This document shows, piece after piece, positions 1 to 64,000 of a DNA stretch of 64,000 nucleotides. Position 1 is the first letter of the stretch, and every line of letters starts with the position of its first letter. The position numbers and the translations under genes are program-made. The DNA is from Podospora anserina (Eukaryota). The notes below the pieces were generated by a model. It made no database searches and was not told the DNA's origin. It worked only from the letters and a program-made list of their open reading frames with translations. The stretch covers positions 3,906,001-3,970,000 of the forward strand of contig CM030332.1 in assembly GCA_017654855.1 (NCBI GenBank), given 5' to 3'.

Positions 1-1746
1 ATGAGGTTGCAAGATGGGCAGGTCTTACCGGTGCCATATTCTCTATAAGCCAGAGCTGTACGGCTGTGGCATGGGGACGGGCGTCAGATAAATTTGGAAG
101 GAAACCCATCATCCTGATAGGGTTGCTCAGCACGATGATTTGCTTTCTTGTCTGGGGTATGTCGACAAGCTTGCCCATGGCCATCACCGCAAGAGCTATC
201 ATGGGAAGCGGCAACGGCAATGGTAAGTACCTACACCCAATTCTGTGTTTTCTGTCACACCACTAACAACGTCACCAGTTGGCATCATCAGAACCATGGT
301 AGCCGAAATGGTGCCGGAAAGAGTTCTTCAGCCCAAAGCCTTCTCGCTCATGCCCCTTGTGTGGTCAATAGGCTCTGTCTTTGGGCCTGCCTTTGGTGGC
401 TTCTTTGCTCAACCTGCCAAGCAGTTTCCCGACGTTTTTGGAAACATTGAGTTCTTCAAGACTTACCCCTTTGCTTTGCCAAATATCATGGCATGCTGTG
501 TGTTTTTCATTTCTTTCATGACCGGGTTGTTGTTCCTCAAGGTTCGTCTCATTGCCCCTTTCAAATCACCACATAGACTAACAGCCACAAAAGGAAACAC
601 TCGAAAGCAAACGCAACAAACGCGACTGGGGCCTCGAGCTCGGCGAGAAACTAACTCGTCCCTTCCACCGCTCCAAGCGTACCAAGAATCTCAGGAGGCG
701 CTCCTTTGTTGACAGCGAGGCATCTGCCCCTCTGCTTGCCCAGTCCGCCATGTCAAGCAGCTCTTCGCACTTGGAATCCAAGCACTCCGATCCAGTATCG
801 ATGAAGGACATTTTCGCCCCTCAGACGTCGATAAACCTCATCTGCTACACCTTCTTGGCTCTTCACTCAGTAGCGTACGACCAAGTCCTGCCTGTGTTCC
901 TCAACTACCCCCGTGTGATCCCTGACGAGCACAACACCTCCCTCCCGTTCAAGTTCACCGGTGGCTTCGGCCTCAGCTCGGACAAAATCGGCACAATCTA
1001 CACGGTCTATGGCATCTCCTGTGGAGTGATTCAGTTTTTCCTGTTTCCCAAGCTGTGTGCCAAGTTTGGTGTGCTGGGAATCTACCGCTTTGCCAGTAAG
1101 CACCCTATTATTTCTCCCTTCCCTAGTCCTTTCGTAGTTACTGACTTCTTGCATAGCCGTCGTATTCCCTATAATATACTTCTTGACGCCCTACACAGTT
1201 CTCGTCCAGGATACCACCGCTCGGTACATCTTCTTCTTGACCATCATGCTGGTCAAAGGATTTGTCGTTATTGTCGCCTTCCCTTGCACCACCATCCTCC
1301 TGACCAACTCTGCTACCTCCCTCCGGATCCTTGGGACCTTGAACGGAGTAGCGACGACCTTTTCCGGACTAGGGAGAGCTGCGGGGCCCGCCGCTGCCGG
1401 TGCGGTCTTCAGCTGGGGCGTGCAGAGAGGATACATGATTGCAGCGTGGTGGTTCCTGGGGTTAATCGCCTTGATGGGGACGATCCCGCCTTGGTTTATT
1501 ATCGAAGGTGATGGCCCTACCGCTTCCTCGACAGCCACATCAACTTCCACCTCTGACGGGGAAGAAGAGAGCCTGCTCCAGCGTGACGACGACGACGATA
1601 GCAGCGTTGACGGGTACGACGAAGTAGCTGTTTTAGAAGCATTGGAGGGCGAGGAGTCAGAATCGGAGACTGAGCCCGGGAAGGAAAGGAAAAAGAGGAC
1701 AACGAACGGGAGTTATGGAACAATGAATAATGGGACAGCGAGTTGA
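1..1746 (+). CDS. MFS transporter (12-TM, YCR023C/ZIFL-like), 5' end outside window; introns ~223-278, ~542-593, ~1097-1156
   Basis: Frame from nt 3 reads EVARWAGLTGAIFSISQ..AWGRASDKFGRKP (MFS motif A); hydrophobic helices, WSIGSVFGPAFGG, GTLNGVATT..GRAAGP; canonical GT..CTAAC/CTGAC..AG introns join the ORF pieces; stop at 1744-1746. Confidence 0.88.
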
Positions 1747-2111
1747 ATGAAATATCATGATGGATGAAGAGACGGGAAAAGAAACGATAGAGCATACGAA
1801 GGAAAGAAGGTCATGACTGAACGGGTGTGTGTTTCTTTTGGCTGATGATACCAGATTTCTTTTTTTCTTTCGGCATATCCATCAAGCATATGACATATCA
1901 CCTGGGCGGTGTTTTGGGGATAAGGAGTTTAAAAAGTTTTGCTGTTTTGGTTGTTTGAATAGAAGGAATGAATTGTCTTTTCACCATAACTCATCCTGGT
2001 ACCTTACCGACCACAACCACCACCAGCTTGCTCCTTCCTTAACAGCAGGAGCAACAACAATGGTTTATGTATTAGGTCAACCATGCAATATTCAACAGGA
2101 CAGCAGCACAT

Positions 2112-2277
2112 TCTGGCGTAGCCAAGCGGTCAGCCTGCTGGCCGAGGGCAAGCCCTCCCCCCTCCCCCTCGGTTTCGCTCAGCCCCAGAGCTTCCTGTTC
2201 GAATCCTCGTAAAATCAAATGGCTTTCGGCGCCGGAACACCACAATCAAATAAAGTGTGGATGTTGGCGAGCTTTTT
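2112..2277 (+). ncRNA. candidate RNA polymerase III-transcribed structured ncRNA or tRNA-derived element, unidentified
   Basis: A-box TAGCCAAGCGG 2119-2129, B-box GTTCGAATCC 2197-2206, several stems, T5 run at 2273-2277; no tRNA cloverleaf. Confidence 0.45.
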
Positions 2278-2786
2278 GATTTTTATTGATCACTGGTGAA
2301 AGATAGGATAACGAGCTGTTTCTTTCTTTTGAGTGATGTTTCTATATCACTTGTTTTTGAAGTTGACTTTTTCATGACTGTTGGGTTGTACGGACAGATG
2401 CATCCGGCGGTTTGGTACGCTGTATGATGGGATTGGAACCACAATCAACTACTCGGCAGGTCGGTAGATAACCGGTGAAAGAATGAAGCAAGAGGAGAGA
2501 TATCTCGATATTCAAGATAAATAACCTGTGATATCACATGAACAGCTTCTACGACCGAGTATCTCCTAATCTACCGTCTAACTAAAACCATTCGCTCAAG
2601 CTATGTTACAACTACCTTCCCCCAAAAAGACAATCTACACACATATTCCCCCCAAAGGTGATGTATGTAATGTGTTCCCCATCTAGATATCTCACCCATC
2701 TACCCACCATCTGTCAACCACCCAATCTAAAAATACCGACATTATACAATCCCCATCCCCCATTATCTACCCCTGCCTTTCCCCCA

Positions 2787-4430
2787 TCAATCACCACCTC
2801 CCCACTCCGCCCCCAACAAGGAAACCCTAACCGTAACCCCCTCCTTAGGCCTCAAAACCAACCTCCACATCTTCCACTCCTCCGGATCAGCCGTCTCATA
2901 ATCCCTCCCAAACTCAAACTCGCTCAGCAGCACACATAACAAAATCTTCATCTCCGTCTCGGCAAACTTCCGCCCAATACACCCCCTCGGCCCCTGCAAA
3001 AAAGTCATAAACGCGTTCGGCACCACACTCGGCGGCAAATCATCCCACCTGTCCGGGTCAAACTCATCCGCCGTTTCCCCCCAGTAGCACGGAAGCCGGT
3101 TGATCGTGTTGGCAAGCACGTAGATCACAGTTCCACCCGGGACTTTGTACCGACCCAAAGTGTCGTCCGCGATGGACTGCCTTACTGTCATGGGGATCGG
3201 GGGGATGTATCTCAGTGATTCCCTGCAGACGTTGTCCATGAAGGGGAGCTTATCCGGGTCTACGGACGCCAAAAGACGAGGATCGTGGCGGGTGGAGGCG
3301 TCAAACAAAAAGGGCATGTGCTCCCGGATTTCCTCACGGAGTTTGCTCTGAATTTCAGGGTGCGTCGACAAAAGGTGAACAGTCCACGCCACCGCCGTGG
3401 CAGTGGTGTCATGTCCCGCCCCCAGAAACGTCATGATCTGATCCCGCATCGTGTCAAACGACAGCCCCTCCTCCCCGTTCTCCTTGAGCTTCTTATTCTC
3501 TTTCGCAATCAGAGCAAGGATGTCCTTCTTGCCGATGTTGTTCTCCGCCTCGTCGAGCTTGGTGGTGATGATCTCGGTTGCTTTGTCGAGGATGATACCC
3601 CGGGAGGTTTCCATGTCGCGATTCATCTTGGAGGGGATGTGCTTCGAGGCAGGGATGAAAGCTTGCATTCCGTGGAGGAGGCGAGAAAAGAGGTCAAAGG
3701 CGAAGACGAGGCGGTAGGCCTCGCGGATGGGGACGTCAGGGTCCTCGAGGGAGTTGATGTCGTATCCGAAACCGGCCTTGCCGATGATGTCGAGGGTGCA
3801 GCGGTTTAGCCATTCCAACGCCTCGAACGATTTGACCCTGAGGTGGGAGGTGGTCATCTCCTCCTTCCAGAGCTTGGCCATGATGAGGGACTTTTCCCAA
3901 AAGATGGGCGTGAGCGAGCGGATAGCGCCGATGGAGAAGCCGGCTGTGAGGGCCTTGCGCTGGACGACGTGGTCGGTGCCTTCGGCGAGGAGGATGCCCT
4001 CACCAAGAATGCGGACCATCCAGAGCTTGGCCCGAACGGGCTTGGGGTAGTTGTACGGGTTCTTCACCGTCATGTGCTTGAGGGCTTCGTCGTCGGCGAC
4101 GGACAGTCTCTCGGCGCCAAAGGGGAAGTAGTAGCGGATGATGGGACCGAGCTCCTTGTGCCAGCGACGCTGGGGGACGCCGCACTCCTCGGTGATGATG
4201 GTGAAGAACTGCCCTATGAGAGGGTTACCCGGGACTGTGGGAACGTGTCTCAGCTCCGAGAAGTAGATTGGGTAAAGATAGCTCAGCCAGACGAAAAGGT
4301 AGAAGGGGATTGCTGCTGCCAACGCTGTCCCGACAGTCTGGGCCAGAGGCAGGTCGAATTTCTTCGCGACACCGATGGATGCTGCTGTGGTTACCGCCAG
4401 CATGGGGCCGAGAGTGACTTTTGAGGCCAT
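2787..4430 (-). CDS. cytochrome P450 monooxygenase, intronless, 547 aa
   Basis: N-terminal membrane anchor, I-helix AGHDTT, ExxR (ESLR), PDRW, heme motif FLQGPRGCIG. Confidence 0.97.
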   Translation of the reverse strand: MASKVTLGPMLAVTTAASIGVAKKFDLPLAQTVGTALAAAIPFYLFVWLSYLYPIYFSELRHVPTVPGNPLIGQFFTIITEECGVPQRRWHKELGPIIRYYFPFGAERLSVADDEALKHMTVKNPYNYPKPVRAKLWMVRILGEGILLAEGTDHVVQRKALTAGFSIGAIRSLTPIFWEKSLIMAKLWKEEMTTSHLRVKSFEALEWLNRCTLDIIGKAGFGYDINSLEDPDVPIREAYRLVFAFDLFSRLLHGMQAFIPASKHIPSKMNRDMETSRGIILDKATEIITTKLDEAENNIGKKDILALIAKENKKLKENGEEGLSFDTMRDQIMTFLGAGHDTTATAVAWTVHLLSTHPEIQSKLREEIREHMPFLFDASTRHDPRLLASVDPDKLPFMDNVCRESLRYIPPIPMTVRQSIADDTLGRYKVPGGTVIYVLANTINRLPCYWGETADEFDPDRWDDLPPSVVPNAFMTFLQGPRGCIGRKFAETEMKILLCVLLSEFEFGRDYETADPEEWKMWRLVLRPKEGVTVRVSLLGAEWGGGD

Positions 4431-5398
4431 GGTTACCGAAGCGACATTCGGTGTTCAACGGCCGAGAGATGGAGTATCGGAACTGGAAGAACTGAAGCGA
4501 AGCATAGAGTTGAACGCCGGTTAGGTCCAAACCCCCAGAAGATGAGATACACTGCGAGGTTGTGATGCCGAAACCAGAATTCCAACGGTAACGGGCATAC
4601 CGTTATATACATCATGCCTGCTGGCCTTCAGAATCCAGGAGCTTGGTTCGCCGTGGCGACGTTCAAGATTGAGGGCTTTCCATGGCGCTAGGCGAGGCCG
4701 GTGTATGCCGCAAGTTTGACCTGAAGGATCTATTTACATGCCGTTACCCAAAAGCATGGCCTAGAACAGACCTAGAGCAGTATTGTCTGAATCATGTCCG
4801 CCAGAGTCAGTGTCAACGCCGGTGTGGAGTCTGTGTGCTAGTGGGCTAGCTTGAGCGTTCTCGTACCACGGAATCCGGTATAACCGTTGGTTTAGACTTG
4901 AGCCGATGACCTGTGTGTCGGTACTGAAGTTGACATACGGGCTCCTTGATTACCCCTGAAAGCAGTCATTCAGTTACAGTCAGGCATCATGAGCTGAACC
5001 TGGGGTTCGGCGTGTGCGCTGTGTTCTTCGAAACAAGGTGGCACTTTAAAGACAGCCCTTGAATATTCTCATCGTCGTTTCTGTTGAACTGCCTGCAGGC
5101 TTGGTAAGGGTTGACGGTTATTCAGCCGTCGAGTGGCGCACCTAGTTTAGGCGATCCCCTGTGACCGCTCCCAACGAGATAAAGCCGTTGTCGACCGAAA
5201 ATACCGGCCTCCTAGACTGACGAGAGCTTTATCGACATGGAAAGCGACCATACCTGCTGCCTCTGGTAGCTTCTCCCGGGTCAGATCTCAGGATTTGAAA
5301 GAGGCCGAAAACATGACCCATGACCAGAATTTCCGGCTCCCTGAACGTCGAGTGAATCTTGACTGTTTCACTCAACCCCCGAGTCCCTTCTCCTCCTC

Positions 5399-7655
5399 AT
5401 GATGGCTTCTCTGAGTAACGTTCTTCATATCATCATGTGCTTTCGAAAGCGCCAGCCCTCTCATGATGAGAGCCCAATACCAGACATCCCCCCCGAGATT
5501 CCCATGCCGGCATGTCAAGACAGCAACCGCCCCAGCAGCTTTGGCGGCCTAGTCAGCCAACACAACCTCCAAAGAATCGGCATCCCACCCCTCAAAACCG
5601 AGTCCACCACCAACAATGACAAGCTCTCAGCCGTCTCACGCGTGTCCGGTGCGACCCGGAATCCCCCACCGATTCGCACGCCACAGGAGATGGCCAACGT
5701 ACCCAAGAACGTGCTCCTAGAAGAAGTCCTTGGCGGCCTGCGGCAACTAGCCGCGTCCCCGACCCCCTTGACACCTACCAGTGTTCGACGAAAGTACCCG
5801 ATTTCCATGACTGAGCAGCGACATCCAGGGAAACCTGACGCAAAAATCCATTGGAGCACAAAGCCATTTGAGGTTCCGAGGGACGCAGTGACCCCGGAAC
5901 TTCCCATGTCGGAGAAGGGTGACCCTCTGGCAGAGGCCCGTTATGTCTCTGGTATTCCTCTGGCGTGCCTGATGGCTGGGCTGATGTTTGCGGTGTTTTT
6001 GACTTCGATTGATAGAACGATTATATCAACGGTGGGTGGAACATGATGCTATCTAGTATTTTCTTCCTCTACTGACCTTTGTAGGCTATTCCGAATATTA
6101 CCGAGGAGTTCAAGTCGACGCCGGATATTGGCTGGTATGGCTCAGCATATATGCTCACAGCCTGTGCCTTTCAGCCCATGTTTGGTCGCATCTATACGAT
6201 TTTCTCTGTTAAAGTCTCGTATCTGGTAGCCGTGTTTCTCTTTGAACTTGGATCGTTACTCTGCGGTATATCAAAGACGTCCATGACTTTGATCATCGGG
6301 CGAGCCATTGCAGGGCTGGGGTGTGCAGGCATCCTCACTGGGAGTTTCGTTGTCGTTTCAACCACGATTCCGTTGCATTTGCGGCCTGTTTTCATTGCTA
6401 TTGTTGGGCTAATGTAAGTGATCATCACCACGAGGTTCTCTTCGCTGCTCATCTGACCCTATTCAGGTTTGGGATCGGTGCTTCCCTTGGACCCCTGCTG
6501 GGTGGTGTTTTTACAGACTTGGTGGTGAGTATCTGGCAACCGATGTATTTGTCGAGAAGATACTGACAACTCGAGACATGGCGATGGTGCTTCTACATCA
6601 ACCTCCCCGTTGGCGGTGCCACCGCCGCGGCCATGATGATTTTCTTTCATCCAGCAAAGAACAAGGGAGCCAACCGGCCATTCTGGCAACGTATCTTGGC
6701 CTTGGATATCCTTGGAAATGCGCTTCTCCTGGCGGCGTCCATCATGCTCTTCCTGGCGCTCGAGTACACAACCCAGGGGGTGGCCTGGTCAAGTGCAGAG
6801 GTTATCGGACTCTTGACTGGGTGTGGCGTCGTGGCCGTCATCTTCATGGCGTGGCAATGGTGGAAAGGAGATGAGGCGCTGATGCCGCCTCGGATTGTCA
6901 CTCAGCGTACGGTGGCTGCTTCTTGCGGCATGGCGTTCATGACCTATGGTGCGCTCATCAACCTGACCTTCTTCTTGCCCATCTGGTTCCAAGCAATCAA
7001 GGATGACAGCGCTATTGGTTCGGGTGTCAACATGATCCCCTACTTTTTGGTAAACGCCTTCTTTTCGCTCTTGGCTGGCATATTTGTCACCAGGATCGGT
7101 TACGTCACGCCTCCAGCCGTGATTGGAAGTGCTATCGGTACTATTGGTCTTGGATTGCTGACGCTCTTGAATCCGCGCACCACGACGGGGCAGTGGGTGG
7201 GCTACGAGATGGTGTGCAGTGTAGGGTTTGGCATGTCGATCCAACAGGGATTCACAGCTGTTCAGACGGTACTTGCGGAGGACGACATGGCGGTTGGAAC
7301 AGCAGCGGTGGTGGCTTCGCAGTCGTTGGGAGGCGCCATCATCCTATCGATCGGAAACAGCGTGTTTCAACACCAGCTCTTGAAGGCATCAGAGGCTAAT
7401 ATCCTGCCCGGAGTCGACATCAAGAAGCTTATCGATGTGGGCGCAGCTTCATTCCATAATCTTGTACTGGATGATGAGCTGCCATTAATGTTGGAGGTGT
7501 ACAATGCTGCACTGCGATTGGTGTTTATTGTGGGCATCCCCATGGGTGCAATGGCTGCCATCATTTCGTGCTTCCTCGAGTTCAAGTCAGTCAAGGCGAA
7601 CAAGGAGGGTGATGTGGCGAAAAATCGTGCCGAGGATGTCGCGCAAAAAGCGTAA
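5399..7655 (+). CDS. MFS drug:H+ antiporter (DHA2, 14-TM, AflT/GliA-like efflux pump); introns 6032-6084, 6414-6466, 6525-6575
   Basis: [67 protein letters not shown]; long hydrophilic N-terminus so the start codon is uncertain. Confidence 0.9.
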
Positions 7656-7984
7656 GAAAACAATGATATGAGGGAATTTGTGTTTGTATATGATCAGGTA
7701 TTTGATGAATAGGAAAGCTTGAGATTCATTGCACGAGGGAAACGCGATATCACGTGTGGCCGGCTGTGCTCCGGAATGGGTGCAGCTGTCAACTCTTGGC
7801 ATCTGCAAGGTCGCTGCTCTTGGGTGGATCAAAGAAGCTGGGCCGGTGGGGCTCTCTTTTTATCGATATCAACCGGGCAAGGCTACGATTACCTTTCTGG
7901 AAGCTCCGTCACCTTTCCAAACTAGAGCCAATTCACCCGATCCGCGACAGCTTCATCACACTCTCCCACACCACAATATCCACG

Positions 7985-9015
7985 ATGGACGACCGATCGC
8001 TCACCAAGCGCATCCAGACGCTGCACAAGGCTGCTGCGAAAGAGCCTCCATCCGTGGTCCTCCAGTTGCTGGAGGAGTTGAAGAAGGAGCCTGCCCCGAC
8101 TGAAGAGCAGCTTCGTGTAAGACCTCTCTCCTGTCCCTGCCGCGGCGGGCGGGCGGGTTGACTTTTTTGGCCACTCTGTTGATCATATTGCCCGCAGTCC
8201 ACCAAAGCCGGCGTCGTCGTCGGTAAAATGCGATCAAACACCAACAAAGACATCGCGAGATTGGCTACCGAGATCGTGTCCAAGTGGAGGAAGAACGTCG
8301 ACTCGGCCAAGGACAAGCGCAAGGTTGAACTCGCCAAGGACTCGCCCACCCCGAAGAGCGTCAGCTCGCCTCTCCCTCCATCATCATCTTCCAACAAGCC
8401 ATACGAGGGCGATACCGAGAGACGGCATTTCAAGACGGACAAGGTAGATCTCAAGCGCACCGGTCATCAAGCTCGCGACGGCTGTATCGGCGTTCTTTAC
8501 AACGGCCTGGCATACAGGGCCACAGAGTCTGTCGAGGAGGTTGTTAGACTCGCCATGGAGGTGGAGGCTGCCGCTTTCAGAGTTTTCAAGGGCGACACGC
8601 CAGAGTATCGCCAAAAGATTCGCGGCCTCATGACCAGTTTGAAGCGCAAGGACAACCCTGCCTTGGGAAAGCGCGTGCGATCCGGAGCCATCACGCCGGA
8701 CACGTTTGTCAAGATGACGGACGTTGAGCTTGCCTCGGATGCCCAGCGTGCCGAGGACGAGAAGCTGCAGCAGGAGAACATGAAGAAGGCGCAGGTGCCC
8801 ATGGCGGAGAAGTCGATCAGTGATGCTCTCAAGTGTGGCAAGTGCGGGCAGAAGAAGGTATCGTACAGCCAGGCTCAGACTAGGTCTGCTGATGAGCCGA
8901 TGACGACATTTTGCGAATGCACTGTGTGCGGTAACAGGTGGAAGGTAAGTTTTCACTTCGACAGCCTTGCGTCAAGTGGTTCTCGCGTGCTAACAGATGG
9001 CAACAGTTCTCCTAG
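7985..9015 (+). CDS. DST1: transcription elongation factor S-II (TFIIS); introns 8117-8197, 8945-9006
   Basis: N-terminal LEELKKE..EEQLRSTKAGVVVGK; C-terminal Zn ribbon CGKC..[29 protein letters not shown] after splicing. Confidence 0.97.
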
Positions 9016-9649
9016 CGAGCAAGGCGGTTTCCTACTTTTTGTCGTGTTTTGGTTGGGGTTTGGCGTTTGGGGAACGCGCACCATTTTCGTCTTTTGCTGC
9101 GTTTTTGCATGATACCCGAGCAGCGGCCAGGCAGTACTTGAGGCTCTGTCTCGGGGATGGGAGAGGTGGCTGAAGGATCCGGAGGAGGTATTTACATATT
9201 TCTATTGAACTCTAGATTCAGAGCACAGGCTGTACTATACACAATTTCACGAGAGGCCGATGACAGTGAAGCATGTCTGGGACTTTTGGGACATGATTAG
9301 CTTGGACAGTTCACAGGTCAGAACTACGCTCGCCAGCGATCCCGACAAGGGGATTTGCCGGACGTTTCTTACGAGCATACATATATCGATAGTTGACATA
9401 ACAACCGTGAGTGGGTCGACTCACTGTCCCTTTTCTCGAGCTTTTCCGTATGGATGGCAAACCAACGTATAATGCAGCGATGTTTCACTTTCGCTCACAA
9501 TGTGCGGTTTATAATTCATCACTCCTTCACCGTGTCAACATATCAAACAATCTCCCAATTAATTCCTATCTCACTATATATAATCACCACTCCAACACCC
9601 TCCCCCCATCCCACTAACCACGCCGCCCCCCGCATCCACCTCCCCCCCA

Positions 9650-12600
9650 TTATGATTCCCCCCTCCTCACACACCCAAAGCAAAAAACCTTCCCACACCC
9701 CCCTTCACACCTTCCCCCCTTTCCCTTATCCTCACCCCCCCCTTTCACCCTCTTCACCTGCCTCTTAACAGCAACTCTCGCCATAAAACTCTCCTTTTTA
9801 TCCCCCTTCCTTGCCGAGCCCTCGGGCTTTTTGACCAAGTATGTCCCCCTCGGCGTACCACTCACCGTCGAAAACAACCTCACATGGTTCGAAGCAGGAG
9901 AAGACCTCATAATGGGCGTCACCGACGAAACAGACGGCGACAAGACAGCTAACTCGTCGTCTTCCGAGTCGGAGAGCAGAGACAGCACCCCCGAGCGACG
10001 TTTCCTTTTGGCGGTGGGGGTAATTGAGGATGAAACGGGGGGTGGTTTTGAGGTGGGGTCCTTGGTTGGTTTAGTCGAGGGTGCTGGTCGTTTTGATGTG
10101 GGCGTTTTGGTCGGTTTAGTCGAGAGTGCTGGTCGTTTTGATGTGGGCGTTTTGGTCGGTTTAGTCGAAGGTGCTGGTCGTTTTGATGTGGGCGTTTTGG
10201 TCGGTTTGGTGACGGTTGGTGTTGTTGCTGGCTTGACGGTGGTGGGTGGTGGTTTTGAGGCTGGGGTTTTGGCTGGTTCGGCGGCGGTTGGTGTGTTTGA
10301 TATGGTGGATAATGGTGTGGTTGCTGGTATGGTGGGTGGTGTTGGTTTTGCCTTTGGGGGCCGGCCACGCGGTCTCCTCGGTGGTGTTGTGAGATACGAG
10401 GGCGTGGAAGGCCTGAGGTGAAAATCCCCTTTCCGTTGGGCTGGTTTGAATATCAATGGTGAAGATGTAATGGCGATGCTTTCTAGCGTCATATTGTTAA
10501 TATTGTCGTGGGGGGTACCTGGCAGTGGTGACGATGTCGTGTCCGTGACGGCCCCGTCCTGAGACTGGGACGACAGAGCCGGGACAGGGTCTGATATTTC
10601 GGCTGGCCCCGGAGAAGATGCAATGGGGGCAGAGTCCAACATCTCAGTATCTTGAGGCTGTAAAGATAGAGAAGCGATCGGTCCCAGCATCTCATCACCG
10701 GGGGCGCAGGATGACAGAGTTGGCGACGGAACCGTGTGATTTCGCGGGGTTTCTTCCTCCACACTTCCCATCTCACTTGACGGTTCAATATAAGAATCTG
10801 GTATTTCCAGCGTTGTCTCTTCGTCTCCATTAAACGACAGACTTGGCGATGGTGGCCTCACATCGTCGTCGAGATCTTCCTGGGTCGAGAAACCGCCGAT
10901 GGGATCAGAGTCTGGGATTTCGCCTCGCGGGTCTCTACCCCTGAAGGATGGTCTCCCTTTGCGTCTGTTTGGCCATGGCGTCTGCTCGCTGCCGATTGTG
11001 TAGATAACTTCTGTTATTTGGGGCGGCCGAACCATAATGTCTGGTAATGATGATTCTGTATCAATAATGGGTGGTGCTGGTTGCGGTGACGATTCTTTCA
11101 ACTCTACCGCGACGCGTTCATCTTCACGGTCAGCCTGATTCTCCAGGCTCGAATCTTTTGGATTAAGATTTCCAGCGTCAGGCATCGGCACATCGTGTGG
11201 CTTGTCCGACGTATTTGTGTCGGAAGCCACGATGCCAAGTGGCTTGCGTAGAGTTTTCCGTAACAGACTTTCGTCCTTTTTGCGGCTTGCTCCTGCCTGC
11301 TTTTGTGGCTGCCGTTGCGTCTTCTGCATGGGCTGATCTTCGTCAGACAGGTCGTATTCTGCATCCACTACATGCCGAGTAAACAGTTCTCCTGGCGGCT
11401 CCGGCTGGCCATTGGCTTCTATTTCACTTTCAGCAGCCGGGGGTCTGGTTGAGTGGTTTGTTTCTCTCTCCTCGGGCGCCAGAGGTATCATTGTTGCTGG
11501 TGGAACATTTTCCTCCCCATCCTTTTCCTGTGGAATAGGATGGTCAGCCTCGCTTTGCTCAGGCGTAACAGCCCTGAACGAGGAGATGTCCAGTGGAGTT
11601 TTGGCCACAATCTCCACCCGTAGACTCTGATTTCGCGGTTTCCTAGCGGACTTGTGCTCTGAATCAGACACGTAGATATAGACATCTGGATCCTCGGCAG
11701 GTACTGAATCTTGAACTGGTGGTGGTCGTGACCGAACAGCCATCACCGTAGGCTTCTGTTCTGGAGTCTTCGGGCTCTCGGTTTCTACAAGCGTTGCAGT
11801 CGGTTCCGGTTCAGTTGTTGGAGAACTGATGTCGGCCGTCACAATCTCAACATCTGGCTGAACTCCGTCCGTCTTCGAAGGAGTACTCTCCGCCTCAGCC
11901 ATCGCAACACCGTCCCGTGGCGGCGAAGGCGCTTTCGCCACATCCTTTTCCGCATCTTTATGCGCCGATTCTTTGGGTGTATCCGATCCAACCTTGGACT
12001 TTCTCTTTCCAGGTCCCCTCTTCTTCTTTTCCGGCCCCGTATCAGGCGGCGGCTTCGGCAACAGCAACTTCTGCTTTATCGGCGTCTCCGTCGTCTCCAT
12101 ACCCTTATCCTTCGTAAAAACCCCCAGCAAAACATCGTCCTCATTATCACCCTGCTCATCCCTCGGCGCAGCAAGTGAAATCCGCTTCTTCTTCACCTGA
12201 GGCGCATCAGTCATCGCTGCAGGCCGGTACATAAACGAAGGCGGCAGCGCCGGCGCCTGCCAAGTCGGATCGCTGGTCTGTAGATCGATCGGCGGTCCAT
12301 ATTCCACCGGCCACCCACTAAACCCTTCCATCTGTCCCGGAAACATCATACCCCCCCCCATCTGTCCAGAAAACATCACACCCGGCCCCATCTGCCCCTC
12401 AAATCCCATATTCGACAACCCCATCTGTCCCATCATCCCAGGCCACCCCCCAAACCCACCTCCCATCGCCAATTCCGACTGCCCCATCATCTGTGGAAGC
12501 ATCACCCCCCCTCCCATATTCATCCCCATCATCTGCGGCAGCATCACATCCTGCCCCAACCTACTTAGTCCTTGAGCATCTCCCACACCATGAAGAAGCC

Positions 12601-12991
12601 TCTCCTCCTCATTATATTCCTGCCCCCCATTGCCCCCCCCATTCTCCCCCTCCCCATCCCCCTCATCCTCACTCTCGCCAACCAAAAGGTCACTCCCCCT
12701 CATCCCCTCAATATGCCCATTATTAACCACTATCCTCCCAGTCCTCAAATCAACCTCGTCCCCCACCCCCTCAAAATCCCTCCCGTACCTCTCAAAGATG
12801 CTCTCAAACGCCGTCTTGAGCTTGTTCACCGCCCGCTGTCTCGACCGTTCCAGCCTCGCATTCGGATCCCGTCTCGCGTTGACTTCTGACGGCAGCGACA
12901 AGAGTTCGTCTTCTAGTGGATCCTCCTCTACTTCTAGGGGGTTGTTGTTCAACGAAAGGGGGGGGCGCTTGCTCGGAGGGGGGCACTCCAT
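9650..12991 (-). CDS. Scm3-domain (CENP-A chaperone-like) protein, 1113 aa, with AT-hook and C-terminal Cys cluster
   Basis: RLERSRQRAVNKLKTAFESIFERYGRDFEGVGDEVDLRTGRIVVNNGH resembles the Scm3 domain; AT-hook RRPRGRPPK; terminal CEGGCGKVFCFGC; remainder disordered. Confidence 0.75.
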   Translation of the reverse strand: MECPPPSKRPPLSLNNNPLEVEEDPLEDELLSLPSEVNARRDPNARLERSRQRAVNKLKTAFESIFERYGRDFEGVGDEVDLRTGRIVVNNGHIEGMRGSDLLVGESEDEGDGEGENGGGNGGQEYNEEERLLHGVGDAQGLSRLGQDVMLPQMMGMNMGGGVMLPQMMGQSELAMGGGFGGWPGMMGQMGLSNMGFEGQMGPGVMFSGQMGGGMMFPGQMEGFSGWPVEYGPPIDLQTSDPTWQAPALPPSFMYRPAAMTDAPQVKKKRISLAAPRDEQGDNEDDVLLGVFTKDKGMETTETPIKQKLLLPKPPPDTGPEKKKRGPGKRKSKVGSDTPKESAHKDAEKDVAKAPSPPRDGVAMAEAESTPSKTDGVQPDVEIVTADISSPTTEPEPTATLVETESPKTPEQKPTVMAVRSRPPPVQDSVPAEDPDVYIYVSDSEHKSARKPRNQSLRVEIVAKTPLDISSFRAVTPEQSEADHPIPQEKDGEENVPPATMIPLAPEERETNHSTRPPAAESEIEANGQPEPPGELFTRHVVDAEYDLSDEDQPMQKTQRQPQKQAGASRKKDESLLRKTLRKPLGIVASDTNTSDKPHDVPMPDAGNLNPKDSSLENQADREDERVAVELKESSPQPAPPIIDTESSLPDIMVRPPQITEVIYTIGSEQTPWPNRRKGRPSFRGRDPRGEIPDSDPIGGFSTQEDLDDDVRPPSPSLSFNGDEETTLEIPDSYIEPSSEMGSVEEETPRNHTVPSPTLSSCAPGDEMLGPIASLSLQPQDTEMLDSAPIASSPGPAEISDPVPALSSQSQDGAVTDTTSSPLPGTPHDNINNMTLESIAITSSPLIFKPAQRKGDFHLRPSTPSYLTTPPRRPRGRPPKAKPTPPTIPATTPLSTISNTPTAAEPAKTPASKPPPTTVKPATTPTVTKPTKTPTSKRPAPSTKPTKTPTSKRPALSTKPTKTPTSKRPAPSTKPTKDPTSKPPPVSSSITPTAKRKRRSGVLSLLSDSEDDELAVLSPSVSSVTPIMRSSPASNHVRLFSTVSGTPRGTYLVKKPEGSARKGDKKESFMARVAVKRQVKRVKGGGEDKGKGGRCEGGCGKVFCFGCVRRGES
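10040..10212 (-). repeat. coding 45-bp tandem repeat (TKPTKTPTSKRPAPS x ~3.7) in the Scm3-domain gene
   Basis: Unit GTGCTGGTCGTTTTGATGTGGGCGTTTTGGTCGGTTT(A/G)GT repeats almost identically three times on the + strand. Confidence 0.9.
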
Positions 12992-13316
12992 CGTGGTAGT
13001 CGCATATCGTGGTGGACGTTGGGGTCGGGTGTGGTGGTGTCGCAGAGTGGAATTGGCCGATGGGTAGTCACGGATCTTAGGTTGTCATATCCGAGAAGGG
13101 GACGTCTCGCGCGCGCTGCAGCCACCCGTCGAGTCGTCGGTCGCGAAATTTAAACTTCAGTTAATTGCTCCTCGAAACCTTGAAAGTGACATGCTGCTCA
13201 GCGGAAATCAATTGGGAATTGATTGTTAACCGAGCAACGCGTGGGGCAAGTAATGGTCAGTGCGCGCTGAGCTTAATCCAGCACGGCCCCCCTTTTTGCT
13301 ATTCATACAAGACTTT

Positions 13317-15014
13317 TTATACAGTAAACATCACAGTAGCATTCTTATACCACGTCAACAGCGGATTCTCCCCGCTCTTCGTCTCCGTCTCCTCCAAATA
13401 CGCCCACCTCCGCATGAACTCCTCGTGAGACAACGACCGCGTCAGTTTGCCCGTAATAGCCTGGTACATCGCTTCCGACGTCTGAAAGTCAGTAGGAAAC
13501 ATGATGTCAAAGTACCCTTGATGAACCTAGAAACGCATCAGTATGTTTTGCCTGTCGTCAAACTGAGCAGCACATCACTCACCAAAGGCGTCGAAACCGG
13601 CACCGGCCTCCTCTGATACCTCGTCTGCACAATCGGCGCATTCAACCCCTTGATCGCCCCCGGCAACCAGTGGAAATCACTCGTCAGCAGCCGATGCGCA
13701 GGGAAATACTTCCCCAACACGTCAAAAAACTGCATCAACCTCGTCGGGATGTACTCCTGCTCGCTCAAGTTCCCAGGCAAGGGCCTCTGCTGAGACAGCC
13801 ACTTGCCAAACCTGCTTGTGGGGTACGGCACCTTGTACCTCCCGTCCGTAGCCACATCCCTCACGCGGAAGAAGCGGGCCGTGACTGGGTCCAAGTTGCG
13901 ACTGTAGAACTCGTAGTAGTCTCCCTTCCCATCGATCAAGACGGTTCCTTGAAGGGGAGCTTCGGTGGCCATGTCATACCGGACAACATCATGCGCAAAG
14001 TTGTCAAACACTTCAAAGGCGAGGAAGAAACATGGCGACGGCACTTTGGTCTTCCAGTCAAAGATGGACTGGTTGATGATTTCGACTTTTTGGGCGTGTC
14101 CACGAGCGTGGCTGTTTTTCAAGAGGTGGTTGTTTTGAATCGTGGCGAGCTGGGTGGAAATTTCAATGATTTTATACTGAGTGCGAGCATAGACGGCCGG
14201 GTCCACATCGCGAATGTAGTCTAGGATGTTGAGCATCAGGGTACCACGACCGGCACCCATTTCGTAAATGATCAAATCATGGTAGGGATAGGTGGTGAGT
14301 TTGTAGTTTGCGATCAGGTACCGGGCGATCGCTTCACCATAGTAAGGGCGGAAGAGTTCGGTAGGGGTATACCACAGCTGGCGTGTATCGGTTGGAGAGA
14401 CGGCGTCGAGGGCGTCTTCGAATTCGACGTAGCGTTTCGAAAGAATAGTTTGAAAATCGATTTCGTCGTGGAGGGAGGGGAAGTTGAAGGGCTCGCCAGG
14501 GGAGAAGATGACAACTTGTTTGGAGAAGTAACCGTAGTTGGGGTTGTACAGACTGTCTGGAGGATATGTCAGCTGTGCACAAACAGATGTAAGTACTTTC
14601 CCAATAGAACCAACCTTCAATAAAGTCCCGCATCAGCATCTTTACCCGGCGTGGCCGTTCCTTTCTGCTTCGGAGCTCATCGGCAGTGACCAGGGGGTAG
14701 CTCTCGAACTCCTTGGACATGTCCTCCTGAAACACCTCGCTCCGTTGTTGCCAGTTACTTTCATTGTGTGGATTCTTTGACGATTCTCCTCCTCTACCGC
14801 GAGCCACATAGTTTCGGTGTTGTTGTTGTTGTTGATGTTGTTGCCGTGGCGCACGGCAATGTTGGTAATGTTGTTGAAGCTCCTGAGCTTGAAGCCGTTG
14901 ACGTCTCACATTCCGCAGAGCTGTGGCCAGGGTCGCCAAGTTCCTTCGCGATTGGCAGGCAGGGTGATGTCTAAATAGCTGTCTAAACAAGTGAGTAACT
15001 GCAGGCGAGTCCAT
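13317..15014 (-). CDS. mitochondrial SAM-dependent methyltransferase, DUF185/MidA/NDUFAF7 family; introns 14557-14614, 13527-13582
   Basis: [39 protein letters not shown] (SAM motif I), LAFEVFDNF; Arg-rich N-terminal presequence. Confidence 0.88.
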
Positions 15015-15516
15015 TGTTCCGGAGTCGACCCCTAGAGGTCTGGTTGTGGCGTCGGTGGTGTCGTCGAGGGGTTTGGCGAGCTGTCCTGGACATTGAGCTC
15101 CATCCCTCCTTTGACAAGCAGCACCCGCGCAGTTCCCATTTTCGGGGGTCAACTTTTTGCGTTGGCCCGAGCTCCCATCATCAGCAGGGGTCTTCGGCCT
15201 TCAACGGCCTGGATCTGGCGGGGTTTAAAAAAGCGGCCCCCACTGAATCTCACGACATTGGAACGTTGGACCAGGGTTGAGAATTGGCTTCTTGGCGACG
15301 AAGCTTGAAAGCTCTCAATGACATCAACTCTATTTTTCTCTTTTCACGGTAACATTTGCAATTAGCTCTGGAGCTTCTTTTCATTTTGGTTCCTGAAGCC
15401 CTTGAGCTTCTGGTTTCTCGTGTTTGCTCTTCGAGGATGTCTTTATAATCTGCTTCCTCCTCCTCATCATTTCATGACCCTCTCATGAAGCAATGAGATA
15501 GATACCCCAAGTCAAA

Positions 15517-16899
15517 ATGTCTCTAAGCGACCACCCAAAAGCCTACGGCACCGCCGCCCTGACAGTAGCCTTCATAACCGGCATCTTCGTCACCCTCGGC
15601 TTCAAAGACCTCTACCCCGAACTCGAAAACCGCTACCAGCAACGTCTCAAACGCAACCGCCATGCCCGCAACTCGCTCGCCCGCTCCTCCACCGTCTCCT
15701 CCCGACGAGACTCCTTCCTCTTCAGCGGCCCCGTCTCCCTCGAAGACCGGGAATCCACCTTCACCACCATCGACCGCGGCCTCGGCATAGTCGACGGCAT
15801 AGCCGGCACGATAGGCAACACCCCCCTGGTCAAAATCCGCTCCCTCTCCGAAGCAACCGGGTGCGTCATCCTCGCCAAAGCAGAGTTCCTCAACGGCGCG
15901 GGGAACTCCCCCAAGGACCGTGTAGCCTTAAACATGATCGAAGTCGCTGAGCAGCAAGGCCTTTTGGTCCCCAACAGAGGTGACACCATCTACGAAGGCA
16001 CAGTAGGATCAACCGGTATCTCCCTCGCCGTCCTGGCCAGGGCGAAAGGGTACAAATGCCACATCTGCATGCCCTCCGACGTGGCGATCGAGAAATCTGA
16101 GCTCCTCCACCACTTGGGAGCTACGGTGGAACGTGTCACTCCTGCGCCCATCACGGACCCAAAACACTTTGTCAACCTCGCCCGCCAGAGAGCAAAGGAA
16201 CACACGTTGCGGACTGACACGGAAAGCCGCGGGTTTTTTGCCGATCAGTTTGAGTCGTTGGCTAACTACACGGCCCACATGAAGACCACGGGCCCGGAAA
16301 TCTACGAGCAGACGGGCGGGCTTATTGATGCGTTTGTTGCTGGTGCTGGAACGGGGGGGACCATTTCGGGGGTGACGAAGTATTTAAAGGAAGAGAAGAA
16401 GCTGACGAACCTCAAGGTTGTGCTTGCGGATCCTCAAGGGAGTGGGTTGTACAATAAGATTAGACATGGGGTGATGTACTCGCCCACGGAGAAGGAAGGG
16501 ACGAGGAGGAGACAGCAGGTTGATACCATGGTGGAGGGGATTGGGATTAACAGGATTACCGAAAACTTTGAGTCTGCCAGGTCGCTCATCGACGACGCCG
16601 TAAGGGTGACGGATATCCAAGCTCTTAAAATGGCGAGGTGGTTGGTGGAGCATGATGGGATTTTTGTCGGGAGTTCGAGCGCGATCAACTGTGTTGCGGC
16701 GGTGATGACCGCGCTGAAGATGCCGAAGGGGAGTCAGGTTGTGACTATTTTGTGTGATAGTGGGAGTAGGCATTTGAGCAAGTTTTGGAAGAGCGTGGGG
16801 GAGTTGGGGTTGGAGGTTAATGGGGAGGATGAGGAGAGGGGGGGGGAGGGGGAGGGTGACATTGTTGAGGTTTTGGGGTTGGGGAAGGGGAGGCAGTAA
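15517..16899 (+). CDS. cysteine synthase 2-like PLP enzyme (yeast MCY1 / S. pombe cys12 type), N-terminal membrane anchor
   Basis: IGNTPLV, KAEFLNGAGNSPKDRVA (PLP lysine), EGTVGSTGISLA, GAGTGGTISG, VGSSS, CDSGSRHLSKFW. Confidence 0.93.
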   Translation: MSLSDHPKAYGTAALTVAFITGIFVTLGFKDLYPELENRYQQRLKRNRHARNSLARSSTVSSRRDSFLFSGPVSLEDRESTFTTIDRGLGIVDGIAGTIGNTPLVKIRSLSEATGCVILAKAEFLNGAGNSPKDRVALNMIEVAEQQGLLVPNRGDTIYEGTVGSTGISLAVLARAKGYKCHICMPSDVAIEKSELLHHLGATVERVTPAPITDPKHFVNLARQRAKEHTLRTDTESRGFFADQFESLANYTAHMKTTGPEIYEQTGGLIDAFVAGAGTGGTISGVTKYLKEEKKLTNLKVVLADPQGSGLYNKIRHGVMYSPTEKEGTRRRQQVDTMVEGIGINRITENFESARSLIDDAVRVTDIQALKMARWLVEHDGIFVGSSSAINCVAAVMTALKMPKGSQVVTILCDSGSRHLSKFWKSVGELGLEVNGEDEERGGEGEGDIVEVLGLGKGRQ

Positions 16900-17251
16900 G
16901 TAGAAAATGGGTATATGTGAGGGATGCAGATGTGAGAATGATGATACCCCTTGTTCATTGTGTGTGTATATGTGGCACAACGTTGACTGTGACCAGAAAG
17001 ATGAGTAAAAAAAATTACGACTCTTGTTCTTCAGTCATTGGCTAGGCATTAGTTCTCAAAACTCTCAGCCTCACCACAACTATCATCAGTAATACTCCCG
17101 GCTTTCTCTTCAACATTGACCATTATATTATTCTTTCCTATTTTTCAATATGTATTCTTAAAATAATCCACAATAATCTACAGAATCATGCCACCCAACT
17201 TTGTACAAGGACGACACCACCCAAAAATGCATTTTTGCCACCCATTTATTT

Positions 17252-18478
17252 TCACTCAACATAGCTCCCCTTGTGATCCCTATGACCGCTTTGACGACGT
17301 CTTCCCTCATGATCCACCCACACGTGGAAAGGTTCGTTATCATGCTGTTTCCTTCCGTGATTGGACTCCCTGTGATGAGCGTTGTTTCTTTGCGTCTGCT
17401 GATAATCTCCACCATGACGGCTGCCATTGTTGAATCCCTCACGATGATGCCGCCCGTTGCCACTATGGTCGTCGTCATACCGCTGCTGGCCATAACCATG
17501 GCGACCGTTGCTGTTGTAACCTTTCTCACCAAAGTGGTAGCCGTTGTCTCCACCGCGATTTCCTCCGCGGTTATTGCCATATCCACCAGGAAGCTCACCG
17601 CTGGGTAGGAAGCCGGGTTGTACTCTAGGACGATCAGATTGCTGCTGCTGCTGCTGTTGCTGAGGGCGGCGGTGGTAATCAGGACGAGGTTGTGCATATT
17701 GAGCTTCGCGGTGAGGACGTTGAGGTTGGTGCTGCTGTCCCTGCTGTCCCTGCTGTCCCTGCTGTCCCTGTTGCCCCTGCTGCCCCTGACGTCCACGATA
17801 CTCCCCCTCCTCATACCTCTGAGACCCGTAATTCGGTCTAGGCCAATACCCAGAAAACTTCGGCCTCCCCTGACGCCTCGCCCCCCCTTCCTCCTCCTCG
17901 TCCTCCTGCTCCTCCTCCTTCTTCTTTTTCCCCTCAGGCTTCTTCTTCCTCTCCTTCCCTCCCCACCTCCACTTCTTTGCTTCCTCCTTCCCACCTTTCC
18001 ACTTCCACTCCTTCTCGCCCCATTTCCACCCCTTCCCCTTTTTTACTCCCTCCTCCTCCTCCTCCCTCTCCTCCTTCTCCTCCTCCTTTTTCTTACCCTG
18101 CCTATGCACACTATGATCACTCTTATCAACCGTGATCGGATCACAAACACTAATCCCGATACAAATGATATTTTGCGGTTTCTGGTTGTCATTCTTCTTC
18201 TGGCCGCTGTTCTTGCTGTTGGCTGCCCGCTCGGCTAGGCGGTCGATGAGCCGGTCGATGAGGGCGTCTAGGTTTGGGTCTTCCATGTTCTTGTCCTCCA
18301 AGACTTTTATTTTTGTGAGGAGGGATTGGATTTCGGAATCAAAGGCGGGGTCGGGGGGAAGGTTTTGGGAGTGGTAGTTTGAGATGGCTCGGGAGGCGGT
18401 TAAGGAGGGGGAGAGGGCGATGGGGGTGGCGAGGATGTGGAGGGAGAGGAGGAGGGTGAGGAGGGTTTGGGTGCGCAT
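17252..18478 (-). CDS. putative secreted low-complexity protein (K/E-rich middle, G/Q/N/H/R-rich C-terminus)
   Basis: ATG at 18478 gives signal peptide MRTQTLLTLLLSLHILATPIALS; open frame to 17252; no recognisable family. Confidence 0.6.
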   Translation of the reverse strand: MRTQTLLTLLLSLHILATPIALSPSLTASRAISNYHSQNLPPDPAFDSEIQSLLTKIKVLEDKNMEDPNLDALIDRLIDRLAERAANSKNSGQKKNDNQKPQNIICIGISVCDPITVDKSDHSVHRQGKKKEEEKEEREEEEEGVKKGKGWKWGEKEWKWKGGKEEAKKWRWGGKERKKKPEGKKKKEEEQEDEEEEGGARRQGRPKFSGYWPRPNYGSQRYEEGEYRGRQGQQGQQGQQGQQGQQGQQHQPQRPHREAQYAQPRPDYHRRPQQQQQQQQSDRPRVQPGFLPSGELPGGYGNNRGGNRGGDNGYHFGEKGYNSNGRHGYGQQRYDDDHSGNGRHHREGFNNGSRHGGDYQQTQRNNAHHRESNHGRKQHDNEPFHVWVDHEGRRRQSGHRDHKGSYVE

Positions 18479-19693
18479 GGTTGGGGGATGGGTGGTGTGG
18501 TGAGTCGGGGTGGGCTGGTGGTTTGAAAGCTGCTGGAGGTGTATTATACTGACATCCTTGATCTCTGCTCTGGGAATGTTCTGTTTTAAGATCTGAATGT
18601 CATCTCCGGGCGTTTGGACACCTATCTTCAACGGCTACTCAACCTCCATCTCCGTTGTCAACGCCAGTAACGGCAAAGCCGCCTTCACCGTGTCGCGAGC
18701 ATGACATCTCCAGAGCTAACGGTTGTCGTGACCTTTTGATAACGATTCAACGGTCATCCCAACGTCCCCAACAGTCGTCCCGTTGCCAGGCGACCACAAC
18801 CTTGGGTCGGAAAGGCGAGGGCACTGAATCGAGGTGATTACCAAGCGAGCAAGATTCCGAAATGGTTGACGGACAAAAGTCAAATTTATTTCTGGTCCTG
18901 GCGCCAGAATAAGGTGAAGAAAATGGCTCAACTCTTGACTGATAGATGTGACAGATCACTGGGGAAGAATCCTCACCGGTGTGGACTATGTATGCTCATG
19001 GACTCATGCCAAGCCGTTCGCTCTTGCTAAACATGTCTTGCCCCTTTCACAAGGCATGTGGATAAAGGATAGCGGTCCTGGGCGGTTCTAATCGAGGCAG
19101 GAGCGGTCCGTATGCAGATCTATAGACAGACGTTCATGATGACACCTGCATTCTAGCAACACTTATTCATCTTGCAAAGACACTTGTCAACTATCATCTT
19201 GACGGACATCCCTTTTGAGAGCTCCGTCTCATATTCTGGCATGTGGCCATTCTTTCAATACGAGCTGTTGTATCGCCCTGTTGGTGATGATTAGGGACGG
19301 ACTCCTCGTTCAACCCAGTTAGACCAGTTTTTGAGTCATACCAGATGCCCCAGATCATCGATGCTCTCGACTGTGAGCTCACCCACCTTTCACCGTCCCA
19401 GACCCGTTCAGCCCCGGACTCTCACCCAACAATTCAGCCCCCGCCGTTCACATACTAACATGATTCGAGAAGCGTGCTATTCCCCTGAATCGGTCTTGAT
19501 CATCGTTGACCAAAGACGGTGAAGACCGTGATTATGATGAGGCAAAAACGTTGCAACCCCGTAGCCCGTTGATGTATAAAGTGACAGTTGACACCCTCTC
19601 AATCAGCAGCACCCTCTCAACTCATCCACCGGCTTCCATCCGCCTTCGTTCCCTAAAAACAAGAAAACACGCTCATTAGCTTCCATCTTCGAT

Positions 19694-20654
19694 ATGCATA
19701 TCAGAAAGATCTCCGCCATCATCGCCCAGGTCAGCCTGACGTCGGCCAGTGTTCTGGCTGGACACGACATGGGGTAAGCTCATTTACAATCACCACAACA
19801 CCCGCCACATACTGACCCACCCCCTCAGCAAGCGCGACAGCTGGGAAGACGCCAAAGCATTCGCACTCCCCAAGGCAAGCGAGGCAGCGGCCAAGTTCAA
19901 CGCCGCCCCCGAGGCCATGATCACCCCCTCCCCTGTTGTTTCGAAGCGCCAGTTCTTCGGCGGCATCCGTCCAGACGCCGAGTTCGAAATCAGCCGCCAG
20001 CAAGGTCTCGCCGCTGCCCAGGCCGCCCAGGAGCGCGTCGACAGGCTCACCAATGACTTCAACTCACGCTTCCCTCCCTTCTTTCCCGGGTTCCGCAACA
20101 ACGGCTACAACAACAAGCGTGGCGACGATATGGACCAGGGCCAGCAGTACAATGATGACCCTGACCGGTGGGATGACAACAATGGGGTTTACCATTCGTA
20201 TTACTCTGGGGCTGCTGCGGGTTATGCCTCTGCTGCCAACGAAGGTGCTTACAAGGACGCCAACCAGGCTCAACAGGGCTGGCAGAGTGGTGCGCCTGAC
20301 TGGCAGGCTCATGCCTCGAGCTGGGCTGGTTATGGGGATTATGCTGCTGCTTCTGCTCATGGTCTGGCTAGTGAGGCGGTTGCTTCTGCGAATGGTGTTG
20401 CTGCTACTGCTGCTGCCGGGTATGGTGATGGGGACTGGGAGGGGGATGTTGCTTCTGCGCATGGCGTGGCTAGTGGTTATCAGTCTGAGTATTACCAGGG
20501 GGGTGTTGCTAGCCCTTCTGGGGTGCAGCCCACGGCTTCTGCTTCGCATGGTACGCAGATGGTGCAGGTTAATGAGGGGGCGGCTGGGGTGTCGGGGGGG
20601 AGGGCGGTGGGGGTCGTTGTTGGGGTGGCGGGGGTTGTTTTTGGGATGTTGTAA
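19694..20654 (+). CDS. secreted, probably GPI-anchored Ala/Gly-rich protein with Kex2 (KR) sites; intron 19774-19828
   Basis: TATAAA ~19576; exon 1 MHIRKISAIIAQVSLTSASVLAGHDMG is a signal peptide; GTAAGC..CTGAC..CAG intron restores frame; C-terminal small residues plus hydrophobic tail NEGAAGVSGGRAVGVVVGVAGVVFGML. Confidence 0.8.
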
Positions 20655-21056
20655 GCTCTGGGACGGGGGTCGTTCTGTCAAGGGGAAGAAGAGGAGCTTC
20701 GATACCCCTAGGTGGTGGCTTCTCTCTCTCTTTCGTTGGGAGGGGGGTTGGTGGGGGAAGTAGGCAGGTATGTGTGTCCTTCGCTTTTTTCTGTGCTGGA
20801 TATTTTTTCTCCGTGATCCCAACTGTATAGAAAGTTGGTGCTATAAAGCGGGAAATAAGATTGGGTTTAGATTGGGGTAATAATTGGTGGGGATTTTATA
20901 GACTTGTAAAGTAGTTTGGTGGTGAAGAGTAGGGTAGTAACACTTTTGTGTTTCGAATCCTTTCTCATCTGCATCCAACAGTGGTGAAAGAGATCTTCTA
21001 TGATTGGAGTGTACAAGATATCTTACATCTGTTTCCACCTTATCCAATACCTTTTC

Positions 21057-23341
21057 TCATTCCTTCTTCTTCTCCTCCTTGGGTCTAAAAGCCAAATGAT
21101 ACGTCCCCAACTCCTCACTAGTAATCTTGCCCGGCGACCTGACCGTCAAATCCTCCCCTTTCATACTCTTTGGAAAAGCAATCACATCCCTTACTGAGTC
21201 TGTCCCTGTGAGCACCGCACAGAGCCGATCAAACCCCAACGCGAACCCTGCGTGTGGCGGACACCCCGCTCTTAACGCTTCGAGTAGATGAGAGAATTGC
21301 TTGACACCCTTGTCGGACATTTTGAGAATTTCCCTAAAGACATACTCCTGCATTTTCGCCGTGTGGATCCTTCTCGACCCACCACCTAGCTCAACCCCGT
21401 TGAGGACGAGGTCGTAGTGGTCTGCCCTTGCGGCTAGGGGGTTGGTAACCATCAGCTCGACGTCTGCGTCGGTTAGGGGGGCAGTGAAGGGGTGGTGTGT
21501 TGCGCTGAAGCCTGATCGGCCTCCTTGGCCCGGGTCGGTTTCGGTGTTGGGTGTGAACATGGGGAAGTTTTGGACCCAGAGGAAGTTGAACTGATGAGAG
21601 GGGGGGAGGAAGCCAGAGGTGACGGCGGAGGAGTATAAAAGGGTGCGGATTTGGCCTAGGGCGGTGGAACCACCTGAAAAGGGGGTGGGAGGTCGGGCTT
21701 GGAAAAAGATGACGTCGCCTGAGGTGAGGGAGGGGTAGAGGTTGGTTATTGTTTCGAAGCCGGAGTGGGAGAGGGGGGAGAGACCCATTAGGGGTTTGGA
21801 GGTGTCGATTATTAGGGCGGCGGGTTGGCCGTTGGGGTTGAGGGAGAAGAGGGCGGGGGGGAGGGTGGAGAGGAAGGTGTGGATGAAGGTTGTTGTGTCC
21901 CGGATGGAGGGGGAGGAGGAGGTGGTGGTGGTGGTGGTCGGGGTGAAGAGGAAGGTGTCGATTGTGGGGGAGGGGAGGGGGGAGATCATGGAGGTGAAGG
22001 ATTCGGGGAGGGGGACGTTGGGGGTTATTTCAAAGGGGATGCGGGTGTCGGGCTTGTCGACGCCGAAGCGGGACATGGCTTCTTCGTAGGTGATTCGGGG
22101 GAAGGGTTTGTCTGATACAGGCCAGGGGTTGGAGGATGGGTCGGAGGAGGGGGGGGTGCGTCTGGGGACGGGGTAGCGCTCCTTGGTGTCGGATTGGACG
22201 AGTTCGAATTGGGAGTTGAGGGACTTCATGAGGTCTTTCATGATAGACTCGACTGTGCGCATGACGTCTTGGCCGGTGGCGAAGGACATTTCGAGATCCA
22301 ACTGTCAAGGGGGCATTAGATGGTGTTGTGGTCAAGTCAAGTCTGCAAAATTCACCTGGGTAAACTCGGGCTGTCTGTCGGCTCTGAGGTCTTCGTCACG
22401 GAAGCATCTCGCAAACTGGTAGTACCCACGGATACCACTGGACATGAGAATCTGCTTGTACTGCTGAGGGCTCTGGGGAAGGGCGTATGCTAAACCAGCC
22501 CGTCGTGTTGGAACCAAGAACTCGCGAGCCCCCTCAGGCGTAGACTTGAAGAGGATTGGTGTTTCCACCTCGGTAAAGTTAAGATCGGTGAGGGACTTGC
22601 GCAGTTCATGGCCGATCTTTGGGCGTGCACGAATACGAGCCTGGAGAGCCTCATCGAAGCGGATCTGAAGGTGCCGGGCCGAGGGCGGGAACTGCACCCC
22701 CTTGGACACGATGATATCCTTGGGGAAAGCATTAAGAGGCTGAATATTCTGCAGAGAAATCTCGAGATGTGTGACGCCTTTGGGAAACGAGCCAGGAATA
22801 TCTCTTTGAGAGGAGGCAGACAAGTCTCGGTCGCCTTTTTGAGATACGACAGTTCCGGTCACTGCGACTGGACTGTGGAGAGGCAGAGCCCTAAGAGCGA
22901 GATGGGCCTCGTGTCCGGGAGGAGGGTTGGATTCATCACCGGGCTCGGAGTGGGATACAACCTGGATAGACGGCCCATTGTCGACTTGCACATTGGCAAA
23001 GATGAGCTTCTTGGACGATATCCTTCTCTGGGAGAGAAAGCCATGTACTGTGACTGTCTGGCCATTCACAAACTGGTTGGCACTGGACGCCTGGGGAAAG
23101 TGATCTTTATTCTACATCAGCCGAGGAACTATGAATGCTGGAACAGATATCTCTCCATACTATAGCTCGACCATTCTTCCCGAAGCTGCTGTGTGATATC
23201 ACTATGAGTGAACCGTTGAGGTACCCACGAGACACCTGATGGCCGGCGGATGAGTCGAGGCTGGAGAAAACTGGTGCACGGTCTGAGATTTGAGGGTCTC
23301 AAGCTGGTGAGACGTCTCATGGAAGGCCGTGAGAGGGCCAT
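21057..23341 (-). CDS. MSD1: mitochondrial aspartyl-tRNA synthetase (bacterial-type); introns ~23105-23160 and ~22302-22355
   Basis: [95 protein letters not shown]; Arg/Ser-rich presequence; first acceptor uncertain. Confidence 0.95.
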
Positions 23342-24710
23342 GCTCTGTATTGAAAGTCGAAAGTTGCAGCTTGTGCACACCAGAACTTGGGCCAATTCAC
23401 TACCAAATTCACTGGCAGCAGTCTCATGGGGGGAGCTTCAGAGCTGCGAGCCTGCCGACAGCCGGCAGGCAACGGCAGGCAACGGCAGGCCCCACTCTTG
23501 CTCGGCTGATGTTTGGCCCGAGCACTCTGTGGTGGGGCCCTCTGGCAGAGCTGGCTGCGACCTACAAAAGTTTTGCGGCTCGATCCATTTTGGAATTTTC
23601 CTCTTTTCTTCTTCATGACCCTCTCATTCAATACAAAGTGAGTAGCACCCACCACCACCACCAATTTTTACCGCAAAGATCACCAGCTAACAGTTGTTTC
23701 TCCAGATGATGAAAGCCAGCGTGTTCCACATGATAAAGCTTCCGCTTCTTCAAACTTCCAAACTCCCCCCTCACGGGGCTTAGGTGGTTTGGTTGGGAGA
23801 TGGAGTTGGAATTATGAAATAAGCGTTCGGCACACCGACCTTGTTACTTATCGGACGCAATAACGGCATCTCTGATTACACTGAATGAGAAGGGTTTGAC
23901 TCTGGGGCTTTGTTTCTGGTCGTTTTTGCGACCTTTCGTATCGCTGAAGGCATCCTCGATGGGCATAGGGTTGCATTCACGACGGGGCCAGTCACCAAGT
24001 TAAGGTGCTTGGAGACTCTGCCTGGTGGTGTACTGTCACTTGATGTTTGGAGATGATGCACTCGGCGACAAGTTTGTTGTGAGTAGGTTGGTCGCGGACA
24101 CGAGCGGAACTGTATCTTGAGAATGTTGCCGGGACAAGTGTTCCACATCGTCTTCATGTTCGAATACGCCTGTAGCACTAGTTTACCTGTCAACAATATC
24201 ATGTTTGGATGAATGAACACAAATATAATTGCACATGTCTCGGATACATGAAATCAAGCGGGAACCCGCAAAGGCGGCCCCTCGATTTCCGTCCCGTTGA
24301 CCCATGTCACTGGGAGAGACCCGCCTACCCGACTGCCCATCCACACACGGCAGCACGGCAGGTTCCTTTTGACGTGGGTTTCCCAGTTACAATTGCTGTC
24401 CTGCATTGCAGAGAGTATCAACCTATCAACCTATCAACTTCGCCCGCAGACCGTTCCCAGCTTGCCCGTCTTGCGGCCCCTAATGCACGCTTAGGTCACC
24501 TCACCTCGCCGCCTAGGAACCGTTGACTGTCCGCTGCCCGACCTGCCCCATCTTACCATCATCCCCCAGGCCATCTCCGCTATCACTGGACACCCGCTCC
24601 AAGTCCCTGTCACGAGCCATCACACGCCATCAACACATTGAGCTTGGAGGGCGCTTTTTGCAGCAGCGTAGCCCCGTGCCAGCTCGACGACATCCCCATC
24701 TCCAGCAGCC

Positions 24711-26874
24711 ATGGCGAGCTCCTTTGAAAAGTCCGTCAAGGGCGCGACCAAGATCAAGGTCCGTAGACTCCCCCCCCCCTTGTACCCGCGAGAATTGTCG
24801 GCTTGTTTTTATCGTTGTCCGGGCCTGACCAACTGTATCGCTCACAGGCCGCGCCTCCGAAAACAAAATACATCGAGCACATTCTAGTTGCGACACATTC
24901 GGGCGAGGCGGGCGTGGGCGAGGTATTCCGGGCGCTCCACCACCGGTTGCGCGACTCAACATGGACCGTCGTCTTCAAGAGTTTGATCACTGTCCACCTC
25001 ATGATCCGCGAGGGCTCGGCAGATGTCACCCTGGCGTATCTTGCGAAACACCGGAACATGATTGCTATCAGCATGTTTTCTGATGGTAGGTAGCCCCGGC
25101 CTCCCCAATTCACTCGAGATACCGACGGGTCACTGACAGTCCCTTCGTATACAGCGCAAACTCAGGGGCGAAACATACGACATTACCACAGTTATCTTGC
25201 AGAAAGAGCGCGAGCATATCGAGAAACAAAGGTCGACTGGGTGCGGTCAAAGGATTCGAGGCTGGAGAAACTGTCCATCGACAAGGGTTTGCTTCGGGAG
25301 ACGGAAATTGTTCAGCACCAACTCACGGCCTTGCTGAAATGCGACGTGAGTTTATCGCCTAAAACATCCCTCGACTGTATGCTGACACACAATAGGTGAT
25401 GGAGAATGAGCCTGAAAATGAAATCACCATCACTGTGTTTCGGCTCCTTGTCCTGGACTTGCTGGCTCTTTTCCAAGCCCTGAACCAGGGACTGATCAAC
25501 ATCCTCGGTCACTTCTTCGAGCTGTCCAAGACTGATGCCGAAAGAGCTATGGATATCTACCGGACATTTACCAGGCAGACTGACTACGTTGTACAGTATC
25601 TCAGCACGGCCAGACAGTATGAGCATCACACCAGGGTGGAGGTTCCTAAGCTGAAGCACGCCCCTGTTAATCTCGGGCGCCAGCTCGAGGAGTATCTGAA
25701 GGATCCCGATTTTGAGATTCACCGGAGGCAGTACCTGGCCGAGCTTGAGGCCAAAAAGTCATCCAAGGGCGGGTCATCAGGAGCTTCGAAGTTGCCCAAG
25801 TTTGATGCCTTTGAGACCAAAGCATCATCCAGCACAAGCGCACCTGCTTCTCAGCCAGCCCAGACTTCTCAGGCTGCGGCACCAGCAAAGGGACCCGACG
25901 TCAATCTGATCGACTTCTTTGAGTCCATTGAACAAAACCAGACGACACTGGCTGTCCAAGGCCAGACGCAGCAGGCACAAGCACAGCCTCAGTTACAACA
26001 ACAACAACAACAACAACAAACGCAGATGCAGGTGGGCATGTCTCCTTGGGGCCCTGCCCCATTCCAACCTCAACAACCTCTTCAGCAGCAACAGCAATTT
26101 CCCCAGAACGGATTTGTCGCCTCTCCCGTTCACCAGTTCCAGACGGGTGTTCCCTTCCAACAGCAGGGGCAGCCAGCATTTTCGCCACAGCAAACTGCGC
26201 AGCCAGTACAGCAGGCCTTTACTGGTGTCGGCTTCGGCGGGTTCTCTCCGCAACCCCAGGTTGGCTTCCAGCCCGGTTCTCTCGCCCCGATACAGCAGGA
26301 TACCGTCGCGAATTTCCAGACAGGCACGCCCACTTTCCAAGGAGGCCTTCAGGCGCCTCAACAAAACACCAACCCTTTCCGCCAGTCCATGCTCATGAAC
26401 CAACAACAAACAGGCTCACCCTTTGCGCAGCAGCAACCTGTTCAGGAGGTCGCTTCTCCTCAGCAACGCCCCATGACAAGCCAGTCTACCAACCCCTTTG
26501 CTCGCTCCTCACCGCAAGGGACACAGCCATTTGCTGCACCAACGTCCAACTCACCTTTCCAATCCCAGGCGCCACGGCAGCCCACTCAACAACAAATGCA
26601 GCCCATGCCGACGGGTACGAACCCGTTCGCCAAGAACTTTGGACAGGCTCAGCAAGCGCAACCTACTCAGCAGCAACAGCGACCTGTCACTGCGGGTGGA
26701 ATATTGTCCCAGCCGACGGCGACGAATCCGTTTAGGCAGGGAGCCTTTGTGAATCATCAGACGGGACTGGGGTGGCAGCATAACCAGCAGGCTATTGGGG
26801 GTGGGTTGGATCAGGTTGAGACTGTGCCTGTGTTTCCTAGGCCGGCGGCTCAGACGCCGTGGCAGCAGCAGTGA
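24711..26874 (+). CDS. ANTH-domain clathrin adaptor (AP180/Yap1801-like); introns ~24759-24847, ~25087-25154, ~25346-25395
   Basis: MASSFEKSVKGATKIKAAPPKTKYIEHILVAT, WTVVFKSLITVHLMIREG, clathrin-box-like NLIDFF, four NPF motifs in a Q-rich tail. Confidence 0.93.
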
Positions 26875-27495
26875 GGGAGGGGTGGTTTGTGTGTGATATA
26901 AACTTGTTAGGGAGGCCAGAGAATATGGGGGAGGTTTGGGGCTGCAGAAAGGTTTACTTTTTTTGCTAGGAGGAGCGGCGGCGCTGGGATTCATCCAGCG
27001 TGAGCACAGATAACATTCGTTTGGCAAAGAAGCATTCAAGCGCGGCGTTTGTGAAATAGGCTGTTGACACTTTTTTTTTGGTTGGGGGGGGGGTTTCTTC
27101 CTTAGTCCCCCCCCCCATTGTTGCTTGTTTGTTTTTGGAAGACATGGTGTGGTGGGGGGTTGGTTGAGATGGTATAGGGGGTGTTGTTTTGAGGGGGTAG
27201 TGAGTGGTAGTAGTAAGATTCATTGTATACTTTAATTTTATATCATTTTTGGCATTTGAAACACAGACCTTGAGCTGTTGTATATCCAACATCGTCACGG
27301 TGGGTCAAGATAATAAGACCAAGGAGTCGTCTATTTTGATCATGTCCTTCTTTCCCTGCGTAATATCCTTTTTGTACCTACCTATCTTGTCCCAATATCT
27401 AAAACCTTACCAAGCCTTCCCTCCAAAAACGCCAGCGCTATGCCCATAAATCACACCCAATATCAAACAAATGGCCAATAAAATGATAGCCCCCC

Positions 27496-28632
27496 CTAAT
27501 CCAACTCCATCTTCAACCCCGGCCCATCCCCCCCAACAGCAGCCAGCGCAGCCCCCATGCCCACAACCTCACTCGCCACCAGTCCCACCCCCACGTCTCT
27601 CTCGTCCTCAATAAACACCCCCAACCCAGCAAACGCCTCAAACATGGCCCTAGAGGTGTACTCATCGAAGCTATACCCCCCCGTCACATGCGCCTTGTCC
27701 GACCTGTACTTTTCCACATTCGGATGCGACAGCCCCCCGTGAATCTTGTACCGACTAGGAGTGAGATCCAACCCCCCAAACGGGTCATACGGCCCCTCCG
27801 GCCTCGGCTCCTTCTTCTTTTCTTTGAGCCCCCGGATGGAAAGTTTACCCACTGCGTCCGCTGTTGATGATGACCCAGCGGCGAGGTTGGTAACCGCTTC
27901 AACAGCCTTGTTCCCCCTCCGTTTCAGCTGAACCCGTTGCTGATCCGGGAGGGGTTGTCCCCGTTCCAGACTATCAATCTCCATTTCCTTGATTTTGATC
28001 TTTTCCATCTTTTCCTCTTCCGCCTCCTTTATCGCGTCAAGTCTGCGCTGTCGGGCGGCAGCCTGCTCCGCTGCTAGCCTCCGACGTGACTGCTCATCCT
28101 GTTCCTTGCCTGCGCGCCTATTCCTCTCAATCTCAGTTTTATGCTCTGCCTCCCACTGCTGGAGCTGGGCCTCTGCTTTCCGCTTGGTGGGTTCGTCGCC
28201 GTGGACGAGGTCAAAGGTTAGGTCTTCGACCATTTGGAGGTAGTTGTTGTAGTCACGGAGCGTGTTGAAGTCGTCTTCGACTTGGTTGAAGACTTGGTTC
28301 ACCCTGCGCCGGATGTCGACTTCGCGTTCTACCGAAAGGTCGCCAAAAAAGGGGGAGCGGAAGCCTTTGCGGCGGAGGGTGCGGTGGCAGCCGGCGTAGG
28401 GGCATTGCTGGGGGCCTTCGTTGAAGAGGCGGTTGACGCAGGAGGAGCACATGGAGTGGTAGCATTCGGGGTTGATGAGGAATTCCATGTCGCGGTTGAG
28501 GTAGCGGATTGTTTTGCAGACGGGGCACATGTCGTCGCTGTCGGGTTTGGGGAGGCCGTCGGGGGCGAGGGAGGAGACGGCTGTGACGCCTCCGGGGCGG
28601 GGGGCTGAGGTGGGGGGGCGTTGAGGGGGCAT
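27496..28632 (-). CDS. TFB3: CDK-activating kinase assembly factor MAT1 / TFIIH subunit Tfb3
   Basis: RING DMCPVCKT..INPECYHSMCSSCV..CPYAGC, followed by FGDLSVEREVDIRRRV..YNNYLQMVEDL. Confidence 0.95.
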   Translation of the reverse strand: MPPQRPPTSAPRPGGVTAVSSLAPDGLPKPDSDDMCPVCKTIRYLNRDMEFLINPECYHSMCSSCVNRLFNEGPQQCPYAGCHRTLRRKGFRSPFFGDLSVEREVDIRRRVNQVFNQVEDDFNTLRDYNNYLQMVEDLTFDLVHGDEPTKRKAEAQLQQWEAEHKTEIERNRRAGKEQDEQSRRRLAAEQAAARQRRLDAIKEAEEEKMEKIKIKEMEIDSLERGQPLPDQQRVQLKRRGNKAVEAVTNLAAGSSSTADAVGKLSIRGLKEKKKEPRPEGPYDPFGGLDLTPSRYKIHGGLSHPNVEKYRSDKAHVTGGYSFDEYTSRAMFEAFAGLGVFIEDERDVGVGLVASEVVGMGAALAAVGGDGPGLKMELD

Positions 28633-29050
28633 TTTTTTTTCTTTTTTCTTTTTCTGTCTGGTGTGTTTGAAATGTCCGGTGGACGATAGTTGTTGTTGTG
28701 GTGGTGAGTGGTGGTGCTGGTGGTGAAGTGGGATGTTTGTGGTCGCGAAACCGTTTGCAAAAGGCTACAGTCGGAATTAAGACAAGGCTGAGGTTGGTAA
28801 GCCACCACTTAACGCGAACCACCCCCCTGTAGGATATGTGGGGCCCGCCATGTGGGGTACCTTTCACCTGGGAAGTGCGGGGTCCCCAAGCTTTCCAAAG
28901 AGCTCCCTTTTGCCCCCACCATGAGCTCAGCGGCCAGCCAGTGTTCCATCGCTTTCTATTGTCAGTTTCCAAACTCCCATATCAACAATCCCCCTTTCTC
29001 ACCATTCCCAACTATCACCACCAACAACACTACAGTCAAACCCCTTCAAA

Positions 29051-29667
29051 ATGGCCGACACCGGTACGTGTTAACCCCTTCCCCTCATTCCGCCCATCTA
29101 ACAACCCCGCCTCTAGACGCCACCACCGAAGCCGCCGCGCTCGCCCGCGAAAAAGCCGAACAAGCCTCCCTCCCCTACACCTGGACCCAAACCCTCCCCG
29201 ACCTAACCCTCACCTTCCCCATCCCCGCCTCCCTCAAGGCCCGCGACCTCTCCATCTCCCTCACCAAAACCACCATTTCCGCCGGCATAAAAGGTCAAAC
29301 CCCCATCGTCTCGGGTCAATTCCCCCACCCCATCCACGTCGACGACTCCACCTGGACAATCACAACATCCCCAGACAACAGCTCCAAAACAGTCGAGATC
29401 CTCCTCGACAAGGTTAACAAGCAAGAGTGGTGGGCTCACGTTGTCACCACCGCCCCCAAGATCGACGTCACAAAGATTGTTCCCGATAACTCCAAACTCT
29501 CAGACCTGGACGGGGAGACGAGGGGTCTGGTGGAGAAAATGATGTATGACCAGCGGCAGAAAGAACAAGGGCTGCCGACGAGTGACGAGCAAAAGAAGAT
29601 GGAGATTCTCAAAAAGTTTCAGGAGCAGCATCCTGAGATGGATTTTAGTAATGCCAAGATTCAATAA
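29051..29667 (+). CDS. nudC: nuclear distribution protein NudC (CS domain co-chaperone); short first exon, intron ~29064-29117
   Basis: [64 protein letters not shown]. Confidence 0.95.
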
Positions 29668-30211
29668 GAAGGGGAATGTTACCAAAACCAATGTTGGAAG
29701 GGGTGAGTGACATCACGAATTTTATGAAATAATTTTATACAATGGGAGGTTCAATTGAGTTCTATTTTGGTCATGAAAATTCATGAAAGCTGGCTGGAGA
29801 TCATATTTTACCTCTGCTGCTGAAAGTTTTCGAATACGGTCAATATGGGATCAAGATTGGGGGGGAAAAAATGTGAGGAGTGAAACGAATCGCTCAAGAC
29901 AGCTGATTTTCAAGTCACCAAAGAAGCAACTGGTCAAGGCGTCAGAGAGCTCCTCTTGATCTGATCTTGGAATCGCTAGTAATGATAAGCAGATTGAAGA
30001 TGCTGCAAACCATCAATTGTCAGATTGAAAGCGTTCCGTGGAAGATAGGTGGTCACTGCAAAGAGTTATGTCATGCCAGAAAGGGATGGAAAACCGTGAT
30101 ACACCATACATATCACAGGAAAAAAAAAACGGAAAAAACAAACCAAAAAAAAGAGAAAAAAATGAGATGCAATAGTTCGATTTCTAAACCATCGACCCTA
30201 TGGCCTCACCA

Positions 30212-31992
30212 TTACTGTATCTTGTTCAACCTCGCCTGCTTAAACCTGCTCAGCTTCTTCGGCCCGTCATTATTCGCAATCAACCCGTCCTCATTCAGCG
30301 GCGGGTCCTCAATAAACCCTCCCTGCTTTTGGATCAGCTGGTTCCTCATGCGGTTATACTCCACCGCAGCGGCTTGATACAACATCGCCTCGTCCATGTC
30401 ATCTGGTTCGGCGGCTGTAGCGGGGGTGGGTCTCTCGACAACGGTGGGAGCAATGGTTGTATCCTCTGGCGGTGTCGGCTCGGGTGGCGGTGCGGCAGCT
30501 TTATGGATAAACGTTGCAGGCAGCTGGTGTGGCCCTGGTGGGAGGCCACCGGTGGCGCGCTCTTTCTTGAAGCGCGAGACACGCTTGGGTGGTTCCTCTG
30601 GTTCGTCGTCTTGCATGGTCAAATCTGTGACCTTTTCCACAATGTCGACGACGGGATTGATACTGGGGGCTGCCGGTGCATCTGGCCGGGTGGTGGTGGT
30701 AGTAGGAGCAATATCCAGCTCTATCGCAAAGCTGACGCTCTTCTCCTCCTTGGGTGCTTTCGCCTTCTCCTTGGGAGTCTTCGTCGTTGCCTTGGGTGCC
30801 GATTCCTTGACGACCGAGATCCTCCCCATACCCTCATCAGGTACCGTTCGTTCTTGCTGAACAGGAGCGCTAAACGCAGATTTCACTCCGAGTTTCTTTT
30901 CGAGCTCCTGCATGCGTTGGATGTAGTCAGAAGACAAAACGCTGTGCTTGGATCTCCCCAAATCGTCCTCGTCATCGTCTTCCTCATCATCATCCATATC
31001 CCAGTCCTCGTCATCACTAAACTCGCCCTCTTCCAAGGTGAGTTCAGCGACTACAGGACCGATTTCCGACATGCTATACTCGAGCATCTCCCGCCGCAGC
31101 TTGGCATCCTCCTCCGGCTCATCCTCCGGAACAACAGCCTTGGACATATCCATGGCCTGCGACTCCTGAGCAATCTTGATGACGTGCTCCAATTGCTGCT
31201 GCGCAAACGTCTTCTCCAACCTTTCCCCTTCCGCATGTCCAAGCTTCGTACCCTCAGCAAAGGTAACCGTCTTTTTGGCGACCATCGACTCCCCATTGGC
31301 CACCACCTCCTTCGGTTCACCCTTTCGCTCGACAGCCTTTGGCGTGGCCTTCTTCTTCTCTTGCTCCTTCTTCTCCTTCCCCTCCTCAACCCCCCTCTCA
31401 ACCTCCCCCCTCGCCCTCCCCCCCTCCTCCTCCGTCTCCGCCAACATCCCCCCCGCCTTCTCAAAAACCTCCATCAACCTCCCCGCCGCCTCCCCCCCCC
31501 ACTCCGCACCCCCGCATCAACCACATTTCCCTCCTCATCCAACCACTCAACAATATCCATAATCGGCAACCCACTCTCCTCATCCCTCGGCACATCCGGG
31601 CTCGCCACCACCTCCGCCGCCGCCAGTCGATTCTCCTCCTGCTCCAGCATTTTGCCCACAGTATTGATGTTCCCCTCTACGTAATCAATCCTGTGAGTCA
31701 ACAAGCTGAGCATTTGATCCACCTCTCGAAAATCAGTCTTTCCCATTATCTCGTTGATTTCCTTTTGGGTGAGGACCTTGCCCGAGAAGTCGCGGCGGAT
31801 GCGGCGGAGGGATTCAACTGGGGTGGGGGTGGTCGAGGGGAGGAGGGAGATTTCTTCTTTGAGGGACGAGTATTCGAGGTACCATTGCTGCCAGTGGGAG
31901 AGGGAGGCGCGGAGTTGGGTGACTTTTTGGGTGAGGGTGGTTATGTGGGTGGAGAGGGTGGTGAGGTGGTCTTTTGGTGGTTGGGATGACAT
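30212..31992 (-). CDS. Bud27/URI-like unconventional prefoldin; reading frame broken at a G9 run (31492-31500)
   Basis: N-terminal prefoldin-like LRASLSHWQQWYLEYSSLKEEI..RIDYVEGNI..EESGLPIMDIVEWLDEEGNVV; C-terminal acidic region, KRVSRFKKER and KKLSRFKQARL; the halves are in different frames with no intron signals. Confidence 0.75.
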
Positions 31993-32469
31993 GGTGGGCG
32001 GCGTGGTTTGTTGTCGTCGTGTTGGTTGACTAACGACAGATTTTATGCATGTTGAAGGTTGGGAGGAAAATGAACGGGGCAAATTTTGGAAGGGTTTGGA
32101 ATTTGACGTCGAAAGGTTACCGAAAAAAACGGTTCAGACAATCTGCGACGGGGTGGACACTGTGTTGAACACTGTGTGTGGGGTCTGACCCCCTGTGACG
32201 GAACTTGGGACGACCAGGCATTGGGAACAAGTAAGCCAGCCAGGTAACTAATTAATTAAAGTGAAATATTCAACTCACAGTGTATTCCCACCGCCAAACC
32301 CAAACTAATAATTACAGTTACATGAGAGCAAAACTATGTATGCCGATATGCTCCGCTCGCTACCTATGCAAAGATTTTGTTCCTTATCCATCCTTTCTTC
32401 TCTCCCATCCAAAAAAGATCAAGTCAAAAACTCTCTATCAATACACACCACCCCATCCCCTAATGCCTC

Positions 32470-35346
32470 CTAATACCCCTGCCTACTATACTGACTGGGC
32501 GCATACCCATTCGCCGGCCTATCAATCCTCCTCCCGTCCAAAAACTTGGGGTTGTTCTGCGCCTGTCCCGCATACGGATCGTTCCCCATCTGCTCCCGCC
32601 TCCTCTGCTCAAAAGCCGCCCTCTCCTCCTCGTCCAGACTGAACGCCTTCTTTAACCACCCAAACGCGCTCCTCTTCTTCTTCAGCCCCGCTCCCCCCTT
32701 CGAGTTGGCTGTTTCGGTCGTCATTGTTGTCCCGTTGCTCATCACTGACATGCCCATCGCGGATGGGATATTCCTTGAGGGGATCGGCGGGTGCGGGAAG
32801 TTGAACTGCTGCACTCCGCCGACGGTACCGGAGGTGTGTGGGCGTTGCTGGAGAGGGGAGTAAGGGTTTGCTTGGACGGGACGGAAAAACTGCCTGTCTG
32901 AGTGCGGGGAAGGGATGAGGCCCGGGGCGATGAAGGATGGCGGCGGAGAAAAGTCGGCTAGGGAGGAGGAGATGGAGGTTATGGAGTTTACGGGAGGACG
33001 TTCCATGTCCGAGCCGGAGCCGTAGGCTGAATCTGGGGCTTGGAAGGTTTGGTAGCTGTTTTGTTGCTGGAGGTGGTTGTGGTAGGCCACTCGGGCGGAG
33101 GTTGAGTAGTTTTGGTGTTGCTGAACGGCATGGTGGTGGGTGTCAGGTGGGGGCACGTGGATGGACCCTGGGGGGTTCATCTTCAGGGAGATGCGATCCC
33201 GGAGAGAGGTGCGGTTGTTGTTTGTGGGGTACATATCCACCTCAAGATCTGCGTCTGGAACAACCTCTGGTGCGTTCCCTGGGTCACGAAGAGATTCCGT
33301 TCGCATGGAATCGGATCCGAGAGAATCCGTCCCGAAAGAATCCGTCCTCCTGGTAGAGGTTGTTTGGAAGGAGTCGGTTCTGGTGGAAGATGGCCTCGGC
33401 TCATATCTAGAGTCGGGGAGAACATCTCGCTTGGGGGCCGCCGCTCGATTCCTCGCTCCAATCTCGACAACCTTTGGGCCTCGCACTTCAATCACCTTGG
33501 GCTTGGGGATTTCGACCACCTTCGGCCTCGGGTTCTCCACGATCCTTGCTCGGGGAGATTCAACAATCTGGGCCCTGGACGTCTGTGGCCTGTGGGTTTG
33601 CTCACGGGGCTTGGGAGAGGCAGTCCCTGGCTTAGGGATCGAGTCGGCCGGTGAGGGAAAGTCGAGCTTGGCACTAGGGACATTCTCTCTTGGCTTGGGA
33701 CGCTCAGCAACGATCCTGGGCGAAGGCTGGGGGGATGGTCGTGGGGAAGGACGAGGTGATGGTCGCGGTGATGGCTGAGGGGTGTAAACTGTGGGCTGTA
33801 AGAGATACAGAGTGCTCTCCTCAGCTCGGTTTTCCTCCTCCTTGTGCACTTCCAATTTTGGAGCCTCGAGCAGAACATTGGGTCGTTCAGAAAGCCGTCG
33901 AGGATTTCGAGCAGGCGGTGGCGGCGACTCGGGAGGTGATTCGGCTGGTGCTTGCGGTTGCGGTGATGGTTTTGGTCGCGGTGGTTGTGCTCGTGTAGGT
34001 GGCTGATAAACTGCAGAGGTTAAAAGTTGCGGGGGTGATTGAGGGGGCGGTGATGATGACTGGGGTAGTGATTTGGGAGGCGACAGCGGAGTATCTTTGG
34101 TCTCTGTTTCCTCCTGAATGGTCGGCACAGGTGCTTGCGGGGGAGTGGCCGGCCGTTCCTCCGGGGCAGGCTCAGGTTCTTCGGGTAGCGAAAAGTTCAA
34201 GAATGACGACGGTCTAGATGCTGTAAGCGCATTGATCGTGCTCAGGCGTAAAGACAACCGGGGAGGCGAGTTGGGGATCTTCCTCGGTGGTGATGTCGGG
34301 GGCGTTGTGATAGTTGTGGCAGACGCATCTGATGGCTTGGGACTGTGCTTCGGAGATGTGTAAGTGGCAGCACTCAGCTGCTGCGACCTGACTCTGCGGC
34401 TGACCTCGCCAGCTCTCCGGTCCATCTCCGAGACCATGCCAGCCAGTCTCACCACCAACGCGTTCAGTGAACTACCCTTGTGCTGCAAATCCATAAAGGC
34501 GTTGAACCAGCCATCTGTGTTGCCCTTCATAGCATCGAAGATGTCAATGACATCAGGGCGCTCCTGTCGCCATGGCCCGTGGTGCTGCTCGGCCAAATAA
34601 ATGGTAAAATCTCTGGTCGCCGCAAGACCTTCAGCCAGGTCTTGCGTGGTTTGCTTGAGAGCAATCTGAGTGCGTGCCAGGATATGCTCAATCTTTTCGT
34701 TGCCCTCCAAAATGGTCATCCGGTAGTTCTGATCCTCCAGCATGCGTTCAAACACATCAATATTGTCCATGGGCAACCGCAGGTGCTCAATCCTGAGCTT
34801 CACGTCTTTCATGGCCAGATCCATATCCTCTAGTGTCGTTTCCAGAAACTCGTCCACCTCGTCGATGTGCCCTTGCAAGATGGAGACAACCAGAATCTGG
34901 CTGTTGGCCATGCCGTTGAGCAGTAAATAGACACCAAAAGAGATCTGGGCCATCAACCGCCGAAGCTCGTGTGCCTGTTGTCCAGGTCGAAACCGCCACA
35001 ACGCTGCTGGGTGAGGGTCAGAGTGCTCACCATCGAGCAGCTCCTCACGACGAGCTTTGGCATCGCCAGTCCTCAGCTTGGGCTTCCCCGAGTTTTCACC
35101 TTCGGTGGCCTCGACCAGAGACTCGGCAAAGGCATCCTGCATGGAAGGGATCGGATGCTGTGGTGCTGATGATGCTGCGGACGAAGACGGCACCGGGGGT
35201 CCCGGCCGCGGCTTTTCCTCGGGTCTCCCTCGTGAATCCAGCTTGAGATCTGACCCCATGTCCCTGATGTCGTCGTCATCGGCGATTAACATTATTGGTA
35301 GCTGCACATCGGATATCCGCGATGATGGGTGGCGTGGGAAGGCCAT
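32470..35346 (-). CDS. fungal hypothetical protein with N-terminal helical/coiled-coil domain and Pro/Ser-rich tail; start uncertain (35346 or 35259)
   Basis: Open frame of more than 900 codons; HELRRLMAQISFGVYLLL..HIDEVDEFLE..LRLP, PSPR repeats, C-terminal KKKRSAFGWLKKAFSLDEEER. Confidence 0.8.
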   Translation of the reverse strand: MAFPRHPSSRISDVQLPIMLIADDDDIRDMGSDLKLDSRGRPEEKPRPGPPVPSSSAASSAPQHPIPSMQDAFAESLVEATEGENSGKPKLRTGDAKARREELLDGEHSDPHPAALWRFRPGQQAHELRRLMAQISFGVYLLLNGMANSQILVVSILQGHIDEVDEFLETTLEDMDLAMKDVKLRIEHLRLPMDNIDVFERMLEDQNYRMTILEGNEKIEHILARTQIALKQTTQDLAEGLAATRDFTIYLAEQHHGPWRQERPDVIDIFDAMKGNTDGWFNAFMDLQHKGSSLNALVVRLAGMVSEMDRRAGEVSRRVRSQQLSAATYTSPKHSPKPSDASATTITTPPTSPPRKIPNSPPRLSLRLSTINALTASRPSSFLNFSLPEEPEPAPEERPATPPQAPVPTIQEETETKDTPLSPPKSLPQSSSPPPQSPPQLLTSAVYQPPTRAQPPRPKPSPQPQAPAESPPESPPPPARNPRRLSERPNVLLEAPKLEVHKEEENRAEESTLYLLQPTVYTPQPSPRPSPRPSPRPSPQPSPRIVAERPKPRENVPSAKLDFPSPADSIPKPGTASPKPREQTHRPQTSRAQIVESPRARIVENPRPKVVEIPKPKVIEVRGPKVVEIGARNRAAAPKRDVLPDSRYEPRPSSTRTDSFQTTSTRRTDSFGTDSLGSDSMRTESLRDPGNAPEVVPDADLEVDMYPTNNNRTSLRDRISLKMNPPGSIHVPPPDTHHHAVQQHQNYSTSARVAYHNHLQQQNSYQTFQAPDSAYGSGSDMERPPVNSITSISSSLADFSPPPSFIAPGLIPSPHSDRQFFRPVQANPYSPLQQRPHTSGTVGGVQQFNFPHPPIPSRNIPSAMGMSVMSNGTTMTTETANSKGGAGLKKKRSAFGWLKKAFSLDEEERAAFEQRRREQMGNDPYAGQAQNNPKFLDGRRIDRPANGYAPSQYSRQGY

Positions 35347-38141
35347 GATTAGGTGGCCGACCCTGACGGCTTCGATACGTTGTTGACAGCTTTGACGGAC
35401 CCGAAGATTCGGCAACCATTGGCCTGCCGATCAACCCGGCGATCGGCAGGAACGGTGGGACGGTGTGGTTCGTTCGCGGGTGGGGCCGGATGTTGTGCGT
35501 TCTGTTCCACGGGAGCCCGCAGTTTGATGGCGGGACGCGGTGCGACGATGGATTTTGGCAGCGCAACAGAGACACCACCACACGTCTGAAATGGAGAAAC
35601 AAAAAAGAACAGCGGTCGATAAAGATTGAAACCGGTAGCCGGGTCAGATACAGGTAGGTAAACAACTGCTTGTCATGGATATCCCTCGAGATGAAACATA
35701 ATTGGTTCTGGATGGACCCCAAGAGCGCGGCGGCGGTGGGAAGACGGTGAGGAGGGATGTCGGGCGGTGACTCTCACCAGGCTGGCGACGGAAGCGAGCG
35801 CCGAATGATCCAAAATTCCGTCGACGAGCTGCACGGGCAGACTGTCAAACACTCGCCAGCAGAGAGCTTTCTCGTGATACCAGGCTCGGTCCGGGGAAGG
35901 GTGTCGCACGATGCTGATCCAGGCGCGCTCTTCGTTTCTAGGGGGGGGGCCCAGGGGTTGAAACAAAGTCCAATGTTTCCTGTTTGCTCAGCACGGGGGT
36001 GTGTCTGCTGTCGTTATCGTGAACTTCCAGGTGGGGATGGATGAAAATTGCCTGGATGATGAGAAATACCCAAAGAGAAAACACCACCGTCCTCCGGTAG
36101 ACAAGAAGAGAAACGGAGAGATAATGATGGAGAAAGCAAAGAGAAAAGAAGACCACCGACAGGGCGGTTTTCGAGAGAGGAAGAACAGCAAACTCAGCGT
36201 TGCGTTCCGCTCCACTCGCGCACTATTGACAGGCGGCGCATTTACTCAGTGCTTCTGGTTCCTGACTGGGAGACCAGGCGTGCCCTGCACCGGCGTGGCA
36301 CACACACTCACCCCGACGCTACCCACGGGCGCCATCGAGGGCCCCTGCGATGCCATCTCATCTTCCCCCATTGTTGACTATTTCTCCGTACAGTCCCCAT
36401 TTGTCATTTCAATTCCTCGCTGATATGTAAAGGCCTCGACTTGGCTTCTCGTGGGGAAGTGGCAGGGGAAAACCTGGATCTGGCTCGTTTGCGCACCGTA
36501 CCGTCCATCTCCGTAAATTGCAATTCTTATTTTCTCTGGAAAAAACCCGGTTGCACTCTCGGGCCCTGGCCTGTGTGCCACTGGGAGGGATTCCGTCATG
36601 CGAGCCGACGTTGAAATGAACCGTTTTCGGCCCACAACCGATCCAACGCAGAGCGGACGGTAGCTACCTAGCAATTGACGAAGAGAGGGGCCACGGAGAG
36701 ACGGGGTTTGTCGTGAGAAGAATATCTGATTGCTCATCATCACCTCGGCTGCGCAAAAACGATCCTTCTTCTTCTTCTTCTTCTTCTTCATCACAGTCCA
36801 GAAGAAAAGATCCAGATGCGGGACATGGCGTCTGCTAGTTGGTCTTGGCACGCAGCTGCTGCTCTGTGCCATCGCTAAGACGGAACGGAAACCCCACATA
36901 TCCAGCAACGTCCCTTGTCCACGTTTTTCTCTATCAACCATGTATATATAAAAGGGGGTCATTAATTGTACATACAATTGCAGAGTCTCACGGTAAATCT
37001 ACAACACCATGAAGAAAACTGACGATAGCTGCTCTAGAGACGGACATGTTGACTCAGCGGCCTGGTTATCTCTCTACATGTGACCTTTCTGCACACACAC
37101 GGACCTGAACTGGCCAAAAAATCAATACATGGATTGGAACCTGCAGGCCATCTGCAGCTTCCCCTTTCCAGCACGTGTTGCTCGATTAGCCGTAATAAAT
37201 CGCTTCTGCTCGGCTATGTCTGTGCGTGCGGCGAGCATCTTGTGAAATGGAAAGGGATCCCCAGCTTTGATCTCATGGAGAACTTCAACCTTGACCATTC
37301 TCCCATCGTCCCAACTCTCTCAGAGAAAGCATCATGACCTCCCAAACTCTAATTCCGCTCCCGCTCCCGCTCCCGGTGGTTATGATCAGCAAGCCACCAC
37401 GTCCACGAAGCCATCTGTGTCTAGTGCCAGCTTGATTCATTGGTCACTGGATGCTACTCGCTGCACATATGCTTCCACGAGGCGTCGATATTACCTTATT
37501 CATTCGACAAGTCATTCCAACCAGTCAGCTCCCGACTCGGGCTTTGCTATAAGGTCCAACACCGCTCAGCACTGCTTTTCATTGCAGCGTTGTACCTTGA
37601 ACGCAACAGTGGTGGCTTACGATGCTGACAAGGAAGATGTAGGCTGACCATCAGCTGTATCCGAAATGATTCCCCGGGCAAAGGAAGCGCTAGCAGACGT
37701 TATCGTGAGAACAAAGGAACGTCATCGGCATGGGCAACCCCGACGGGAGAAATGGGCCTTTTCCACCTCCCAAGAAACGCTACCTACCCTACGGCGGCGT
37801 GGCCTGTGGGTTGTGGGCTGTGGGCTACGTTATCGTTGGTGGTTCCAGCTGATCGAGACAGACTTCCTGCCACCTCACGGCAGTTGTTGGCTCCTTCCTT
37901 CGCTCCTTCGTGCGCATAACCCGCCAAGACACGGAGTCTTTACACTCAGCCTTGCAAATCGAAGACCCCGAGTTCCAGGTTGCCATTCTTGTTTTGTGTT
38001 TCGTTGTCGTTCTTTTTTTTTTCTTCCTTTCTTCTCTACATCTACCGTCCGCACCTGATCTGCAACCTAACCTGCAGGCAAGCTTCACCTCTAGCCTGAT
38101 CCTACTCATCTCTGCCGCAGCCGCCAAAAAAAAACAAACCC

Positions 38142-39090
38142 ATGGCTCGCAATCCCTTCAAGTTCGGCACCGACCTCTGGGATCCGTCCCATCGGTTCGA
38201 AACCTCGTGGATTCTATCTCCCTGGGCCCTCTTCTTTTGCCGTGCGCTCATTGTACGTTAAGTTCCCACGTTTTCCCCAGCATTTTCCCCACGAAATCTA
38301 CAGCTTCCATCCCGGACACGCATGGATCAAACTGACTCGCAATTCCACTTCGATTTAATAGTCCCTCTACGCCTTCACAACCCTCATCTTCGTCCTCGCC
38401 TACCAGTGCATCAACTCGCCCAACCACTGCGGCGCCTCCCAAGCCCAATTCAGCTACTTCACCTCGCTCACCTACTGGGGCATAGCCTTTTACTTTTTGT
38501 TCGCCGCCATCCACACCTTCACCTACGCCCGCACCGGCCGCCCCTTGCTCGACCGCTTCCCTCGATTCTTGCAGGCGCTCCACTCGGCCTTTTACACCAC
38601 CATTGTCGTCTACCCTTTTGTCGTCACTATTGTCTACTGGGCCCGTTTGTTCGACGGCCGTTGGTACAAACTCGCCTATGAAGGCTGGTCCAACATCTCG
38701 CAGCACGCGCTGAACAGCGTGTTTGCCTTTTTTGAGATTGTCATCCCGAGAACCGACACCCCGCCGCCGCTGCACATCCTGTGGCTGATTTTTGTGCTGG
38801 CGCTGTATCTGGCGCTGGCCTATGTGACGGAGGCGACCAAGGGGTTTTACACCTATGATTTCTTGGACCCGAAGAAGCAGAAGGCGTGGGTGGTGGTGTA
38901 TGTCTTTGGGATCGCGATTGGGTGTGTGATTTTGTTTGGGGTTGCTTGGGCGTTGATCAGGCTGAGAAAATGGGTTGCTGAGACGAAACTGGGGATGGAG
39001 GGCAAGTTTGCGGGGGTGAAGAGGGAGAAGGGGTTGGTGGAGAGGGAGATTGGGGGGAAGGAGGCTATTGCTTTGAGGGAGGATGTGTAA
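38142..39090 (+). CDS. integral membrane protein, FAR-17a/AIG1-like; intron ~38254-38361
   Basis: Exon 1 MARNPFKFGTDLWDPSHRFETSW..; FSYFTSLTYWG, VTIVYW, SQHALNSVF, GFYTYDFLDP; about 6 TM segments. Confidence 0.8.
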
Positions 39091-39791
39091 TCTTGAGGTA
39101 TGGTTACCTAGGCTAAAAAAAGGGTTTCTAGCCATTCTTTCATGTCTCTCTTCTTGGCTGGTCTGGGGGGTGTTTGGTCGTTATCGGTCTCTTTCTCCAT
39201 CATTGAAGGCGTTTTGATTGTTACTGTGTGTGTGATGGTATGGGGAAGGAAAACAGGAGATACCCGCTTTTGTGTGTTGCATATATGTGTATGATCCCTG
39301 GGTGGACATGAGTTAGATATCAATGTGTGGTAATTTATTTACGACAGGAATGAGTGGTTGGTGAGGACTGCAGCCTTGTCATATGTTTGTGATGTACTCG
39401 GAGGGGGTGTGAGTACAGCATGTGGCTGGCGAGCACTTGCACAGCACAACAAGGGTGGGCAAGACATTGATATTTCTCGGAACCAATTTCCGACGCCGTT
39501 ACGGTGTAACGAGCAGGCTGGCTGTTGTGTACGTGCATGACGTGGGTAAGTGCCGGGCTTGACTTGACCGAGCACCCGGGGCAAACTTGTTCTCTTTGTA
39601 CGATATCACAAGGTCGTAGTTTCCCACGCTCGGTGAGCATTCAAACTGGCACCTGTCCATGTCAAATATGTCAATATCTTACAGCCTCCAATTCAAGACC
39701 AGCTTTGTATACACAAACCAAAACCTCATCCGGGAATTACAACAACGCTATACTTTTGAACGGCCCACTCCCCCTTGTGACGCGTCCTCAA

Positions 39792-41876
39792 TCAACACTT
39801 CAAGTTGATCCCCCGTCTCAGCTCCCCCTGCCTAATCTCAAACATGACCTGTATCCCCACAAACAGCGCCGTACACGCCGTGACCAAAAACACCAGTCCT
39901 ATATCTTTTGTCAGCATCCCATTTCCCCATCATAACGTGTGTCACATACCAGAATAATCCCTAAAAACCCCACTGATAATCGCCTTGAGCCCATCCTACA
40001 CACACACACACACACATCAGTTAGCATCCCCTCTATCATCCCAAACAAAATCACAACAAAGTACTCACCAACCCAACCGCAAACCCCACCAAATTCGCCG
40101 AAATCATCATCAGCACATTGCCCACCCCCCCCAACCCACAAAGCCACCTATAAGTCCTCTCCCTTCCTTTAAAATCTTCCTTCCTCACCAGCAGTCCCGC
40201 CACAATCTCCGGTATAAAAAACAACACCACCAACCACCCCCAAATCAGCAAATTCAGCTTGATGTCATGCCACAGCGCCACAAACGTAAAAACAACCAAA
40301 TACGTCACCACCGTCCTCACCCCCTGCCCCAAAGACCTGAAGCTTGACCCCCCCAGCGGAATATAAATATACCGCAGCAGCCACCGATAATAACTCCTAT
40401 GCCACCCCCGCCAAAACGACAAGGCCGAGTAATTATTCGACATGCACCTCAGCATGTTCTCCGGTGGATCAATCCCATCAACCAACGACCAGAGTCGAAA
40501 GAATCTCCAGGGAAGGAGGAGCTTAAGCCAGACGATGTGCAGGTTGAAGTATGACAACAGAGAGATCTGAGCGGGCGTGTAAGTCGACCATTCAGGGCGT
40601 GACTTGCTTATCGCGCCGACATAGTCGTAGTGAAGCACCAGCTCCATGCAGAGCAGCACCAGCAGAAACCGAACCGCATACTTCCACGTTCGTGCCGAAG
40701 AAATCGTCGCTGATCGGTACCGCGACTGCGAGATGTAATCGTTGAACGTAATAATCGGACCCGTCAGATACAGCGGCGCATAAACCGCATACCCGACATA
40801 GTTCCTGAAGCTGTAATCACCCTTTTGAGCCGGCAGGGCAATCCGGTCTCGCTCAGAGAGGTTGGACAGGTCGAGGTTCTTCTTCTTATGCGTGTCAGCA
40901 TCTCTCTAACAGGGTGAACACAACGAACAAAACATACCTCAACCACCCCCCCCACCGTATTCCTACCATCCAAACTCCAGTAATAATCCAAACTAAAACT
41001 AACCAGCCTCAAAACTGTGATATTAAACAAAATCTCCCACCTCCCCATCAACCCCCCAAACCCATCCATCCACTCCCCCAACCTCACCACCGCCGGCAGG
41101 TCAACAACCATATTCTTCCTGTCAATCCCCAACGTGCCCGTCACCAGTCGGGCAACATACCCAAACCTATACCCCGAACAAACCTCATTCGCAAACAAGG
41201 TACATATATTAAAAACCCACGTCCCAACCGGCACATACCTCCTCGGCAACCCCTTCGCAATCGCATAATTCCCCGCCAGTATCACCAACACCTTGATCGC
41301 CGAGAAACCATGCAAAATCACCAAAAAAACCAGCGCAAACACAAAATCAAACGATGTCCGCTGACGAAACCGCATTTCCACCCCTTCGGCACTGTTTTCT
41401 TTTACCTCACCCCTTGTGGTGACCATGTTGTACGCTCTCCTGAGTAAAGGGTGAAAAAGTAACAATGCAGCCATGGCGGGGAGGTTCCGCCTGAATGTTC
41501 TGTATTGGGCGTCTGAATTGTCGATTTTGCGGCCTGGGATCCAGCCTTCTGACAGAAAACGCTCGAACTTGGGGTAGCGGGGGTCCGAGGGGCGGGAGAC
41601 GGAGTAGGCGACGTAGAACATGGAGGGGACGGCGAGGAGGAAGACGAGGTAGTAGAGGTAGAATTCGGGGGTTTTCCACTTGGGGGGTGAGGCTCCATTG
41701 GTGGGGGGTTTGGGGGAGGTTGAGTCCCGTCGTTTATCGGGGGAACGGGCTTCGAGGGGGCGGTAGGGGACGCCCGAGGGGGTGGTGAAGCGGGTGTCGA
41801 GGGTGTCGAGGGTGTAGATTTTTCGGAGGAGGGCCAGCGGGCCGGTGCCGCTGCCGCTGCCACCGTTCGGCGCCAT
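39792..41876 (-). CDS. GUP1: MBOAT O-acyltransferase, glycerol uptake protein Gup1-like; three introns (~40885-40937, ~39996-40066, ~39900-39948)
   Basis: GWIPGRKIDNSDAQYRTFR, RWEILFNITVLRLVSF, YAPLYLTGPIITFNDY, PPENMLRCMSNNYS..FWRGWHRSY, FTFVALWHD. Confidence 0.93.
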
Positions 41877-42699
41877 GGTTGCCGTCACGGTTGGAGGGGA
41901 TCGTTTGTTGTCGTCGAGTGGTGATGGGGGATGGAGGTGGTGGTTATATCATTTCCGCCCTTTGATTCGGAATCTTAAAGGCGTAAAATGCCAATGGCAA
42001 CTAAAGTAAACGACTGTGCTGAAGAAGACTGATGGATTTTTCAAAGAAAAAAGAGTGGCTGTAGTCGGTTAAGGTAAAAAGTGTCGAGAAATGGTGGTCA
42101 GAGGACATTCGTCTCGAGTTGCCCGGCTCCGTGTCTGTTCACAGGGGCGCGGTTGATGGTGTCAGCTGGAGCCCGCCAACGGTGGAACCGCGGTCCAGCC
42201 GTTGTGTTACGGTTTGTGGGGTCGGTTGCCGCCGGCTGTGTTGAGCTGGGGGGCGCACTGACCACTTTTTGACCCCTTTCTTGATGTTGCCCCTGAGCCC
42301 CTTTTTTTGTTTTGGTGATGGTGAGGTTGTTATGGAACAGGCGGCGCGAAAAAAAGAAAAAAAAGGTGAAAATAGCTGGGATCTTTTGGTGTTTTGGACT
42401 GTTGAGGTCGGGAAAAATCTTTTTGGTCGGTGTTGGTGGGCAAATGTTGCGATGTTTTGAAATTGGGCAGCTGTGGAAGTGGATGTATGGGTCGGAGTGG
42501 TGAATAACTTCAAGCTGGGATTTGTTATTTTGTTGGTTATTTGGGATATAAAGTTGAGCACCCAAAAGTGTTTAGTGTTGGAAGGTGCATGAGCTGGCTT
42601 TGCTACACCTGAAGCCCAAGAAGTGAGTGCCCCAAGCAGTGCAAGAGCATGTGTGAAAGTTGAAGCGGCAATATATAACCTCGGTTTTCTGCGTCAACA

Positions 42700-43211
42700 A
42701 TTGCTCCTCGTGTCTGATTCACAATCATATCGCACGATGGCTGATGGTCATGTGGTCTTCGACATGATCGTGAACCAGATACGAGCAGTGTTTTGCTTGG
42801 AATCTCACCTCGAACCGTCGGGAGTTCGAGCGCAGCCTCGTTTCTTTTTCTTTTTCTGCATCAGTATCATGACCGGCGTATGCCAAAGAAAGAGCACGAA
42901 GGATACAGTCCCCTATCTCAAACAAGAAGGTATTCTCTGCATAGGATTAAAAGGCGCAGTTGTTTATGATGATGCATCCTTTAACCCCATGTAGAGAATG
43001 TTTTGCTCTTCCCACCAGAACCCCAATGTCAAGTCGATGGGTTCGAAACGTCGACCGATCATCATCTGTCCATTTCTTATGCCCTCGAGTCTTTGCTTCG
43101 GGCTTAAGAGCACCCCCGCCCCGCCATATAGCCTTCGTTTCCTGCCCAATTACTATCGTTGCATTTGGTTTATGGCCAAGTAGCACGACCAAATGCCGGG
43201 GTGTGTTTTTT
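42700..43211 (+). ncRNA. candidate large structured ncRNA, unidentified
   Basis: At least six hairpins of 7-15 bp whose G-U pairs favour the + strand; no credible ORF; ends in a T6 run. Confidence 0.45.
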
Positions 43212-43499
43212 GTTGATTTTGAAGACTGCTCTGCTAATACGATCGTGTTCAAAACGTTCGCTGAGCGCTGTTCCTTTTTTCCTCCACACAGCCCGGACAC
43301 ACTCCCACATCTTTATTATGCACCAGCACAGTTAGGTATCGTTAGTCACATCAGCTCCTTTTCCTGCACCTCAAAGCCACCAACAATCACTTACTCCACC
43401 CCCACAGCAACAAGGCCTTTCAACCAAATAATTTCATTCATTCTTCCCTTCATATACTCATCAATCATACTATTTACACCACCCCCTCTCCCCATCCCT

Positions 43500-45130
43500 C
43501 TACGCCCCCATAACCCCATAACTCCTCACCCTCGAAAAGAAAAAAGGCTTATCATTCCTCAGCGTAAACTCAGCCCAATCATCCGTCAGCCTATTCCAGC
43601 TATAAAACCCCCTCCAAGCCAACTTATTATTCCTCGCCCCCTTCCCCGCGCTCTTCAGCGTCAGATCCAACCTGTACACATACTTACTCACCCCCTCCGT
43701 CTCCACCATCACATCCCCTTCAACCTCGCTCAGACTAGCCCCCGGGTTATCCCCCGCCCTCGCCAACCTCCACCTCCCCTTTAGCGCTGACTCCATCACA
43801 TGCCCCGAATGGTGGGAGGCATAAGTCTCACGGGTAAGGTGGTGAACCACATCGTTTGGTTCCGCTGTAGTCAACAGTGACAAACAAGTCCCGTCCCGGA
43901 AAAATCGTAGGTACCGGTAGTACGTCACGACATGAATCGGCGCCCCCCAAGTGATACTGTTCGAATTAGCCATCCCGCTCCGGACGTAGTTCACAGTGCT
44001 GATATAACACCCATTAAACCTCAACCTCGGACGAAGACGGAACATCCGTTGCCAACTCGACCCGTAAAGGCTGTTGAAAAACGCCAGCGTATTGGCTGTC
44101 GATTCATCAGCCAACTTCTCCGCCCGTTTCTCCAGGTCAAAAACTGGCACAACAAAACCATCTTCTTGTTCAGTCTCCGTTGGCGAAGTCGCACCGCTGC
44201 TCTGCGTAAACGCCTCCGCAGCAGCCGCCTCCTCAGCCGCCTCCCGCTCGAGATCCTCCTCGGCAAGCGGCTCCCAAGTGATCTGCCTCTGCCAGTGGTA
44301 GTGCATCCCCCCAAAACCAAACTCCACCCCCAAACAAATCCGCCGCCATATCCTATCCTCCGTCACGACCAAAAACGCAAACCGCTTGCATACCTGCGCC
44401 AGACGAACAAAGTCACCCACATCCGCAACAGCAACGTCACGGAGGATGTGAACAAGTATCTCATCAGGCAGGTTCGAAATCGGGCAGGGAGGCTGAGGCA
44501 TGCCCTCGATTTCTGGCGGCACCGGCTCAATACTCAAACCCGCAAAACTGGCGATGAGCTCCTTCATAGTCTGAGGCTGATCGGCTTTTGCATCCCCCGG
44601 TGCCGCAGCCGTAGAGGAATCCCCCGACTTTGGTGCTGCCATCTTTTGGGGAAATTTCGCCCTGGGGAAGTGCTTCGCTTTGTAGTTTTGATCGACTTGG
44701 TCGTCCATCTGAATGTTGGGTCAGCAGTCAGTTCCAGTTAGAGTGTAGGAGGAGCAAGACATACCCTAAACGCCTTTCTATACAGCCTCAAACTATCCCC
44801 CAAATTCCCCGCCGCCTCCCTTTCCACAGCCTTCTCATAATGCTCGAGAGCGGTGAATGGCTCCTTCTTAGTGGGCACAGCGGCAACTCCTGTAATTGTG
44901 GCCGGCTGTCCGGGTTCATCAAACACCTTTGTAGGCACATAATCCTCCTCATACTCCTTGGCGATCGGCTTCTTCGTAGGAGGAGGCGGCTTCCTCGACC
45001 CCGTCGATGGTCCAGCCGTAGCATGTTGATGCTGACGGGGGCGGTGTGACTGCTGATGTCTAGCCCTGACCTCAGCCCTCCACTGCTCCCTAAACGACTC
45101 AAGATCAGGGTTTGTCTCTGAAGATTCCAT
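43500..45130 (-). CDS. F-box protein, Hrt3/Pof7/FBXO9-like; intron 44709-44764
   Basis: LESFREQWRAEV, ALEHYEKAVEREAAGNLGDSLRLYRKAFR, F-box ISNLPDEILVHIL, RPRLRFNGCYIS, VTYYRYLRFFRDG. Confidence 0.92.
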
Positions 45131-45565
45131 TTTGTTCAACAAATGTGATGATGAGTGAGACTTGCAAATGCCGAGAGGTCCGTCCGTGTGGCGATTGTGA
45201 TGTCGACGACTTGGTCGGTTGAATTGAGGAAATGCAACCGGAAGAGAATCCAGTCTTGTAATAAAATAGGTAACTCAAACTAAAGATGGGCTCGTTCACC
45301 GCAAAATAATTCAAACAGTCATCGATTCAACGAAAGCGGTGATGTGCATATTTACGAGGAGGAGGTTGTGTCATTCGGCGAGCGGATGGGGATAAGAGTT
45401 CCGGCCGGCGCGATAAGCAAGCTTGGGCCACCCGCTGAAGATCGGAGTTACCACGCACTGTGACGTTCTGCCAAGCCTCCCGAGTTCTTTTGTGTCTTTG
45501 AATATCTTACAAAACAATGTCGCGGCTTTTGAAGAGCATGATGGCTGTTTTCCACATAAACCATC

Positions 45566-45591
45566 ACATATGACCATATTCAGGTGCCGAG
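45566..45591 (+). pseudogene. probable 5' fragment of a 5S rRNA gene
   Basis: ACATATGACCATATTCAGG resembles the ascomycete 5S start ACATACGACCATA (one C>T change); followed directly by TGCCGAG, which also begins the 3' 5S fragment. Confidence 0.5.
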
Positions 45592-45971
45592 ACATCCATT
45601 ACTCATCATCAGTGACACAACCAGACAGCACCCGCAGCCTTCTCCCCGAGTGTGACTCTTATATCTCGGAGGACAAAAGCCAAAGGCACCCATGTGCTCT
45701 CGAGCATGCGCCAGCCGCACCGAGTAAGCAAGTAGGTAAGTTGGTTGGAAGATCACACGTCAAGATAGACTGTCTAATGAACGCCAGGCAAAATGAACTA
45801 ACCCTGAATCGCACGGCTCTCACAAGAAAAGAATTCGCTCCACCTTTTGCTGACACAGCTTCAATAGCCCCTATTTACCCCTGAGCCAGATTCGTGTACA
45901 AGATGATCCATCGACACTAAGCCAACCAATCATACAGATCCTGAAGGCAACCTTGGCTTCCGGAGAGCCTC

Positions 45972-46585
45972 GTGCTCCCCGTGGAATTTGTTGTGTTTGG
46001 GAAACAATTGCTGTCAGAGGGTGATCAGAATGGCATCGACTTTTGCCTCAGCGCGGCGCCTGCGACCCCCGTCGGCAACTGCTTCTACCGGCACCTCACG
46101 CACTTGCTTGTCAACGAATCGGAAGCGGCCATCATGTCGGGCCGGGATAGGGACGAGGTCAACCAAGAGAGCTTGTCAACCATCGCACACGAGTTTCTAG
46201 ACCGTGGCATGAAGAATGTGGTCATCACGCTGGCCGCCAAGGGCGCGTTCTACGCCAATGCCGATGGCAGCGCTCACTACCCTACGTATAACGTTATCAT
46301 CAAGGACACCACCGGAGCAGGGTGAAGCTGGAACCCTTACAGGCACTGAGCTGCCTCCAGTTGTTCTGTACGAGCGCTAATAGGAACAGGGATACCTTTA
46401 CCGGGGCTTGTTCCTCAGACTACCTACGCCAAAAGGCCAAAGGGACTTGGGACATCAGAAGCGCTGTCGTTCGTGCAAACAAAGCTGCGGCAATTACCAT
46501 CATGAATGTCGGAGCGCAGGATGGCATCCCGTGGTCGGACGAGATAGATAGATTTGATGCTCCTCACAGTGAGGCTTCTATTTGA
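45972..46585 (+). pseudogene. 5'-truncated ribokinase (PfkB family) gene fragment; intron ~46322-46389
   Basis: C-terminal half only: THLLVNESEA, VVITLAAKGA, PfkB signature DTTGAG|DTFTGA, ANKAAAITI..GAQDGIPW; no N-terminal GGKGANQA region upstream; NxAP>SAAP and TLG>TLA changes. Confidence 0.8.
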
Positions 46586-47233
46586 GCGGGCAACAGACCA
46601 GGGCCTAGTGGTGCAAAATTGAACGAGGGAGAAACCGGGGACCAGAAACCGTTCAAAATATAGTTGGATGAATCCTTCAGTTATTTCAGCTTCTGAACTT
46701 AGATTTTGCTAGAGCTCCCCCATTATCTGCTCAATAACCTCTGCAGCACGCCGCTCTGTCCTCAAATCCTGCCAGTCCTTCCACGGGCGCACCGGGTGTA
46801 TAAAGTCGTAGCCATCCCTCCGCTCCGCCATCTTCCGGAAAACGGCCTGCATCCCTTGTTTTACGGCAAGGAGGTGCCGGATTTCCACACATCCTTGCCT
46901 TTCCACTTGCAGGGAACGGCGACGCCTAGCGTGGCAAAGTTTTTCTCTGTTGTGTGACGGTTGCGGTATCCATCTTGAGCTCACAGGAGAGCTAGTTTCT
47001 TTGTTCAACATCGCCCCTTTCAACAACAGCATCAAACAACAGCATCAAACCTCAGCAGAAATGTCTGGAGAATCCAACTTGAGAATAACCAGTCAAACGT
47101 ACACCTACTCGTTCTTCATGGGAATAGCATGCTTCACAGAACATATCGGACCTTCTAAGTAAGACCAAGAAACCAAGACTGTGACAAGCATCCTGTAACC
47201 GCATCTTAGAAGTATATTCTCCTCACCTTTAAA

Positions 47234-47287
47234 TGCCGAGCTAGTACTCAGATGGGTGACCACTGTGGAATCCTCAGTGTTGTGTGT
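47234..47287 (+). pseudogene. 3' half of a 5S rRNA gene followed by an oligo-T terminator
   Basis: GCCGAGCTAGTACTCAGATGGGTGACCACTGTGGAATCCTCAGTGTTGTGTGT then T-runs matches the ascomycete 5S 3' domain (TTAGTA..GGGTGACCAC..GAATCC..TGTTGTATGT); the 5' half is not adjacent. Confidence 0.85.
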
Positions 47288-47576
47288 TTTTGTTCTTTTT
47301 TGCTTTCTATCTTCTCTTCCATATAAACCTGAGATGGACCTCTTTTGCTTGCCATAGTCAGCAATTGCAACACAGCCTTCAGCCAGAAATATGAACTTGA
47401 CAATGCCTACTGTACATAGAAGAATCCAGAAAGCAGATGAAAAAAGTATACGGTCATAAAGGGAATCTATAGAGCAAGGCTTTTAGATACTTTTATCGTG
47501 ATTTCAAAACTACCAACACCACACGCCATGCCGATCCCGTTAGCTCATTGATTATTTCACTTTGAAAGCAACAGTC

Positions 47577-50192
47577 TCAAAGGCTAAGCTCCTTCATCTT
47601 CTCCTCCAACCATTGTTGAGCCTTGGTGACGGCCTCATCAAGCTTCTCAGGGTTGGAACCAGCACCCTGGCGACTGGGCTCCTTACCGCCCGTCTTACCG
47701 CCAATCTACTCGATCTCATTAGCTTTTGTCTTTTGTTGGTCATTTATACTCGGGGCAAACTCACAATCTCGGTAACAGCAGCAGTCCACTGCTCAGCGGT
47801 AACACCCTTCAAGTCGGTACCGACATAAACACCATGTACGACAGCTTCATCCTTGCTTCCAGCAAACAGATACACACTCTTGGCCTTGTCCTTGCTCTTG
47901 TAGTAAGTCATCACCTCAGAGATGGCCTTGGCGTTGGCAGAGATGGGCAAGTGCCCAACGAACGCCTTGGCGTCCTTGTTCTTCTCATCGGCAAAGAACT
48001 TTTGAACGGTAGACAGAGCAGTCCCGCTCTCAGCCTTTTGCCTCTTCTTTTGCTCGTCAAGGACTGACTTCTGAATGGTGGCAAACTTCTTACGCAACTC
48101 TTCCTTGGTCAAGACGGAGATGACGAGAGCATCGAGATCGACGGACGCAGCCTTGACCAACGAAACCTTCTCGGGGCCAAACTCCAAGGCAGCAATGTGA
48201 TCTAGTCTGTCGCTGAAGTCCTTGGCGTCTTGCTGAGCCTGGTGGGCACCGGCGCCCGTGTAGGCGACGATACGTCTGATACCCTTGGCAATACCGCTTT
48301 CCTCAACAATGATCAGGTCCTTGATGAGGCCAGTGGCGTCAACGTGAGTACCACCGCAGAACTCAACGCTGAACTGGCGCCACTCAGGGTTCTTGGGGTC
48401 CTTGAGCATCTCCTCAACAGAGGCACCGACGGACACCACTCTGACAGGGTCAGGGTACGTCTCACCAAACACGGCACGAAGGCCGTTGATTTCTCTAGCC
48501 TCGGACAGGGCAACATCCTTGGCGTACACCTTGAGGTTCTTGCGGATATCGGCGTTGGAGAGCTCCTCAATGCGCTTGATCTCGGGCAGTGTCACCTGCG
48601 TCTTGTGGCTGAAATCGAAGCGCAGCTTGTCCTGATCGACGAGCGAGCCGGCCTGGTTGACCGTATCGCCGAGCACTTCTCTCAGGGCATGGTTGAGGAC
48701 GTGAGTGCCGGTGTGGTTGTTGCGGATGGGTTGGCGACGGAGCTCGTCAAATTCGCACTTGACGACATCACCAGCCTTCAAGTTGCCGTACTCGAGGAAA
48801 CCGGAGTGAACGACGTAACCACCGAATTCTTGAGTATCGAGGACCTTGAACTCAGCTTCATCGTCAATGATGATCCGACCAGTGTCGGCAACCTGACCAC
48901 CGGATTCAGCGTAGAAGTTGGTCTTGTCGAGGATGATGCCCAGGGGTGTCTTTGGTGGCACATCCTTGCTGTTCTCGATAAACTCGGAACCGTTGAAGAT
49001 GAGCTGGATTTTACCTTCGCTGCTCTGCGCAGAGTATTTGGCCTCCGAGTCCGTCCGGGGGATGTTCCGGTCATTCTCCAACTCGGAAATGTGATGAACC
49101 GTGAGCTTAGGGAAGGTGGTGACGGCTTCCTTGACCGCCTTGGAAGCCTCGCGAGCCTTCTCCTGGGCAACCTTGACCTCCTCTTCGTCGATGGTAAGGC
49201 CGCGCTCCTCGGCCATCAACTTGGTGAGATCCACTGGGAAACCAAAGGTATCGTACAGACGCCAAACATCGGCACCGGAAAGCTTCTTCTCGCCAGCCTT
49301 GGTCGCAGCAGCGGCATACTTCTCAAACATGGCCTCACCACGGTCGAGGGTAACAGCGAAAGCAACCTCCTCCTCATCAAGGATTTCTTTGATATCGGCC
49401 TCCTTCTTCTTGAGCTCGGGAAACTGCTCGCCCATCTGTTCGACCAAAGCAGGAAGAATCTGGGAGAAGAAAGAACCAATGTTGGCATTGAGGTACTTCC
49501 TGGCGTAGCGGACACCTCTGCGGAGAACACGGCGAACGACGTAACCGCGGCCGATGTTGCCGGGAACAGCACCATCAGCGATGGAGAAGGAGAGGAGACG
49601 AATGTGGTCGGCAACAACACGGAGCGCGGTATCGACACCATCGACGTCGTCCTTGCCGTACTTGTCGCTGTATGGGCGGGAACCGCTGACTTCGACGATC
49701 TTGGCGAACAGAGGGGCGAAAACATCGGTATCATAGTTGGAAGACTTGTGCTGGAGGGCAGATACCAGACGCTCAAAACCCAGACCGGTATCAATGTGCT
49801 TTGCGGGGAGAGGCTTGAGGCTCCTGTCCTTTTGCCTGTCGTATTGCATGAAGACGTTGTTCCAGATCTCTACCACGAGAGGGTCGTCCTGGTTGACGAG
49901 ATGCGCAGCATTTCTCCCACCAACCTTGTCGTAGTGAACCTCGGAGCACGGCCCGCATGGCCCTTGGTCGCCCATTTCCCAGAAATTGTCCTTCATGTTG
50001 CCGGGAAGGATGTGGTCCTCTGGTACTCCTTGGTCGAGCCAGAGCTGCTTGGCCTCGAGATCTGGTTCCAGGCCCATGGCTTCGTTGCCCTCGAAGTAGG
50101 TCACATAGAGACGATTAGGGTCGAGACCATACACCTTGGTGAGCAACTCCCATGTCCACCCAATAGCCTCCTTCTTGAAGTAGTCGCCAAAC

Positions 50193-50224
<32 letters not shown>

Positions 50225-50874
50225 ATGGTAGGAATCCTTGCCTACATCGTCAAGGTCGTTGTGCTTTCCACCGGCACGGATGCACTTTTGTGTGTCGGCA
50301 GCACGCTTGAGCGCAGCCATGGGCTCAGTCTTGCCTACTGTTCCCAGGAACAGGGGCTTGAACTGGGCCATGCCCGAGTTGATGAAGAGCAGTGTCGGGT
50401 CATTGTGAGGCACAACCGACGACGATGGGACTGAGGTGTGAGGTTAGCACAGGCTGTTGTAGAAGAGAAGCTAGACTATTGAAGCGCATAGCTGGTGCGA
50501 ATACATGGCTCGAAGGATGATTTTTTGCAAAAGTGTGTGGCGATATCAACCCCACCAAGGTCAACTTGATCTTGGTGGTTATGATAAGACTGATGAGGCT
50601 TGTTGGACCACTGCTACAATCATTGTGATTGTTTTCTGCAAGACATGCAACTCTCTTTGAGCAGAGAAATAGAGAAATATCCAGCTTTGAATAAGGGCCT
50701 CTTTGCTGTGGTCATCCTTCGGCCTGTGTAACCAACAGCCAGCATATTTCGATACAGCGTGCATGGAGGGGTAATAGTGTATCGATATCACATACCGATG
50801 GTGTGGCCCCGCTCTTCAAAGAACTTCAAAAACGTCTCCCGGACGCGGGGGCCTGTCCACTGGGGTTCCGTCAT
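47577..50874 (-). CDS. ALA1: alanyl-tRNA synthetase; introns 50431-50795 and ~47706-47764; possible mitochondrial N-terminal extension to 51159
   Basis: [72 protein letters not shown], editing motifs NHTGTH and EFCGGTH. Confidence 0.98.
50531..50710 (-). ncRNA. candidate intronic box H/ACA snoRNA in AlaRS intron 1
   Basis: H-box-like AGAAAA (50632-50637), 3' hairpin CCACCAAG/CTTGGTGG, ACA at 50534-50536 fifteen nt after the upper stem, enclosed by a perfect 10-bp inverted repeat (50511-50520 / 50712-50721). Confidence 0.55.
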
Positions 50875-51375
50875 GGTGTGGTGTAGGCGTTTGAGGTGCG
50901 AAGGGAGATGATGACGGGTTCGATAGTAATCCAACAAGGCAGAGGCAGCGTAGTAGGAAGCCGGGGCTGCAGTCCGGAGGGCGGAGGTGGGTGCTCGAAA
51001 GTTCGAGAGTGTTGAAGATGGCGGGGTCAAACGGGTTTTGTGGTGGAAGGTTCGCGAGCAATGACTCAAATTCACCACAAAAGCCGATTGATAGCGCGTG
51101 CCGCCCCAGCTCCTGGACCGCTCGCGGCAAGACCACCGTAACCACAACGCCTTCTCCATCCGTCCTTTTCTTACAACCTTCCTCTCTCTCTCTCTTCCTC
51201 TCTCTCTCTAAACCCTCTTCGCGATATCGGCCTTTTCCCTTTATCTCGAACCAGTCCAATCAATCTCCCAATCTCCTGTCCTAAAGTTCCCGAATCCCAC
51301 CTTGATTGGCGCGCATTCCGACACCTCACCTAAAGCAATTGGCGAAACAGAGTTACAGGGAAGAGGGAGAAATAA

Positions 51376-52278
51376 ATGCTGGCAAACCCTGCGCCGCGAC
51401 TGGCCACCCACCACCATATCATGGAGATGGGGAGCTTCCCACCCGCTGTGGGCATGGACCACCACTATCAATATGGATACCTCAATCACAACCCTTTCCA
51501 GCAGCAACAAGTTCAGCTTCAACAACAACCACAACCACCGGCATCTCGCCTCTCCCGTAAGCGCAAACCAGATGCCCCCCCAGAGAACAACGAGCGCCTC
51601 TCCAAGCGCATGAGCCTGCTGAATCTCGGTATGTACGGTGTGGTGCACAGTCCCCCTCAACGTCATCGTCGCATTCCAGCCCTCACACTAACACCCGCCC
51701 CCTTCTCCATAGAACACTCTGGACCCAAACTCTACGTCCCCGTTGAACAAGGTGACAGCCACAACCAATCCTTACCCGATCTCAATGCCATCCATCATCA
51801 ACAACAACTCCAATCCCAGCGCCGTAGCCATGGCCACCACAAACACACCCCCATGGATGACTCCATGATGCAGCTCGACGACACAAAGCACAAAGTCTAC
51901 ATTTACAACCTCGACGACGAGCTCTCCTCGTCCGACAATGAGACTGACGACGGGAAACTCATCTTCCTCCCCGACATTGAGAAGCACCTCAAGTCCCATC
52001 GCATCCCTCCAAACATCCTCGCTTCCCCCTCGCCACAAGAGATGGCCGATAGACAACTTGTTTTGTACCGGGTACCTTCTTCTATCACGGTACCAGAAGA
52101 GCAAGACAGCGTGCGCAAGGCTATCATCGAGGCGAGACAACGGATGAGGGAGAAGCAGGAGGCTGAGAGGGCTGCTGCCGCGATGAGGGAGGTTCCAGTG
52201 GATAGCACGGTCATGTTTTCCGCGCCACAGGCTTCGTCGTCATCAGCAGAGGATCCAGATGCCATGGAGCTCGACTAG
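51376..52278 (+). CDS. fungal hypothetical protein with NLS-like SRKRK; probable in-frame intron 51629-51712; start 51376 or 51421
   Basis: SRKRKPD..NERLSKRMSLLNL, MQLDDTKHKVYIYNLDDEL, IFLPDIEKHL, LVLYRVPSSITVPEEQDSVRKAIIEARQR; GTATGT..CTAAC..TAG intron. Confidence 0.85.
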   Translation: MLANPAPRLATHHHIMEMGSFPPAVGMDHHYQYGYLNHNPFQQQQVQLQQQPQPPASRLSRKRKPDAPPENNERLSKRMSLLNLGMYGVVHSPPQRHRRIPALTLTPAPFSIEHSGPKLYVPVEQGDSHNQSLPDLNAIHHQQQLQSQRRSHGHHKHTPMDDSMMQLDDTKHKVYIYNLDDELSSSDNETDDGKLIFLPDIEKHLKSHRIPPNILASPSPQEMADRQLVLYRVPSSITVPEEQDSVRKAIIEARQRMREKQEAERAAAAMREVPVDSTVMFSAPQASSSSAEDPDAMELD

Positions 52279-52497
52279 GATCGAGATGTCATGCGGCACC
52301 GCGACTAGGATCCAGATCCCATGGCGCACGACTAGTGCTCAGATGACGTGAAGCTCGACTACGATCCAGACGAAATGGAGCTCGAATAGAATCGACTTGC
52401 TATGGATCTCGGCTAGATTTCGGATCCCACCAAGGTCTGCTGAGATATGGTTGTCATATCGTTCGGCTGTGATTCAGATGCTATGGATCCCGACTGA
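52252..52497 (+). repeat. degenerate 27-nt tandem repeat (9 units) of the terminal codons plus stop of the upstream gene
   Basis: GATCCAGATGCCATGGAGCTCGACTAG recurs in frame at 52279 (30-nt unit), 52309, 52336, 52363, 52390, more weakly at 52417 and 52444, and at 52471. Confidence 0.88.
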
Positions 52498-53154
52498 AAT
52501 ACAGCAAGGCGGCCGTCTTTTTCTTTGTTTGTTTCGTGGGTTGGTCGGTTCAAAGGTTATCAGGGGTTTTGAGGTTCCCATACCTTCACACACGGCGCAT
52601 TCACGGTATTTCTGTGGCTATCTAGGCACACGGCAACAAATATTGACTTGGGTTGAAATTTAGCGAGGTGTTTTACAGGCAGCGCGTGCATTTATTCTAC
52701 AAAGCGGACATAGGGACCGGTATCACAGGACATGGCTCCCATCAGGCATGAGTCCGTTATCTTACATAGCGGGCATCCTTCATAATTCTTGATAGGACAC
52801 CATTAGCTACACAATAACAGAAACATGATTGAAGAAAACAAAATGCTCTTGCGCTGCTTGTAATATTAGGTGTATTTAGGCATGTTTGTAATGAATGCTA
52901 TAACGTAGGTAATTCCAGAGTGAACCCTACTCGTGAGAGCTGCTGGGCGTTCCGCGCCCTTCTCCTTCTCAATCGAGAAACCCCATTAATGCCCACAGGT
53001 TGAGCATTGAGCATGGTCAAGCTTTCCCTCCTTTATTCTGTTCCGTGGTCCTTTCCCACCAGGGGATCAATCATATATACAAATTACGCTCACTCCTCAT
53101 CCTATTCCAAAACCCTACCCTGCTACCTGCCTTCCCAATCCGATACCGTCTCTT

Positions 53155-53874
53155 CTAGCTCCTGAACGGGTTGTTGGTATTCCCCGTTCCTTGAGGTTGT
53201 AGTGTGAGTGGTGGTGGCCCAGGGGGAGGGGCATACTGCTCATTCAAGCTGCTACTTGGCACTGGCGCGACCACCGCTGGTGGTGGTGGTCCCGGTGGTG
53301 GGGAGTAGATATACCCATTATCCTGCGGTGGTGGTGGTGTCGTCCCATTCCCATTACCCTCCCCATATTTAGAGACTCCAGCAGGTGGTTCGTAAACCGG
53401 CGGCCGTGGCGCGTTGGGATCGTAGACTGGTGGTGGTGGCATCCCTTGCATGTTGTAGTATTGATGCCCGTCCGCGTTGTGGTTGTAAGGGGTGAAGGTG
53501 GATTGGGGGTATCGATACCGGGGGTCGACTTGGGCGAGGGTGGCGCGGTTGACGAGGAAGCGGTGGTATCCCAGCGGGGGGAGGCCGGAGCGGACGCGTT
53601 TCCGGGCATGGAAGTAGCCTATTAGGAGGTAGAGGGTGAGGGAGAGGAGGATGGCGAGGAAGAGGGACCATTTGACTATTATGCCGGCCTATGGGAGAGG
53701 GGGAATGTTAGACTGGGAGGGTGGGGGTTGTAGGTGGGTGGGGGAGAGGGGACGTACCTTTGTGTTCCAGAAGGAGATGTAGCAGTTTTCGTCGCTGATG
53801 AGAAAGCCATCTTCGTCTCGGGTGCAGTTGCGGTAGTAGTAGGTTTGCCTGGGTAGAAGCGTGGCGATGGCCAT
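53155..53874 (-). CDS. single-pass membrane protein with PPxY motifs (RCR-like ubiquitin-ligase adaptor); intron ~53688-53757
   Basis: Cys-containing short N-terminus, TM KWSLFLAILLSLTLYLLIGYFHA, basic RKRVR, PPVY twice, Pro-rich tail ending NNPFRS. Confidence 0.75.
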
Positions 53875-55835
53875 TGTTTGTGTTGTTTTTGTGTGTGGTG
53901 ACCGGATGGGATGGGATGGGGAATGTCCGAGGTCCAGAGTTCCAGGAACTCGGATAGGCTGGGTGGCTGCTGCGATGAATTTGATGCACCTGGGTTGAGT
54001 TCTATATCGGGAGATGAATAGATGCGATCAAAGAGGGGGACGATAACTTGATCGATCTGGATGAAGGTCGCAAGTTGGTTTTGTACAAATGAGTTTGCCC
54101 GAACTCTTTCGATGTGCAGAGGTGAAAGGGAAGGAGCACTGTCGCATAAACAAAGAAAGAACTGGAAAAAGCACGAGCGAGGGAGAGAGAGAGACGGAAG
54201 GGAGATTGCCGGCCAGTTGTGCCAAGCCTGCCCAGGCCAAAGCGATGATTCCGCGCCGAGAATGAGAGATTCTTCAAAGGTGTTCTTATCACGGACAAAA
54301 CCACCACAACTTTGCCGATCAAGAAAACGGGCACTCTTTCCGGCTTGGTAGCACGCGCTTGCCGCTGTACCCCGCGGATTATTTAGCGGCTGGTCCCCTG
54401 AACCCTGGGGGCGGGTTGAACGCTAAAAAGGCCGGCAGCCACTTGTTTATCGCGATGGCGAGTGGCGCTGATGAGAATGGGTAGCACTGGGTTTCATCGT
54501 TGTCTTTGGCGTTTCAGTTCTCCGGGAGGCCGAAGGATGGAAACTTGGAAGACGCAGATTTATTCATGATATTCTGCGGCAATCAAGAAATGAATAATGA
54601 GAGTCAACTCTGAAGCAATGGACTATCAAGATGCAATCGGTGATTGCTAAGATGAGGTAGGATATATAGTCAAGGCCTTCTCGTGATATTGGGCGAAAAT
54701 TGTCAAGGCTATTCTTGGCTACCTCCATCAGGGTCATGGTGTCTCAACCTTGACAACCATTGCCACTTGTCTAGGTATTGGACAGTGTAGCTCATTGGTA
54801 TTTCTTTGACGAGCGGTTAGCCTGGACGTCCGTCACTTTGCCAATGGAAGATTGAAATGATAGACGACAGGCTTCCGTCCGATGCTCAGTAATCATATCC
54901 GCTAGTCTTTCATATAAGTGATAGGTAGTAGGCTTCATTAGCCTAGTCCTGAGACTCCATATATCTGAAGAATATCAAGATTCTGTAGCGCATGGCACCG
55001 AGCTTGCAAGAAGTGGCGTTGATCCTAAGCTGGCGGGAGGACGGGATGACTTTTAGGTCGGTACTCGCCTAGGTATCCAAGACGTGTTGAGTGAAATATT
55101 GTAACAGTCGGAGTGTTCCTGGAGAGTGACATGATCAAACCAGGATCAAATGTTTAAGATATCGGAGATCAAGAAGATGTAAGTGACAGAATCGGACTAG
55201 CTTACCCGGCAGGCAACCGACAGCGCCAGCACGGGCCGCACCCACTGAATGCCGGTTCCAACCGCCGGATCGGAGTGGGGGCGACCGAGACCGACCGATT
55301 CTCCACAGCGGCTGCATCAAATTTCAAGATGGGCGTCTTCGGTGCGGAAACGCAGGGTGACATAATGTCAACACGCCTCCGCAGAGCCTCAATCGGCACC
55401 GACGAGAAAAAAGCGAAACACCGACCAGTCTAGCCCGGCCCCAGCAAAGCCGACGTACAAGCTAGCTTGCTCTCCCACCACCACGACGGCGGATCCTTAG
55501 TTTTCTCGAACGGACCTTCAACACACCGCCAGCCAGCCACACTCTCCAGCGCACCAAACCGTTCGTGATGTGCTAGCAATAGAGTATCGCCCACCCAAAC
55601 TCGCTCTCTCTTTCTCTCCAACCCCTCTGGAGACCTGGCGGCGGGGTAGCAGCGCACCTTGACGAACCAGCTTTGAATCGGAGGCTAATTTCACCACTGA
55701 ACAACAAACGAGCAACATCAACCCTTCCCTTTTTCTTTATTGTTACTCCTACTGTTACCCACTGTCGAATCAGCGCCCAATTCAAAAAAGACTCGGTTCA
55801 TCTCCGGTTATTTCCCCCAACTACCACCACCAAAG

Positions 55836-57140
55836 ATGGTTGCGACAATTAGCGCGGCCCGCGCGCTTCGACTCCCCTACCGATCAGCCTCCCTCCGACT
55901 TCTCACCCCCCCGACGACAACACCGTCCCCCTACCGATCGAGCCTCCGCGCCGCCTCAACATTCACAACCCGCAAACAAAAACCCCCATCAAAACAGCCC
56001 AACACCCCAGGGCAACCACCAACAACCCCAATGAAACCAACCAACGCCCTCCTCTTCTCAACCTGCCCCGCAACCATGCTCGGCCCCTCCTCTTCATCAC
56101 CACAACAATGCCCCAGTACCAAATATCACTACCACCTCGCAGCCTCCTACATAGCCAAATCCCGGCCCTTCGACCCCCAAACCCACCTCTTCCAATTCAA
56201 CCCCTACAACCGCCTCTCCCAACCGCCCAAATCCCCCAAACGTCCCAAATCCTCCCGGCCAGAATCAGGTCAGGACGCGTTTTTCATCAGTCAGCTAGGT
56301 GCCTCCCCCTCCAGCGGGGAAGTCGCCCTAGGAGTGGCAGACGGCGTAGGAGGGTGGATGGACAGCGGAGTCGACCCAGCCGACTTCTCCCATGCGTTCT
56401 GCGACTACATGGCCGCCAACGCATCATCATCCGACCCGCCGTCAACAGCACGGGAGCTCATGCAAAGGGGCTACGAGGCTGTCTGTCATGATGAGAGCAT
56501 CAAAGCCGGGGGTAGCACCGCCATTGTTGGCTTGTTGACCTCCAACGGGAAGATGGAAGTCGCCAATTTGGGGGATAGCGGGTTTATACTTCTCAGAAGG
56601 GGGGGCGTCCACGCGAGCAGCGAACCGCAGACTCATGCGTTTAACACGCCGTATCAGCTCAGCGTTGTGCCGCCTTCTATGCTGTTGCGGGCGGCGGCTT
56701 TTGGGGGCGCGCAGTTGATGGATCAGCCTAGGGATGCCGAGGTCACGAGACATGGGCTGAGGCATGGGGATGTGGTTGTTTTTGCTAGTGATGGGCTGTG
56801 GGATAATCTGTTTGAGGGGGATATTTTGAGGATTGTGAGCTCGGTTATGAGGGAGAGGGGGGTTTGGAGGGTTAATGGGGAGAGGGGGTGTGTGGTGGAG
56901 GAGGATATCAAGAGTGTGACTGAGGGGAAGACGACGCTGCAGGGGAGGCTGGCTACGGAGATTGTTAGGCAGGCGAAGATTGCGAGTGTGGATCCGAAGC
57001 TGGATGGGCCGTTTGCGAAGGAGGTGAAGAAGTATTACCCGCATGAGGTTTGGAGGGGGGGAAAGGAGGATGATATTTGTGTGGTGGTGGTTGTTGTTGA
57101 GGAGGAGGGTGGGGCGGGGAGTGTGAAGGCGAAGTTGTAA
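55836..57140 (+). CDS. PTC7: PP2C-family protein phosphatase, Ptc7/Azr1 type, with mitochondrial presequence
   Basis: SGQDAFF, GVADGVGGW, GGSTA, ANLGDSGF, QTHAFNTPYQL, ASDGLWDNLF, GGKEDDI; Arg/Ser/Thr-rich N-terminus. Confidence 0.92.
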   Translation: MVATISAARALRLPYRSASLRLLTPPTTTPSPYRSSLRAASTFTTRKQKPPSKQPNTPGQPPTTPMKPTNALLFSTCPATMLGPSSSSPQQCPSTKYHYHLAASYIAKSRPFDPQTHLFQFNPYNRLSQPPKSPKRPKSSRPESGQDAFFISQLGASPSSGEVALGVADGVGGWMDSGVDPADFSHAFCDYMAANASSSDPPSTARELMQRGYEAVCHDESIKAGGSTAIVGLLTSNGKMEVANLGDSGFILLRRGGVHASSEPQTHAFNTPYQLSVVPPSMLLRAAAFGGAQLMDQPRDAEVTRHGLRHGDVVVFASDGLWDNLFEGDILRIVSSVMRERGVWRVNGERGCVVEEDIKSVTEGKTTLQGRLATEIVRQAKIASVDPKLDGPFAKEVKKYYPHEVWRGGKEDDICVVVVVVEEEGGAGSVKAKL

Positions 57141-58517
57141 GGGATATGGGTGGGAAGGATATGGGAGGCGTTGCGAATGATATTTTGCATTTTGGGAGCA
57201 TGAAACGGTTTTTGGGATAGATGGCGCTGCAAGTGGGTCGAAGATGGGAACCATGTATCAAAACAGTCAGAAAGGAATCAAAGCCAGCGTTATTTGCTGA
57301 TGGCTGAAAAAGAAAACAACCCGTGTGATGTTTAGGGGAGGGGGTATATAGTTTCTAGATTATGTACATAAGGCTGGCTGGCTTTCAGAGCCGAATTGGG
57401 AATCATATATATAACCTGATATCTGACAGTTGGTGTCTTTTGTTTAGTGTTCGCAAGCTAGCACTTTGTTTATGGTATTACATCCGGCGCCTCTAAGCCT
57501 TCTGCGGCAGCAACTCTCTTCGTTATCCTGTTCTCCGACATCGCCGCTGACTACACCCTCAAGGAAACAGAGCAGGTTACACAACTCAGACATCAGACGG
57601 TCAGTCATCCCCGTCAGCGGTATGGTCCGACAAGCCTTATCATCGGCCCTCCAACACAGCAAAAACACAAACATGGGATGAAAAATGTCGTGTAAACACA
57701 GTGCTTATCTCACCCTCAATTCAAACCCCTAATTGGCCACAACATGTCCTCCCTGCATTGTCACTCGCATAACGCTCCTCATACTTACTTGCATCTGCAT
57801 ATGTGGTCCCCCCGTACACAACGTCACTATACCTAGCTCTCACACCGTCCTTGGTCCTAACCCGACCGACCAGCAACCGGCCGAACAACGGGTAGAGGCA
57901 TATGCCACCATCCGACCCACGTTGAACGAACCCTGACTCCAACAATTCAATTCGTCAATCCCCGAACTCCCCAACTCCTGTCCCAGCGGCCATCTAAACC
58001 GCAGCGGTGTCACCCCTAGCTTCACCAAGCTATAAACTTTGACACCTCGCCTATTAACTCTAACAACTGCAAGTCTCAAACCTTTTCACAACTTCACCTC
58101 TTTCCCATCTCCAATCTCACATCACATCAGCACACACAAGTCATCAAGTTAATCATAAAATATAATCCATTACATCCTAACATTCATCTGTCTTCTCCCT
58201 CCCTATCCTACTCCGCCTTAAACCAATCACCCCCATCTTTGTTAATCATAAACAAGAAGACAACACCCATCTCCCTTCCCCTCAGCCAATTAACCAATTA
58301 CAGCTAGCCTTCCCTTCACGAAAAAAAAGGTACCAACCTATGTACGAGAAGTAAAAAACCCTCACAAAAAACACCCGACAAGAAAGAAAAAAAAACCAAG
58401 AAACCAACAACCACCCAAACAAACAAGCCCGGGGTATTATTAGCCAAGTTTTTGGTGACTGTTAAACGCCAGAAAATCTCAACTCAAAACAGCAGCAACA
58501 ACCCTCATGGTATCAAC

Positions 58518-59249
58518 TTAGTTAAAGAAGACAAGGGCGGCAACAGTACCGAGGACGAGCGCGAGCGAGGAAGCAAAGCGCTGGCCGTTGTTGGTGTTGG
58601 GGGGAGCAGTCTCGGTTTCTTGGGCGCGGCGAGTGCTGGTGGGTGGGGCAGTGGTGGTGGTCTCGAGAGCTGAAGGGGGGTTGGTTAGCACACTAGTTTA
58701 TACTTGAAACTAGAAGTTGGGAGAACATACTGGTAGCAGTGGTGGACTCGGTGGAGGTCTCAGTCTCAGTAGAAGACTCGGTGGAGGTCTCGGTGGAGGA
58801 CTCAGCAGTGCTGGTGATGGTGGTCACAGAGGTGGTGGCAGAGGTGACGACCTCGGTACCCTCAAGAGGGAAAGCTGGGCTGAAATTGCGGGGGTCCTCG
58901 CTCTCGTCCTCAATGACAAAGGCATAGTCGCCGTTCAAGCTGTCGGTGGGAGTGTAGGTGAAGGAGCCGCTAGCGCCGGAGGTGGCTGATATCGAAAGTC
59001 AGTCCAAATGTTTCGCAGGTGCCGGTCGATAGCCAGAAGATACTCACTAGTAAGGACCTCGACGGGCTTGAAGCTGTTCTCATTTCCGGCCGTGCCCTTG
59101 TAGAGCGAAATCTTGACATTGCCCTCGGCAGAGTCCCACCTGAGAGTGAAAGGCTCGCCGACGACAACATCGTAGTTGGAGTTCGTGAACTTGGGCCTGG
59201 CGAGAGCGGCGGTCGCAAGAGCGAGAACGGTGGCGAAAGAGTACTTCAT
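58518..59249 (-). CDS. GPI-anchored Ser/Thr-rich cell-surface protein (Kre9/KNH-like N-terminal domain); introns ~58987-59047, ~58670-58729
   Basis: Signal peptide MKYSFATVLALATAALA, VGEPFTLRW..ISLYKG, GSFTYTP..NFSPAF, S/T tract, GPI signal NNGQRFASSLALVLGTVAALVFFN. Confidence 0.88.
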
Positions 59250-61736
59250 TTTGACTAATTGATGGTGATGGATGTTGTTCTGGATTATACAGAGTAAACG
59301 ATGGTGGTGGTGAGTGAGATGAAGTACAACTGCGAGTTTGAGCGAACAAGAGGTCAGCTGATGCGACGGTAAATAAGCTTTTGGGATGTGAAGAAAACAG
59401 AATTGGCGGTGGGAGGAAAACCGAGGTCGCGGTCGAGGTGGAAACGTCGGGGGAGGATGGATATGGGTGGATCGATTCGAAGAAAGGCGCGCAATCTCGT
59501 TGCTGGGGGCACGATCATGTACTTACCACTTGTGGAATGTTGAACGACTCGGTTGAGCTGGTGGTTGGAATGGAAAAACGAAGAGTTTAAAAAACGACTG
59601 TGGTGAAAGTGTAATTATTATGATGTAAATGTGGGCAGTCCCGAGACAAGTCACAGAGATATGTGAGTAGTGGTGGTGGTGGGAAAAGGAAGGACAGGCA
59701 GGAAGGAGAGGAGGAAGAAGAGCTCTCTCAAAAGAGGAAGAGAGGAAAGAGGCGCAGGGGCCAAAATAGCTAAACAGCCAAGAACGCGTCCTGGAGTTCC
59801 AATCTTGTTTGGCGAATGGGGAGGCGTTGACACAACGATTTTACCAGTTGGCGGATCCACCCCCAGAAAAAGACGCCGCGAATGGGGAAAAGCTTTTTTG
59901 GCACGGCAAGGCTGGACAGGCACAGACAGGGGAAGGCACAGGGTCTGGGTTTGAGCGGGAAGGGAAGAACCCCAGATCCCGTTCTCTCAAGAGGAACACA
60001 TGATGGAGGCACAGAGAGGGAGGGAGTGAGTCGCATGATCCCCGCGACAGTGAAACCGAGCACTATTATTCCCTATTCCTCCTCTCTGCCACGCAGTTTG
60101 TGTCCTCTACGACACTCCTTCGTGACGGTGCCCGCGGTGCGGACGAGAAGAAAGCACAGCGCCAACAACCACCATGTGGAAATTACTCCTAAATCCAGAA
60201 TTGCGCCAATTCGGGCTACGACGCTGTTGGTTTCCTGGATCCCTTCCCTGTCATGCGATGTTACACACATTCTTGCCTAGCAGTGACTGACTGTTGGCTT
60301 TTGGCTGTCACTTAATCACTGCTGTCAGACGGCATTGTGTGCGCTACGGAAAGTCATTCTTCTCTTGTTGCTCTATCTTCAAGATGACGGAATGCACGTG
60401 GGACAGTGGAATGCGATGTGTGCTGTGGACCTCATCTCGCTGCGCTGCATCAGATCGACCCGCTTCAGATGGTTGTGCTCCACGGCGACCCCTTCAGGGT
60501 TTTTTGGTTCCTTGCAGAGCTGCAGACCAGATTGTCGTCATTGCACATCACTGCCCCTTCCAGAACCCTTCACCATGTCTCGAATCTGGAATCCGGAAAA
60601 ACAATGTCTGGAGTTCGGGACCATTTCTGGTATTTCTTCAATGCCGGGCAACGCAACCGCAGGTCAACCGAGAGGTTATGATGTCGATGCGAGTTACAGA
60701 GATATTGCATGTCACAGCATGACGAAGCCCGACGTCTAGAACGGGGGCATATGGCTCACATGCCACTCCTGCCGAGCAGTTTGGTTTGTGCATTGCGGGG
60801 TCAAAAGGCACACACCACGGCCACGGCAGCCTGCATCTGGACGTTCGCAACCATGGATATGATGGCGAACTGGTGACCTATGCAGCCAGACGTTACACGG
60901 TGATCGCGCCGCCATCCCAACTTACACATATTCAAAGTCTTAGCGCCATAGTAACACGAGAATGCGAGTGACGCTACAGGCCGCTTGAACGCGGGTCAGC
61001 GTGGTCACACCAGAATATATTAAAGGAATACATCAGATACCTACTCTGTTAGTGCGGTCAAAAATTGAGTCTCCTCGGGGCTGGGTGGGTGTGGCTGCGC
61101 CTGCGATTGAGTGCGCGGCCGGTTTGCCTCCTGACGATAGTCACCATGCAAGATCAGACAGGTCAGGTAGTATTCCAAGCGTCTCTAAACAAAATCTTCG
61201 CAGAATGGCAAAGGCCTCGGAAGTATTGAGGGTGAGACTAGTCCGCGAAAGATACACCAATCAAAAAGTCGATTGACTGATAATTGTATGCTGAGGCTTT
61301 GTGCCACCTTGGTATACATGCCATCGTGGCGTTGAACTACCATCAAGGTCACGGGGGTTACTTGTGCTCCTGGATGTTCGTATGCGATAGCTCTGTGCGG
61401 CAAAACGGGTTCGAGTTGCAAGTTGCTGTCACCGAGTAGGTTTTCAACGGCATCATTCCGTGGTTGTGAGATCAGGCGGCTCTGTCGGAAACAATTCGCT
61501 GGCGGATAAACCGTGTAACCTCCGGCAACACACAACCGGATGCCTCAGCTAGATTCTGAATCAACTCCGGGAAGAAAAATCCTGGAACATCATTCGACCT
61601 CGGCTTCCAACTTCCCGTGTGAGGATATCCCGAGTTGAATTTTCAACGTGGCCGAGTTGATCAAACAGCAGATATCCAGGTTCAGAATTCAGTGACTTCT
61701 ATCCAACCGACGTTTCGTACTCCCAAATGTCGGCAG

Positions 61737-62907
61737 TCATGAGAGCTGGCAGTCGACGACGCCTCTGACAACACCAGTGCGTTCCTCAAACAGGTTGTTC
61801 ACTGTTGTCCCAAGGCCCCTCATCTTTTCTACAAAATCATCCAGCGAGCCTCCAACGCCAAAGTAAAGCTTCTTTGCGCCAATGACAGCTCTGGCAGAAC
61901 CGCTTGGTCTGTCTTTCCGCTCTCGCTCAAGAATCAGAAGAAGAGTCTCGCCGAATCTTTCAAGGGCAAAAGGAGAATAAATAGTCTCCGAACCAAGCAC
62001 AAGAGTCTTGGTGTTATCCGCAAGACTTGGGGCATTCGGTGAGCTGTAGAGAATATCCACAAACTCTGGTGACCAAGCACCAGAAAGAAATCTCAAAGTG
62101 ATCTGGTTGGAAACCAGAGAGTCCTTGAAAGCCGCGATAATCTCCGGTGTCAGATCGAGTTCTCCGTCGGGTGTAAAAGCCTCTTCGACGAGCGCTACTC
62201 GGCTTCGTTGCTGAAGAGCCCAGGCCAAGATGAGATTGGGCAACGTCACCAGATAGAGCACAGAGGGGTTATAGTCTGCAAGCGTGAGCACCAGCGGGTG
62301 TCTCGGTTGTGACTTTCTTTCGCTCAAGGCCCAGTGAAAGAGTGCGAGAGAGGGCAAGGCCGTGCCGCAGCCGAGCTGTACACATTGGTCAGCAATTCGT
62401 TTCTCGGCAGGAGGTTTAGGGACGTCAGATATTTCGCCGCACCTCGATCAAGACACACGGCTCTTGATTCAAAAAATCGGCCGGCTTTTCCGATGCCAAG
62501 ACCTTGACCATATCAACACTGCTCTCCCAGCTCTTGAAGCCACCCTCATAAATCCCCGTCTTGACGTCGTGCTCCCCAAGACCAGCCTCTGACTCAGATG
62601 GGTTTTCCCCATCATCCTCAGCCATCAGCTGAGCCCGCACATCCCAGAGCTCACGCCTTGGTATTTGGAGTGTGCTACCATCCTGAAGATTGACACCGAG
62701 CAGGTTGAAGGCTATCTTGGAGGGTAGCTTCGAAAGCATGTCCTCGAGATCATGGCTGGCTGGTGGTAATTGGGGCTTGTCCTGAACTGGAAATGCACCG
62801 GCCCCCGCGGGCGAGGCCACAGCTGACTTCTTGACTTGGGGTGGAGGGGTGAGCGGACGACCATCGTCTTCTATATCATCGCCGGCGAACGAGAATGAAA
62901 AGGCCAT
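61737..62907 (-). CDS. HPM1: protein histidine methyltransferase 1 (Hpm1/METTL18-like); intron ~62377-62441
   Basis: MAFSFSF, PRRELWDVRAQLMAED, DVKTGIYEGGFKSWESSVD, IE|LGCGTALPSL, LADYN, GSETIY, AKKLYFGVGGS. Confidence 0.92.
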
Positions 62908-63055
62908 GGTTCAGACTGGGGGTGGGGATCTGATATATGTCGGTTATGCCCAAACAGCAGCTGACTGTACCGGGTTCCAAATTGCTCACGTGAAGCAGCG
63001 AATGATATCGATGTCTCTTACTACAGTTTCCAGGAATGTGAGTCTCTTTCAGCTG

Positions 63056-63091
63056 AGGTGGTGGTGGTGGTGGTGGTGGTGGTGGTGGTGG
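63056..63091. repeat. (GGT)n microsatellite, about 11-12 units
   Basis: Perfect GGT run just upstream of the HPM1-like gene. Confidence 0.9.
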
Positions 63092-64000
63092 TAGGGTTGG
63101 GTAGGATTTGAACGGTAGTGGGGCAGCAAACGGTGGTTGTTTGAGGCATGTGGTCCGTGTGCTGTCAGCTTTCAGCCCCCAATTTCAATTCCAACCAAGC
63201 TGAAGAGAAAGCGGAGTTTTTCCGCTTGAAATGCTCCGAAGGCTTGCAATTGGGGCCACATTTTAACCGTTGCAACTTGCACTTGCAGCCCGCCGCTGTC
63301 TCTCTGTCAGCATCGAGGAGGCACGTTCAGCAGGAAGCACAGCGCAGACGGGAAGGTGCCGTTAGGAAAAGCTCCCCACTTCTTACTGGCCCTCGGCTGA
63401 GCATGCAATTCGCTGCTCACCGGCATATGTCGATAACGGCTGTGGTTGGACAGCATACGACAGGACCGGCCATCCCAAGCGTCTCTCACATTCACGCGGG
63501 TCTCTTTCTCTTCGTTGGAACGGGCTGGCCATCACTTTCCTGGTTCGGGGGACGGATCAAACAAACCCAATATGCGGCAGCCTTGAAGCCGATAACCCCA
63601 TTGGATCTCGAGATCCTCTTCAGTGAAGGCTTCCAACAGCCCCCGCGCCGACAGCGGGGATACATGCAGGGCCCTTCTTCTTCGATATCTTTTCGTCTCT
63701 TCTTGCTTGAAGGAATTATCGGCCGGCGTAAATGGACGGGAACCGTAAATCAGCCAACTATGGATCGCACCCGTCGGGAGATACCCCTCTGTTCGGGGTT
63801 AGGTTGAGCTCGTGGCCGTCGATTGTCTCATGGGGCTGGATCGTCATATACTTGGAGGCTCCTTCTCTTCCATCCTAGTTTGGGATACCCACAATACTCT
63901 GTTTGCTGACAGCGCCTGCCTTGTCTTGGAGAGGGGAACCGTATTCCTCATTCTGAGGCACTTGCCCAACCGGGAAGAGCAAATCAAGGTCAGGGTACGG

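What the first reader, a model, noticed from the sequence alone, without database searches (positions are those of the whole stretch)
42700..43211. About 500 nt of dense, strand-polarised RNA structure in an ORF-free intergenic region
Seen on +: CTCGTGTCTG-A-TTCAC / GTGAA-C-CAGATACGAG (15 bp, ~42707-42785) enclosing GGTCATGT/ACATGATC; CTCGAAC/GTTCGAG (42809-42830); a long pyrimidine/purine stem at ~42836-42902; TGCTCTT/AAGAGCA (43004-43112) enclosing GTCGATG/CGTCGAC; GCATTTGGTT/GACCAAATGC (43160-43195); then T6. G-U pairs in several stems work only on the + strand. Upstream are TATAAA (~42547) and a GTGAGT donor-like site (42623). I could not match U1-U6, U3, snR30, SRP, RNase P/MRP or telomerase signature motifs. 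Inference: a large ncRNA, a snoRNA cluster in a non-coding host transcript, or a milRNA precursor.
Basis: partly seen in the sequence, partly recalled or inferred. Interest (0 to 1): 0.7.

Follow-up and report, generated by a model that had tools for sequence, protein, structure and literature searches.

The report
Three tandem Pol III hairpin genes
What looked like one 500-base folded RNA between two fungal genes is more likely a row of three small hairpin-RNA genes laid out for RNA polymerase III, probably precursors of microRNA-like RNAs, though no such small RNA has yet been seen.

Summary
The structure is real but is not one dense 500-nt fold. Two long hairpins (42707-42785, 42927-43004) carry the signal; the rest folds no better than shuffles, and both hairpins fold better on the minus strand. 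Strand comes from promoter anatomy instead. Three + strand modules, 210 and 205 nt apart, each read: TATA-like element, CAA-type element, hairpin with an A-box-like motif (good in units 1 and 3, poor in unit 2), T4-T6 run, then a B-box core 33-41 nt downstream. Only 98 of 6697 T-runs have such a core, and this is the only chain of three. Units 1 and 3 are similar even without those anchors (0 of 3000) and share compensatory stem changes. The layout matches the BLV Pol III miRNA cluster; the closest fungal class is Neurospora milR-1 to -4. No Rfam family, second copy or orthologue was found; five syntenic relatives have a spacer about 1 kb shorter. Pol III transcription, Dicer processing and targets are untested; B-boxes are weak and motifs were partly chosen after inspection. 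The scan noted a similar layout in another fungus (e1-7588065).

The parts
42671..42678 (+). Unit 1 TATA element (ATATATAA), 28 nt before 42700
   Evidence: same offset as the TATATA before this genome's SRP RNA gene (L027)
42694..42699 (+). Unit 1 TCAACA element just before the hairpin (candidate start region)
   Evidence: TCAA[AC] lies -26..-6 of 4 of 10 tRNA genes versus 4.4% of background tiles, p 6e-4
42700..42794 (+). Unit 1 predicted transcript (~95 nt): hairpin 1, 26-bp ungapped core 42707-42732/42760-42785, ending in T4 (42791-42794)
   Evidence: z -4.5 on +; ranks 1 of 98 T-run+core modules by fold z
42738..42755 (+). Unit 1 overlapping A-box-like motifs in the apical part of hairpin 1 (42738, 42745)
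   Evidence: 9.1 bits at 42738 versus 9.1-12.1 for 10 tRNA A-boxes; 7% of the 98 modules score as high
42823..42833 (+). Unit 1 B-box-like element (core GTTCGA 42824), 33 nt after the T-run
   Evidence: 6.0 bits versus 16.4-18.1 for 9 tRNA B-boxes
42845..42855 (+). T5-C-T5 run, a likely second stop for read-through from unit 1 (inferred)
42903..42924 (+). Unit 2 upstream: weak TATA-like ATACA (42903) and TCAAACA (42918-42924)
42927..43004 (+). Unit 2 predicted transcript (~78 nt): hairpin 2, 32-bp ungapped stem 42927-42958/42973-43004, ending in T4 (43001-43004); poor A-box-like motif at 42960
   Evidence: z -4.0 on +; ranks 4 of 98; A-like only 3.1 bits
43040..43050 (+). Unit 2 B-box-like element GGTTCGAAAC, 40 nt after the T-run
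   Evidence: 8.0 bits, reached by chance in about 9% of 520-nt stretches
43126..43149 (+). Unit 3 upstream: ATATAG (43126) to CCAA (43146), similar to the unit 1 upstream region
   Evidence: local score reached by 42 of 43,038 80-nt tiles
43150..43211 (+). Unit 3 predicted transcript (~60 nt): shorter hairpin (core 43161-43170/43187-43196) with A-box-like motifs at 43166 and 43173, ending in T6 (43206-43211)
   Evidence: A-like 10.5 bits; fold alone not significant, z -1.0; similarity to unit 1
43246..43256 (+).
   Evidence: (repeat D9 with 43041); only 1.1 bits
42290..42305 (-). Conserved 16-nt element upstream of the MBOAT gene; marks the left edge of the extra ~1 kb
   Evidence: matched in L006-L010, 185-236 nt after the F-box stop there versus 1195 nt here
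40054..41876 (-). Flanking gene: MBOAT acyltransferase (GUP1-like; that name is recalled), ATG at 41876, intron 40885-40937
   Evidence: PF03062 E 7e-50; joint
43500..44708 (-). Flanking gene, last exon: F-box protein with FBO_C domain (FBXO9/Hrt3-like; that name is recalled), stop at 43500-43502
   Evidence: PF12937, PF00646, PF19270; joint 44708/44765

Best explanation
The locus is a tandem array of three small RNA polymerase III-type genes on the + strand. In each, an upstream TATA-like and CAA-type element set the start, an A-box-like motif lies inside the hairpin, an oligo-T run ends the transcript, and the B-box lies behind the terminator, so that TFIIIC bridges A and B across it. The products would be single hairpins of about 95, 78 and 60 nt with U tails, which Dicer could cut directly into microRNA-like RNAs for Argonaute. 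At least units 1 and 3 arose by duplication and then diverged while keeping the stem. Shown from sequence: the hairpins, the repeated motif order, the unit 1/3 similarity. Inferred: Pol III transcription (about 0.75), Dicer/Argonaute processing and a regulatory role (about 0.5 overall).
For: Two ungapped stems score 21.0 and 20.75, the best two of 6 hits in 169,561 nt of this genome; 3 such in a further 800,000 nt. All 13 of their mismatches are G.U or A.C, against 20 of 31 in 4 background hairpins. Both end on + in the same 9-mer with T4 (42789, 42999). The only three GTTCRA cores on + in 42300-43500 lie 33, 40 and 41 nt after the three hairpin-ending T-runs; 98 of 6697 T>=4 runs in 1.73 M strand-nt have such a core, and this is the only chain of three. 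A-box-like motifs sit 80-85 nt before the B-like elements, scoring in the tRNA range for units 1 and 3. A TCAA[AC] element enriched before this genome's tRNA genes (4 of 10 versus 4.4%) precedes hairpins 1 and 2. Unit 1 versus unit 3 from TATA to stem base, anchors removed: 0 of 3000 GC-matched genomic stretches score as high; over 10 stem pairs in register 5 are identical, 2 change on both sides, 2 change through G.U valid only on +, 1 is broken. T4-T5 are 7 of 11 first T-runs behind tRNA calls. Same layout described for BLV (PMC12498455, passages); Neurospora milR-1 to -4 are intergenic Pol III hairpins with a T cluster right after (PMC3547838, passages).
Against: No small-RNA or Pol III data. 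B-like elements score 6.0, 8.0 and 1.1 bits versus 16.4-18.1 for tRNA B-boxes. Both long hairpins are more stable on the minus strand, and in 4 of 4 large control RNAs (MRP, SRP, two U3) the true strand had the lower energy. The module pattern was noticed on the locus before it was counted. Unbiased periodicity tests are not significant (142 of 1276; 34 of 600). Unit 2 is not similar to the others once anchors are removed (390 and 1518 of 3000) and its A-box is poor. The unit 3 hairpin alone is not significant. In unit 1 the A-box lies at about +39, further from the TATA-set start than the +3 to +19 given for BLV. No orthologue found, so no cross-species covariation; no near-complementary target for 5 of 6 arms in the 864 kb held.
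Confidence: 0.5

Rival explanations
1. The three Pol III-type units are real, but they are relics or make stable or unstable hairpin RNAs that are not Dicer/Argonaute substrates; any role would be TFIIIC binding or insulation between two highly transcribed genes.
For: Weak B-boxes, poor unit 2 A-box, short unit 3 stem, absence from five syntenic relatives. The unit 1 loop resembles the 5' end of this genome's SRP RNA (18 of 21 nt; 0.4% of 8480 tiles), which could point to a 7SL- or tRNA-promoter-derived relic.
Against: 58 bp of stem without a transversion or indel and paired changes between units 1 and 3 suggest the stems have been kept. No tRNA fold, single copy.
Confidence: 0.25
2. The hairpins work on the minus strand, as structures in an extended 3' UTR or read-through transcript of the F-box gene.
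For: Lower energy and z on minus. Three of the four strongest non-AT-rich background hairpins lie within about 330 nt behind an ORF end. In one run guessed to be RNA, with both flanking introns spliced, one contig covers 41099-43391; contigs of three studies stop at 43391-43394 (weak hint, no DNA run laid, strand unknown).
Against: Does not explain the thrice-repeated TATA/CAA, T-run and B-core order, which exists only on + (no T-run with a core on minus). The hairpins are 500 and 718 nt from the stop.
Confidence: 0.1
3. Neutral DNA inverted repeats (template-switch scars or transposon remnants) that happen to lie close together.
For: G.U and A.C are balanced between strands (6 versus 7). About 135 hairpins of this score are expected genome-wide (3 in 800 kb), so a pair within 300 nt has roughly a 15% chance somewhere in the genome (my arithmetic). 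Lineage-restricted.
Against: 13 of 13 transition-type mismatches versus 20 of 31 in background; only 5 of 13 in CpA context by hand count, so not RIP-like; shared motifs around each hairpin; no second copy.
Confidence: 0.08
4. One ~520-nt structured ncRNA closed by the helix 42693-42700/43210-43217, either new or a diverged housekeeping RNA such as RNase P RNA or snR30.
For: The closing helix has pair probability 0.93. RNase P RNA and snR30 were not located in this genome, so neither is excluded by being elsewhere.
Against: No P4 pseudoknot with both strands inside the region, while the MRP control is found; no snR30 m1/m2 match; no Rfam hit but one chance match at E 8.3; four internal T4-T5 runs; the closing helix runs past the T6.
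Confidence: 0.07

Closest known systems
Neurospora crassa Pol III-transcribed milRNA genes milR-1 to milR-4 (PMC3547838; passages read; Figure 2 with the sequences and boxes not visible)
   Same: Intergenic stem-loop, T cluster right after the hairpin, TATA-like element, short predicted primary transcript, related fungus.
   Different: Here three units lie in tandem with a B core behind each terminator; milR-1 has no A or B box and milR-4 is tRNA-linked. The paper marks putative A/B boxes for milR-1-4 in a figure I could not see, so single units may share this layout. No small RNA shown here; sequence homology not tested.
Bovine leukemia virus miRNA cluster, pre-miR-B1 to B5 (PMC12498455; passages)
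   Same: Tandem hairpins, each with degenerate A-boxes inside the hairpin, a terminator, and a degenerate B-box behind it; A-B distance 34-95 nt there, 80-85 nt here.
   Different: Viral, five units about 100 nt apart, A-boxes at +3 to +19; here chromosomal, three units about 207 nt apart, with upstream TATA-like elements and A-boxes at about +16 to +39. An analogy of layout, not homology.
Saccharomyces cerevisiae SNR6 (U6) promoter (recalled, not read here)
   Same: TATA box, internal A-box, B-box downstream of the terminator.
   Different: No U6 sequence here (no Rfam hit); single gene versus three units.
Fungal hairpin RNA loci in general (PMC9757828; passages)
   Same: Short animal-like hairpins, intergenic, mostly lineage-specific.
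   Different: Those are defined by small-RNA reads, which are lacking here; the paper has no mention of Podospora, Sordaria or 'cluster'.

Membership tests
Neurospora-type Pol III milRNA gene | Intergenic stem-loop long enough for a ~21-nt duplex | tested here: met
   Units 1 and 2: 26 and 32 bp. Unit 3 is doubtful: 10-bp core, z -1.0.
Neurospora-type Pol III milRNA gene | T cluster directly after the hairpin | tested here: met
   T4 42791, T4 43001, T6 43206; T4-T5 common behind tRNA calls here
Neurospora-type Pol III milRNA gene | TATA-like promoter element | tested here: met
   Clear in unit 1, ATATAG in unit 3, weak in unit 2
Neurospora-type Pol III milRNA gene | Pol III occupancy and dependence | not testable with these tools
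   needs ChIP or inhibitor
Neurospora-type Pol III milRNA gene | Dicer/Argonaute-dependent 19-25 nt RNA from one arm, one strand | not testable with these tools
   only assembled contigs could be laid
Neurospora-type Pol III milRNA gene | Sequence homology to milR-1 to -4 | not tested
   sequences are in a figure that is not held
BLV-type Pol III hairpin cluster (layout) | A-box-like motif inside each hairpin | tested here: inconclusive
   9.1 and 10.5 bits in units 1 and 3, 3.1 in unit 2; tRNA range 9.1-12.1
BLV-type Pol III hairpin cluster (layout) | B-box behind each terminator, 34-95 nt from the A-box | tested here: met
   cores at +33, +40, +41; A-B 80-85 nt; full-length scores weak
BLV-type Pol III hairpin cluster (family) | Viral origin or sequence | tested here: not met
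   no match in viral contigs or phages
RNase P / RNase MRP RNA | P4 pseudoknot with CR-I and CR-V (motifs recalled) | tested here: not met
   none within 42693-43217, MRP control found; MRP lies on C3; similarity to MRP not above background
SRP RNA, U3, telomerase RNA | Rfam model match | tested here: not met
   no hit here; each found elsewhere in the genome; no telomere template motif in the window
snR30/U17 and H/ACA snoRNA | m1 and m2 motifs in a 3' hairpin before an ACA box; unpaired pocket | tested here: not met
   long stems have no pocket; Neurospora homologue is 296 nt (PMC2780460, PMC5824354, passages)
C/D snoRNA | 10-21 nt rRNA antisense element before a D box | tested here: not met
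   longest duplex 13 nt with 2 G.U, not before CUGA, at background level; snRNA and tRNA targets not tested
SINE, MITE or solo LTR | Dispersed copies | tested here: not met
   only self in the genome search and for a 22-nt arm pattern with 3 mismatches; diverged copies could be missed
tRNA gene or pseudogene | Cloverleaf between A and B boxes | tested here: not met
   ARAGORN and Rfam negative; T-runs lie between A and B

The most novel reading that the evidence does not exclude
A chromosomal, lineage-specific cluster of Pol III short-hairpin genes in a fungus, built like the bovine leukemia virus miRNA cluster (B-box behind each terminator), that grew by tandem duplication of a promoter cassette (possibly 7SL-related) and then evolved three different hairpins: a snapshot of how fungal microRNA-like genes are born, and a search pattern for finding them without small-RNA data.
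Probability: 0.3. Interest if true: 0.75.

Novelty: new variant of a known kind. Interest (0 to 1): 0.5.

Why it matters
Most reported fungal milRNA loci are poorly supported, and their origin is open. A single-copy, deletable array with three defined promoters and predicted transcript ends gives direct tests of Pol III transcription, Dicer processing and birth by duplication in a tractable Sordariales fungus. The T-run plus downstream B-core signature could be used to screen fungal genomes. My searches listed no paper describing such a tandem cluster in a fungus, but the library lacks most subscription journals and I read only listings for most hits.

Tried and rejected
Rfam: whole window at gathering score 0 hits; 42000-43500 at E<=10 0 hits; 42660-43240 one chance hit, E 8.3. 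A 180-nt local alignment to the genome's MRP RNA looked suggestive but 12 of 496 window tiles score as high, one of them overlapping the region itself. RNase P RNA could not be located: model search scored 15 of 2275 candidates, two motif searches gave 15 and 13 loci, none confirmed. Orthologues: 23 metagenome loci with the F-box gene; no DNA similarity by blastn, nhmmer or a sequence model, no comparable hairpin or module chain. The five loci with F-box/MBOAT synteny form one clade, so gain versus loss of the 1 kb is not polarised. Viral contigs, prokaryote genomes and phages: nothing; plasmids one 25-nt chance match. Sequencing runs: no RNA holder listed on record; four runs guessed to be RNA were laid, three leave parts of the array uncovered, which shows nothing, and contigs give no strand, ends or level. 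Fixed-period alignment of the three units failed or was not significant. The other Pol III-type candidate in this genome (e1-8067865, in L069) is not similar to any unit. The only background TATATA-plus-B-box hit is AT-rich mutated repeat DNA. PMC11547032 held none of my terms on upstream CAA motifs; the 2005 RNase P/MRP survey is not held. Supplements of PMC9801653 were listed, not read; they may hold a transcript call for this spacer. PMC8216456 and PMC1636426 (passages) gave no match.

Full report
Setting. The window is C1:3,906,001-3,970,000 of a 36-Mb, 9-contig fungal genome; earlier unchecked notes call it Sordariales- or Podospora-like. The finding lies in a 1.6-kb spacer between an MBOAT gene (ATG 41876) and an F-box gene (stop 43500), both on the minus strand.

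Observation. The stems are present and the 512 nt beat all 100 shuffles on both strands, more so on minus (z -3.54 and -5.18). They are the top two of 6 hits in 169,561 nt of this genome and exceed all 6 hits in 141,094 nt of other fungal loci; 3 of equal or higher score occur in a further 800,000 nt. The remainder is not significant, though neither are the genome's MRP and SRP RNAs. The 13 mismatches in the two stems are all G.U or A.C, 6 favouring + and 7 minus, against 20 of 31 in four background hairpins. Wobble pairs therefore do not give the strand, and the energy rule that picked the true strand in 4 of 4 large control RNAs would pick minus.

Known RNA classes. Rfam finds nothing. MRP, SRP, three U3 and telomerase RNA lie elsewhere. 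RNase P RNA and snR30 were not located in the genome, but the region has no P4 pseudoknot (control positive), no snR30 motifs and no rRNA antisense element above background. No coding relic, no second copy, no viral, phage or prokaryote match.

Relatives. Of 23 metagenome loci with the F-box gene, 5 keep the MBOAT gene next to it, with spacers of 591-672 nt versus 1624 here. A 16-nt element upstream of MBOAT is conserved in L006-L010 and lies 185-236 nt after the F-box stop there but 1195 nt here. So about 1 kb, holding the hairpins, is extra. Those five loci form one clade, so gain versus loss is open. No orthologue of the structure was found.

What the region is. In this genome 7 of 11 first T-runs behind tRNA calls are T4 or T5, which makes a 510-nt Pol III read-through unlikely and draws attention to short T-runs. 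Both long hairpins end on + in the same 9-mer containing T4 (42789, 42999), and the third, shorter hairpin ends in T6 (43206). Each T-run is followed 33, 40 and 41 nt later by GTTCRA, the core shared by 9 tRNA B-boxes; these are the only three such cores on + in 42300-43500, and no minus-strand T-run has one. Of 6697 T>=4 runs in 1.73 M strand-nt, 98 have a core at +20 to +55; units 1 and 2 rank 1st and 4th by fold, and only here do three follow each other, 210 and 205 nt apart; two unrelated pairs occur elsewhere. A-box-like motifs lie 80-85 nt before the B-like elements, scoring 9.1, 3.1 and 10.5 bits against 9.1-12.1 for 10 tRNA genes. Unit 1 has a TATA element 28 nt before 42700, as the SRP gene has. 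TCAA[AC], found before 4 of 10 tRNA genes versus 4.4% of background tiles, precedes hairpins 1 and 2, and CCAA precedes hairpin 3. Two tests did not use the anchoring motifs: the unit 1 upstream region matches that of unit 3 at a score reached by 42 of 43,038 tiles, and units 1 and 3 align TATA to TATA, A-box to A-box and 3' arm to 3' arm better than 3000 of 3000 GC-matched stretches (boundaries chosen by me). In that register 10 stem pairs show 5 identical, 2 double-sided changes, 2 G.U changes valid only on +, and 1 broken pair.

Against. The module pattern was seen on the locus first. Unbiased periodicity tests are not significant (142 of 1276, 34 of 600). Unit 2 is unrelated in sequence once anchors are removed. 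Full-length B scores are 6.0, 8.0 and 1.1 versus 16.4-18.1 bits. The unit 3 hairpin is weak. The unit 1 A-box is far from the TATA-set start. Nothing shows expression of short RNAs: four runs guessed to be RNA, in which both flanking introns are spliced, give contigs over parts of the spacer and in one case from 41099 to 43391, but contigs show no strand, ends or level.

How it most likely works. Inferred: TFIIIC binds the A-like motif in the hairpin DNA and the B-like motif behind the terminator; TFIIIB sits on the TATA-like element; Pol III makes three U-tailed hairpins of about 95, 78 and 60 nt; Dicer cuts them directly and Argonaute uses one arm. The A.C mismatches spaced 6 nt apart in hairpin 1 would then be ordinary duplex mismatches. 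This promoter order is described for the BLV miRNA cluster, where the B-box lies behind the terminator and A-B distances are 34-95 nt (PMC12498455, passages). The nearest fungal class is Neurospora milR-1 to -4: intergenic, Pol III, T cluster after the hairpin, TATA-dependent, little poly(A) RNA (PMC3547838, passages). Top fungal hairpin loci are short and mostly lineage-specific (PMC9757828, passages). The yeast U6 gene layout is recalled. Membership of the milRNA class needs small-RNA data and is not shown.

Novelty and score. Pol III milRNA genes are known; a tandem, partly paralogous array with downstream B-boxes was not listed in my searches, but a figure I could not see may show this layout for single Neurospora loci. 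After I had reached this model, an unchecked note on another fungus described a similar layout (e1-7588065); it is a lead, not support. New variant of a known kind; interest 0.5.

Noticed in passing
window 43394-43341, minus strand: A consensus 5' splice site at 43394 and branch motif at about 43347 in the F-box 3' UTR, with no YAG nearby (first AG is AAG at about 43312). Such pairs occur 12 times in 800 kb. Contigs of three studies stop at 43391-43394. Could be a 3' UTR intron, first-step-only splicing, or a poly(A)-site assembly effect.
   Followed up: partly
window 42305-42290, minus strand; L006-L010: 16-nt element conserved upstream of the MBOAT gene in relatives with 63-68% F-box identity, where the rest of the spacer does not align; likely a transcription-factor site.
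   Followed up: partly
window 42739-42757 versus L027:1502-1522: The unit 1 loop matches the 5' end of this genome's SRP RNA at 18 of 21 positions (0.4% of 8480 tiles); it includes the A-box, so convergence is possible.
   Followed up: partly
G000, whole genome: RNase P RNA and snR30 were not found by Rfam models or motif searches, while MRP (540 nt, C3), SRP, U3 and telomerase RNA were.
   Followed up: partly
L066:4958-5088, L085:5961-6065, L096:2127-2209, L103:7272-7341: Other long non-coding hairpins without Rfam match; L096 is strongly one-stranded (8 G.U on minus) 82 nt behind an ORF end.
   Followed up: partly
window 42320-42664: Separate contigs in three runs cover this stretch left of unit 1; it is C/A-rich on minus and may be a divergent transcript from the TATA region at 42672.
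   Followed up: no
upstream of tRNA genes in L042, L094, L143: TCAA[AC] at -26..-6 in 4 of 10 tRNA genes, an upstream Pol III element in this genome.
   Followed up: yes
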